A stretch of 64,000 bases of DNA, taken from Microbotryum violaceum. Taxonomy: Eukaryota. The first letter of the stretch is position 1, and every line of letters begins with the position of its first letter. Under the pieces are notes generated by a model that ran no database searches, had not been told where the DNA came from, and saw only the letters and a program-made list of their open reading frames with translations. The stretch is from positions 1,054,001 to 1,118,000 of the forward strand of contig CDLV01000014.1 in the NCBI GenBank assembly GCA_001244265.2. The letters run 5' to 3'. Of this stretch, positions 1-64,000 are shown in pieces. The translations under genes and the position numbers were made by a program.

Positions 1-446
1 GGTCTTTCCAACGGTCAGACCATTCGCGACCAGGTCGGCGATGTCGGCGTCCTTAGGGAATCGGATGCCGTGTTGTCCCTTGATGACGCAGGGCATGGCG
101 CCTGCAAGGGCCGGGTAGTGGTGATCGAGTGCTGAGAGCACTTTCTCGGAGGTGGTCGCGGGAGGGGTTTTGATGATTACACAGTTGGCGATGTTGTGAA
201 TCATCGGGTGGGAGGCAACAGTCGTGGCGGTGGCGGGGGTGGCGTTGGTCTTCGCATGGGAACGGGCGGAGACGGCCGCGGAGTACGACTTGGTTTGGGC
301 GGTGACGGTGACGCCGGTGGGGTCGGGAGGGCGATTAGGTGCTATAGCACCGGGGGTGGCATTGCTGGTGTCGTTGTTGTTGTGGTTGTTCATGCGTGTC
401 GCCCTGGGTTTGAAGATCACTTATCGAGCTTCGAGACGCGTTTCGC
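1..446 (-). mobile_element. 5' end of a second, diverged L1/Tx1-like LINE (ORF1 starts at 393 and runs off the window)
   Basis: Minus-strand translation from ATG 393 (MNNHNNNDTSNATPG...TKSYSAAVSARS...HPMIHNIANCVIIKTPP...CVIKGQHGIRFPKDAD...VANGLTVGK) aligns with ORF1 at 5603 (TKSYSAAVGARS...HPLMHNIENCVIINTPP...CVIKGQRGLRFPKAAD...VANGLTVGK). Only 53 nt separate its ATG from the upstream element's poly(A). Confidence 0.9.
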
Positions 447-616
447 TTTTTTTATTTATTTGATAGACTTCATTAACAGCATAATTATATTAATACCTAC
501 AAATCTTCGGAAAAGTCGGAGGGAATGCTGTTACGCACACTGGCAGAAGCCAGTAGCGTAGGACTCATTGACCCTGAACCAGGATCAACCATACCCACTA
601 AAACCCCTTTGGTGTC

Positions 617-3600
617 TTACAGAGACACTAGGCGACCCTTGGACTCCTGGATAGAGGCTCGAAGCCCCTCGAACTCCGTTTCGGTGATCGGTTCCAAAAG
701 ATCCGACGAGAATCGACGACGGCGACAGAGCTTCCAGATCGAGTGAAAGAAGAGGACTCGTAGTTCGACAAGTCGACGTTCCGAGCGAGACACGACCGGG
801 CATACAAAGTCCACAAAGACTGGGTGGGGGGTCGGGGACAGAGCAGACCAGAGGCGCCGGGCAAATGGGCAGCCGACCGCGAGGTGAACCAGGCACTCGG
901 GTGCTTCCGAGAGGCACATCACACAGGAGGTAGATCGATTGTTGGGATGTGGGCTGGTTGGGGAGGCGACTTGGCTTCCCGGATGGAGGGACCCCAGGGA
1001 GAGAAGGTGGCCGGTATCCTCGGCGTCCGAGTGAACCCGGCGAACCTTGCGCAAAGCCTTCCACCAAGCGTTCCAGCGTTGCTCAGGCAGATCGAATACC
1101 TTCTGGTGTCCCTTGGGGAAGATAAGGGGGAAGATGAAGACTTGGTGGCGTTTGGACGCGTTCACAAACGAAGACGGGGTCATCACCTCGCCATCGGGCC
1201 CTCGAAAAAGCGTCGGGTTTACCGAGAGTTGTATTCCGTGGCCCGCTGGGAAGAAGAGTACGTGCGACGCCCATTGCTCGAGGTTCTGACTCTTGGAGAG
1301 TTCCGGGGGATTGAGCGTGGTCACCAACGCCCAGGCTTCGAAGTATCGGACCCAACGAGCAGGAAGAAGTTTTGTCGTTTTTCTCACCGCATGGTCCCAC
1401 TTTGGGGGAGGATGGCAAAAGTATGCCCACCAGATCCAAATCCAAGGGCAACGATGCTGGTTGGGGGCCGGTCTGGACAAGGTGAAAGGGGTTGGTTCGT
1501 TTGGTGCCTGGAGGCGGATGCGGATGTCGAAGAGGTGGCGTGTGAAGCAGCCGTCCGGGGCCCGGAGCTGGAAGACCCACTTCGCGTGATCGATTGCTAG
1601 ACGCCGAGGCAGATCAATCAAACCGAAGCCGCCGTGATCAAGAGGGGTGCAGAGGCGCGACCGGGAGACCTTCGGACGTCGCTGAGTACCATCCGAAGCT
1701 CGACCGTGAATGGCGAGCATGGCGGCCTCCTCGATCTCCTTGACAACGCTCTTGGGGCGGGAAGGAATCGGCTGTAGTACAAGATCTTTGTGTAGCAGTA
1801 GATGTTGATGATCGAACACTTGGCTGCATATGGGAGATCGTACATCGGAATCGAGCGTATCCGAGCGATGGTCGAGGCCTTGACATCTTCCCAGCCCGCA
1901 TCCTCGGCGATCTCCACCCCGACCTGAATACCAAGGTAGCGAAACTGCGAATCGCTGAGACGCCAGGTCCCGAGATCTGGGGCGATCGACCGATCCCGAA
2001 AAGTTCTAAGGGGGTAGAGGAAAGATTTGACGTTGCTGAGCTTGCTGGCACTTGCCCGTTCGTAAAGCTCGATCGCCCGATTGACGTAGTCGAGGTCCGA
2101 GAGGTTGTGGAGTGCGCAGCAAGCGTCGTCGGCAAAAAGGAGTTCGCGAACGTTTTGGAGGCCCGCAATATCGATGCCCTTGACTCTCAATCGAATCTGA
2201 CAGGCAAAACCTTCGATCGCCAGGACGAAGAGAGACGGAGCCAAAGGATCACCTTGCCGAACGCCCGACAGGATGTCGAAAGTGGCAGAGAGCCAACCGT
2301 TGAGGAAGATCGAGGCAGATTGGTTGGTGTAGGTCGCTCGGTACCATTGGCGGGCTTTGGGGCCGAGGCCAACGGCGCAGAGGACTGCATCAAGGTACGG
2401 GTGGGAAAGACGATCGTAAGCCTTTTCAAAGTCCATCACCGCTAGCATGCCAGACACGGGTGTTGAGCCCGGAAGTCCAGGGTCCATGAGACACTGGACC
2501 TCAGCGATGTTTGTGCCGATCCAATGGTTCGGAACAAAGCCACGTTGGGTTGGCCCGATCAGGGACTCGAGCAAGGGAGTGAGGCGCTGGTTGTGGGCTT
2601 GCGAGATGATGCGCTCGTCCGCATTGATGAGCGATATGGGGCGTTTGTTTGAAAGCTGATCCCTCTCGCCGCGTTTGTGGATGAGATGGATGTGGGCGGT
2701 GTTGCGGGGAAGAGGTCCAGGCTGACGGGCCTCGGTGGGGATCGAGTTGATGACGTCTCGAAGAATCGGGCCAGTGGCCGGCCACGTAGCGCGATAAAAC
2801 TCAACCGGGAGGCCGTCAGGCCCTGGCGAAGAGTTCGACTTACACGCCGCTTGAGCCTTTGTCATCTCCTCCAACGGGTACGCTTCCTCGAGCTTGAGTG
2901 AGTCCGCGGGGAGAGGCGAGTTGAAGCGAGGCCGTCGATGACCGCCTTCAGGACCGCGTCATCGATGGGGCGGTCCTCTAGACCCGCTCGAAGTAGTCGC
3001 CGGCCGCTCCAAGCATCGAATCAGAGTCGGAATGAACAACATTGTTGACCGTGACCGAAGGGATCAGGTCGGATGCTCGCACTTTGCGCAGGCGGATGAA
3101 GATGGAAGAGGGACCCGCCAGAGATGGGTCGAGGCGGGACCGCAGGGCCGCGCCGTAGCGCGAGTGGTCAGCCCTCTCTTGCTCCGACCCGCCACGACGG
3201 AACCGAGCGAAAGTCCGGGCCAGAGCCTGCAGCTCGGGCAGCAGGCGGTGTTTGGTGGACGTCCAAGCTGCTGGTAGATCGTTGGGCGTCTGGAGGAGGG
3301 CTTTGTTGTAAAGGGTGCGGACAATGGAGGTGAGGTACTCGCAGGTCGCGTCGCCCTCGATCACGTGCAAACCCAGCTTGAATTTGCCCGGACCGATGTC
3401 GATTGCGCCCGGCACTTGGAACCGTGCCACAACCATTGAGTGCGTCGATTTGAGGAAAGGAGCCCAAATTTTGTGATCATGGAAGAGGTCGACCCAATCA
3501 GGCGAGACATAGATGCGGTCAAGGCGACGGCACGTGCCGGGCGCTGAGCGATTCGTCGTGGCTCGTCCTTTGGGATGATGGAGCCGATAGGCGTCGAAAA

Positions 3601-4188
3601 GATTGTTGGCCGTGGCAAGGTCGCGCATCTCCTGACCCCCATAATTCGTTCCGTTTTGGTTCTCCGAATCGAGGGGCTGGGACTCAACACAATTCCAGTC
3701 CCCCCGACTAGGAGCGCAGGCGGCGAGGGTTCGTCACGTACAACTTGTCGGAGGGCGGTGCTGAGGTGTGAGAGGAAGCGTTTTTTGTCTGGCTTGTCGG
3801 AGGAAGGCGCGTATATTGATACAACCCGGACTTTTGAATCACCCACACAAAAGGTGGCGTCGGTGACTCGGTCCGGGAAAGAGAAAGAGGCACGAAGAGT
3901 GTTTGGAGGCGACTCGGGATCAAAAGTAATGACCACGGAGTCGCACTTCCAAAGTATGGCAGTGTTGTTGAAAGGAGTGAAAAGAGCGGAGAGCTTTAAG
4001 CCTTGGCACTCCTGAGTCCACTGGGCCACCCTTTCGGGGGAAGGTCGGCCAGTTTCGCTCAGGAGAAAGACGTCGGCGTTATGGGAGCGGAGATTGGAGA
4101 AAAGAGAGGCACGCTTACGGTCTTCATTGATTGACTGCACGTTGACAGCAACAAAAGACACGTTTAGGATTTTAGTTGTGCTCATCAT
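617..4188 (-). pseudogene. LINE ORF2 (APE endonuclease - reverse transcriptase - CCHC), broken by several frameshifts
   Basis: Pieces in ORFs 3361-4404 (VNVQSIN...DVFLLSET...SIYAP), 2978-3628 (DAYRLHHP, RLDRIYVS), 1618-2874 (SPGPDGLPVEFY, RPISLIN, DFEKAYDR, GVRQGDPLAPSLF, LFADD, FRYLG) and 617-1819 (GGFGL, CVMCLSEAPECLVHLAVGC). Confidence 0.95.
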
Positions 4189-4189
4189 C

Positions 4190-5603
4190 TTGGTCCATAG
4201 CGTCTTCCACGTCCTTAGGAGGTGCTTCTTGGTCTTCGGCTTCTTCGTCGGCCTCGTCGTCGGTGTCGGCGTTATCGGGTCGGGCTTTGGGCGCGGCTGA
4301 GGGCAACGGCGTGGGCGAAGACGGCTCGGGGCTCGGCTCGGAGGCTTCGAGGGCAGGCGCAGTGGGAGGGGCTTCACGAGTGGCTGGCTTGGAGAGGGCG
4401 GCAATCGACTTGGATCGAGTTATGATCGACTTTGGCGTGGCCGGAGGAGGGCTTGGGGATGGAGAGGTGGTCTCTGAGCTGGGGACTCGGAGGATTTTTC
4501 AAAGAGGGAGTAGGCAATTCCCTGATTGGAGGCAGGCTGGGGGGCAGGAGGAGTGGCAGTTTTGCAAGGGAAATTGAAGGAGAACTCGGGGCGGGCATTC
4601 TTCGACAGAGAATCGGGCTGAGCTCTGTTGGACAGATCTTCAGTCTGGGCAGCCAGATCCTGTTCCACGCGACGTTTTTTGGTCGTGCGGTCGTGGGCGG
4701 AGGCCGGGGAGATCGACTTGGACACGGCGGCGGGGGCGGCGGTGGTAACGGTGGAGGCTTGCGGGGCACGTGACGTGGGGGGTCCCTGGGGGCTCGACGC
4801 ATGACGGGCCGGGCGGTGCTGGGTGGCGTGCGAGGTGCTCGCGCAGGACTTGCACGCCGGGGCGACTGGGCAATCCTTACGGACGTGAGCCGCGGAACGG
4901 CAGAAGACGCAGTGGCGCATGCCACCGGTGATCCTCAGTGGGATTCGCTCAGTGACACCGTCACAAGCAATAGAAAGTGAGGCAGGGGGCAGAACATCTA
5001 CATCCTTAAGGGCAAGGATAAAGTCGTACACCCCAGAGATGTGTTTCGTCTTTCCAATGTACTGGATGCGACGACGGAGGACCGTGCCATAGGCAGCGAT
5101 CTGCTCATCGAATAGGCAGAGGCCCTCGGGTCGGAGAAAAAGCCCGTAAGGGTGCATTGTACAACACCTCCTCTAGTAGAGCTGTACAGCTTCTCGACTT
5201 TGCACAGAGTCTTGCCAACAGTGAGGCCGTTGGCCACCAGGGTGTCGAGATCGGCGGCCTTGGGAAAGCGGAGGCCGCGCTGACCCTTGATGACGCATGT
5301 CATTGCGCCGGTAAGGCCAGGGTAGTATTTGTCAAGCGCGAGGAGGACTTGCTCGACCGAGGTTGAGGGTGGGGTGTTGATGATGACACAATTCTCGATG
5401 TTGTGCATCAGTGGATGGGCGGCGACGGCAGTCGAGGCGTTGGCGGTGGCGTTTCCGTGCTTCGCAGCGGAGCGGGCGCCGACCGCGGCGGAGTATGATT
5501 TGGTGGTGGTGGCGGGGGCTTGGCCGGGAGGATCGGGAGGGTCAGGGCGAAGAGGTGGTATAGCAGCATGGCTGGCGTTGTTGGTGCTGTTGTTGTTGTC
5601 CAT
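4190..5603 (-). pseudogene. LINE ORF1 (gag-like nucleic-acid-binding protein), frameshifted
   Basis: ORFs 4998-5603 and 4420-5157; CX2CX4HX4C knuckle CVFCRSAAHVRKDC followed by a second CKSC...H motif; located immediately upstream of ORF2. Confidence 0.88.
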
Positions 5604-5632
5604 CCAATAGGAGTTTCCTTTTTCCAGGATGA

Positions 5633-5898
5633 AAAATTAAGTCACCCCGAAAAGGGGAAAGGGAAAGGAGAAAGATTTGGACTAAGAGCGTTGGCGTGCA
5701 TCAACAACGGCAATTTTAAGTAAAAGGCGTAAGATTGATTCTGTGGTCGATACACCGCTCAGTATTAAAATTAAGTCACCCCGAAGAGGGGGAAAGGGAA
5801 AGGAGAAAGATTTGGACTAAGAGCGTTGGCGTGCATCAACAACGGCAATTTTAAGTAAAAGGCGTAAGATTGATTCTGTGGTCGATACACCGCTCAGT
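5633..5898. repeat. Tandem duplication of about 132 bp (5633-5763 and 5767-5898)
   Basis: Direct comparison shows two almost identical units with a period of 134-135 bp. Confidence 0.97.
5641..5765 (-). ncRNA. U5 snRNA-like unit, copy adjacent to LINE ORF1
   Basis: Minus strand ATACTGAGCG-GTGTATCGAC-CACAGAAT-CAATCTTA-CGCCTTTTACT-TAAAATTG-CCG-TT-GTTGATGCAC-GCCAA-CGCTCTTAGT. Invariant U5 loop I GCCTTTTAC at 5720-5728, internal-loop CCG, three stacked helices, then a 3' CCCC/GGGG hairpin. The Sm-site position (AAATCTTTC) is non-canonical. Confidence 0.8.
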
Positions 5899-5901
5899 GA
5901 T
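5775..5901 (-). ncRNA. U5 snRNA or U5-like gene, upstream copy
   Basis: Near-identical to 5641-5765; loop I at 5855-5863; begins ATCACTGAGCGG; differs only at the 5' terminus and around the 3' hairpin loop. Confidence 0.8.
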
Positions 5902-7889
5902 AAAACGAGCGGGCACGAATTCCAGGCGAAGCTAATCGCCCTTCCTTGGCCCCCCCCCATTAGAGTGCTTTCGCGATACTCGCGCTTGAACAAGTCACTT
6001 AGTACTAGCCATCTTCGGTAATCACTTGAGTTAGGTGGCTGTGAGGGATTAGGCCGATTAGATATTGAAAGGGCGCAGGGTCGGTTCCGCTTCATTCGGT
6101 CCGAGATTGGAGCATAGCACGACAACATCATCCCATGCAGGCCTTGAACGATGCCTTCGATTGATCATTGCCACTCACCAACATGAACATGACGATCGCC
6201 GAGCTCCTCGCCTTCGATGTCGCTCCCGCCGACGCGTCTCTTCACATCGAGTTGTCCAAAGACGAGCTCACCCACTACTCGACCTTATCATCTACTCGAG
6301 GCCGTTGAGAAGGCAACTGAAACAGCTTCTCACGACCAATCGTGCGTCTACCAAGCTCAACTACCGAAATTTTGGTCTAAGCTCACGCGTGTTTGGTTCT
6401 ACACAGCCCACACACTTGAAACTTCCGCCTCAAGTTGTCGATGCTCGCGATACCAATTTCTCGCTGAACTGGCCAACCTGATTGCCCATCAAGCTGCTCA
6501 TAAGTGTAGCCACCTCAAGCTGTTCTACTCAAGGGAGGCCGATGGAAGCGACCGACCCAACTCGCGGAGAGGCAGGCGTAAGGGTTAGCAATACAGAGGA
6601 CGCAGTACAGCAAATTCATGCGTCTTGAAAGGGTTGGTACAGTCCATGGGACCATCTCGCTGCGAAGACATGGCGGGCACGACGAGGAGCTTTTGCTGTA
6701 CTGGAGGTGACCAGATGGCCCGAGCACTCACAACACACGAGGATCCAGAAGAATGTCTATACTGAGGATGGCCGCATTCAAGTGAGTTGTCGCTGAATTT
6801 AGGAGCGAAGGCAACTGGATCTAATGTTTGGAGAAACAAGCAGACGGAGCACTAGCACAACGCTATCCTCATTTTGGAATGCTTGACGGCGGAGCTGTAA
6901 CCACTACCACAACATCGGAGATTGGATCTCTGGTCTGCTTTGGCCTCAAGCGTGGCATGCATTCACTCAGCTGCGATCAAACTGCTTATGGAGAAGAAGC
7001 GCTGTCCATTGGAATTGGTATGATGCCTTGAATGGCAGTTGAGCTGTGACGTTCTCACTTGACACAGGTCTTGTCTGCTGCAGTGCGATACATCTACAGC
7101 AAAGTGACAACAGCGCGCTTGCGTCGTTGGTTGTACTTCCAAATATCGTCGTACAGGAGCTTCGCCTCATCAAGAAAGCTTGCTCTTCCATTCACCTCGT
7201 TGATGGCACTATGCCGTTCCGCATGATTGATGGTCGGCAGGTCATCGAATCATTAGGCCCGCCAAAGGTCACATACAGTTCAACCACGTACCTTACCTCA
7301 CTTTACCCCGACAAGCGCATAATCAGCACGAGCGCACATGCCGAGCAAAGTTTTGCCTCCCTTCGGAGCGTGCCCGGCCTGCGAGATGCCGCCGGCAGAA
7401 CCTCTACAAGCCACAAATGCCACGGCGGATACGAAAAGCTCAAGTTCAGCAAACCGATTCTGACAATGAAGTAGCGAGCCTGCCAACCAAGCAAGGAACG
7501 CTTGTTTGATGTCTGGAGCCACGCGCGACACCAGCCGAAGCGACGCGCGCCGCAAGCCACTTTCGATTGGCCGCCGCGCGCCCGCAAACGCTCGGAACGC
7601 GTTTTCGAGGACTTTTGAGCGATTTTTGGAGCATGTAGAACACATTTTGATAATATTTCCGAGGCGCATGCGAAATTTTGACATCTTGGGGCCGAAATAG
7701 GGTAAAAAAAATTGACAAAAAGGCCACAAAAGGGCGTTTTTCTCATGCGCCTCTGGCTGGGCTTTCGGGGGTTCTGCGCCAGCTCGCGCACTGCTCGCAC
7801 CCTACGCGCTTCAACCCACTCACTCCTCTCATTAATCTTGCCTCTCTGTGCTTCCGGCCGGCGATACATCCGCGTGCTCACACACACAA

Positions 7890-9528
7890 ATGTCTGAAAC
7901 CCCATCAAGTCTCCCTTGGCGTATTCAGAGCTCGTTCCGGTCTGCGGTCGCGTTGAAGCAGGTCAATCTGTTTCGGTCGAGCGAGATTGTCCGGATCGAT
8001 GACGCGCCACCGACGTTCCCGAACCAGCTCGTGCACATCTGCCCCGATCTCGCCCACAAGCCTTCAGCGCCCCCAAAGTACGCACCACTTTCCAAAGCTA
8101 GAGTCTGTTGACCCTTTAACGGTTGCTCGAGCTTGGCCTCCTAGCGCTGATAGTCTTTCACGGCTCCCGCTTGAACTCTTTCGCGCTTGCTCCTCTGCTC
8201 CATTGGCCCCTCGCACAGAACGCCTGACCTGAGCAAAGTCGGCAAGCGCGATCCTTTACAGGGCCCCGAGTACGGACCTGGGGAGAAGGTTCAAGATTTT
8301 GAATGCGGAGGCGTCTCTTACTCAATTGTGCACAATCTACACGCGCTGATGGAAGGTCAGTCCGAGGATCCACGACTGCACGACTTCAGACGACTTTGAC
8401 TTTGCCGCTTCTAGCTTGGTCCTGATGCTTGTCGCGCCGTGTAAATGCGTTGATCCTGCGGCGGTTCCGCAGAACATGGTATGATCGTACCACAATTTGG
8501 AGAGTCCACCCCGTTCCGACCTCAAACGAGCGACTTGATCGATAGCGACCTCGAAGCGGCGTATTCGCTGACGCAGCAATACGCCGACGACGGTCGGGAG
8601 ATCATCTGCTTTTTCAAGTGAGTTTTCGTTACTTTAGTGCTGGAGTGAGAGTAGAAGCGGGATGGGTAATCAAACAGCTTGGGGTTGGCACTGTACCTCA
8701 GCGGGGGGCCTCTTGCTGGTGCCTCGCAGCCACATCTTCGTGAGTAGAAGGGCAACCCTGATCGCGTCGGCGAAGGATTTCAACTGATAAGCTTGAACCG
8801 CCTTGCCTTATGTTATGTTGAATTCCGCCTCTCAATGGATCTTGTGCCCCACAGACATTCAGTTCTGCCCGTTCCAACTTTCCACTCCGCCGGCTCCTGA
8901 ACTACTTGCTCGGGCTATAGGATCAGGTAAGTGTCTCGAAGGCATGATTCAAAACTGGCCTGAATACCAGGACAAATGGACAATGCACTGATATCCTTGA
9001 TGACGACGAGACCGATAGTGTCGGAAGATAAGCCTACCAAATTGAACATACCGTGGATTCACTACATCATACCGATTCCGCCATCACCCACGACCGCAAC
9101 GCTGTCCACGCTTTACCATCGCTTGCTCAAGACGAACAGGGACTACCTCGAAGCGCACGGCAAGAGCGATCGGACGAGTTACAACCTTTTCATTACGCAG
9201 AAGTTTATGCACCTTGTCCCTCGAACCAAAAGGTTGATCAGATTTGAGCGGAAGAGTTCGGAAGGCAAGACGGGTAGGTTCATAGGTGCCGGCTTTCGGA
9301 TACCTCGCTCTGGCTGATGGGACAAAAGCCACTGACCGAACGTGGAACTCGTCCATAACAGAAGAAGTGAACTTCTCGGTCAACGGCTTGGTGATACTTG
9401 GCTTATGGCACGTCCAGGATTCAAACACGCGGGCCGAACTTCTGCAGTTCGGACTTGAGAGAGGGCTGAGAAGTTGCTGCGTCGCCAATGGGGACTATGC
9501 GGCGGCGAATTATGAAAAGGGCTCTTGA
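7890..9528 (+). CDS. APA2: Ap4A phosphorylase / ATP adenylyltransferase (Apa1/Apa2 family), multi-exon
   Basis: Spliced reading gives ...RDPLQGP...PQTSDL...IICFFN|GGPLAGASQPHL|HIQFCP (HxHxQ motif)...SYNLFITQKFMHLVPR...FSVNGL; GT-AG introns at the joins. Confidence 0.8.
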
Positions 9529-9610
9529 CGAAGCATCATGGACCTATCAATACGACAACGAGGCATCTTATAGCGTATAAATGCTACTTAGAGTCGGAAT
9601 TTTTAACAAA

Positions 9611-10117
9611 CCAGTGGGATCCCGTTAAACTACTAACGGGCGGATGAAATTCAAATCGCATGAGAATCGAAGAACAGTCTACATGATTTCAGCAGAGGTA
9701 AACAAAAACAAACAAAAAATGCAAGGTTTTCCATTCATCGCCGAAACAGCCTGCCCACTCAAACATTCGTGCAATGAGATCTGGACGGTGGCATGCTTTG
9801 TCGTTCGGCCACAGTGCAGCCTTGATTTCCGGCCATTCGCGATTGGACTCGCGCGTCAACGTGATGAACAGCCCGGAGGCTTTCCATATTTGACAATGCA
9901 CGCCATCGTAGCTTCCGTGCAAGTAGTACGCAAAGAATTGTGAGCCTGACACCGGCGTTGGCGCGCCGCAGCACGTGACAGACTCCTGCCTCGCCCCGCG
10001 CGTCAGGCCGCCAGGCCGTCAGGCCTCACGGCAGGCGGCCGGCAGTGACTGCACTGCATGGCATGGGGAAGACCGCCCCCGGCCCAAGCCCAAACGAAAG
10101 CTATGTTAGAATTTAGA
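9611..10117 (-). mobile_element. Short non-autonomous Helitron derivative
   Basis: Rep remnant LFITLT...EWPEIKAAL.PNDKACHRPDLIARMF homologous to 29780-29980; 3' hairpin CCCGTTA...TAACGGG followed by CTGG^T at 9614-9610. The 5' end is approximate. Confidence 0.8.
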
Positions 10118-10773
10118 AATCACTATTCAATAGAAGTCGGCGTGAACGTCGTTCAGACTGAGGCTGCTCGTCGAAATTACTTGGCCGACACGAAACGTTC
10201 GACGAGCGACGATCATCATAGTACCACAGCCTATGGACTCCTGAGCTCCTGTGGCTGTGGTCACCTGCTGGCAGCTGCTGGCAGCTTCCACAGTGCCTTC
10301 CGCCGAGTCTGCCTTCCTTCCGCTACTAACCCGAGCGCTGGCCAGCAGCGACGAGCCAGGGCGCTCAAACTTGGGCCAAAGGCGCACAATGTACACTCCT
10401 AGTCGGCGTGAAAGGAATCTTGAAGTAATGCGGAGTGAACTGGTAGCAGTGACGCAGACTCGACGGGTGTAATCAGATGATCAGCGTCTTCAATGCCAAA
10501 GGTCTCCACATGACTCGACCACAAAAAGATCACTGCGGCTTGTGTTTCTATCTCGACTTTCTTATTTCGACCTAAGAACCGAGTTGACTGCCCATGAGTA
10601 GTCTCGTTCAATTTGCGTGAATTCTAGGTTGCTGGCAAGGTTGAACGCGGCCTGAGTTGCATTCAGTCTTTTTCAGTGGCGCAGCGCTGCGTGCTCATCG
10701 GCCCACCTCTCCGCGTCCCCACTCCCATCCGTCCATCCACAGCTCGCCATCCCCGACACAGTCACATTCGGTG

Positions 10774-13640
<2,867 letters not shown>

Positions 13641-13821
13641 ATCTACATCCAGGTTGCTGCACCCGTTGCTTTAGTGCCATACTATATTTATCTATCCAAT
13701 CAGAGTCAGGAGATGCAGGGAGCGCGTCCCGGTTCCTTGAGAAGTTGCGACTAATAGGTGGCCTACAGTCATTGTCGGGCTATCTCGCCCACCTGCAGCC
13801 ACTGGCTGAAGAGGGCGCGAT

Positions 13822-16427
13822 CTATGCAAAGTCCTTCAAGACGAAAACCTGGCAATCAATCCTCATCTCGGCAACGATCAAAGCTTCCATCAACTTGTCC
13901 AAGTCGTCCAATAATTGCTTGTCCCTCGAGTCCATGAGCTTGGGGTCCTCCCGAACGTCGGTCCTCTCCGACTTTTCGAGGACTTTGCTCGAACGTTCCA
14001 TCAGCTGCGTCTTTTGGACTTGGAGGTTCGCCAAGGCCTTATACTGGTGGTCGAGGAGTGTTCGAACGACTTTGGGGTAGTCGACATACCACAAGTAGAA
14101 CGTGCGAGAGGGGGCTCGGTCGGCGGATCGAGGCACCTCTTGCGATTCGATGAAGGACATGGCCCGAAGACGCGCGATTGTTTCTCGAGCTTCCTTGACG
14201 GTCAAGAAAGCCAGTCGTGCCAGCTAAGGATCGAGGCCAAGCTCAACCAAAGAGACCCGGGTCAATTCGGCAATTTAGAACTGGTTGCGAGGCACTTTGA
14301 CGGGGCTCACATGCTTCTCGTCGAGTTTTCCTTTGGCATCCAGGATCCTCCAACACTTGATGGCTTTCTTGTCCAGCTTGTCCTCGACCATCGCTTCGAC
14401 CAGAGCGCGCTTCATGCGATCCCCAAGATCCTTGTACCTCACGCTCCACCTAGCGTTTGGCCCGTCCCCACCCGCCTGCCTCAAGAACCCACTCGCGGCG
14501 TTGACACCAAGGTCATCGACTTTGGCTAGGATGTAGAGAATTTCGACGATCAGATCGGCATCTTCTTTTTTGTGCAGGCTCCCCCATTTTGGGTCCAGAC
14601 AGGGATCATCGTTGAAGGCGTAGCGGAGGGTCACACGCTCGGATTTGGGTAGAGACGACCATGCTTTCGACAGCTCGTTGCGGTTTATCGGGCCTATCAT
14701 CGTGAACGAGAACGACCAAGTACCGTATCAACATGTGGGTTCCGTGCTTTGTCAAATGAATTGAAGGAACTGACGAGACTCTTGATCCTCCATTGAGTGA
14801 ATCGAAGCATCGGCGACGTCGAGCACTAGACGAAAGACGCGCCCAATATGCGGATTGTAGATCTCTGATGCGAATCGTTCCATCATCTGACAGAAAATGA
14901 AAATCAACAAGACACGCCGGATTGAGTGAATTATCAGGATCGACGTGCAGCGCAATAAGCGTAGGCCGGCAAAGTGGCTGACCTCGCTTCTCCAGACCGT
15001 GTGCAGCCTTTCCGCATTGACTCGAAAGGTGGCGCCATTCTGGGGCGATGATCGGGAAAGCGTTCAGGCGGGAGCGGTTAGAATGCAGGCCTGTGACTAC
15101 GAAAGTACTTACGGGTAGTTCCTTCATCCCTTCGACCGACTCGAGATCGTCCAAATCATTCTCGTGGTACGGTTTCGTTTTCTTCCTGACGCGGTACGAA
15201 TCTTGCAACTCATCGAGGGTCTGCGGACGAGCATCAAGTTTCAGCCGACTTGGGTCATGAATTCCACTTCCTGCGACTGAAGACTGACCATGTTCTTTGA
15301 TCGAGCTTTTTGTTCTTCGTGATGAGTATCGTTGCGCGCTTGAATCTTCTCCTTGACCTCTTTGGTCTCCTTTGCCGACAAGATGGCTGCTCGGTGGAAG
15401 CGCTTGGTCAATCGCAAAGTCTGCTTTCACACCGGTCCTGGGGATTCTGCAACTACTCACACTTCATGCCCTGGCGTGCCTCTGTGTCCCATTTGATCTC
15501 CAACGAGCGGGGCATCTCCTGGGATTCGGGGGTGATGAGCGCAAGATAGCCATCGTGGAATGCTCGTTTGCACAGCACTTGAGCACGCGCTTGAGCTGGA
15601 CCGAGGGATGCAAACAAGAGCGGCATGCGTGTCAGCTATAATTATCCGGGAGGCTGGGTTCAAGCCCAAGTGGTTTACACCTCGACTGACCCTCGGCATC
15701 GGACAAAGGCCCCAAGACCCTGGCTTTCCCCTTTCCCTTGAGGAGCTTGCTCGACGAGGACGAAGGGTCGACGGAGCATTCGGCGGCGAGTTCGTGCTGG
15801 ATGACGAGCATGCGGTGCCGGAGCAGTGTATCTTGCTTGGCAAAGGCAATGAGGTCGTGGGTACCCATCATGCCGTTCTTCCAGATCTCTTGGATGATCT
15901 TACTCAGGGTCGACTCGGACGAAGGGGAAGAAGGGGAAGGGGACCAGGACTGCGCCTTGCGGTTGGCCAAGTCGATGTAGAGGCCACCGCGCAGACGTTG
16001 CTCGAGGTTGGCCTGATTGATCTCGAACGCCTCGACGCGCTTTTCCGAGTCGATTTCGGAGTGGTACAGGAGCATGTGCAACGACAGCACGAGCAAGGCC
16101 CGATGGATCAACGCTGGCGGCAGCGACGACAGCCGGGTCAGGTGCGCGAACGTCAACGATCCTCTCGCGAGGAGAATCGACGCGATTTCCTGTGCAGGAG
16201 CGAGGTGAACGTGGTCAGATCATACGGTTTCTCATCGTCTTTGCTCTTGTGTGGGGACGACGTGATGAGCTGCGTAAGCGAGAGCTGGTCGTCGCGCTCC
16301 GACGACGCTCTCGAGAGCCGTCGACAGGGGGAGGGGCGCATGCTCATCGAGTAGGACTTACCCCAACGACCGGACCAAAGTGCTGGTACACGATGTGGGT
16401 GAGCAGCCTGATGCGATCCTGCCCCAT
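13822..16427 (-). CDS. RPC82: DNA-directed RNA polymerase III subunit C3 (Rpc82/RPC62), multi-exon
   Basis: N-terminus MGQDRIRLLTHIVYQHFGPVV...HRALLVLSLHML; C-terminus CWRILDAKGKLDEKHV...KEARETIARL...QEVPRSADRAPSRTFYLWYVD. Confidence 0.88.
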
Positions 16428-16455
16428 GGTGTGTGTCCGTGCTGCAGCTGAGTCT

Positions 16456-16531
16456 GAGGTCGGAGGTCGGTGATCGGTGATCGGTGGTCGGTGGTCGGTG
16501 GTTGGTGGTCGGTGCTCGGTGCTCGGTGGTC
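16456..16531. repeat. Degenerate 7-bp tandem repeat (GGTGGTC/GGTGATC/GGTGCTC), about 11 units, upstream of RPC82
   Basis: Read directly from the sequence. Confidence 0.85.
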
Positions 16532-16791
16532 GTGGGTGGTGTGTGATGTAGGCGGGTGTGTAGGCGGGGGTGTCGCCTCGTCTTTCGCAACCCCACGCGC
16601 GCTGGGGACCATTACCATTATATAGCATCGCTCGGCGCGGCTCTATGTTACTAATCTCGGCGCTTTCTGACTTGGGCACGCCTGATATCAATGATAGCAA
16701 TGATATTGCCATTTGTCGCTCTCACTTCGCAGGCGCACCTCGGCTCACCCTGCCTTCTCGTAGTACACCTCACACCACACCGAAACCCACC

Positions 16792-19530
16792 ATGCCTCGC
16801 AAAGGATCCAAGAGGAGAAAGACACGTACCCATGTCAGTTTGTCGGCCTCAGCTCTGCGTTGTGATCCTCTTTGCTCTACTCGCGAGCCTCGACGCTCCG
16901 CGAGTCGACCCCCTGGTTCGACGGCTGCAAGTGCTGCGAAGTCGTTCAGCCACTCACCCCACCACACCCCGCAGTCGGATCGGGTCTCATCGATCTCACC
17001 GTCGACGAGTCGCAACTGAGATGGCGCTCGCGCACTTGCTCACCGAACTCACTCGTCATCCTCCCAGGTCAAACCAGGTACCTCCGCCGCCGGGTCGGAC
17101 GGTCATGGCCCCAAAGTTCCAAAGTCGTTCGTCGTAAAGTCCGGCGTCGTCGGCAACTCGGTCGCGGCGCTGACCCATGACCTGCGCAAAGTGCTCGAAC
17201 CCAATACCGCTTCTCGGCTGCGGGTCAGTTCAAGTTCAATTTCACTCGCCATACAATCTGGCTTTTGGTTGCGTTTTGTTCTGACCTGTACCTGCTGTTC
17301 CGGCGCTGGACGTTGGCTGTCTTGCCCTCTCAACTAGGAACGTAAATCCAACCGATTGAGGGACTACGTCTCCATGTCCGGACCGCTCGGCGTGACCCAT
17401 TTGCTCGTCTTCTCGCAATCTTCCCCTTCCGGCACCCCACTTGCTTCGAACTCCGCAGCGTCCACGTCCAAGAAGAACGCCGCCGCAGAGAACGACCGCA
17501 TCGAGCAGAGCCTCGTCCAGGGCACCACCACCCTCAACCTCAGGCTGATCCGACTGCCGCGAGGACCGACGCTCAGCTTCAAGGTGCTCAGGTACTCGCT
17601 AGCGAGCGACATTCTCAGGATGGCCAGAAGACCCCGAGCGATCGGCCGAGAGTTTGCTCAAGCTCCCCTGGTGCGTGCACCTCGCCATCTCGACGACTCT
17701 CTCTCTAGCTTTGCTCTCGGTCAGGCACTGAAGCGCCCCCGTCTTTTCACCCCACAGCTCATTCTCAGTGGATTCGGTGGGCCGGACAAGCAGCTTCAAC
17801 TCATGACGACCGTCTTTCAAAACCTGTTCCCGCCCATCCACGTCCAATCGGTGAGTACCGTCGCCCCTCCACCCCACGCTTCATCGTGCTGATTCATCCC
17901 TCTCCATTCCAGATGCCCCTCTCCTCCGCCCGCCGCGTCGTCTTGCTCTCGTACAACGCCACCACGCGTACGATCGATCTCCGCCACTACGTCATCTCGG
18001 TCCGACCGATCGGCATTTCGAAACCGATCCGGCGCATCATTGCCGGGTCCTCATTGAACAAGATTACCGTCTCCTCGAACAAACGACCCCTCGGGCTCTC
18101 CGATTCGGAAGAAGAGGAACACCCATCCGATGCGGACGACGGCCAAGACAAGACGCGCTCGGGCGTAGGTAAGGGTAAAGGTGTTCTGGACCTTTCCAAA
18201 GCGCAGGACATCGCCGACTACATCCTTCGCCACGAAGGCATGGGCTTCGTCGGCACCTCGGATTCCGAAATGTCGGACCAGTCCGACGTCGGATCCCAAT
18301 CGGGTGGAGAGAACTCGGAAGAGGATGAAAAGAAGGGTAAAGTCAGATTACCTGGGGAATACATCGGGAGGGGGAATCGAGGGAAGGGGGTGAGGGGGGA
18401 GAAGAGGGCGGTGAGGTTGGTCGAGTTGGGCCCGAGGATGGAGTTGGGCCTCTTCAAGATTGAGGAAGGCGTGGGCGAGGGCGAGGTGATGTTCCATGAG
18501 ATGGGTCAGTTCGGTCATTCGTTATGGCCTACGCTTCTGCCGCTGCTCTTGGGTTCCTTAGAACTGATCAAATCGCTGGGACGCCCTCTATACAGTACAC
18601 AAATCCGTGACTGAAGCTGCGCAACTGGCCAAAGTCCATGCCGCACGTCGCAAGCTCGCCGCCGAACGCCGAGCACAGCAACAAGCCAACGTCGAAGCCA
18701 AAAAGGCCGCTAAGAAGGCCGAAAAGGAGGGCAAGAACGGGGGTGTCACATTCAGCGAAGACACCAAAGAAGGCGAAGACACCAAAGAAGGCGAAGACGG
18801 CGACGAGAACGACGATGAGGAGGATGACGACGAGGATGCGATTGATTCGGATATCGACTTTGATTATGAGAAGGAGCACGGTCTATCTGCACCTAGTGAT
18901 GAGGAATTATTGGGCTCTGACACGGAAGATGAGGAAGCTGAAGAGGTGGGGGGGGAGCAAGCCATTGATTCGGACGCCGAGGACTCGTTTTCGGACCAAG
19001 AGGAATCGTTCGTCGATTCGAATGGACAGGACTCTGAGATGGACGAGGACGACGAGGAGGAGGACGACGAAGAAGAGGAAGAGGAAGATGACAATGACGA
19101 TGACGATGACTCCGACACGGACCCGATACCTATCTCTCAAGTGGATTTTATCGACCATCCGCCACCTTTGGCCAAGTTGACGAAACGATCCAACGCCCCA
19201 TCTTCGAGCGCGACCTCGTTCAAGCAGAAGGGCTTCAAGAAGGTTGATCGGGGACCGGCACCGGCTGCTGTGGGCATTGCCAAGCCTCGTGGACCGACCA
19301 AGAAGGAATTGAAGCGAACTGCCGAGTTGGACAAGAAGAACGGCGGGACGGGCAAGAGGGCGAGATACGAGGATGATTACGGTGGAGAGTACGAGGGAAC
19401 GAGATTTGGAGCAGGCCGAGGTCGAGGTGGGCGAGGAGGTGGTGGCGGAAGCGGGAGAGGTGAGAGTCGGGGGCGGGGTGGACGAGGTGGAGGGAGGGGT
19501 GCGTCTCGAGGATCTTCGAGGGGACGGTAG
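16792..19530 (+). CDS. SSF1: Ribosome biogenesis Brix-domain protein Ssf1/Ppan, multi-exon, with acidic and RGG tail
   Basis: MPRKGSKRRKTRTH; PKSFVV; DLRKVLEPNTASRLR|ERKSNRLRDYVSMSGPLGVTHLL; RLPRGPTLSFKV; AVRLVELGPRMEL. Confidence 0.92.
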
Positions 19531-19664
19531 GTAGAAGCCACGTCCTCAACACGAGGCGCTTGCAATCACAGACCGACTCGAATGTACGATTCCGTAGTGG
19601 TACCGAGAGTGATATGCATCGCATGCTCTTCTACATGCACCTGTCCGACACTTTGAATCCTGAG

Positions 19665-20670
19665 CTACAAGTTCGCCTTTCCAGCCTTCCTCAGCGCTGC
19701 ATCGATGATCTCGGTCATCCGAAGGACAGCCTCATCTTGCCCTTTGCGTCCCATGCACTGAAGGCCAATGGGTGCATCCTCATACAGAACAGGATCATCT
19801 GCAGGAGAGAAGGGTGGAGACAATCCTCAGCTTGATGACGGTGGGAACAAAGTCCTCCATACTCCTCAAACACTCACACGTCTCTTGGATCCGTTTCTCG
19901 GTAGCTGATCGATAGCTCGCGGGAGCAGGAGCAGACGGATCCAATTTCGGGTCGACTTGGATGACGGCGAACACACCAAGCGGGTAGTCGTGCAGATTTG
20001 CCAGACCCGTATACTAGCCCCATCTATGGCCAAAGAGCGGGGCTAGTCAGCAAAGCTTCGAGATAAACCGTGAACGCCAAAGCTTGCACTCACGCGGCGA
20101 CACCGTGTACTTCTGGAGCGTCGCACGAGACGGGACCTATGATTGCATCCAAAGGTCTTCCAGTACCCGTTATACTACTCGTACCTTCCCACGCATCAAT
20201 TGTGACTTGACATACACCTTCCGCTGCGCACACAGCTCCCAATACTGGGAAGCGGTCAACTCCTTCCCATCGCCGCGGTTCATCCTTCCAAGATCCTCGA
20301 TTCGCCCGACTCGGCACAAGCGATGTCAAAGCCCTTCTCGCCATCAGCGGCATATAAATCGACGAGGATCTTGAGACCGTCGAGAGCGTCGTCGAAGGAC
20401 CAATCGATGACGGTATGGCCCTCGGCTTCGAGGGCTTTCTTGGTCTTGTAGAGAGCTCGAGCATAAGGTGCTGCGGGGCGACAATGCCCGTCGTCTCTCC
20501 AAAGCCCTAAGCCGAGTTTGTTCCCGCCTGCGTAATCCTTCAGTTGGTACAATTCATTTTGCCAGGGTCGATAAGTGACGTAAGGGTCCACGCGCCAAGG
20601 CTCGGCTTCCACCACGGCCTTGACGAAAAGTTTGGCGACGGAAGGGATCGCATTGCATTTGGCCCGCGAC
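19665..20670 (-). pseudogene. C-terminal half of an amidase-signature (acetamidase-like) gene, 5'-truncated
   Basis: [16 protein letters not shown]...ALEAEGHTVIDW...YTGLANLHDYP...PIGLQCMGRKGQDEAVL. The sequence switches to transposon DNA at 20671 and no GGSSGG catalytic region was found. Confidence 0.8.
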
Positions 20671-20745
20671 CTTGCCCTAGCCGAAACTAAAGCAAAGGGG
20701 ACAGCTTCTCGATGCGACCCCACAAACAAAGCAGAAACGAAACCA
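20671..20745 (-). repeat. About 75-nt dispersed repeat ending in a TTCG-loop hairpin (copy 1)
   Basis: Reverse complement aligns with 44886-44958 with several substitutions; similarity stops exactly after GGGCAAG. Confidence 0.85.
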
Positions 20746-23514
20746 TGGGACATAAAGCCCAAGCTGGCGATGTCGACAGCATTCCACCCACAGACCAATG
20801 GGCGCAGCGAACGAACGAACAGGACGGTGATCCAAGTCCTGCGAACACTGGCCAATCGCCGGCAAAATGACTGGGCCAACCACATCGCAACGGTCGAATT
20901 CGTAATTAACTCCAGCCTGAACAAGTCGACGGGAAAGACGCCGTTTGAAGTGGTGCTGGGCTTCAATCCCGAGCTGACCCCGATTGCTCCACGGGACGGC
21001 TCAACGGTGTTGCAGGCGGTGGAAGCGGTTGTGGACGAACGAGAAACAGCAGTGGCGGAAGCAAGGGACAACTTGGCAATTGCAAAGATCCGACAAGCCG
21101 AACAGAGCAACAGGAGGCGGAAAGTAGACCCGGTGTTTGCTGTCGGGGACAAGGTCTTGGTCGACTCCCGGGATCGACGTCTGCGGTACAAGGCGGATGG
21201 GGAAGCACGGTCAACCAAGTTCTTCCCACGATTTGATGGGGGCCCTATGAAGTTCTTGCAGCGCGGCTGGAAACATCAAATTACAAGCTCAAGCTGAACC
21301 CCGGCGACAAGACGCACAATGTTTTCCATGTATCCAAGCTGCGGCGATGGGTAGCAAACGATGGGGAGGCCTTCCCGGGCCGCCATGCAGCCGAACCAGC
21401 GGCAATCATAGTGCAGGGAAACTAAGAATGGGAAGTGGAACGCATCGTGGATGAAAAAGGGAAAGGGAAAAGGAAGAAGTTCTTGGTTAAATGGAAGGGA
21501 TGGGCGGACAGCGACAACACTTGGGAGCCTAGATCGCATCTGGAAGAGACGGCAGCTTTAGACCGGTGGGAAAACGAGAACCGGGAAGGGGGGTAAGGAC
21601 AGGGAGGAGAGGGTGTAAGGATGGGAGAGGATTTGGAATAGGTGGTGGAGAGTGTAAGGCCCGTGCGCCTGACCCTTAGGAGAAGAGACGCGCGCCTGGG
21701 CACTGTTAGTCTCTCAGCGACTAACGTAGAGTGTCCAGGTGAGCCCAAGTGTATCAGAAGGCATTGTCATAGTAGCGACTAACGTAGAGTGTCCAGTGTC
21801 AATCCTACATACTTTGGTCCTGTGATCTTATTGTTGTCGCTCCGGTGTGCACTCCTACGGGGTGTATTACACCACCACCTGCGCCAAGCCCCCGGTCACG
21901 ACATCGACGTCTTTCAGGAATTCTCCGATCAGATGCGTTCACTATAAATGGAGATCGGATTCCAGGTTGTCTCCGACCAAGAAGTGGCCAAGCTGGTTCT
22001 CCTGGGCACCGATCCGGAACTCTGCCGGATCCTGCGCACCCACATGGTCTCGTCGCTGGCTGGCTAGTCGGACCTATCGCTCGAGAAGCTTGCCCTCGAC
22101 GCTCCAGTGGTCCCTACCAGGCCGGAGGCCGCCGAGGTTTTTAGTGATGCACACACAGACCAACCTCTCGAGTTCGATTACCAAGTCTTTGAGAGGATTG
22201 GTCGCGAGGAATGGAGCGTCATCGCGCAGCGACGCCAAGCCATTGCGACCCAGGTCAGTGCGCTACAACAGCGCCCCACGTACTCGCGACCCGCTGCAGT
22301 CTCGGCTACACCTCAAGTTGCGACAGCTGCTACCGGCCATTCCCCGATCACGGGTGGCCCCCGCCCCGTCGCCTGACTCACCGTCGACGAGCGCGCGTAC
22401 CTGGACCAGAACCACGGATGCTATCGCTGCCGCACTCTCAATGCCGACCACATCTCGCGCAACTGCCCCCGCTACTTGTCACCCATGGGAGCGTCCGCCA
22501 CTCCGTCGACGCCAACGTCGAGCGCTCCTGCGCCTCGCCCCGGGCCCCGTATGGTGGCGGCCATTCGGACCTTCCAAGAAACTGGCAATTCAATCGTGTT
22601 TGCCGGCCTCAGCAGCGACTCGGAGGACGACAATGATCCTTCGTACGCACCGCATCCCTTTCCCCCCTTACCCGTCTCCCTACTCGGCGCTCATGGTACT
22701 CTCCTTGCCTCCGCCCTAGTTGATTCGGGATCACCTCAAACGTTTCTCAGTGAGGAGCTTGTTCAGCGATTGGGTTTGGAAAGGCACGCCCTGGAACAGC
22801 ACTCGAAGTACACCCTTGCAATGCAAAACCAAGTCCCCACTGTCTTCGCCTGCACGCACTTTGTTCGAGTCCCGCTCGAGCTGGCCAACGGGCTCTGGGC
22901 CGCAGGACCAACGTACGCCGAGGTAGCGCCCCTCGGGAAGGACCTTGAGATTATCTTGGGAGGCAACTTCATCTATTGGCACAAGATGGAGCTCGGCCTC
23001 TTCCCTCAGCCACACCTCACCTGCAAAGCCAACCCCGTACACTCTATAGACCTGCTGGCGCTGTCGTCCCAGCCGTGCGGGTTGCCTCAATTGCTCCGGT
23101 TGTTGACGCCGAGGAGCAGCTCCGCCTTGCCGCGCTTGACCATCGCCTCCGAGCGGAGTTTGCCGACCGTTTTCCTGCGGATATCCCGCCTGTACACTCG
23201 TACCAATCCCCGGTGCGACACCGCATCGAGCTTGACAAGCCGTCCACTGTCGTCAACCTTCGAGGATACCCCCTCCCAAAGAAGTATCGCGAGGCATGGT
23301 ACTTACTGCTACAGGAACATCTCGCGGCCGGTCGCCTCCGCCCCTCTCGGTCGTCATACTCGTCACCCTCGTTCATCATCCCAAAGAAGGGCTGCAACGT
23401 GGATCCCGCGATTGCCCCGCACTGAGTGAACAACTACCGCGAGGTCAACGAGCACACCATCAAAGACCGCATGCCTCTGCCCTTGCCTGATGACATTCTC
23501 TCGACGTGCTCCAA
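20746..23514 (+). mobile_element. Ty3/Gypsy chromovirus remnant in permuted order: integrase C-terminus/chromodomain - PPT - LTR - gag - protease - RT start
   Basis: [24 protein letters not shown](PY); [10 protein letters not shown]...[17 protein letters not shown]; polypurine tract 21601-21613; ALVDSGS protease; RPSRSSYSSPSFIIPKK RT start; stops and frameshifts present. Confidence 0.92.
21614..21809 (+). repeat. Probable single LTR (TGTAAGGAT...ATCCTACA) with an internal 23-bp direct repeat
   Basis: Starts with TG right after the polypurine tract; imperfect inverted ends; AGCGACTAACGTAGAGTGTCCAG occurs twice. The right boundary is uncertain. Confidence 0.6.
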
Positions 23515-24162
23515 TAGATGCATGATGAGGTGGTCCGGTGGGTCGACGAGATGTTCGCCCATGCTCGAGTCAGCCTGAGAATCGGGTGTTGATCCGGAAG
23601 CAACGGCTTTGGCAGGAGGCAGGAGCGAATAGACCTTGGCTAGAGCGTGTACCAGTTCGTCATCATCCTTGGGTAGCATCCCCGGTCTGACCAACATCTC
23701 CCTGTACCCCGTAATGACCCCATCAAAGTGCCCCTTCTCGAACTCGTACGCCTCAGGCGGGAGAAAAGTATCCCTCGGATGATCGGGATGGGCCTTTAGG
23801 TAACTTCGTGCCAGTCGTCGTGCATGCGACGTCGTACGTGAGGGTGACGAGAGGAGTGCCAACGAATGTTGTAACACCACACGTTGCTGCGAGGTCGAGA
23901 GTAAAGAGGAGTGAACCCGTAGGCCTGGGTGGGGGGACCATGGCGACGACGAGGTGGGGTGCTGCAGCTGCCGTGACGAGTCTTGCAGCAACTTCAAAGT
24001 GCGTCGCATGACAGTCTGATTGGTCTTGTCACCGAATCCGTGTAGGTGGAGGTGCCTGTCGATCGTACGCACGGTGGGGTAAAGATGTCCTGCCGATCGA
24101 TTGTGAATTTACGAGTCCGAGTGAGAGTATGCCGGCTCAGTGACGAAACCAACAATCGTAGG
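23515..24162 (-). pseudogene. Near-identical partial duplicate of the 5' part of the ALKBH7-like gene at 48521-49170
   Basis: Identical translation (MRRTLKLLQ...PPDHLIMHL) with an offset of 25006 bp; truncated before the HxD motif. Confidence 0.95.
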
Positions 24163-24658
24163 CTTCGTTAAGCGTGCATCGCTTGCGTGGAAGCATCTTT
24201 ACGCCCTTTAGCGAGCGTTTGCCAAGATGCTTGAATTGGTTTCGAAGACGACATTGGCGCCCAGTCTACTGAAGAAGCGAAAGATGGGTGCGAAAAATAA
24301 GGGCCCTATCGGATTCCGCTGCGCCGGCACGTCCGAATAGCCGAAGCGGCGGCTGGTTTGCACCGATAAGAAAGTCGCGTTTCACTCACACTGCCACACC
24401 ATATTCTTGATTTAAACGTCGTCACCGCACCAGGCTAGGCACATCATTCACTGTTCCTCTCTCTCACGTCAGGCCATCTCGTCCACCATTGATCATGTAA
24501 GTTAATTGAGACTTTCAACGTTTGATAGATTGTCAGGTCTTTCGTTCATGCATTAAGCTTCGGATACAGCACGCAGACCGGTTCTTCTTTTTTTAGATGC
24601 ACCCTCCAAATTCCGTACAACCCTCCTCCCCCTCCTTCCCTTCCTTCCCTCCATCCAT

Positions 24659-26255
24659 TCAGCCTTGCACACCGCTCCCTCGTTTATCCCAATCTCGACT
24701 CCCAACGACGCGCGTCCCTTTGGCCCCCTTGCCACTGAGGTACAACCTCCTCAAGGCGTCCTCACTCGCCCTGTACTCGCTCATCTTGATACTGCTCCCG
24801 AACCCTTCGCCCAACTTGGTCGCGCCCGAGTAAACGCCGCTGACGAAAGTCGCGTGATTCGACAATCGGCCCGACTCTTTCAAGAGGCGGTGCGTAGCGC
24901 GCTCAGCCGAAGCCTTCAAGACGAGGTGCGACGAGAGCACCGAGGTCGGATTGGTGAACTTCAAAAGGGGCAGGATTTGCGAAGAGGCAATGGGGGAGGG
25001 AAGTTTAGAGTTGGTAGAGGATATAAGCGAGGCGAGGAAGTGCGCATGCACGAATTGGCGTGCCGCGTTGAAGCCCTGCATCGGATAGAAGAAAGCGGGT
25101 CAGCCAAGAAGGCTATCGACTTCGTACCAAGTTGTGGTGACTAACATGAGTCTGATAGATAGCGCCCACGACAGCCCTCGCAACGCTGGCCAAGGCATCC
25201 TCGAACAAGACGGCATCCTTGAGGGGCGAGACCTTCGTTCGGTTCCATCGAACCAACCCGATACCAGCAGCCCCGTCACCACCCACAGATTCCCGCTTCG
25301 CCGCCGGTCCAACACCACCAACGAGGTGGCCATACGCTCGATCCTTCCCGGACAATTTTTGAGCGTCCGGTCGGCCGACCCATCGATGGTCCAAGCGCGT
25401 CGGTGCGATACCCCACGACGTCGCAACGGCAGCAAGTGATTTGGGGCCCACAAACATCGTCAATGCGGCTTTGGTGACACGTGTTGGTAGATTTGGGAAC
25501 TGCTCTATCAAGGCCTCGGCCGTGAGCGATCCGAGGAGCGCGTTGCCGAGCGACGCCAGGGGTTCGTTGTGCGCGCGCAGGGCGGTGACGCTCGTCGGCG
25601 CAGAGATTGGGCTGTCGTGGAAGTGGGTATGCTGACGTTCGGCTGCGTTCGATTTGGGCAAGGTGTTGACGCCGGCCCAGAAGGATTCGTGGATGAGGCA
25701 TTGCTCAAGCAGAGCCAGATCTTGAGCGAGGGAGAACTGTGCCGAATGCTTGCCCGCGCCTACTACGGAGGTAGCGAGTCGCCCTGCGAAAGCCGAAAGC
25801 GACGAGAGTGGTGGCGGGGTCGTGTAGGTGAAGAGTAGGGAGAGGGACTGGTCGGTAATTGGATTTAGGATGTAAGAGTCGTTGGCCTCAGCGGTCTCGG
25901 ATGGGGTCGGGGGCGGGGTAGGGAGGTCGGAAGCGGTGTGGGTACTGCCAGGTCCAACGTCCCGCGCAGAGGCAAAGGAGGGCGGTTTTTTGTTGCTATT
26001 GGTTGTTCTTCGCACCTCGCGTGGTACATGGGGTCGTGGCGAGATGTAGGCCCTAGGGGATGCCTGCGAGGCCGAAGCGGTGGTCGCAGCCGCGGCGGCC
26101 GAGGTGCTCGCCGACGAGAAGGAACGGGCTGCAGGAAATGAGGCAAACGTGATCAGTTTTAGGCTTTTGACAACTATGTTAAAAGCCCTCAACACGATGG
26201 CGGTATCAACATCTCGGCGGGCCCGGAAGGGTTCGAGGATGTTGCCCAAGAGCAT
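24659..26255 (-). CDS. MRPL3: Mitochondrial ribosomal protein mL44 (RNase III-like + dsRBD)
   Basis: LEQCLIHESF, HNEPLASLGNALL, FPNLPTRV, ASVARAVVGAIYQ, RLLKESGRLSNHATFVSGVYSG..KLGEGFGSSIKMSEYRASEDAL; one intron near 25080-25145. The start codon is uncertain. Confidence 0.88.
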
Positions 26256-27019
26256 TTTCCTGTGCGAGAGGTCGTCGCCGGACCACGCGAGTTGGGGGCC
26301 TGGTCGGATAATCAAGCCCCATGGACGGGAGTGTGGATCTTCCAAACCAATTCGAAAAAAGATGCGCCCTGAACGAGCGCGACGCAACGAGGAGGGATGG
26401 CGATCGCCGCGCAGGCTGATCCGTGACGGCCAGGAAAGTTGGCAGACGACGGTGGGCGGCGCCGTTCAAGTGGTGCCACCGGTGGGTGGTGGGTGGTGGG
26501 TGGTGATCCGTCCGTCACACAGGGCGCCATACCGGACAGCGCATAGCTCCACGAGTCGCAACAGTCTCATATCATCCCGACTGTTCAATTCGCAACGGTC
26601 TAGAACCACTCACAATGAACCTGCTGTGGGTGTAGTCGGGATGGCAGCGTCGGCTCAGCGATTTTGTTGCTCGGGCGGCGGCCCAGCTCGATCGACGACG
26701 CTGAAGAAGCTAGAGCGCAGTGACGAGACGTGCAGGTCGTGGCTTGGGTCGCAGTCGTCGTCGCCGTGGTCGACCATGTCCGTACAGAGCGCAACGCCGA
26801 TCGTGACATGGCTAGCAGATCGCCCACACTGGTGAGCGGGTACGAGCAGCCCAGCGACGAGCGCGCAAGCTCGCGCGAGCTGCGAGGAGGTGCGAAGGCC
26901 TCTCGAATGGGCGATTATGGGCGCGCGCGTTACCAATACTTTTCTAATCAGACGATCATCAGGGGCTGAGATCGCTGAGATCTGAGAGCACGCCCGTGGT
27001 TCCAGGGGGCGGATGCAAT

Positions 27020-30000
27020 CAAGGGTTCTCATAGGATCAGATCACCGGAGGATCAGATCAAATCCGATCTTTTTTTTTCCCAATCCGCGTCTATCTTGTC
27101 TTGATCCTATCCAGAAGGATCAATTTAATCTGAGACATTTAACTGCCTTATATGGCAACAGACGACTACATCTCACTAGTTGTCGCTATCGGTGTTGAGC
27201 CTATCATTCTCACTACTACCACCAATATTGTGGCCATCATAACTATGTTCCTCATCCTTGTCGGCACCATTATCATCATCATCATCATCCGAAATGATCA
27301 CCTCACTGATTCGCCTTTTTTTATGAGCTCCGATTGCGCGCGTTGCCCTCGCCGGTGTAGGTGGGTTTCGCATGACATCTACAAAATGCGAACATAATTT
27401 ATAGTCGGTTTAGACTTTACCCTAACTCGTAAAAAAAAGTGTGAGTTAAGGAATGTACCTAAAATCGTTGTTTTTAACTAGGTTGCGGCCCTCCGGGCCG
27501 CCTGTGGTGGATGTACCATACTGTTGTGTCTGCCGCACCTGCCTGTGGTGTCTATGTTCCGATCAGAAGTCATGTACAAGCGCTGTGGTGACTTTTGTAT
27601 TTTCCGCGCCGTTCCAACGAAGCTACAGCGCTCCCAGTATTTTCCTTCTTTTTTTCGCTCACATAAAACAATGCTTCCACTCATATTGCATTTAATGAAC
27701 GCAAGCGCGTGGCTTTGCATGATATTGCTTCTACGGCAGAGCTCTGCCTGACGTGCGAGGCGAGGGCTGGCGTTTGTCACGTGATGCGGTGCGCCGGCGG
27801 TGGAGTGTCATTCCGGCAGTCGACCAGCGGCATTAGGGGCTGAACAACCAATTTGCCCGTATGGCATTCGACCAGCGGCATTAGGGGCTGAACAACAAAT
27901 CAAACCACGTGAATAACCCGGCGCCACTCCCTCGAACCTTTCCTTTCTCCCTCCCACTCTCATCCAATTTTAGTGACACTCATTCAAGAACAAACCCTCG
28001 CCACTATGCCCCGGTCCCGGCCCAAGGTCGCCAGCCTCGCCAAGTCTTGGGCGCGAGGGTAGCGCCGTACCATAGCGTAACATGGGCCTGCTCGAGCGCC
28101 CGCTGCTGGGCGCCCCGCGGCTCGACCCTCCTCTTCGTCCCGCTCCGATCAACAGAATCAGCCCCCCGGCGCGTCATGACAACAATTCAACCGATCTTGG
28201 CATTGCGACACGTATACGAGCCCGCCGTGCAGCTGTGCAGAACGGACAGCGTGGTCAGCGCGATGGCCAACTCGACGCTGGGCTCGCCCCACCACCACCT
28301 CCGCAAAGGCGAGTGCGCCGGGCTCGAATCGCGCTCAAACCCTTCAAGCCCACGTTTCGATCCGCGACGACCTCGGCCCGCAGACGGCCGTGTGCACCCA
28401 CTGCAAGGCTCGGCACTGGGAGTGCGAAAGGTCCAAGTCGACCAGACACTTCAGCGCGTGCTGCTCGCAGGGCAAGGTGCGGCTACCTCCCCCTCCCCAG
28501 CCCAATCTCGAGTATCGGCAGCTTCTTGAAGGCTCGGATAGCCGTCAGTTGCTCCGTCCAACAACATCTCTCTGCAGTATGGCCCACATGCTGAACTGTG
28601 CGACCCACCTACACAGAAGCTAAAGCATTCCGCGAAAACGCCCGGTCCTACAACAACGCGCTGTCGTTCACTTCGCTCGCTGCCCACTGGGACCAAACTT
28701 AAATGGGCACGCTAGGACCCCGTGTGTTTCGCGTATTTGGTCGTCTTTACTATCGACTCGGCACCCTGATCCCTGCCGTGAATCAATGCCCAGCCTTTGC
28801 TCAAACATGGCTGATCAACCCGGCCGAGGCCACCGACACTCGACTTGAACCCGACGGCGCAGACAGTCACATGCAACGATCTACTTTGACCAAGCTCGAG
28901 TCCATGTTGCGTACCAAGAATCACTTTGTGAGGGAGTTCGCATCGGCCAAAGCTCGCGCAGGTTGGGATACGGCCAAAGAGTGGATCCTGCGCCTCTGCC
29001 TCCCGCCAGGCCGGGACCGACGCACCCACAACCTTCCTACGTCGAGCACGGAAATGGCGATGCTTATCTGCGATTCCGACACCAACACGGGAGATCGTGG
29101 ACGTCAAGACCTTATTCTCCAGGTGCACGGTGATCGATGTCCCGATGGTCGGCCCAAGTACCAAATCGTTAGCTCGCTCCATCCCCCCGCGATGCCTCTC
29201 CGTTACCCACTACTTTTTCCTGCCGGGGAAGATGGCTTCCACCCCAACATTCCTCTTTGCGGGTTCCACCAAGCCGGGCCGCCAATTGCAAGAAACCGAG
29301 AGCAGATCGACAATGGTGCCAATTGCGCGAGCTACTTGCCGGTCTCGGTCTGGATGACGAAGAGAATGGTGATGGTGAACGTAAGCCCTTTCGGCTCTTT
29401 CTCGGATGTTCCATTCTGTTAAGGCGCACGCACAGACTGACATTGAACGTTTGAACACCTAGGACGAAGCTCAAATAAAGGGGAGCGAGGTGACGAGTTT
29501 CGCGTTCACAGTTATTAGCGTACGACTTGCACAAACGCGACGAGTACTTCTCAATCCCGCATTGCACCCAACGTGGCTTCCTGGCGTTCGTAATGACGGA
29601 TACTCCCAGGTCGAGACCGATCGACTCAACTTACCTCCAGTTGGATCAAGAAAACCTTCGCCTCACCACGGGCCAAGGCATCATCAGCTTGACCTCGGAT
29701 CAAGCTGGATGTTCGGTGATTTTGGGCTCAACGTTCAAGAATAGACCGCGCGAGAACACGCAGCGTTACCAACATGCGATGGCGTGCGTCGTAAAACATG
29801 GAAAGCCTTCGCTGTTCATCACGGTGACGTGCAACCCGAATGGCCTGAAATCAAGGCTACACTGGGGCCGAACGACCAAGCAAGCAATCGACCGGAACTC
29901 ATTGCACGAGCGTTTGAATCCAAGTTGAACCGACTCTGCGACGACAACGTTTTTGGCAACAAGCAACGGGCAGGCTGTTTGTGAATGGAGAACTGTTTCT

Positions 30001-30341
30001 TTGCTGTACTTCGTAGTGTGTTTATTCAACCTCTGTTGAAATCATGTAGACTGTTCAATCCTCCTGCTATTTGAATTTCACCCTCCCGTTAATTTAACGG
30101 GTTCCCACTGGTGTGTAATAAAGGTCATGTCGGATAGTGGTACATACCCTGTAGCGCGCTCTTGTGAACGGCAGGTATCAGTTAAATGGCTATCTACCAA
30201 GTAACGACGCTACATCCCCCCCCCCCCCCCACCCCCTTTTTTTTTTCATTCTTTCTCCGAGGCTTAGCTAGGATCAGGATCGATCTGATCCTAAAAATTA
30301 AGATTAGGATCGGATTAGATCTGATCCTATGAGAACCCTTG
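27020..30341. mobile_element. Non-autonomous hAT-type DNA transposon (24-bp TIRs, 8-bp TSD) carrying a nested Helitron
   Basis: TIR CAAGGGTTCTCATAGGATCAGATC at 27020-27043 and its reverse complement at 30318-30341; GATGCAAT duplicated at 27012-27019 and 30342-30349; subterminal GGATCAGATC repeats. Confidence 0.9.
27378..30111 (+). mobile_element. Internally deleted Helitron (N-terminal Rep region only)
   Basis: A^TC start; CTHCKARHW.CE...CCSQGKVRLP, RSYNNALSFTS, PLRYPLLFPAGEDGFH, YSQVETDRL, GKPSLFITVTCNP, WPEI; 3' hairpin CCCGTTA-ATT-TAACGGG (30085-30101) and CTGG^T end. Confidence 0.92.
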
Positions 30342-30441
30342 GATGCAATGGTACTAGGCACTCGCCGAAATCGTGTGATGCATGGATACCTGTTTTACAA
30401 CACAGAGAGAAATCAAACAAAACCCACGTCTATGTTGTAAA

Positions 30442-32060
30442 TCAAGGAAGTGGAGTATGCAATAGGTTGTTGCGTCTCTGGATGCTGACTAGTAGGCCGA
30501 GAGACGTGCAGACTCGGCGGCAAGACAGCCTTTCGAGCTCCTGTCGAGGTAGTAGAGCACCACTGATCCAAAGCTCATACGGGAGCCCGCCTATCTCAAA
30601 GTGCTGGTCGTCTGCGTACGAAACCGAGCCTTGAAGAAGCTCGGACCCTGTGGTCGAGAGACGATCGACGCCCCGAATCAGACCCCTGAGGACGACGACC
30701 GGCGAAAGCTCGCCGCACTCACATCGCATCGTCGGAACAAGGTACAGTCGACTCATGGCCTTGATCGACTCGTTCAACTCAAAGATGGCGACGTTGCGTG
30801 CGTGCTCGTTGCCACGATACGATTGGATTGTTCTCGTCATATCTGCGAGTTGGAGAACGTCTTTTGCAAGGCGCTGAGGACGTCTCCAAAGCGTTGGCGG
30901 TACCACCTCAATTCGCTCCACAGCAGAGGTCTTTCATGGATCGAAACAATTCCCTCTGCGAGACGACCCGGCTCGTTGGCACCTTCGGCGAGCGCACGCA
31001 TACCCCAGTAACGTAGGTCCCAGAACCCGGATTGGAAGATCACCAAGCTCGGAACCGATGGGCTGAGCCCCTGCAGCATCGACAGCAGGACCTGGTCGAC
31101 GCGTTGTTCGACCGAGTTGGGGAGTTGATCGTGCGGTGCACGGTACGTGTCTTCTTCCCTCATTAGACCGTAATGGAACAGAAGCACAAAATGGGTGCCG
31201 AGCGAAGGGAGCGAACACGTCCAATTGTGGTGCCCGTCCGTCCCATGTTCGATCGCGCCGGGTACGCGAGAACAGAGCGATTGCAGGTTCTTGCGATCGT
31301 GAGAGTCCCCGATCAACACAATCGTCTTGTTGCGCGCGAAGGAAAGCAGAGGCGGCTCGAGATCGACTTCCAGTAGGGTCGAGTAGGCCGGAGGTGAAGC
31401 TGCCAAGTCGGCCGCGGAAGGGTTGACCGAGGTGTTGTAAATGTCGGCGACGGACTCGAACTCGCTCGTGTAGGTGTTGTCGGGAGTATAAGGGATCCAG
31501 CTGACAGTAACAGGTACAGGTGAGTGGAAAAATTCGGACATGTGTGATCTGCGAACGCCAAGCGATACTGTCCGTCGCGTCGACGACGGGGATGGCTCGG
31601 GCGAGAAAACCTCCTATTCATGCTGTTCTGAGAACATACCGAGTTTCCGTCTCCCCTCCCTTGTTCTGCTTCCTAAAAATGTACCCATGTTGAGCGTCCA
31701 GGTTCGGACCGCAACGTTGCTGACCTTAGTGACCCCACTCGCTCAAGCGCAAGCCGGAAGCCTAGCGAAGATCGTCGCTGCCGTTGTGGCTATGACAACG
31801 AGCAGCACTAGCACCAGCCCTTCGACAAATCGCCAAGACGGTTGCAAAGGATTCGGTCTCTCGTATGCGGGTCGATGCCTGTGGGAAAGATGAAGTATGT
31901 CGTGCAAATCGCTCGTCTCGTCGTGCAAATCAACAAAGGCTTGCGCATCGCTGAGGAAGTGTTCCGTCTCGTCGTGGAACGAGCTTTCTGAGTGTCAATG
32001 AGACTCGGGCGTGACGACGCGCGGAGGCTGCTGCTCGATCTCCAACATGAGCGGAAGCAT
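30442..32060 (-). pseudogene. Cap64/Cas3-like SGNH (PC-esterase-type) membrane protein, disrupted
   Basis: TM segment near the N-terminus, RNKTIVLIGDSHDR, FQSGFWDL and DDQH motifs; in-frame TGA at 31995 and 31743, a probable TAG near 31615 and a frameshift near 30840. Confidence 0.65.
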
Positions 32061-32592
32061 GGTGTACTTATGCTTGTGAGATGTCGATGGTAGAGTCGAG
32101 GTTGGCTTCAGTCTTCGTTCAAGGTTGTGAATAGAGCTGCAAGTCTGATCGGATGTCTCGCGGAGGTACGTTAGTCCCACTGTCCCGGCCAAGGATATTA
32201 TATTGAAGCAGCACATGGGCGAGCACGGCAGCACATGGCCGCCCGGGCCCGGGTCCCGCTCCGCGCTCGGAGCTCCAAGATCAAACTGAAATTCGGGGGT
32301 GATTGTCAAAGACTGATCCGTCTTGAAGGCTCGAACCTGACCAAAACTCGCCCCCTCGTATCTTTGCGACACCACCCAAGGGGATTCTAGTGTGTATGGT
32401 CGATCCTGTTGCAGCGACGAGTCTCACACTACTGGCCTGGCAAGCCTTGTGCAAATGCATCTACGTACTCCGAATCTTCCGAATCGGAGCTCTAGGCCTT
32501 AACGCCGAAGATGCTGTTAATGCTGTCATTGTTCGATGTGACTGTCACACTACAGCCCAAAACCGAAACGACCGATCGCACGATTGTTTCGT

Positions 32593-32880
32593 TTAAGCCT
32601 TCATCTCAACGTCCTCCTCCTTCGTCTCGCCGGCCTTGCGGTCCTTGCGCTTCAGCAAGTTCTTGCGGTCCTTGTCGAGCTTGAGGTTGGTGATGACGCA
32701 TTTCGAAGGGTTGACGCCGATCGGGACCGTCTCGCCCGAACCCTTCTCGCGGTGGACGCCGTTGACGTGGATGACCCACTTCTTGTGGTACACCTGCGCG
32801 ACTTTGCCCTCACGCCCCTTGTCGGTCCGACGGACGATCATGACCTCGTCGTCCTTGCGAACGGGGATCGAGCGGGTGTT
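32593..32880 (-). pseudogene. RPL26: 5'-truncated 60S ribosomal protein L26 (uL24) fragment
   Basis: [35 protein letters not shown]...[11 protein letters not shown]; the N-terminal ~40 aa are absent and normally conserved residues are changed (VRG to VRR, YRKK to YHKK). Confidence 0.85.
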
Positions 32881-33253
32881 GGAGAGAAACTTTAATGGAA
32901 GTTGTTGGTCATGCAATCGGCTAGGTGTAGAAAGAGAAGAAGAAGAAGAAAATAGAAAATAGAAAAAGAAAAGAAGAGGGCCATTTGCTTGACCACAAGG
33001 CACGCGACGCGACGCGCCTTCCGCCGCCCCGGGTGAAAGTCGCAGTCTCAGTGCAAGCGAAAGTGGAGTCGACCATTTGTCTTCTTTTCTCGTTCTCGTT
33101 CTGACTCCCCTGTGTGTTGGTACCTACTGTACATGTTCTGCCCCTAGGACCACACTCTAGCCCATCGGTGACAAACATTTGTGATTTTGCCGCACCAGCT
33201 GTGGCTCCGGCGGCGAGTGCGCGCCGAGCGATGCCGATCTTTATTACTAATTA

Positions 33254-33353
33254 CTAGTGCGGTAGCGCGCTTCGCGCGCCATGACGTCACGCCTCGTGGT
33301 TTGTCTCGTTCTAGAACGTTCTTTGTCTCGACGGCCTATTTTATTATATATAG
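33254..33353 (-). mobile_element. About 100-bp mini-Helitron-like element
   Basis: Minus strand starts CTATATATAATAAAATAGG and ends with a GCGCGC-GAA-GCGCGC hairpin, a short spacer and CTAG^T. The canonical 5' T is missing. Confidence 0.6.
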
Positions 33354-33590
33354 TTTTAAGGATTATACTGCTCAAGGCGACGTTGTATTAGCATGCCGGG
33401 ACGACTTGGGAGTGCAGGCGCCATTACAGCTTCGGCTTTTCCGCGACCCTCGAACCGTTGAACGACTCGATCTGACTGCCGGGCTACAAGGGCCTTCCAC
33501 TCCCGAGCGGGGATCTTTGAAGGACTGGATCTAGGGGAAGGAGGAAGGTCTACAGTGAAGCTCGGCGACGTCACCGCCATCACCACCACC

Positions 33591-35654
33591 ATGTCAGGGG
33601 CCGTCGCAGCGCCGTCGTCCACAGCAAAGCCGATACTCGGTCGACGACGGCGTGACGATCTCATAGCCCAACAACCGATGGAAGCACAACTACAACCGAC
33701 AGCTTCAACCTCGACTGCAGCGACTGGAGCTGGTCCTGTCGATACCACTAGTGATTTGATCGCAGGGTGGCTGGGTGGAGCAGGTCAGTCGGTCGCTTTG
33801 CCCGTGTTCGGCTGAACCTCGTCGAATCTCAAATTTGGCGTGATGCTGATCCGTTGAACATCGAACTTTGCATCCACTGTTTCAGCTGGCATTCTTGTGT
33901 CGAACCCGTAAGCGCCTCCATAGCCCAAAGTGGTCAATTCGGCTTGAACCAGCAGCTCGCCAGATCTCGCAACTCGACTTGATGACTTTAACTCAAGGCC
34001 GGCAAGCCCAAGATCGACAAATTGACCGGATTGTTCTTCATTTCACAGTCTCGAAGTTCTCAAGGTGCGCCTACAGACCGCACAAGTGCCATCGAATCGA
34101 GTCGGGCGATCAAGTCCGCCTCCGACAGCGACCTCTTCTTCCGCGACCCCATCGGCAACAGCGGCTTCCACACACGCCTCGTCGACGTCGACGACAAGAC
34201 CTGGACTGGCATCGTTGTGGAAGGCAGAGGGAGCCCGCTTTCTCTTTGCTGGTGCAGCTGGTCCAATCTTGGGGCTCGCTTTTATCGACTCGGCATTCTT
34301 CGGCCTCTATGGCCAGTTCATGTCCGTCAACCTACCTGCGAGACGGCACTCAGGCAATTGGTATTGATGCTTCATCGGTATCTTACTTTTGACTTGTCGT
34401 AGGAGTCGATTTGATCAAGATCGGCAGGATCCGACGTCGTTGACAAAAGTCTTCGTCGCCGGAGCCACGGCGGGAGGGTTGTGTGCTCTGCTCGAAACGC
34501 CGGTTCGTCGCCCTATCATTAACTACAGCCACAGAGGTTCAATGGCTTGATATGCTGACATTCTCGTCTCGCTCTTCGTGTGACAGATCGAAGTCGTCAA
34601 GTGTCGTGCCCAAGTCGAATCAGGGGCCGGCACCAAACTTGGCTCGTTCAAGATTGCTTCAATGATTGCGCGTCACGAAGGACTGCGAGGATTCTACATC
34701 GGTGGTCTGATGACAGCCATCCATGACGGCATCAGCAGTGGCATCTTCTTCTGCGGATGTGAGTCGATCGCAGCGACAAACGAACAAGGCCGTCGAACCG
34801 GAACATTGATTTAGCCACAACGACCCCCACCATAGATTTCATGTTTCGCCGCATGTTGAGGGGCGAATCGCCGTACTTTACACCACCTGTTCCTCCGCGG
34901 ATACCAACGTCGACGGCAATTCCAGATATCCCATTCTCTATCGCATCCGCAGCCTCTTCCGCAGCAGCAGCATCAACGACAACAACCGACGGCAGCTTGA
35001 GCTACCCTGAGATAGGGAGGATATTGCTCGCTGGTGGGCTTGCAGGCGCTTTGAGTGCAGTCGTTCCGTACCCGTAAGTTGCCTCGAGCCTGCTCCGAGT
35101 GTATGTAGGTGCTCACCAAGCTATCTTGTTCGTGTCCCAGATTCGACATCATCAAAACACGCTTGCAAACCTCCAACTTTGAAGCCCTCTCTGGATACTC
35201 AAGAACGATCCCTTCCTTGGCCTCTTCCGTCCAACCCACGCCGACTCAAGCGGCTCCCCATCAGTCCTTGTCGATCCGCTCCGTGGCTCGAGGTATCCAT
35301 GCCGATGGCGTAGCATCCTACCGCTACCGCTACACATCAACCATCCTCCACTCTTTGATAACGCACTACATCTACCCCAACCCGAGACATGCCCCTTTAA
35401 CCTCTTCTACATCATCCTTCATCTCGAATCAGTCCTCTTCCTCGACAACGAACATGATCGATGGGCGACCCGGTCCGGATCCAAGAGCCGCCAAATTGAC
35501 GTTGAGGCTATTGGGACTCAAAGGCTTCTTGACAGGGATCAAGCCTACGCTTGTTAGCAGCTTCGTGGGGAGTGCGGTCACGATCACTGGCTTCGAGGTC
35601 GCGCTTCACTGGTTGACCGGTGGACACGGAGTAGGTGGAGGTGGTGTGGGATAG
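33591..35654 (+). CDS. Mitochondrial carrier family protein (carnitine/basic amino acid carrier-like), multi-exon
   Basis: Three PX[DE]XX[KR]X[KR] signatures: P|LEVLKVRLQ, P|IEVVKCRAQ, P|FDIIKTRLQ. Confidence 0.88.
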
Positions 35655-37389
35655 ATTTCGAATAATTCGCTTGTTTAAATCATTCCCAATATTTACATCG
35701 CAACTCTTGGTCAACCTTCACACCATCCCAACTTGACAGAGATGGAGGTTGTCAAAGGAGATGCGTGCGGCATGACGGGGTCTGACGGGACTGCGCAAAG
35801 AAAGGGGTACTCCCTCACGAGCTGTTGGGAAGAGATCGAACGAAATAGAGAGCATCCTAAGAAGTTATGTGGTTTCGACATCGGGTGCCTTGCTCTTGGC
35901 ATCCTTTTGCAAGGCTTTGGGTGAAGTGAGTGGCTCTCTTCCGAGTCCATCCACAAGGCAGGCGGAGCCCCTTGGCTGGGGTGTGGCCCTCGGGAAACGG
36001 CTGTCCTTTTGTGACCGGTGATTCATGAATTTGAGCCCGACGGGGCTCAATTATGCTGTCTCAAAATTTCGATGTTTTTAATGTCAGGATCAACCTTACG
36101 AATAACTTCCGGGGAGCCATTGCCGCTTACATCCCGCCTGAGGCTGGGCACGAGCGCGTTGCAACCCGTTGCCCTCTTTTTCATTCTGGCAATTGGTGGC
36201 TCCGCCTCCGTCTCGTACGCGAGAGAGAAACGCCTTCCGACCCGCGTAGCACCTCAAACCTGAAATTAGCTTACACTGCGGATGTGAAACCCAACAAATC
36301 ACACCATTATCCTGGTTTCTCTCCTGAGCCGACCACCGTCACACCCATCCCCGAGGCCTCTTCCTTCCCCCATCACACTGCAGGCGCTTCATGGGTCCCT
36401 TGCGCCGACCTGCTTGCGGTGACCTGCATCATTACGAGCTCCACCATATGCTCGTGTGGAGAGCTGGCCCTCCCCAGCACCATCTGCATGGCCGTGACTT
36501 GCCCCCCTAATACCGCTAACGCCGTTGAGGGTACTCCTATTTTCGGCCTTCATGGGCTCGCTCACGGCGCTTCGGGTCTCTTCTTCATTTCCCAGTCAAG
36601 TGATTCTGCGCGTCAACACTGAGTCTTGTACTTCGCCAAAGTTGCCCCTGACGTGCAAGCCCTAGATTCGGGGGCTCAACATCCCTTGGGGCCAATGCGT
36701 TGCGCCGACGACGCATGGGCAGTTCACCGGTGAGTCACCGTCAATGAAGGGACGAGGTTCCAACGAACGTCATAATAGTGAGTACCGAGCTTCTTTCTTC
36801 ATTTCTCTTTCCCGCCACTAACAGCCACTGAGACCCCGAACGGCGACGTCCCCACCTTGGTCGGGCTCAAAGTCACAGGGGCGAAGTGGGGCTCGACGCT
36901 GGTCACCTCCAACAACACCTGCGCCTACTACACCAACACGTCAGAAACCGGCGTCGTCGCCTTCTGGTGGGCCCACTCAACGTCGACTTGCTGGATCCAG
37001 AACTCGGCGCAACGGCTTCACGGTCGGGTCTGGACTCGGAAGCTTTTAGGCCCTCAATCAGACCAGGACGTGCTCAGCGGCAAAGGGCGTGTACCCGAGC
37101 GACTTCAACATGATTGTCATTGCCTAGCCTAGACCTGCGCCGAAACGGCTGTTCGCTTGTGATCGTGCATGTCTCGATAAGTGAACCTTAGGGGCTCCTC
37201 GATCATCTTCGAGTGCTTCATGCTCCACTTGTAGCGTGAGCTGACTTTTCTGGGAACTGTAGGTCCGTTCCTCAGGCCAACTTTGCCAATGCCACATTGC
37301 CTATTCCAAGCCCTCTTTGCGTTTATACATTGCTTCTTGAATTGCATCCATAATTACCGCCTCAGTCACGTACCATTCCATCTACGAAT

Positions 37390-38915
37390 CTAACGCGTCC
37401 CGGTCTTTATGATCCCAGCCCTGACCAGCTTCTCGACCTTGAGCCTGACGTCCTCGTTCCTCTGCATGTGCGCCTGCAAGCTGGGCGGGTCGTTCTGCGC
37501 CTGCTGCAAGATCATCTGGAACGCCGGGTCGGACATGATGCTCTGGATCTCCGGGTCGCGCATCGCTCGCGCGTACGTCTGCTCGTCCGTTTCGCCTGCT
37601 CGGGATTGCGCGTCGGCGATGTTGACCTTGCGGAATTGGGATGCGATCTCGGTAGTGTGCTTTCGATCGACGTCCTTTGCATCAGCCTGGTATGGCAAAA
37701 GACGAGGGAGAGGTCGATTATCAGCTTCTCGACCGAGCATGCAGGGACCGCCATCGAGAATATGGCTTTGCTCACCTGCTCGATCGCTGCCAGGGCTTTG
37801 CTGTATTCCTTCATGGCGAACAGGACGTGAGATTTGCGAATGTAACCCTTGACTGTGTGATCGTCGGTACAGCAACAAGAGTCAGCATAGTTCGCTTCGA
37901 CTTGAAGATCTAACAGGTCGGTGTCGACTCACCAAAGTCAGGCTGGACCTCGATGGCCTTCTCCGCATCCTTCAAAGCTTCAGGCAAGGCCAAGAGTTTG
38001 GTCAGGGCGGCGGCGCGGTTCGTGTACCCTCGAGCATCGGATGGGTTGCGTTTGATCGATTCGGTGTAGTGAGCTACCGAGCCAGCATAATCTCCGGACT
38101 GTGGGTTTGGGCGACCTTTATCAGCACTTCGTTGGGCAATACACAGATGAAGGGAGAGAGTGGAAGATCGCCCACCTTGAACGCAGTGTTGCCGAGCTCT
38201 CGCGCGGCGTCGGCTTTCTCGGGGTCGATGTACGCCAGGCGCTCTCGTTCAGCCTTGGTCTTCTCGGCCTGCAGAACCCCAAACAAGACCCAGATTAGAG
38301 TAAGCAGCTGGTCTTCCCGATTGCTTCGAGGTCGATCGTGAAAGGTGCTGAGGCGGGTACGTACATCCTTGAGCTTGGCGAGGATGTCAGGGGTTCGGTG
38401 CTCGGTCAAGGACTTGTTGAAAAATTTGATGGCGTTGTTAAAATCGTCCTTCTTGAGGTAGGCAGTTCCGATTCGACCGAAAGCTCTATGGTGGGGAAGG
38501 GCAGTGGTGGATCAGACTCTCGATTACAAAGGTAGGCAAATGGGGTCGGGTCGGTGACTGACTTTGCGATGAGCTTGTAGTCGGCCCTCATGTCCCGGCC
38601 TTCGTCGACGGCCTTCTCGCACGTCTGAATGCACTTGTCGTAGTCGGCCTGTTCAAAGTAGACGGCTGTGAAAGGAGTGAGGTCGTGCAAATCGTGAGGG
38701 GGGTAATTCTAGCCTGGGAGAGGAGAAAGAGACAAGAGAGCCGCTCTCGACGCTGGGATAGGGGGTGACTTACCGGCAAGGTTGTTGAGGTAGGTGATGT
38801 CCTTGTGGGTGTTCCATGCCTGGTCGTACAGCTCGACGGCCTTGTCAAAGTCACGCGCCTTGTAGGCTTCGTTGCCCTTGAGCTTGAGCGCATCCGCAGC
38901 GGCTTGATCGGACAT
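37390..38915 (-). CDS. STI1: Sti1/Hop co-chaperone, apparently only TPR2A-TPR2B-DP2
   Basis: KGNEAYKARDFD...HKDITYLNNLA; AVDEGRDMRADYKLIAK; KSLTEHRTPDILAKL; AYIDPEKA; RAMRDPEIQSIMSDP. Confidence 0.88.
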
Positions 38916-39746
38916 GATTGCTGGATGAGTTGGGCTCAGAGTCTGGGGGGTTGTGTTCTACGTGTGTTTTCAATCGATGCAGTCAGCCACCTGGTTCGTC
39001 GTCCGAATGGACAAGAGCAGCGGCCATAAGTCGACTCGGTCGCACCGACCTCGTGCGACGTCGAGCTTGAAGCAAACCCTTGTCGACGACGACTTCCTGC
39101 AGCGGTACAGTAGCCGGGGAATGTTAAGGACAAGCCGACCTACCAGGTAGTACTTTGGCTGAGGTCGTGGGAAGAGCTCGTGTGCGAGGAAACGTATGGC
39201 TGTATGGGTTGGGGGGTTGAGGTCAACGTTCGAAAGTGGCTCGGACAGTCGACATTCGAGGTGGAGCTTCCACGGGCTTCCACTTGGCTCAGTATGTCGT
39301 CGGCCCGAGCTGACTAATGATCGAAGCCACCGACTTTACGCGGGCTGCGACCACAACAGACGAGTTGATCACATACATTTTTTCTTTTTCTCATAAATCA
39401 TAATTATTTTTCTAGTCCACTACGTTCCAGCGGAAAATTTGGCCGAGCATGAATCTGCACTAATTAAAGTTATTGCGCGAAACGGGCCGCCTCGTCGATG
39501 TCCGTCACGCGATCACCACCGGGAGGTCGAGCCAGACCGACCACAGCGGCTGGCCAGACAGGGCACTGACAGGGCCAGATCACGCCTGATCAGGCCAGCG
39601 CCTGCCAGCGCCGGAGGCTGACTCGAGATCGACGGCGCTTTCCTTGGGGCTCCGACTTTTACTTCCTCCGAGAAACGCGTAACACCTAATTTGCTCTTTC
39701 TTACAAACGCTCGCTCACCCGCCACACCACCTCATTAAACATTATC

Positions 39747-40715
39747 AGTACGTACCTGGCGTTCCCCTCACTTGACCTTCTGCATTGGGAGCAGACTCTT
39801 GGGGCGACTGGCGTGGTGGCCTGGCGTCCATCGTCATCATCCCCGAACGGCACCACTGATCTCTGATCCCCACTCTTCCACAGTGGCTGGATCAATCACC
39901 GACTGGGACTCGAAGGCAAATTTCTGACTCGACTTGGTTCAGTGTTGACATCCACAGTCCACTCACGCCAACGCATGCATGCTCGCTCCTCTCTTCTACC
40001 CCGCAGACCGTCATCGGTTCCAAGGCGAGGGCACCGACCGTCACCAAGGATGGCGCCGCCCTCAACGCCGCTCGAAGGTCAGGTGCTGCGATTGACACGG
40101 ACAAGAAGAGTGAGTCGAGTTGGCTTTGCATTGCTGTATGAACTCCGGCTTGCAGCAGGGGGCGCATGGGGATCCACAGGAGCGAGACTTCGACGAAGGC
40201 ACCCTGCGCTGCCCTCTTCGAGCCTTTGCATCAATTCTGACTTTAATGTCGAGGGCTCTATTGATATTCTCAATCTTGCTCACAGCCGCGGGTAACAAGA
40301 TCCCCGGTGTAGACCACGCCAAGATTGCCAAACTTGACCGGGAGGTAGGTCTCCCCGTCTTCCGCCACCCACCTCACCCGGGACACCGCCCTGCGATGAC
40401 GAGATACTGATTCTCTTTTTCTCTACACCACCACCTCAGAACGAAGTTGCGCCACCACCGACGGTCTCTTTAGAACTCGGCAAAGTGCTGCAACAGGCAC
40501 GACAGAACTTTAAGGATGCGGACGGGAATCCGAAACCCATGTCCCAGGGCGACCTCGCCAAGGCGATCAACCAGAAGCAGACCGTCATCCAGGAGTACGA
40601 GAACATGCGCGCCAAGCCCGACCCGGCCTTGTTGGGCAAGATGGAGCGGATCCTCAAGGTCAAGCTGAGGGGGTCCGGTATTGGTCAGCCGTTGGGAGGA
40701 CCTAAGAAAAAGTAA
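39747..40715 (+). CDS. MBF1: Multiprotein bridging factor 1, multi-exon
   Basis: DWDSK|TVIGSK...LNAARR...IAKLDRE|NEVAPP...DLAKAINQK...YE...PDPALLGKMERILKVKLRG..IGQPLGGPKKK. Confidence 0.9.
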
Positions 40716-43014
40716 AAAGGGTCGACGAATAGCGTTGAAGTGAGAGGAGCGACACGGACCTGACAAGTCATGTAGTCGATTTGAGGATTATACAGCAGAA
40801 CTGCAAATTGAATTCCACCCAGCATGAAGCGTAAGGAGAGACGAGAGACGAAGTCTCAAAGCTACCGGGAAAAAAAAAGTGCCACTATGAGCACAGGAGA
40901 TCAGTTGGAGTTGCGTCATCCTGCCCCTATCCACCTTGAGGCGGCCGCTTCCTTCCCAGCCTATCTTGCCTAACCCTCCTCACCCCGCGGTCATCCTCGC
41001 GGTCATCCTCGCGGACTCTATACCCATTTACCTGCGCTGCGTGAATTGCAGCATTCGTTCTTGGTGTTCTTCCCATTGAGCCTGCTGCTCCCGATTGAAA
41101 GCTCGCGTTCTCTCCCAAATCATGCGCTTGGTGTTGACCTCGCATCTCCTGCGACGCAGTTTGTCGCTCACGCGGAAGCGGCTGTCTGAAGCAAGCTACA
41201 GAGGTGGAGGGAGCGCAGCGCGGGGTCAGGTGCTGGAACGCTTTCAAACCGGGCTCTTGCGTTTCAAATAGTGTACGTACAATGAAATTGCGGTCCAGGA
41301 GGCACCAACGAAGAACTTGGGTGCGAGAACATCGACATTTCAGTACGGTCAATCCTCGGACTCTGTTCTACCCAAACAATGAGAAAACAAAGAAGAGGAC
41401 ACCAGTCGGAGTCGCTGTGCAACGCGGCCTGATACGTGCACGTGAGAAAAAGACTAATGAAAAAAGCAAACACAGCGAACCCCCACATATGCCCACTTCC
41501 TCTCCATCATCCCCATCCTCGAGTCTGACCTGTCCCGCCGCATTGCCAGTTGAAGCAGCTGTTGACAGCGGGTGACCACGTTAGCAGCAGCTCGCAACTT
41601 TACGTTCGAGTAGACGGAACTACTAGTAGGCAGTCACACTTGGTGTGCATAAAACTCACCTTTTGTGGACACAGTTGTTGATTCATCATTGATGCCGGTC
41701 ATGACGTCTTGCACTGCCGATTGGCGGACAAGGAAGCCCCCTGTAACGCCAAATCCCGAGGTGGAGGCGAAGGTGGAGGTGGAGGTGGATGACGCAAGCA
41801 AGAGGTTGGCGGTGTGGTGAAGGCGAGGTTGACGGTCAAGATCAAGATCAAGGTCAAAAAAGAGCAGCATGAAATGAGGGTGAGTCGAAGGTGGAGGTGC
41901 AATGGGGAGGAACAGACGTAGAGGTGAAGGCAAGGGATCAAGGTGGAGGTGATTCGAGGCGGAAGCGAATGTGATGGTGATGGGGAAGGATGAAGGGTGA
42001 AGACGAGAATCGGAGGTGGAGGTGGAGATGGTGTAATGTGAAGGTGGATGAAGATGAACGGGCATGCAAAGGTGAAGGTGAGAGCAAGGTCAGCCCGAAC
42101 CCGTCGTACGAGGTCAGGTCCGGCCGATGATGGCAGCTGCGGTGGCGGTGGGGGTGCATGCTCGGAGGTGGCCACAAGCGGGACTGACCCGATACAGTGA
42201 CAACCAAAAACCTCTCCCAATTTTTTTACCTCGCAAGACGACCAGGACTGCCGTGGGCCCCTCTTCGATCAAGAGCGTGATCGGAGGCTGGTGACGATCC
42301 GAGTCAAGACCAGAGGAGGGCAGTGCCCAAGTCAGCGACGGTGGTACTTGCAACGAGTGGGAGGGGTGAACTCACGGTGGCTGATGGTACACTACTGCCG
42401 ACTTTTACCACCTACCGCCTCGGTGCTGCGTCGATGCGCTAGTCGATTTCGGCCCAGTGGTGGAGGAGCCATGCGAGAGGTACTCATCAACGAAGAAGAA
42501 GGAAGGAGAGAGAGAGAGGTGAGAGGGGGGGGGGGCGCTTTTATACTCGCCCTGAGGCCAGACTTGGCGCTTATCAAGCGACTCGAGGTCAAGCTCTTGC
42601 TTCATCCGTGCCAATGACGCTAGCCCGCGCCGCCGCCGCTCGGCATCGCAGCTCCCTCGGCGCTGCGGTCTTCCGAAAAAGGAGACCCCTCGGTCACCCG
42701 AGGTCACCAAGTCGACCTGATTTGTAGCAGCAACAATGAATAAAGCAGTGTTCTTGATGGTTGCAAAATGACACTCGCCTTTTAACGCATCTGCTCGTAC
42801 TTCTCTGAGTCCGAACGATCCATTACTTCTGTTGCTCGTCCATGGCTCGTCCATGGCTCGTCCATGGCTTGGAGTCATTTTGAGGGGTCAGAAGATCGAG
42901 CTGATGAGCCAGGAGCGCGCCGGTCCCCGTCACGCGCAACCTGTTCACGTCTGACGCGACGAACACCTCGGATACTACCCTCGCACTCCCTCATCTTTCG
43001 ATCTCTCACCAGCC

Positions 43015-44495
43015 ATGACGATCGCACACGCACACAAACTGCTCGACCAGGAACTCCTCACCGTTCCGGAAGCCCTTTTGGGCCAGCATCAAGACGTGCG
43101 ACAAGCGTTGGTTTCGCTGGTAGGCACCGTCGATGGTGAGTCCGAAGCCACCGCCGCTGCTGGTTCAATGCTCCACCCACCGATGAACCCCCTCTCTCCC
43201 CCCCCCCCCCCTCCCCCCTCCCCCCCACAAACACATCCGGCTGTCTACTAGTCATGATTCTCGACGGCTCGACGCTGTTCTCCTCCGAGTGGTTCTCGGC
43301 CGCTCGGAGCGGCACCTCGCCACCCAAACAAACGCAACGGTTCGTCGGCTCGATTCGTGCAGACGCGGATCGCATCGTCGCGGCGACGGCCGGACGAATC
43401 CACCTCGTGATCGTCTTCGACCACGCTTCGGGTCGTCCGGCCTTGAAGGCCCGTCGTACCCACACGTCGAGAGACAACGGGAACGGCGTCCAGCGCTCGC
43501 CCCAAGTCTCTCCCGACAATTTCCAAAGGAGAAGCTCCGACCGGCACGCCGACCCCATGACCGAATGGCTCACCAATTTCGGCGGTCAAGTCGAGCCGAC
43601 CTTAGCGGTACACGTCTTCAACATGTCCTCGGAGGTCACCGTCATCATCTCGGCGCACGAAGCCGACCCCCTGATTGCGGCAAGCACCCGAGTCGGCGTC
43701 ATCGGCGGCGTACGTGTTCAAGGCGACCGTGCCGCCCTCGCCAGCAGAGATGCGGACTACTTTATGATGATCGGAAGTGAGCGTGTGAGATACCGGATCA
43801 TTCCATCGGTAAAGCATCGCGTGGTTAGAGTCATCGACCTCGAAATCCTGGAGGGTCAGGGGAAGTTCCCCGGTGCGGAAGGAAGGTTCGTTGCGTGATT
43901 GATGATGGGATGCGATTACCTGCCCACCGGTCTTCAAGGTTACGGTCCAGCCAAGCTCGAGAAGTTGGATCCGTCAGTCTTTCAACTCGCCACTTGGAGC
44001 CAAGGTTACGAACACGCCACAGCGGTCTTGCATCGAGTCGGCACCAAACTTGATGTTCGCGCCATCTGCGATGCAGTTACTCCCATCCGCAACCTGTACG
44101 ACTTCTATCGGTGCGACTTGGTCTCGAAGCCACCGAGCGCCCCGCGAGCCATCGAACACTCCCCCCGGGGTCCTCTTCCCCGACACTTCGTTCGATGGGG
44201 GTTCGGACGAACACCTGCGTCGCCAGTCCACGCCCGCGCTGCGGCCGTTCCGTGCAACCCCGCTCCTACAAGGGCGCCAAGGCCAGGGACTCGAGATGGG
44301 TCCCCTCCAGCCTCTCGCATTGATTCGCGATCGAAAGACACGACACGAGGCCGCGGCCGTTCGGCGACTCGAGGTCGTGCAGCCCGGGAGATGTGCGTCG
44401 ACCCTCCTTTCCTCACCAAACTCCGTCGAGATCCCGGCGCCACAAGACCATCAAGCTCCTCGCACGGCTGCGTCAAGTTTCCAAGCGAGCGGTGA
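43015..44495 (+). pseudogene. XPG/FEN1/Exo1-like PIN-domain nuclease, disrupted
   Basis: ILDGS, IVFD, HEAD, SRDADY and H3TH-like MGCDYLPTGLQGYGP motifs in the expected order; frameshift in the C-run near 43200 and in-frame TGA at 43896-43898. Confidence 0.7.
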
Positions 44496-44885
44496 AGCTG
44501 AGTAAGTACACTTCTCACCCATCCCCCTCTACTCTGATCCACCTTATGCAACGCATTACGTCGCATATAGGCGGCATCGGTTGCTGACTCGGACCGCGCG
44601 TGCGATGTTATCATCTCGACCCTCCTCCCCCCTCGCAGGCCCTCAAGCGGCGGACTGTGATATGTCAATCAGCTCACCAGGTCTATCACGACCTCAATCC
44701 ATCTACCCCAATAGTTCCTACAACCATCGATGCAAGTGTGACGCTCTACTTCGTGAGTTCTCTTTGGTCCAGCGCTGACCCAAGATGTCTCTTGCCCTGG
44801 CGCGCCACGTACGACCAATCTCGTCTAGCAATGGATGAATGGAATGGGATGGGAAAAGGGAGGGGTTGGCGGGCACTATGCACAG

Positions 44886-44958
44886 TGGCTCCGTTTCTCT
44901 TTTTTGTGGGGCCGCATCAAGAAGCTGTTCCCTTTGCATTAGTTTCGGCTAGGGCAAG
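44886..44958 (+). repeat. About 75-nt dispersed repeat ending in a TTCG-loop hairpin (copy 2)
   Basis: Matches the reverse complement of 20671-20745. Confidence 0.85.
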
Positions 44959-45016
44959 TTCGCCGTCCAAAAAAAAATGCGAGAGTACACAACCATGCCT
45001 ATTCATTGTCTTATGC

Positions 45017-46866
45017 TCAGACACCTGATCCAACGAGGATCTTGACATCTGTTTTCACAGGGATGAGTATTTTGTTAATCGCCTTCTACCATTTGCGTTC
45101 GGGGTTGTAAGGAGATGAACTCACGTTGTTCGTTGTTGTTGATCAACTCGTGGAAGCCCTTTTCAAGGATGTCATCGAGGGACGCCGTGCCCGTCACAAA
45201 ACCTGGGGAAGCAAGAGTTTCCCCCAAAAAAAAGTAAAAAATGAAATGAAATAAAGATTAGACCCGTTTTTGATCGGGTGGGCAGGGGGAGGTACTTAGT
45301 ATTGACCATCTAACGAGATCTTGCCGCTCGAGAGTGTTTCGATCGCAGGCTTGTGCTTCGATTCGTAGCAAATGACCGCACGCAACGTCTTCTCGCCCAA
45401 GACCAAGGCGTTCATATCGATCTGGGGTTTGGTGCTCCAGATGGCGACGTCGAGGCATGTTCCTCGAGGGCGCAGAGCGGCGATCGCGGCGGTCAAACTA
45501 GCTTCGACGCCGGCGCACTCGAATGAGACGTCGACACCGACATCATCGCCGCCCGTCAGCTCGCGACATTTCGAAACGACATCGTCCTCTCGAGGTGAGA
45601 TGGCATGGTGCGCGCCAGCATGGGTTGCCATCTTGCGACGAGATCCCGAGGGCTCGGAGACGATAACCTTGCTGCAGGTCCTCCATATCAGCTAGCGCGA
45701 CAAGTAGCTTGTGGCCTATCCAGGCTATCCTAAGCGAAGCTCACTCACGAAGCTCCCATGGCAATGAGGACCTTGGTGACGAAGCATCCGATCGGTCCGG
45801 CGCCGCAGACGAGGGCGGTACAACCCTTTGTCGCACCACTCATCTGGACAGCGTGCATCGCTACCGCAAGGGGCTCCACCATTGCACCATGTTGCAACGA
45901 GACATTGTCAGGAAGCTTGTGCAGGAAGCCTTCACCTGCGACGGCGTAGCCCGAGAGACCGACGAACCCGAGCGAGGAGCAAGCTGTAGCCACAACAGGG
46001 GTCCGAAAATCCAATGGAACCATGCCATGAGCTCATGCGTGCTATTGCAGAGAGCAAAGAATTTTCGCACCGTTTCTGAAGTTGTGCTTGCAAGCGTAGC
46101 ACTTGAAGCAAGAGATCGTCGGCTCCCTGTTACACGTGATGAAGCAAGGCGACCGTCAGCCAACCGAGACTGTCCCGTGGCAGCGCTCGAATTACGCTCA
46201 TGTAGGCTATCAAGCATTCTTCATCGATCGAGTAAAGGAAAGATACAGAAGCAGGTGCTCACACAATTGCACGATCACCCTTTCTCCACTCGCCCTTGAC
46301 GCCAGGTCCGACCTTGGAGATGACGCCGGAGAACTCGTGCCCGAGACAGAACGGAAGCTTTTCCCCGGTGATTCCATGGGCCGTGCCAGCGGTCGGGCAC
46401 AGGATCGGACCGTCTGTATCGAGATATATCGCAAGAGTCACGATTATTAGAGGTCATTCCCACAAGCAAAGGAAGTGCTTGACTTGCCAGTGTATTCGTG
46501 CAGATCGGTCCCGCAACTGGGTTGAACATCCGATCCGCCGCCGCACATCATCAGCGACCCGTCACGGGGTTCCGAAGGTGGGGCTCAACTCAATCGCCGA
46601 GTATGGTCGCAGCGGAGAGCTGGTGTCCCCCAGTCTCGCATCGACACCATGTTGGACTTACATTCCACACCTGTAGTAGGGAGCTCGGAAAAGTATGAAT
46701 AAATATCAGCGCAGTACCTAGAAGACTGAGGGCTCTGGTCTGGCACCTACCACGCGAGTTTGATCAAGACTTGGCCTTCGCCAGGGACGGGCATGGGATT
46801 CTCCTCGACGCGAATGTCACGCTTGCCATAGTAGTTGACAACCTTGTTGGTAGCTTCGTTCGACAT
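45017..46866 (-). CDS. Zinc-dependent medium-chain dehydrogenase, (R,R)-butanediol dehydrogenase-like, multi-exon
   Basis: YYGKRDIRVEE; GPILCPT...LGHEFSG; GAMVEPLAVAMHAV; LVCGAGPIG; GVDVSFECAGV; VKILV. Confidence 0.88.
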
Positions 46867-47989
46867 AATAGATTGCTAGGATTTGGTTGGTGAGAAGCTT
46901 GGAGGCCTGTTGGATGGATGCAACGCAAGGATTTGGCACTAAGACTCAGGCGAACTCCCACACCAACACCGATCCGCACCCGGCAGGTTTTTTAGTGGGG
47001 CCTCCTGCTCACCGGTGCCCCGGACCGTCTCGGGTGCTTTTTCCGACTTGCTTTTATAGGACTTTGGCGGAGGTTTGATTTCCAAGCGAGGGTATAGACG
47101 CTGCCGTCGGTGGTCGGCCCGCAACTTTCTTCTAGGGTTCGCGCACCTGCTCCACGCTCGCCTAACGCCCGGCGTGGCCAGCAGTTCCCCGCCCTGACTG
47201 GTTGATTGGGGAGCCCACTATCCACTGAACCGATCGCAACGAGCTCGGTATCATAGTGAAGCGCCGCCAACACCCTCGAATGGGTGTCTGAGGACGACTG
47301 CCTCGACTTGCGTCCGACTCTGTCGACTCGAATCCGACTTGCCGTCACCCAGTTGAACAGACTCGGGCACGACTCGCGGTCGACCGGGGGTCAACTCGTG
47401 CCTGACTCCCTTCCGACTCGCAAGTCGGATTTTTTAACATTTTCATTATGTCCAATGTGTCAACAATCGAGTAAGTTGCTCCCGTAGCTTCTCGTGTGAA
47501 GCTCGGGGCTCGGCCCCTGTCACGGTGTCAACTCGTCCGAGATCCATCGCCGCCTCGGCGTGAGCGCGCAGCTCTCCGTCATGCAGTAGTTCCCCGCAAT
47601 CACTGGTCTCTTCCCTAACGTCCGCACATTTTTCTCATTCTTCGTTGCCCCGCGTTTTGAGCACCAGTTTGGCCAGACCGGTTCGCCCCGACTTCTTCCG
47701 CTGCGGGCAGTCTGAAGCTTGACATTCACTCGATGCTTTCATTTATGGCTCCGAGACAGAAGCTGAGTATCGATCCCCTAGGACCTACTTTGAACGATGG
47801 AGCGGTTTCTTCATATCGTCGTGAAGTGTATGAAACGTGTATTGGTAAAAGCATAACCGCCATCTTTGCGGGGCCGCGGGTGAGAAGTCCTCGAGCGCGG
47901 ACTTAGTGCGGACATGTGATGTGGGCCACGTGTCTCACCGACCGCAGCAACTGACATCAAAAGACCCTCGAAATACAACACATTATGCA

Positions 47990-49015
47990 TTAAACGACCA
48001 AATCAGCCGTACCCTTCCCCTCGCTTCCCGGCAACTTGTCCTGCAAGCCAAGAAAGGCATTTCGGGGCGAGTCAGATCCGGCTCGGTCCCCCAGTAGGCT
48101 GAAAGGCACGAAGTCATGAGATACGTACCCTCAACATGATGCTCAACCGCTGTGATCCATCAATCAGTCGACCTTCGTACTCGCCCGTTCGCAAGACCTC
48201 GTGGGTGTACTGAGTCCGAAGTGGCTCTCTGATCAAGCGAGGAAGAAATGTCGCCGTCAGCCCACTGTGCTCATTCGCTCGCCCAACCATCACAAGCAAA
48301 TAGCCTACGTTTGCACATATGCGTCACCAGGCTCGAGTAACACCTCAAACTCATTCTTTGACCCCTCTGGTAACATCTCCGGTTCTTGATCCGGCCCCTG
48401 CTTGGCCTTCCGGAATCTCATCATCCTTTCACCTCCCAAGCTCAATCCCACGATGGTCGTCCCAAAGGCTTCCAAGTGGTCGATATGTGGTCTGATCTCG
48501 CCTTCCGAGGACAGATGAAGTAGATGCATGATGAGGTGGTCCGGTGGGTCGACGAGATGTTCGCCCATGCTCGAGTCAGCCTGAGAATCGGGTGTTGATC
48601 CGGAAGCAACGGCTTTGGCAGGAGGCAGGAGCGAATAGACCTTGGCTAGAGCGTGTACCAGTTCGTCATCATCCTTGGGTAGCATCCCCGGTCTGACCAA
48701 CATCTCCCTGTACCCCGTAATGACCCCATCAAAGTGCCCCTTCTCGAACTCGTACGCCTCAGGCGGGAGAAAAGTATCCCTCGGATGATCGGGATGGGCC
48801 TTTAGGTAACTTCGTGCCAGTCGTCGTGCATGCGACGTCGTACGTGAGGGTGACGAGAGGAGTGCCAACGAATGTTGTAACACCACACGTTGCTGCGAGG
48901 TCGAGAGTAAAGAGGAGTGAACCCGTAGGCCTGGGTGGGGGGACCATGGCGACGACGAGGTGGGGTGCTGCAGCTGCCGTGACGAGTCTTGCAGCAACTT
49001 CAAAGTGCGTCGCAT
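47990..49015 (-). CDS. AlkB-family 2OG-Fe(II) dioxygenase, ALKBH7-like
   Basis: FEKGHFDGVITGYRE; HLLHLSSEGEIRPHID; IVGLSLGG; LEPGDAYVQ; RTQYTHEV; RLSIMLR; two 3' introns. Confidence 0.85.
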
Positions 49016-49537
49016 GACAGTCTGATTGGTCTTGTCACCGAATCCGTGTAGGTGGAGGTGCCTGTCGATCGTACGCACGGTGGGGTAAAGATGTCCTGCC
49101 GATCGATTGTGAATTTACGAGTCCGAGTGAGAGTATGCCGGCTCAGTGACGAAACCAATGCAATCGTAGGTCACGTTACAACCAAGCGCCAGAAACTATG
49201 TGAAGCGAGAAAAACAAATATGAAACCAAAACAGACAAAATAGTGATGGGGGTTGAGTATAATAAAACAACACAAATATGAAACGAGGGAGAGCAACAAG
49301 AAAAAGGGGGTGGGAGGAGAGGCGACGATGTCGGACATGGTGCAAGCTACATTTTGTGGTACGCGAACAATGAAACAGAGGGGTGAACGAAAAAAACAAA
49401 AAACAAAAAAAATAACAAAAAAAAACCCGTGGGCCGGGGTACGAACGAGTGGACAGCATATAACGACACAGACGATGGTTGGTCAACGAGAGGAATACGG
49501 AAGGATGGAGGGGACGGCTGACACGGCGCGAGACGGA

Positions 49538-52500
49538 TCACTGCCACTGCATAGCATCCGAAGATGCTAAGTAGGGCGTGAAGGTGGGCGAAGCCGAGTT
49601 CGAGCTGGCCGATGTCCCGCCCACACTAGGCCGTCGAGCGGGGGACGCGGAGGTGAGCGAGCCGATTGCGGACCCGTCTGTTCCCTGCTTCTGTGTCTTG
49701 GCCCATCTGTAGGAGTGAGAAGAATAAGGTCTGTCAGCACGTGGACTGATATACAAGTGAGGATACTCCGCAGAGCTGGGGAAACTAACCGAAGTCCACA
49801 TCGGTTGCACAAGGTCTTGGCGCCTGTCGGACCGGCGCGCCACTCAGGAGAGTCGAAGCGACCGCAGTTCGCGCAACCACGACCGCCATTCGTCTTTGTT
49901 GAAGCCCGCGATGAGCCACCATCCGACGATGTTTTCCGTCGCGACAGCGTCGTCGTACACCCGGCTTCCGAACGAGCGCGCTGGCCAAAGACAAAGCCGC
50001 GCTTCCGCGCAGTGACGATGAGATGCTCCTTCTCGTCGCGCAGCTTCTTGTTGGTGATTTGCAGCTGGTGCAGCTCGAACTGCCAACTGGTCGGTCGTCG
50101 CGACTCGAGTTCGTCAAAGACGTTGTCGCTGATCGCACTTGGGTGCGCGAGCGTCTTGAAAGTGCTTTGAAAAGGTGGTGGGCTGCTGGGAGTGGATAAC
50201 GATTCCGATTCCGACATCGGTGAGAGCACGTTCGATGAAGACGATCCGATCGCGGGTCCGTAGACGGGCGAAATGCTCGCAAACGGTCCTGCATTCTTGC
50301 GCTGCTCCGATCCGACCTCGTTCGTCTGGGCGAGGATGTTGCAGTGGAAGTTGCTCGAAGTGATGGGTTCCTCGAGCTCGTCGACGGCGCGAGGGTAGAA
50401 TCGCGTCACTACATCGGTGAAGCCGGATCGCAACTGATTTTGGAACCGGTAGCGCACGGTGGAAGCGACGCCATCCGCGCATTGCTGAAGCGCCTGTTCA
50501 ATGGCGGGGACGTGCTCGGGTGCGGCAAGATGCTGTAGCGACATGCCCATCATTTCGTCTCCGGTGCGGCCCAGCATCGACTCGACGGCCGAAGTGGCCG
50601 ACAGGATAGTGCCACCCGGTGAGACACCCATCCAAAACTCGGTGTCTCCCACGCCGCCAGCCTGCTTGAGATCGGTCCACGACATCCTCATGACCTCGCG
50701 CGGGCGGCCCACAAAGATGACGCACTTGCGCCCCTTACCCGGCTCGATATGCAGTTTGCCCGAGGCCTCAAGCCAGATGTAACCCGAGTGCTTCCGTCGA
50801 ATGCGGTACAGCAGCGACACGGTCGAGTTGTGGATCGTGCTCGTGTCCTTGAGCAGCCGCATGACGGGTACAACGTCACTCGGATGGCACAGCGTCGGCA
50901 AGGTCTTACCGATCAGCTCGGAAGGTTGATATTCGAGCACGGATGCAATCGAGGGCGAGCAGTATAGGAACGAGCCCTTGAGCGACAAGACGTGGATGAA
51001 GTCGTCGGCCTCACTCAGCAGCAGCTTATGAAAGGATCGCCTGTCCTCTTCCGATTCGAGGCCTTGCAACCCATCACGTTCAATAACTTCGAGCGTGTCG
51101 AGCTCGCCCTTGGACGGCGCGAGAGAGGTCGTCGATGCGGCAGCAGCGGCGAGCGAGCCTCGGCGAGCATCAGTGACGGCAGCCGAGGCGGCGGCTACGA
51201 GGTTGGCTTTGCTGTCCTCCTCGGTCATCTCCCACTCGGTATCATCACCCTGAGTGGGTACAATCGTACCTTCTTCTGCCACACCAGCCCTGTCCTCGAT
51301 CGAGGCCATGGAAATGGTCGTCCTGTGACTCGGCATCGACACAGTGCCCGTGTTGTTGTACAACGAGTAATTGACGACATATGTCCCGTCCTTCATGCGA
51401 TCGAGGATGGCGTTGGGTTGGTCCACGAGGTCGACCTGGAAGCCGACGAAGTAGGTGATCTCGTCCGAGTCCCACGCGATGGGGATGATAGTGACGAGAT
51501 TGATGAAAGGCTTGCCGTCCTTCTTGTAGTTGATCAAGGACGACTGCGACTCTTTGCGGCTCGCGATGTGGACACGCATGTGCCATGCCGCATTGCTGTC
51601 GGTGTACTTACGAGGAGTACCCTGAGCTTGCGAACCCGTCGGCGACTGCAAAAATCGGCCTGGGGAGCGTGCAAATAACCAAATGTGAGCCCTGGCCGCA
51701 GGAGGCCACCACACCGGGCCAGTCAAAAGTAAAACTCACAATTCTTGCCAATGATCTCGTCGTTCGAGTAGCCCGTCATGCGTGTGAAAGTCTCGCTAGC
51801 AAAAACAATGGGTTGATCCCATCGCTTGGCATCGACGACGAGAAACGCGCAGCTCGTGTCCACGGCGCCGATCGAAAGTTGCGGGTTTGGCCGGGCCGCA
51901 ACGCGGGCTAAAAAACCGAGCATGTCGAAACCGCTCGACGAGTATAGTCCAGCAAAGTTGGTGCTCTCGCCAGCTGGCGGAGGCACCGGCAACCCCAAAG
52001 ATGCAGGTTCGTAGGTTGACCCTGGAGGAGGCGCCTGGGTAGGGGCCATCGCGACGGCCTGTGCCGGCATCTTGTAACCCATCGGCGAGTTTGAGTTGAT
52101 CGAGATGATGGACGATCCATATGGAGCATACACAGGCCCTCCCTCGCTCGCGTGCATAGGGAGCGCGGGAGCAGGCTGAGAAACCGCCAAGTTCGGTCCT
52201 GTCGCGCTTCCGTTCGCGCTCGTCTGGTTTGCGGTGACAGGTTGGGAGATCCCTGTCTGCGAGGTCTTCCCAGACCCAAGCTGCTGTTGACCGCCATCGC
52301 CATGAACAGGTGAGTTGGCCGGGTTGGCCGGGAGACCGCCGAGCGAAGGGGTGGAGCCCATCCCACTGGCCGAAACTGCGGAGCCGAGTTGAGTGGCATC
52401 CTCATAGCCGACGTTAGTGACGCAGCCCGCGCCGGAGCCGAAAGCGCCGTAAATGTCCGTGGGTGCGGAGCTGCTGTACATGTTGGCGAACGAGTGGGAC

Positions 52501-52968
52501 GACATCAAGCTGGATGATCGCATACCGAGTGCTCCTGGGTTCTTGTAGTCATTACTGTTGCCAGGACTATGGAGCGGTGAGATTGATGGTTGTGGTGGGA
52601 TGTCGTAAGTGGAGGGAGCGCGCGGGGCACCGGCGGGCAAGACACGAGCGAGCGCACAGCGTGGGCGACAACAATCAAAGCCGATCGGGAAGCCGGGTTG
52701 CAGACGGCGCGGAGCAAGCAAGGAAGAGCATAAAAAAATAGCAAAGTACAATGATATCAGTCTTCATGCATCGTATCGAGTTCCACATCTTGTGAGGTGA
52801 GGAGCAACTGACTTTGTCGCTTCAGCCACGGCTACGCCAAAGCCGAACGCATCACCGGGGCCGCCACTTGCAAAGCGGGGGAGAATGAACTGGCTCGAGA
52901 AACTCGACGGATCCAGGGCCGAGGGGCTGAGGCCGTAGGTCGACGAGTGGTGTTGCGGGTGCTGCTGG

Positions 52969-53003
<35 letters not shown>

Positions 53004-53258
53004 GTTTTGGTGTTGGTTCAGGTGTTGGTGATGTTGCTGCTGTTGATGCTGCTGCAAGTGTTGTTGGTGCTGCTGGTGGGGGTGCTGGTGCTGTTGGCTT
53101 GCGTGCTGCTGCTGCTGCTGCTGCTGCAATTGCACCAAGCGCGACTGCGAGTTGGTGCGTGCGACATAGGGCGGATGTGACGCGCTGGGGCCAGGGCTGT
53201 AACCCTGATTGCCGGCGGCGTCATCCTGCATTGACCAATACGAATCGATGTTGTCCAT
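49538..53258 (-). CDS. wc-1: White Collar-1 blue-light photoreceptor (polyQ, LOV, two PAS, GATA zinc finger)
   Basis: [11 protein letters not shown]...[67 protein letters not shown]...[40 protein letters not shown]. Confidence 0.95.
52947..53130 (-). repeat. CAG/CAA/CAC-rich polyglutamine-histidine tract in the WC-1 N-terminus
   Basis: Read directly; ORF 52764-53258. Confidence 0.9.
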
Positions 53259-53768
53259 ATCGAGTCTGTTGCTTCGGTCTAAGGCACCACGTGCGAGGAC
53301 TGTTGCAGCGAAGCGGGGCGGTTGGAGCTGGTTGGCCGGACTGAGTCGGGCGAGAGCGCCGGACAGCAGGTGACGGTATCAGAGACGACGGCGTCTCCGA
53401 GAGTCGAAGCGAGTCGACGTGCGAGAAGTAGGTCGTGAAGTGAACTGACCGGGACCGTTGTTGTTCGTTGTCCACCTGGATAAATGTCCACTAGTGGTCA
53501 ACAAAAAGTAATGAAGGGCCGGGGATTGAAGTCGGCGGAGGTGGGCGAGGACGCAAAAGCATACGGCGCCGCGTGTGGGCGTCAGTGGCAGCAAGTGCGT
53601 GGTCGGATTTGTCGGATTGCTCATGGGGGGTGCCTCTCCGCCCGGTGCCTGTGCACGCGAGTGGCGCCAGAGGCCTGTCAGCGCACGGATGCTGGGCGCT
53701 CTCCGCTGCGCCAGGCAAGCCGAGTTGTGTCCGAGCTGCGTCCGCTGCTGCTCACATCATTACACGCC

Positions 53769-53826
53769 TCGAAGCGGCGCTTATGCGTCATCGAAGCGGC
53801 GTCTATGCGTCATCGAAGCGGCGTCT
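53769..53826. repeat. 22-bp tandem repeat (TCGAAGCGGCGTCTATGCGTCA, about 2.6 copies) upstream of wc-1
   Basis: Units start at 53769, 53791 and 53813. Confidence 0.85.
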
Positions 53827-55876
53827 TGTAGGGTCCCTCTCCCTTTTCCAAGCCCACCGGGGCTTCACTTGCTGGCCTCAGCTGAAAGCTTCGAACGCTG
53901 AGAAGAGATCACTAGCATTTCCTGGCTCGTCTTTTTGTCAATGCAAGTAGTTTTGGCCCATCCTTTGTTTCCTTTGCATCTGCAATTTTAAGAAGGGTTT
54001 ACTGGCCTGCAACCGAGTCGTTCACAAGCCGACGACGCACCTTTAATTATGTAGTCCCAGACACATCGGATGACGCCTTCGACATCATCCTTGTGTCCTC
54101 TGGGGCCCCAGTACATCCCTGACTCACATGGCTCATGGAGATGGACACGCCAAAAAAAAATCCTCGAATTGTCTGTGGTAAAGAAGCATGCAAGTGCTTC
54201 CGAACTAGGCCAAATTTGAAACGTGATCTTGTAAGCGCCGAGTTGGGTTTGAGATTTTCGCCGGCCTCGCACAGAAAGCCCTCACAGAACTCCGCCTGCA
54301 AGTCCGCGGCTAAAGTTCTGCCCTGTCGCCTTTAGAGGCGTTCAGGAAAGTGGAACCCAGGCAATCCCTCCGGAAGCGTTTCTAAACGCCGCTGCCGTTG
54401 ATATCATGGCCGCATGTCGACTACCAGTGCCTGTCCGGGCACGGGCAGCTGCGCACCCATTTAGTATTTAGGTACAGCTCGATATTTCGGTAGGTGCTCG
54501 CAGGTCAAGCTCGCTTCGATGTTACATTTGGGATGTCCTTTGTCGGTTCATCCAGTAGAGCTCGGAGTAAAGCATTTTCGGTAGTGCACGACCAAAGAAT
54601 ATCCTCCTAGCTCGCCACCAAATCCATGAATGATTCCTTTTCTCTGCAGTCAATGTAACATACAATCCCGACTTTACCCAACCCCACGACTCGCAACCGG
54701 TGCACGTTGGTAAGACCCCGAGCTACTGCTCCGCGTCGCCGGCGTTGGCAAACTCCTCGTCTTCTCGCTTCGGACGCCGGCACGTAACGAGCTCTAAGAA
54801 CCTGCTCTGAATAGGTGGGTCGACGCGGGACAGAAGTAGCATGATGCAGGACCTTGGTAGAAGGGCGTAGGCATAGGTCTGGCTTCTGGTGTTGTGTAGC
54901 TAAGCAAGTCAAGCGAGGTCAGGCGTCGGCGACCAAACGTGGTCATCGCTTCGCTTGGTGACCGACTTGGTCGGTCCTGGTCGGTGTCGAAGCGAAGATC
55001 GCGCGTGCATCTCATGAGTTTGTGGGCGGCGGCCATCTTCATGACTCTCGGCTTGAGCACGGCAAAACCCAATGCGCGCGGCGCGTGCCCCCCCGGCCCC
55101 CCCCCCTCCCCTTTCCCAACTATGTAGCTATGTAGTTGGGAACGAGGATGGCGATCCCCGAAGGCCGTTGAAGCGACTGACTCGAGCAAGGCCCACGCTT
55201 GGATTTTCTCTGATTCCGAACCGCTCCGCTCGAGATGCAGCCCCTTGATCGTACTGTTTCCTTTTCGTTTAGTGTGGCTTTGTCATCCGCAGCGCGGGGC
55301 CTGAAAGTCTTGAAGAACACTGGCCTGTGAATTGATGCTTGGGTACACAGCTTTTTCACGCGTGTGAAATCGTAGCGGAACCTAGTCAAGCGCTCTATGG
55401 GTGTTTCATCCTAGAGGTCTATGATGCAGTAGGCTTCGGACCAGCGTACCAGTGCTCTGCTCTCATTCGGACCGGTAACCGACGAGGCCCCTCCGATACC
55501 CATCCGACAATCGACCGCAGCGATGGCCTGCCTGAACGCGTCCTTACGGTAGATACTTTGCAGCGATTCTTTCTGATCTCTGCACTGGTGTGGAAGCTCC
55601 AGCAGGTTGCGGGAGCGGGGGCTCGACGTGGGCCGGTACCGGCTTCGACCCTACTGGCGCAGTCTGGGGTCGAACGGATACTTGAATCCTGATCGAGGTG
55701 TTCCACTCCGCAAGTGCGAGGGCCACACTGTGATAGAGAGAAGCCAAAGGAGTGTTGAATGGCGTTTGTCGTGGGTCCCTCATCGAAGCGCTCGCCGAAG
55801 CGCGTACCTTGCCGAACACGAAGAGCTTTCAATGCGTACGCTTCCCTCCGCGCGTAGGTTTCCAACCTCCGTCAAC

Positions 55877-56968
55877 TCAATGCGGTAACCCATTCTCCGT
55901 ACCCAACCTCCTAAATCCGAGTCTTTTCATCCTCCTCTGTTCGAGGTACTGTTTCGCATACATCGCCGCCCCACCCATCACGATACCCCAAAACGCCAAC
56001 CGAAAAACCATCCAGAAGAAGTGTGAGAGCCCGTTTCCATTTCCCGACGAGGCGTGTCGGGCAACGTCTACTTTCGGTGTCGACAGAAACGGTGGAAGAC
56101 GGGGGGTATTGGCTATGGGTTGGGGTGGGGGGTGCGAGGTTTGGGAGGAGAGGTCCATGAGATGCATGAGTTGGCGTGGGGTGAGGGATGTTAGAAGAAC
56201 GAGGTGGGGGTGGGGCGCGTTGGGTAATGCGGTCAAGTGAGCAGCAAGTTCTTGATCTGGTGGACACGGTGAACGTGACGGAGCGTGATCAGAATAGGGT
56301 TTCTTCCGTAATGTTCCGGCAAACATCATTCCTCCTATTGACTGACCAAGCCTGGCCATCGCCTCCCGTGTCGGCTTGGATCCCACAGCTTGATCCCAAT
56401 CGACATAAACCTTAGCGACCTTCAACTCGTTCATGTACTCCTCGTTCTTAGTCCCCGCACACGTCTTGACCCAAGCATCCGCCCAATCCAAAACATGTTG
56501 TCCCGATACCGCCTGCGCGATCCCTTTAGTCTGTGCGAGCTCAAACGAATCGATCAAGCCTGACCCTAGTAGAGCTCCCGAGGTCGAGTTGATGCGTTGC
56601 GGGGGGAAAAGGCTGAGATCTTTATAGTGAACCCTAGGGATCGATATGACGAGAAGCGATCCACAAGGGTCGACTCCGGGGATGAAGACGAGGGGGGAGG
56701 GCAGCTGCGGCGATGCGAGATGAGGACCAAGTTCGAGTCGACGTGTCAACTGTGAACTTTCGCGATGATCGCGAGGAAGGAAACTTACCTTATCCGAGAT
56801 CAAACTGTCGAGCGCCGGGAAGCTATCGGGTAATGCGTAAGCGAGCAGAGGTGCCATGTCCGCGGCTGCCACGAAGCCCAAATTGCGGGTGCTTCCACGT
56901 GAATTTGAGCTGAGCCATGGCACCGCCACGACGAGCACGGCCAAGCGAGTCGCCGGTGCGAATCGCAT
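55877..56968 (-). CDS. Hypothetical type I membrane protein (signal peptide, C-terminal TM, basic tail)
   Basis: 363-aa uninterrupted ORF; hydrophobic N-terminus; FFWMVFRLAFWGIVMGGAAMYA near the C-terminus. Confidence 0.7.
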   Translation of the reverse strand: MRFAPATRLAVLVVAVPWLSSNSRGSTRNLGFVAAADMAPLLAYALPDSFPALDSLISDKVSFLPRDHRESSQLTRRLELGPHLASPQLPSPLVFIPGVDPCGSLLVISIPRVHYKDLSLFPPQRINSTSGALLGSGLIDSFELAQTKGIAQAVSGQHVLDWADAWVKTCAGTKNEEYMNELKVAKVYVDWDQAVGSKPTREAMARLGQSIGGMMFAGTLRKKPYSDHAPSRSPCPPDQELAAHLTALPNAPHPHLVLLTSLTPRQLMHLMDLSSQTSHPPPQPIANTPRLPPFLSTPKVDVARHASSGNGNGLSHFFWMVFRLAFWGIVMGGAAMYAKQYLEQRRMKRLGFRRLGTENGLPH

Positions 56969-57318
56969 GTTCGCTTCTGGATGATCCGCCTTGACTCAGT
57001 CCTGGTCGGGTGATGGAGCCGATTTCCAGTTTTATTCCGAGTGACGAGGGGAGGTAGAGACAAGCATAACAGAAGGCGGCCCGTCGCGCCCGCGCTCTTG
57101 AATCACTTTGGAGAAGTTTGGAGATTGCCTGCGCGAGCCCAGCGCCACTCGTCGCCCCGCACTTCCCGTAATGCCCGAGCCGCCGGCCTTGTTCAGCCCA
57201 GCTCGACCCTCGCGCCGCCTCGCGCCGCCTCGTCCCCATCCTCCAGTTCGCCCTTTTGCTCACCTTTCTTTCCCTCGGAAACCACTTCTTGGAAAATACT
57301 CCAGACCCAGACCCAACC

Positions 57319-58412
57319 ATGACTGCACTCGTCCCCCCACCTTCTATGGACCTCTTCCCTACGGACGACTTTTACCCCACAACGAGCACGAACCTATACG
57401 ACGATTCCGAAGACTCGGCACTCGACGTGCCCTTGCACCCACGAGGCGGAGGTCAGACTGAGCTCGCGGAGGCCGATGAGGAGGAGGACGACGAAGAGGA
57501 TGGTGACGAAGGAGGAGCGGAGGAAGAAGAGTTAGGTGATGATGATACAGACGAAGAGGAGGATGCCGAAGAGGCCGATGAACAACAACACGGTCAGCCA
57601 GTTCGCCGTCAGTTCGGTCGTTGTGGGGAAGGGGCGCCTTCAGCTTGCAGAATCGCGATTTCGAAAGTCGGGCAACTTCGATTGTGCAACGTGGATGCAT
57701 GCATGCGCAGCCGACGGAGTCCGCCAACGCAATGCTGAGGGTTGGAAACGGCCCCGACTTTACGACTCGGGTTCTTTTGGTAATGACTCGACGGCCGGAA
57801 TTACTGACGCCTTTCGATGCTCTTCGTAGATGACGTCGCAGGGGAACAAGGTGGGGACGACGATGACGAGGATGAGGACGACGACGGTGACGAGGATGAC
57901 GAGCAGGGTGAAGGTGGAGGTCAGTCCATCTCGCTGACAGTACGCACAGTCTAAATAAACACGACTGACCCGTGTGCACTTGCCGGCCCTGCAGAAGATG
58001 ACGATGAGGGGGAGGAGGTGAGTATATGCTCATCACCAGCGGGAGGTCCACGCGCTTTCGAAAACCTTGACTAACTTTAGCTCTGTCGCGTACCGCCCCC
58101 AGGACAATGACGAAGACGAGGGTGGAGAGGATGAGCCGGCTCGGAAACGACAAAGGCGGGAACCGGAGGACGAGGAAGGGGATGACGACGACGACGACGA
58201 GGACAGCGATGAGGAGCGACCCAACTTCCAAGGTCGGTCATTCTCTCATTCCGTCGCTTCTTAACTTCCGAGTCAAGCTTGATTCAAGATAAGTTTGTAA
58301 GCTGAGGAGAGCAATTTCTTCCATGTCCTTAGGCCCGCCACAAGAGGGCTATAATGATGAGAACGAGAACGACGAAGAGGACGATCTGGAGGATGAAGAG
58401 GACGAGGAATAG
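57319..58412 (+). CDS. Hypothetical highly acidic (D/E-rich) protein, multi-exon
   Basis: Several GAC/GAG-rich blocks separated by GT-AG introns; NLS-like PARKRQRR. Confidence 0.55.
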
Positions 58413-58735
58413 ACACCCAGGGGGCTTAGAGTTGGTGTTCGAGCAAGCTACGAGCTCGGACAAGTGCGCAAAGCTGTGTTCTCTGCTTTGTGTTCGTAGA
58501 TTTGATCAGCTGTTTTGTCACGCTATACCCCTGTTGGAGATTCTCAACCCTTTGTCAAACTCGAAGCGGCCGAGGGTTCTCGTGGGCTATTCTCTCCAGG
58601 AACCCATGTTATACATGTATGTGCGAATATACTGTATTCCACTCCAAATAGGTATAATGACGATGCCGGAGACGAATCATGGGACTTCGGGAAGGAGGTG
58701 TCATTCAAAGCTCTAGACGAGCCGATGCATGCTTT

Positions 58736-59290
58736 CTAAATTGCGTAATCGTCACCTGCCGAGGTATCGTTCCTGACGGCACCGTCCATGGCCTGTGAAG
58801 ACCAGGAAATATGAGTAGCCATTAGCGTTCGGCATTCTGACCTCGGCGGCAAGGATTCGGCTGAGCAGAAACTGACCGTTGGGTCATTCGGGTCGCTCGG
58901 TCTCAAGGCGGTGTGTTGCGTCTCGTGATGCATTTGAGGCAAGCTCGTTTCGGGAATATGGGTCCCACCGTACAAATCGGGATGTCCTTGATGATGGTTC
59001 GAGTGCTGCTCCGGGTGATGAGCCTGTTGAACGATTTCCTCCAACCCAAGACGACCTCCGACCACTTCAGGAGCTTGGAAAGGACGAACGCCCGCCCTCG
59101 CTTCTCGACGTTCTCGATCTTGGATCTCGGCATCGACTTGAGCTTCGAGTCGGTCGTGTTCGGCCTTGGCCGAACGCTTCTGCGAAGCGATTTCGGAAGG
59201 CAATTTTGTTTGGTGGTGGCGGTGGCCCGTCATAGCGGATATAATCCTGTGGCCTAATGATTCATGCTCGTTTGAGGATTGGGAAGTCAT
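58736..59290 (-). CDS. Hypothetical hydrophilic protein
   Basis: 184-aa ATG-initiated ORF with a probable 3' intron; no recognised domain. Confidence 0.5.
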   Translation of the reverse strand: MTSQSSNEHESLGHRIISAMTGHRHHQTKLPSEIASQKRSAKAEHDRLEAQVDAEIQDRERREARAGVRPFQAPEVVGGRLGLEEIVQQAHHPEQHSNHHQGHPDLYGGTHIPETSLPQMHHETQHTALRPSDPNDPTVSFCSAESLPPRSECRTLMATHISWSSQAMDGAVRNDTSAGDDYAI

Positions 59291-60289
59291 GGCTGCGGGT
59301 GCGAGGTTGTTGGGTTAGGAGCTGCCAATTTCTGAGAGGAGGCGAGGCGCGATCGATGACGCAGTGGGATGAAGTGTGAAGGAGAGGGTTCAGGGCTCCT
59401 GAAGTGATCCATAAATTACGGGATGGTACTTGGTCATCAACAGAAACTTACATTATGTGCTTTAGGCCTCTTCTCGATGGAGATCGAAGACGAGGACGTG
59501 GAAGGAGAGAGACAGGAGAGGGTAGTATAGCTTTGGGTTGATTAATTGATTCAGCCGGAAGGGGGTCAACGCTTCAATGCCCGAATCCGTGTGCCTCCCG
59601 TGAAAACCAGTCGCGTGTAATTGGCAATAGCGCACTACGTACAGTCAGACCTGAGAAAATTCATATCGCCCAATCTTATACCTGTCAAAATTAACGCACC
59701 GCGGGGCGGCGACCAGTTCCTGAACCTCCAGTGATCCAGTGCCGTCTATAAAGTCACACTTACAACCGTGGCCCGAGGATAGGCTGTACCTCCTACTTAG
59801 CCGAAAGCGAATAACCACCTCAAGACAAAGCTAGAGACTCTAACGACATATCAAAAATCCACAGTTCATTCAATTTCGAGTCCATTTCGACTTTTCTTAT
59901 CATCATCCAGGCATATCTCTCTCTTTCGGTTTATCAAGCACGAGCCTTCCCGATCCTGCGGCTGGACCCAGCCGCGCGTCCCGAAGAGACTTCACGATCC
60001 TTGTCAGCGGCCTCTTCTCCGAGATCATCGACTGCGTCGCGTGAGTCGGACTTCTTGTTGTCGTCAGTGACTGTAAACCCCAAGAAATGAGCCGGCATAA
60101 AAGACGACGACCCTGCGGAGCGTGATCCGCCTCTACCTCCTGACGATGGACGAGTACCGGCCTTATCGTGTCGGTCGCACCCCGGGTCTGCTCGAGAATA
60201 TTAACGAGGGCAACACTCTACCGGTTCGCACGCGTGCTCAGCGTCGCGTCGCCGCCCTCAGTATTGTGTCCACAACCAGAGCTTATCGC

Positions 60290-60650
60290 TTTGGTTTCCA
60301 CTCGTCATCCACCGCTTCCCAAGACCTTCAAGGATGCGATGGCTTCGCCCGAGGCCGAGTCCTGGTACGCTGCGTCGGTCAAGGAACTTGACTCCATGGG
60401 CTTGCACAAGGCGTTCAAGCAAGTTTCGAGTTCACCTACTGGGGCTCGTGCCCTGGGCTATCGTTGGGTGTTTACTCGAAAGGAAGACGTCGAGGGCAAC
60501 ATCATCAGCTACAAAACTCAGTTAGTCGTCCAAGGCTTTGCTCCACGACTGGGGATCGACTACAACAAGACGCTTGCTCTTGTCTCGTCGATCACGACGA
60601 TCTTGTTCGTCGTCCGCCTTTGTGCCGCTCGTGGACTGGTCCTGACTTCT
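60290..60650 (+). mobile_element. Ty1/Copia reverse transcriptase remnant
   Basis: PKTFKDAM...W..A...EL.S...RWVFTRK.D.EGNI..YK..LVVQGF....GIDY..T. Confidence 0.85.
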
Positions 60651-62691
60651 CGGCGTCGCTGCATCTCTTCTATCAGAAGTCTATCTTCCACGCTCGCATG
60701 TTATCTGCGATAGTTGTCAGTGACTGTAAAGCGCAAGAAACCGAAACCGGCAGTAGTGAGTCGGTACAAAAGGTGTTGCGATTTGCGCTGTATAAAGACA
60801 GTTGTGGCGCGGTTGGTGCAAAGGACGGCAAAGGGTCTGCTGAGAGATATACGATTTAGCTCGTTGCCTGCCCAACAAGGACTCGGAGCAAAATGCCCCC
60901 ACAAAGAATTTGCAGAGATCCGAGTGCAAAGTACACCGTGCAACAAGCTTGGGTGTATCGAAGCACTTACCCCGAGCTACTCTAAGCTAGCCACGTCGAG
61001 GGTTTCATACCGAGCTGCTAGCAGCTTTGAACGTCCGGCAAGATGGAACTCTCGATCAGCGACCCCGTCAACTGGGAGGTAGTCTTGGGAGTGAGGAACG
61101 CACCTGTCCCTACAGGTGGTGAACGCAGCCATAGAAGCTGGTAAGGAAACGTCGACAACGCAGTGAAGGCCCGAAAGGGAACGTGCGTTGCGAGTACCGC
61201 CCGTGAGTCCGCGTGTGTGGGAAGCACAGCTATAGCATCCACGGGGGAGAGAGGGTCCGTGCGCGCGAGCCTGAATCGGCGCGTCAAATCCTTGCAGCAA
61301 AAGCCGAAAAGACCATAAGTGTACTGTACTCATTCGCCAGGTTGGCAAGAGCGACCACCTACTGTCAAGCCAAGCTCCCAGATGCTGTCCAATGAGTCGC
61401 AATGACTCGGCGTCGGGAGGCACGACTAAGACACGTGAACTGGGAGAGATCGACATCGCCGAAGGGTGCTGAGACCGTCGTCAAGCTCGCCCCCCGCCGC
61501 CGCCCGGGAGCCGCCCCCGCCAACGAGAATTACTAATGTTGAGATTGTCATCAGTTTCCCCAGCTCGCGCCCCCCCCCCCCCCCCCCCAATTTTCGTTGA
61601 ACAATCCTTCAGCTCTAGAGAGCTTCAGGGATTTATGGACTTTTCAATCTCCCGATTTTTCTGGTTGACAAGGCCTGTCCAATCTTATACCTTATAATTT
61701 ATGGGTTTACAGGTCAAATTATAAGATAAGAGAGAGCCGGACATGAGCGATTGATCAGGAATTGGCCTCTCCTTCGGCGTTCTTGTTGACGAGCCGCCTG
61801 CTGGAAGAGTCCGAAATGCCCCGAAACAGCCGAGAAGCGAGCACAGTAGAGCAAAGACGGCGGTTGACACGTTGACAGGCTAGTCGCGACGTGCTTCTCT
61901 CTTAAGACGTGCTTCTCTCTTAAGCTCAACTCAGCCCTCCCCCTGGGAGGGGCTTAGGACTTATCGGCGCGCCTGGCCCAGTTGCCCCCGAAATTTCAGG
62001 GCCATTTTGGGGTGGTTCTCTGTAGCGTGGCAAGTACTTACAATTATCCAAAACGCAGAGATGTTATTGATCTTCTACTAGAAGAAATGCCTTGTGCCGA
62101 ACGGCAAGATGATACCCCATCTGTAGACGAAGCTATAATGATCTGAAGTGTGCAAATTTGGTCAATTTGGTCCCGAGTGGTCCGAGCGGCAGCACGCTGC
62201 TGCAGCCGCCGGCTTGCGCACTTCGGCGTGTGCGCATCGGTTTTTCTCCCGTCCCATTCCGCATCACTCGTCTTCCCGGTACTATGCTCTTCGCTTGTTC
62301 TCGGTGCAACACCGCGCTTCTCTCAGAATGACGCGGAACCGCAGACGCTATGACTCGACGACTCGCCAGTATCACCGCCGTCAGGCGGATCTATTCGCTC
62401 GAAGTTCGGCTTCATAAGATATCTCTCGTGGTATTTCAGCCCATCAACACAACACGATATTGTTCACAATCATAGGCCAAAGCTCTTCAACAGTAATTGG
62501 ACCCAGCTCAAGCATCTCATCATACAACTCGCCCGCGAAGATGGCCGAGACGCACGAGGCCGAAGCAATAATTGGATCTCCAACCAGGTGGGTAACACTC
62601 CAGCATATCAGATCAGTATACAAGACCGCGGCAAGGCCTCTTAAACACTTGCATCCTACCTGTGCAGTCTGACTCAATCCTTGTGAAAGAG

Positions 62692-64000
62692 ATGAAACGA
62701 ACCAAACCCGCCTTCGTCTCCAGCCACGACATGGCTCCTGAAGTCTTGACATCTGATCAGATTGACGCACGCCTCGACGCAATAGTCGAAAGCAACTCTT
62801 TCATCAGTGGACGCATCCGCAACCTCTTGTCTCACTGCGGAGACCCACCACCAGTCGAAGAATCAAACTGCGACAAACTCAGCTCGGATTCTACGGACGT
62901 TGACATGGAGGACGCTCAAGAGGATAGCTCTGGGTCGGATGCAGAACGGGGGTGTTTCAAGGAGCAACATGTATCATTTGTGCGTGATTATTGCCTGAGC
63001 TCAGCCCCTTGGTCAAAGTCAAATTGATGATGGCGTTTATTGACTTGCCGCAGCTTTGTCGCTCGATAATGGGTCAGATCGCCTTCGCGTGTAACCGAAG
63101 AAATAATGCTATGCAGTATCGCAACGGTCTCATGGCTCTCGCTTGTGGAGCGAACGATCGGTTGACGACGTTCCTGTACGACTGTGGCCTCACGACCTCT
63201 CGCCGTACAACTTGACGAGCAGCTTTGAGCCTGACAATGGCCAATCTGGCGTTGCTGAAGGAGATCAGGTCAACCCGCTACTTCCATGTCACAACATCGA
63301 CGTTGCACATCACGTCAATGACGAACACCTTGATCGACGTTCCGAGCTGCTTCATGGGACTTTCGGATATGCGCACGTTCAGAATGGAGACGTGGCTAAC
63401 GCGTACGACCTTCAAGCATACATTGCGCATCAAGCGTTGTTACCTCCGGTCGATGTAAACCTTTTCTTGCCCGCTGGAGCGTCTGAGGAAGCCTTCTCCA
63501 CAGGCTTTTCCGCCCAGATGTATCGAGCGCTTGCCCGACTGGTTCCTCATCTCGGCCTCACGCTTCACGATCCTCGATGCAGACCAGAGCCAATCGAACA
63601 ACTGGATGTCCGAAAACCCGACATTACTTAGCTTAAGATGATGGACGAATCCGATGCATCCACCGCAGATGTAGCAAAATTATCGACCGTCTGCGGATGC
63701 AACTCGGACTCTCGGAGAAAGAATAAGCGGATTCTCTATGGATACTCGGATGTGATGGCGGGACCTCAATGCTTGTCGAGTCACTTCGTAGGAACCGCTT
63801 TCCGTTTCGACGACTGTAGGATGGACTAGGGACTACAGTTACAGAGTTCCAGGCGTGGCTCATTTGCAGTGGTGCATTGGGGCAGCAATCTACCGACGAT
63901 ACTTTGAGGATCCGTTGGAAGGATCGAAATATCGAGGTCGCTTTTCATCACCGCTAATCTACTTGGCCGCAAAGGACTGAACCCCCAAATAATTAAGGAC
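62692..64000 (+). pseudogene. DUF6589-like repeat-associated protein remnant (runs off the window)
   Basis: IAFACNRRNNAMQ...ACG.NDRL..FL...GLTTSR.T; NID...H...S.LLHGTFGY.H; LKMMDESD. Resembles, from recollection, a multicopy family in rusts and relatives; stops and frameshifts present. Confidence 0.55.

Follow-up and report, generated by a model that had tools for sequence, protein, structure and literature searches.

Two near-identical U5 snRNA sequences stand immediately upstream of a LINE, on its strand, in the 64 kb of Microbotryum violaceum DNA analysed here (the window), raising the question of how they came to be there. An earlier note on this DNA offered two models: that the LINE inserts at U5 genes and is transcribed by read-through (model a), or that it carries U5 in its 5′ head (model b). 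A one-off insertion or a template-switch chimera was named as the alternative to both. We asked what the U5 sequences are, whether they were inserted together with the LINE, and what lies upstream of other copies of the LINE family. Feature coordinates are collected in Table 1.

Table 1. Mapped features of the composite, its host repeat and the neighbouring LINE (positions in the window)
Feature	Position	Strand	Evidence
LINE-B, second LINE	1..427; ORF1 ATG 393; 34-nt 5′ UTR 394-427; runs off window	-	Joins R at 427/428
Target-site duplication, LINE-tail side (TTTCGC, + strand)	441..446		6-mer recurs at 5969-5974
LINE-A 3′ UTR and A7 tail	454-616 and 447-453	-	Sequence; ORF2 stop 617-619
LINE-A ORF2 (APE, RT, C-terminal zinc-binding region by sequence; several frames)	617..4188; ATG 4188	-	RVT_1 and P0006 tblastn
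LINE-A ORF1 (CCHC knuckle protein by sequence)	4172..5603; ATG 5603; stop 4172-4174; frame breaks near 5127 and 4480	-	P0006 alignment
5′ UTR part common to other family copies	5604..5624 (21 nt)	-	Contigs of runs X2, X6 and X19
Junction TCATCCTG	5625..5632 (8 nt)	-	U5 unit alignment
U5 unit 2	5633..5763 (U5 5643-5763; 10-nt trailer ACTTAATTTT 5633-5642)	-	RF00020, 55.8 bits, and alignment
U5 unit 1	5764..5898 (U5 5777-5898; identical 10-nt trailer 5767-5776; AAT spacer 5764-5766)	-	RF00020, 55.3 bits, and alignment
Leader, 5′ end of inserted unit	5899..5968 (70 nt)	-	Boundary by target duplication; no Rfam family
Target-site duplication, leader side	5969..5974		Exact 6-mer; R frame restored on deletion
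Repeat R, insertion host	5969..7000, resumes at 428-440	-	Contig depth; proteins P0123 and P0124; no Pfam family

The two U5 copies

Searching the whole 64 kb with cmscan at Rfam gathering thresholds gave exactly two matches to the U5 family RF00020, both on the minus strand and arranged head-to-tail. Their scores of 55.8 bits (5643-5761, E 1.6e-6) and 55.3 bits (5777-5896, E 2.1e-6) exceed the family cut-off of 40 bits, and each match covers the full-length model (RF00020 positions 1-117); the identification of U5 near 5600-5950, which the earlier note had made by reading the letters, is therefore confirmed by Infernal. A permissive Rfam scan of 5560-6300 added no further real match. By blastn the two units share 97.1% identity over 139 nt, bearing out the claim of near identity on the LINE strand, and repeat with a period of 134-135 nt. 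Their differences are confined to the 3′ terminal loop and the unit edges in a MAFFT alignment, in which each copy extends in full from its 5′ end to an identical trailer end, ...AATTTT.

U5 has an invariant loop I, GCCUUUUAC, carried on a long stem with an internal loop. In both copies the RF00020 model places CGCCUUUUACU in the loop columns and aligns the CCG internal loop and the long stem, the three elements that had been picked out by reading. Single-sequence folding also recovers the stem (z-scores -2.3 and -1.9). Two compensatory changes beside loop I, noted previously relative to metazoan U5, hold against the Rfam consensus as well: in the 8-pair helix adjoining the loop, both partners are replaced in two pairs (C-G for a-u, A-U for U-A), and the RF00020 alignment adds one C.A mismatch. 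A canonical Sm site is of the AAUUUUUG type and is followed by a 3′ hairpin. The corresponding region reads AAUCUUUCUC in both units, against the consensus AAUUUUUGg, the G being absent; the RF00020 alignment finds the 3′ hairpin.

U5 genes are driven by upstream promoters and have no internal promoter, so these copies would give the LINE no promoter. Only 13 nt lie upstream of U5 unit 2 (the 10-nt trailer of unit 1 and the 3-nt AAT), which leaves no promoter space, and by eye no TATA-like element was found about 30 nt upstream of unit 1. A scan for bacterial-type promoters and terminators, a type ill-suited to a fungus, returned 0 sites.

The inserted unit and its host repeat

Read 5′ to 3′ on the minus strand, 447-5968 consists of a 70-nt leader, U5, a 13-nt spacer, U5, 18 nt, the LINE (LINE-A) and an A7 tail. 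The exact 6-mer TTTCGC abuts both the A7 tail and the leader. When 441-5968 is removed, the reading frame of the surrounding repeat R is restored (...FKREYRETRLEAR), and across the junction the restored reading matches P0123, a protein of M. silenes-dioicae (...FKRERRETRLEAK). One contig from run X6 has the letters of window positions 428-440 immediately ahead of 5969. The stretch 447-5968 is one composite retrocopy, laid down by a single target-primed reverse transcription event into R with 6 bp duplicated. The target duplication and the restored frame mean that retrotransposed RNA or cDNA brought the U5 copies here and, since the block of U5 and LINE lies within R, the insertion site was not a U5 locus. 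R is multi-copy in other runs and non-coding by Pfam, with no Pfam family in 5820-7962; a repeat search for its ends gave nothing useful.

Could the neighbours have met by chance, through an independent LINE insertion beside resident U5 genes, with a coincidental 6-bp repeat? By our estimate such a repeat could be random given the free placement of the 5′ boundary, but the letters beyond both repeats adjoin each other in P0123, an independent protein, as well as in an independent contig, no duplication flanks LINE-A alone, and the 13-nt spacer has no room for a promoter of U5 unit 2. We regard this explanation as very improbable.

Model (b) is borne out for this single copy insofar as U5 lies inside the retrotransposed unit. 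It fails at the 5′ terminus, where the leader comes first, and neither a family trait nor a promoter role is implied.

We favour, with a probability of about 0.4, an origin of the composite by template jumping, in which the LINE reverse transcriptase passed end-to-end onto U5 RNA twice. On arriving at the 5′ end of the LINE RNA, the enzyme would have switched to the 3′ end of a U5 RNA and copied it, moved on to a second U5 RNA, and jumped from that to a leader RNA, with a few letters added at each junction; the U5 copies would then be passengers of the LINE. This origin is favoured because both U5 copies are complete to the identical trailer end and lie 3 letters apart with no promoter space, and because snRNA placed 5′ on the same strand, with target duplications, is the signature of template switching as published for human chimeras (PMC4476161). 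The layout of such a chimera is found here in U5 lying 5′ of the LINE on one strand, one target duplication, the A7 tail and the restored empty-site reading. With a composite copy here and unrelated flanks elsewhere (below), the outcome comes close to the one-off insertion or template-switch chimera that the earlier note had set against its own models.

LINE-A, its relatives and their 5′ flanks

The reverse transcriptase of LINE-A matches RVT_1 (E 7e-22). Residues 1-1628 of P0006, a 1628-aa M. silenes-dioicae model of ORF1 and ORF2 in which a CCHC motif can be read, align over 5603-662 in six frame pieces (tblastn), and the first 159 aa of LINE-A ORF1 are 97% identical to it. Close relatives carry PF03372, PF00078 and, weakly, PF13966. 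Judged from sequence, LINE-A is an L1/Tx1-type non-LTR element (APE, RT and a C-terminal zinc-binding region, with a CCHC ORF1). It belongs to an abundant Microbotryum APE+RT family; Table 2 of Perlin et al. 2015 gives 392 LINE copies for M. lychnidis-dioicae. A call of LINE-A as dead was rejected: six of its seven one-base gaps fall at homopolymer runs and may be assembly errors. With the extra letter present in all contigs of other runs, these frame breaks suggest that LINE-A may be intact and mobile.

Between the end of the repeated U5 block (5633) and the ORF1 ATG (5603) lie 29 nt, in agreement with the roughly 30 nt reported before. Other family copies, in contigs of run X2 and of runs X6 and X19, which may be RNA, part from the window sequence at 5624, 21 nt upstream of the ATG. 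Beyond that point four X2 contigs (agreement 0.9) and one X6 contig share an alternative sequence that starts AAGTCGGC (+ strand), while an X19 contig continues with 70 letters unlike the window. Summed contig depth falls from bins 5383-5616 to bins 5617-5850 (X1, 47275 to 387; X2, 28192 to 1331; X6, 66 to 9.5; X19, 20.8 to 1.5), a drop at U5 that is partly unsafe, repeats at 5648-5677 having been skipped in X1, and that serves as a secondary argument and not as a copy count. The 8-nt junction TCATCCTG between the shared 21 nt and the U5 block may belong to the 5′ end of the LINE RNA, consist of added letters, or begin a third U5 unit. It matches the spacer and U5 start at 5/7 positions, which fits a genomic U5 array cut by a LINE and speaks against template jumping.

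The window holds a second LINE, LINE-B, whose ORF1 has 73% nucleotide identity to that of LINE-A (P0006 versus LINE-B, 64%). Its 5′ flank is unrelated to that of LINE-A, so that U5 adjoins one of the two LINE 5′ ends in the window, and among family copies at least four distinct sequences lie upstream of the ORF1 region. Given the divergence of other copies at 5624 and the unrelated LINE-B flank, family-wide U5 targeting is not supported; the LINE family is dispersed, independent of U5. Model (a), to which the flanking repeat R with its 6-bp duplication is also contrary, finds no support in these comparisons, either for this locus or for the family. In a wider scan for relatives, 80 metagenome loci were kept of 414 relatives, and there were five genome_contigs loci. 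The sole close relative locus (L001) has 50% identity, with just 72 nt before ORF2, and the others have 24-34%. The loop-I motif occurs in one of the 80 kept metagenome loci (L003), and an Rfam scan of 20 of the 80 gave 0 matches.

The leader has a fold z-score of -1.7. By eye some of its bits look U6-like; an Rfam scan of the leader at E ≤ 10 gave no match. One contig of run X1 links the 3′ part of the leader to LINE ORF1 via 36 other letters with no U5, and for this reason the leader may come from a LINE 5′ UTR or from the region upstream of a U5 gene rather than being a free RNA. This tie of leader to ORF1 without U5 is an observation against template jumping. A contig of run X2 reads from a LINE tail through TAAAAC into the 5′ end of U5, a second U5/LINE context that would not be expected of a one-off chimera and so also counts against template jumping. 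These X1 and X2 junctions are represented by one contig each, from two different organisms.

Both contigs bear on a version of model (b) in which the leader is the 5′ end of a subfamily UTR, the two U5 sequences were captured within that UTR once, and the composite was repeatedly retrotransposed, with a U5 part that might affect RNA fate. The X1 contig would make the leader LINE-associated, the X2 contig, running from a LINE tail through 6 leader letters into U5, resembles a second, 5′-truncated composite at the tail of another LINE, and an element whose frame breaks are so largely at homopolymers may be mobile. Just one copy has actually been observed, however, and U5 has no internal promoter. 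The fraction of the words of 5400-6000 present in any one run is at most 0.58, and no predicted protein in large collections has the leader/U5 reading. Used as a protein query, the ORF across R, leader and U5 gave, among seven candidates, just two proteins, both R-only; the ORF across LINE and U5 gave no candidate; and the leader-U5 peptide gave two phmmer matches, both to unrelated repetitive proteins. We consider a U5-bearing sub-lineage of this kind unlikely.

In L1 5′ transduction, upstream flanking sequence is co-transcribed with the LINE and carried within the target duplication. Here a short-UTR LINE lying downstream of a small U5 cluster, or in it at the 5′ edge of a unit, would have been transcribed from upstream as leader-U5-U5-LINE and copied into R. 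This would be a weak form of model (a), U5 being a recurrent landing or source site and not an obligatory family target. With a start 70 nt upstream of U5 unit 1, the inserted unit takes in sequence other than U5; what follows U5 unit 2 looks like the beginning of another unit; and the diversity of upstream sequences among copies is as expected for expression from flanking promoters. Most copies nevertheless have an upstream sequence different from that of the composite. If a LINE sat at the 5′ edge of a U5 gene, with some 6 bp duplicated, the X1 and X2 contigs could represent its two junctions, but they are the single contigs from different organisms noted above. A spacing of 13 nt does not allow both U5 genes a promoter, so that the tandem must be explained in its own right; the source locus would have to contain two U5 at that distance and no such locus was seen, and the TATA-like element is missing ahead of unit 1. 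On the other side, the relatives are L1/Tx1-type, and some Tx1 families have U5 as their target (PMC4494074). On balance 5′ transduction is possible but doubtful.

The three leader/U5/LINE junctions (window, run X1 and run X2) hint at a Microbotryum LINE sub-lineage tied to U5 in one way or the other, either spreading U5 in its 5′ UTR or, as short-UTR members, preferring the 5′ edge of U5 genes and borrowing their upstream transcription. We hold such a tie to be improbable.

Significance and known systems

A complete spliceosomal RNA sequence has been captured and dispersed by a LINE, twice over, in a basidiomycete, which extends the phenomenon of snRNA/LINE chimeras from mammals and the partner chimeras of Magnaporthe. 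Annotators should note that U5 matches in Microbotryum assemblies may be retro-copies and not genes. Should the U5 link recur, the snRNA-associated LINEs would gain a fungal case, with a handle on the transcription of LINEs with 30-nt 5′ UTRs; in a true U5-tied sub-lineage, fungi would have their first snRNA-linked LINE and a means by which U5 copies are dispersed.

Mammalian snRNA/L1 chimeras (U6/L1 and, rarely, U5/L1) likewise have the snRNA 5′ of the LINE in one orientation, target duplications and a 3′ A tail, and Doucet et al. 2015 (PMC4476161) ascribe three human U5/L1 chimeras to template switching. As described there, U5 is 3′-truncated and L1 usually strongly 5′-truncated, whereas the Microbotryum composite has two complete U5 copies, trailer and leader, a nearly full-length LINE and a basidiomycete host. 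The 3′ truncation of those published U5 copies, set beside full-length copies with trailers here, is a point against template jumping. Double template jumps are known in mouse and in the fungus Magnaporthe (PMC2104539), and the WEIRD-MGL 'MINE' and tripartite WEIRD-MgSINE-MGL elements of Magnaporthe grisea are also fungal LINE-driven chimeras, among them a double jump with direct repeats on either side. By analogy, the Microbotryum leader may play the part of WEIRD. In place of a spliceosomal RNA, the Magnaporthe partners reported in that paper are a SINE and a non-coding RNA whose function is unknown; its switch sites are within the LINE at GCC(A/U), whereas the proposed Microbotryum switch is near the LINE 5′ end; and it counts 33 bipartite copies against the one composite seen here.

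The earlier statement that no U5-associated LINE is known was too broad, since the legend to Fig. 3 of Kojima 2015 (PMC4494074) has U5 snRNA among Tx1 family targets; for fungi, our literature searches found no published U5-associated LINE. Keno and Utopia are snRNA-gene-associated LINEs (PMC4640811), Keno residing in U2 genes. Such target-specific Tx1-clade LINEs resemble LINE-A in being APE-type and associated with snRNA genes, and tandem arrangements occur among them. Nearly all copies of these families are described as flanked by the target gene, in contrast to the Microbotryum composite in R and to most copies of its family, which are otherwise flanked; Keno-like fixed flanks are absent from the R junctions, from the non-U5 upstream sequence shared by the X2 and X6 contigs, and from LINE-B. 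SINEU (Kojima 2015, PMC4494074) also has an snRNA-derived 5′ part in a mobile non-LTR unit, one that relies on Tx1-type LINEs. The heads described for SINEU come from U1 or U2, and the elements are short, multi-copy and non-autonomous, whereas in Microbotryum full U5 lies inside a copy of an autonomous LINE, seen once.

One insertion into a multi-copy repeat

The hexamer TTTCGC stands at 441-446, immediately before the tail of LINE-A (the LINE that lies behind the two U5 units), and again at 5969-5974, immediately beyond a 70-nt leader lying ahead of U5 unit 1. In two independent sources, the sequences on the outer sides of the two hexamers adjoin each other. In a contig of X6 (one of four sequencing runs of other material, X1, X2, X6 and X19, whose contigs were compared with the window), the letters of window 428-440 directly adjoin 5969. 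The other source is a Microbotryum silenes-dioicae protein. A small ORF (5817-6131, minus strand) enters the leader from the right and has two homologues in that species, P0123 and P0124; with 441-5968 removed, the window reads ...FKREYRETRLEAR, against ...FKRERRETRLEAK in P0123. Since TTTCGC flanks the unit and the outer DNA is contiguous in both the X6 contig and P0123, leader, U5, U5, LINE-A and tail were inserted together, with a 6-bp target duplication. We call this 5.5-kb unit the composite (447-5968).

The repeat that hosts the insertion, R, is multi-copy in the runs by the depth table, and no Pfam domain was found in it. In the region 394-446 and 5969-7000+, R holds two same-orientation LINE junctions 19 bp apart: the 5′ end of LINE-B, a second LINE (427/428), and the junction of the composite (446/447). 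Both sites share a loose TCNCGAARCG-like motif (8/11 letters, by eye), at which these LINEs may insert preferentially, by analogy with Tx1-type elements. Elsewhere, the window consists of ordinary, gene-rich sequence. Three mobile-element remnants were noted there, as was an open frame whose predicted domain architecture is that of white-collar-type light regulators.

Positions of annotated features in the window
Feature	Position	Strand	Detail
U5 unit 2	5643-5761	minus	RF00020, 55.8 bits
U5 unit 1	5777-5896	minus	RF00020, 55.3 bits
LINE-A ORF1	5603 to 4172	minus	
LINE-A ORF2	4188 to 617	minus	
A7 tail of LINE-A	447-453		element end
Mobile-element remnant	22377-23426		aspartyl protease, retroelement-like
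Mobile-element remnant	29494-29925		Helitron_like_N domain
Mobile-element remnant	60144-60710		copia-type RVT_2
Open frame, 722 aa	49570-51735	minus	several PAS domains, GATA zinc finger

The U5 units and LINE-A

Scanning the whole 64-kb window at gathering thresholds gave two Rfam matches, both to the full U5 model (RF00020, cut-off 40 bits) on the minus strand; a permissive scan of 5560-6300 gave nothing credible beyond them. The earlier note had placed two U5 units on the strand of the LINE and had asked for an Infernal-type check with this model, which bears the claim out. The units share 97% identity across 139 nt, and in the alignment their differences are confined to the 3′ terminal loop and the unit edges. 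Loop I, the internal loop and the long stem all align to the model, and single-sequence folding reproduces the same stem, in agreement with the fold that the note had described. Its two compensatory changes were also recovered: in the helix adjoining loop I, two pairs are changed on both sides relative to the Rfam consensus, and a further one is a C.A mismatch. The Sm-site region departs from the consensus and is without G.

ORF1 of LINE-A begins on the same strand as the U5 units, and the repeated block ends 29 nt before its start (the note had given about 30 nt). P0006, a 1628-aa M. silenes-dioicae ORF1+ORF2 model, covers both frames in tblastn from 5603 down to 662, in six frame pieces. RVT_1 was detected within the window, in LINE-A, and close relatives carry an apurinic-type endonuclease, an RT and a weak zf-RVT match. 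The best protein relatives (94-97% identical) are from M. silenes-dioicae, and M. intermedium and M. saponariae have many further ones. These matches place the window in a Microbotryum and show an abundant LINE family. Table 2 of Perlin et al. 2015 gives 392 LINE copies in M. lychnidis-dioicae.

At seven places in LINE-A (603, 1753, 2907, 2978, 3699, 4480 and 5127) every covering contig, in all four runs, has one extra letter. Because this letter is present in all runs and homopolymer stretches (C or G) lie at six of the seven, the frame breaks may be assembly errors, likely bases lost in long-read assembly and not true frameshifts. We do not accept that this copy is dead, since the breaks may be such errors.

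Other copies of the LINE family

At position 5624, which lies 21 nt upstream of the ATG, four X2 contigs and one X6 contig switch to a common sequence that is not that of the window, an X19 contig continues with 70 letters unlike the window, and a 1147-letter X6 contig ends. LINE-B has its ATG at 393 and a 34-nt UTR joined to R, without U5; its ORF1 has 73% nucleotide identity to that of LINE-A. LINE-B (1-427) lies head to tail after LINE-A, is cut by the window start, and belongs to a related but distinct subfamily, with 64% amino acid identity to P0006 over the first 127 residues of ORF1. Summed contig depth was 7- to 120-fold lower in the U5 bin than in the LINE 5′ bin in all four runs, a drop treated as secondary evidence because repeats inside U5 were skipped in the depth computation. 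Checks of distant relatives from public contigs found no U5: Rfam gave 0 matches on 20 of 80 metagenome loci, and the U5 loop motif occurred in one of the 80, a locus without an Rfam match.

Judged from these sequences, the LINE family appears not to be tied to U5. The earlier note had proposed, as one of two models, that the LINE targets U5 genes, and had named unrelated 5′ flanks in other copies as the outcome that would speak against its reading. Such flanks are seen in the X2, X6 and X19 contigs and in LINE-B, and the composite itself lies in R, so family-wide targeting is not supported. Of the note's other model, a U5-headed element, one part stands: the U5 copies are carried inside this inserted unit. 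As a property of the family it is not supported by these sequences.

Origin of the U5 copies and known systems

Each U5 copy is complete, both stop at the same trailer letter, the 13 nt between them leave no room for a promoter, and the architecture is that of published snRNA/LINE chimeras. For these reasons we favour template jumping, which would have supplied both copies. Three observations stand against it. A single X1 contig (compared with window 5603-5926) runs from the ORF1 start of a LINE through 36 letters of other sequence into the 3′ part of the leader, without U5, and thus links the leader to a LINE in another organism. A single X2 contig (compared with window 447 and 5898) has a LINE tail with five more T (plus strand), then TAAAAC, then the U5 5′ end, which reads as a second U5/LINE context. 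Finally, the trailer of U5 unit 2 is followed towards LINE-A by TCATCCTG, and the 8 letters between trailer and LINE-A match the spacer plus U5 start at 5/7 positions. All three fit 5′ transduction from a source locus with LINEs at the edge of a U5 gene and co-transcribed with U5, and they fit a U5-bearing LINE lineage that moved more than once, although the X1 and X2 observations are one contig each. A real, recurrent U5-LINE tie behind the composite seems unlikely to us. Within 5910-5960 (minus strand) the leader carries nine consecutive G, and its predicted fold is a single long, imperfect stem-loop (-27.4 kcal/mol, z -1.7); no Rfam family was matched.

Template jumping remains our favoured origin, and the composite works as a LINE-made chimeric retrocopy, in agreement with the structural tests run for one. 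Literature searches turned up no association of U5 with a LINE in fungi, nor any account of one from Microbotryum. The note's statement that no fungal U5-associated LINE was known thus holds within those searches; the Fig. 3 legend of PMC4494074 has U5 among Tx1 targets in other organisms. The snRNA/LINE chimeras outlined in PMC4476161, U5/L1 cases included, have the snRNA 5′ of the LINE on the same strand, with one target duplication and one tail, and the composite is like them in all four respects. The double template jumps described for Magnaporthe and mouse in PMC2104539 are counted among the architectures that it matches. From target-specific snRNA-gene LINEs, the LINE of the composite differs in failing their defining test.
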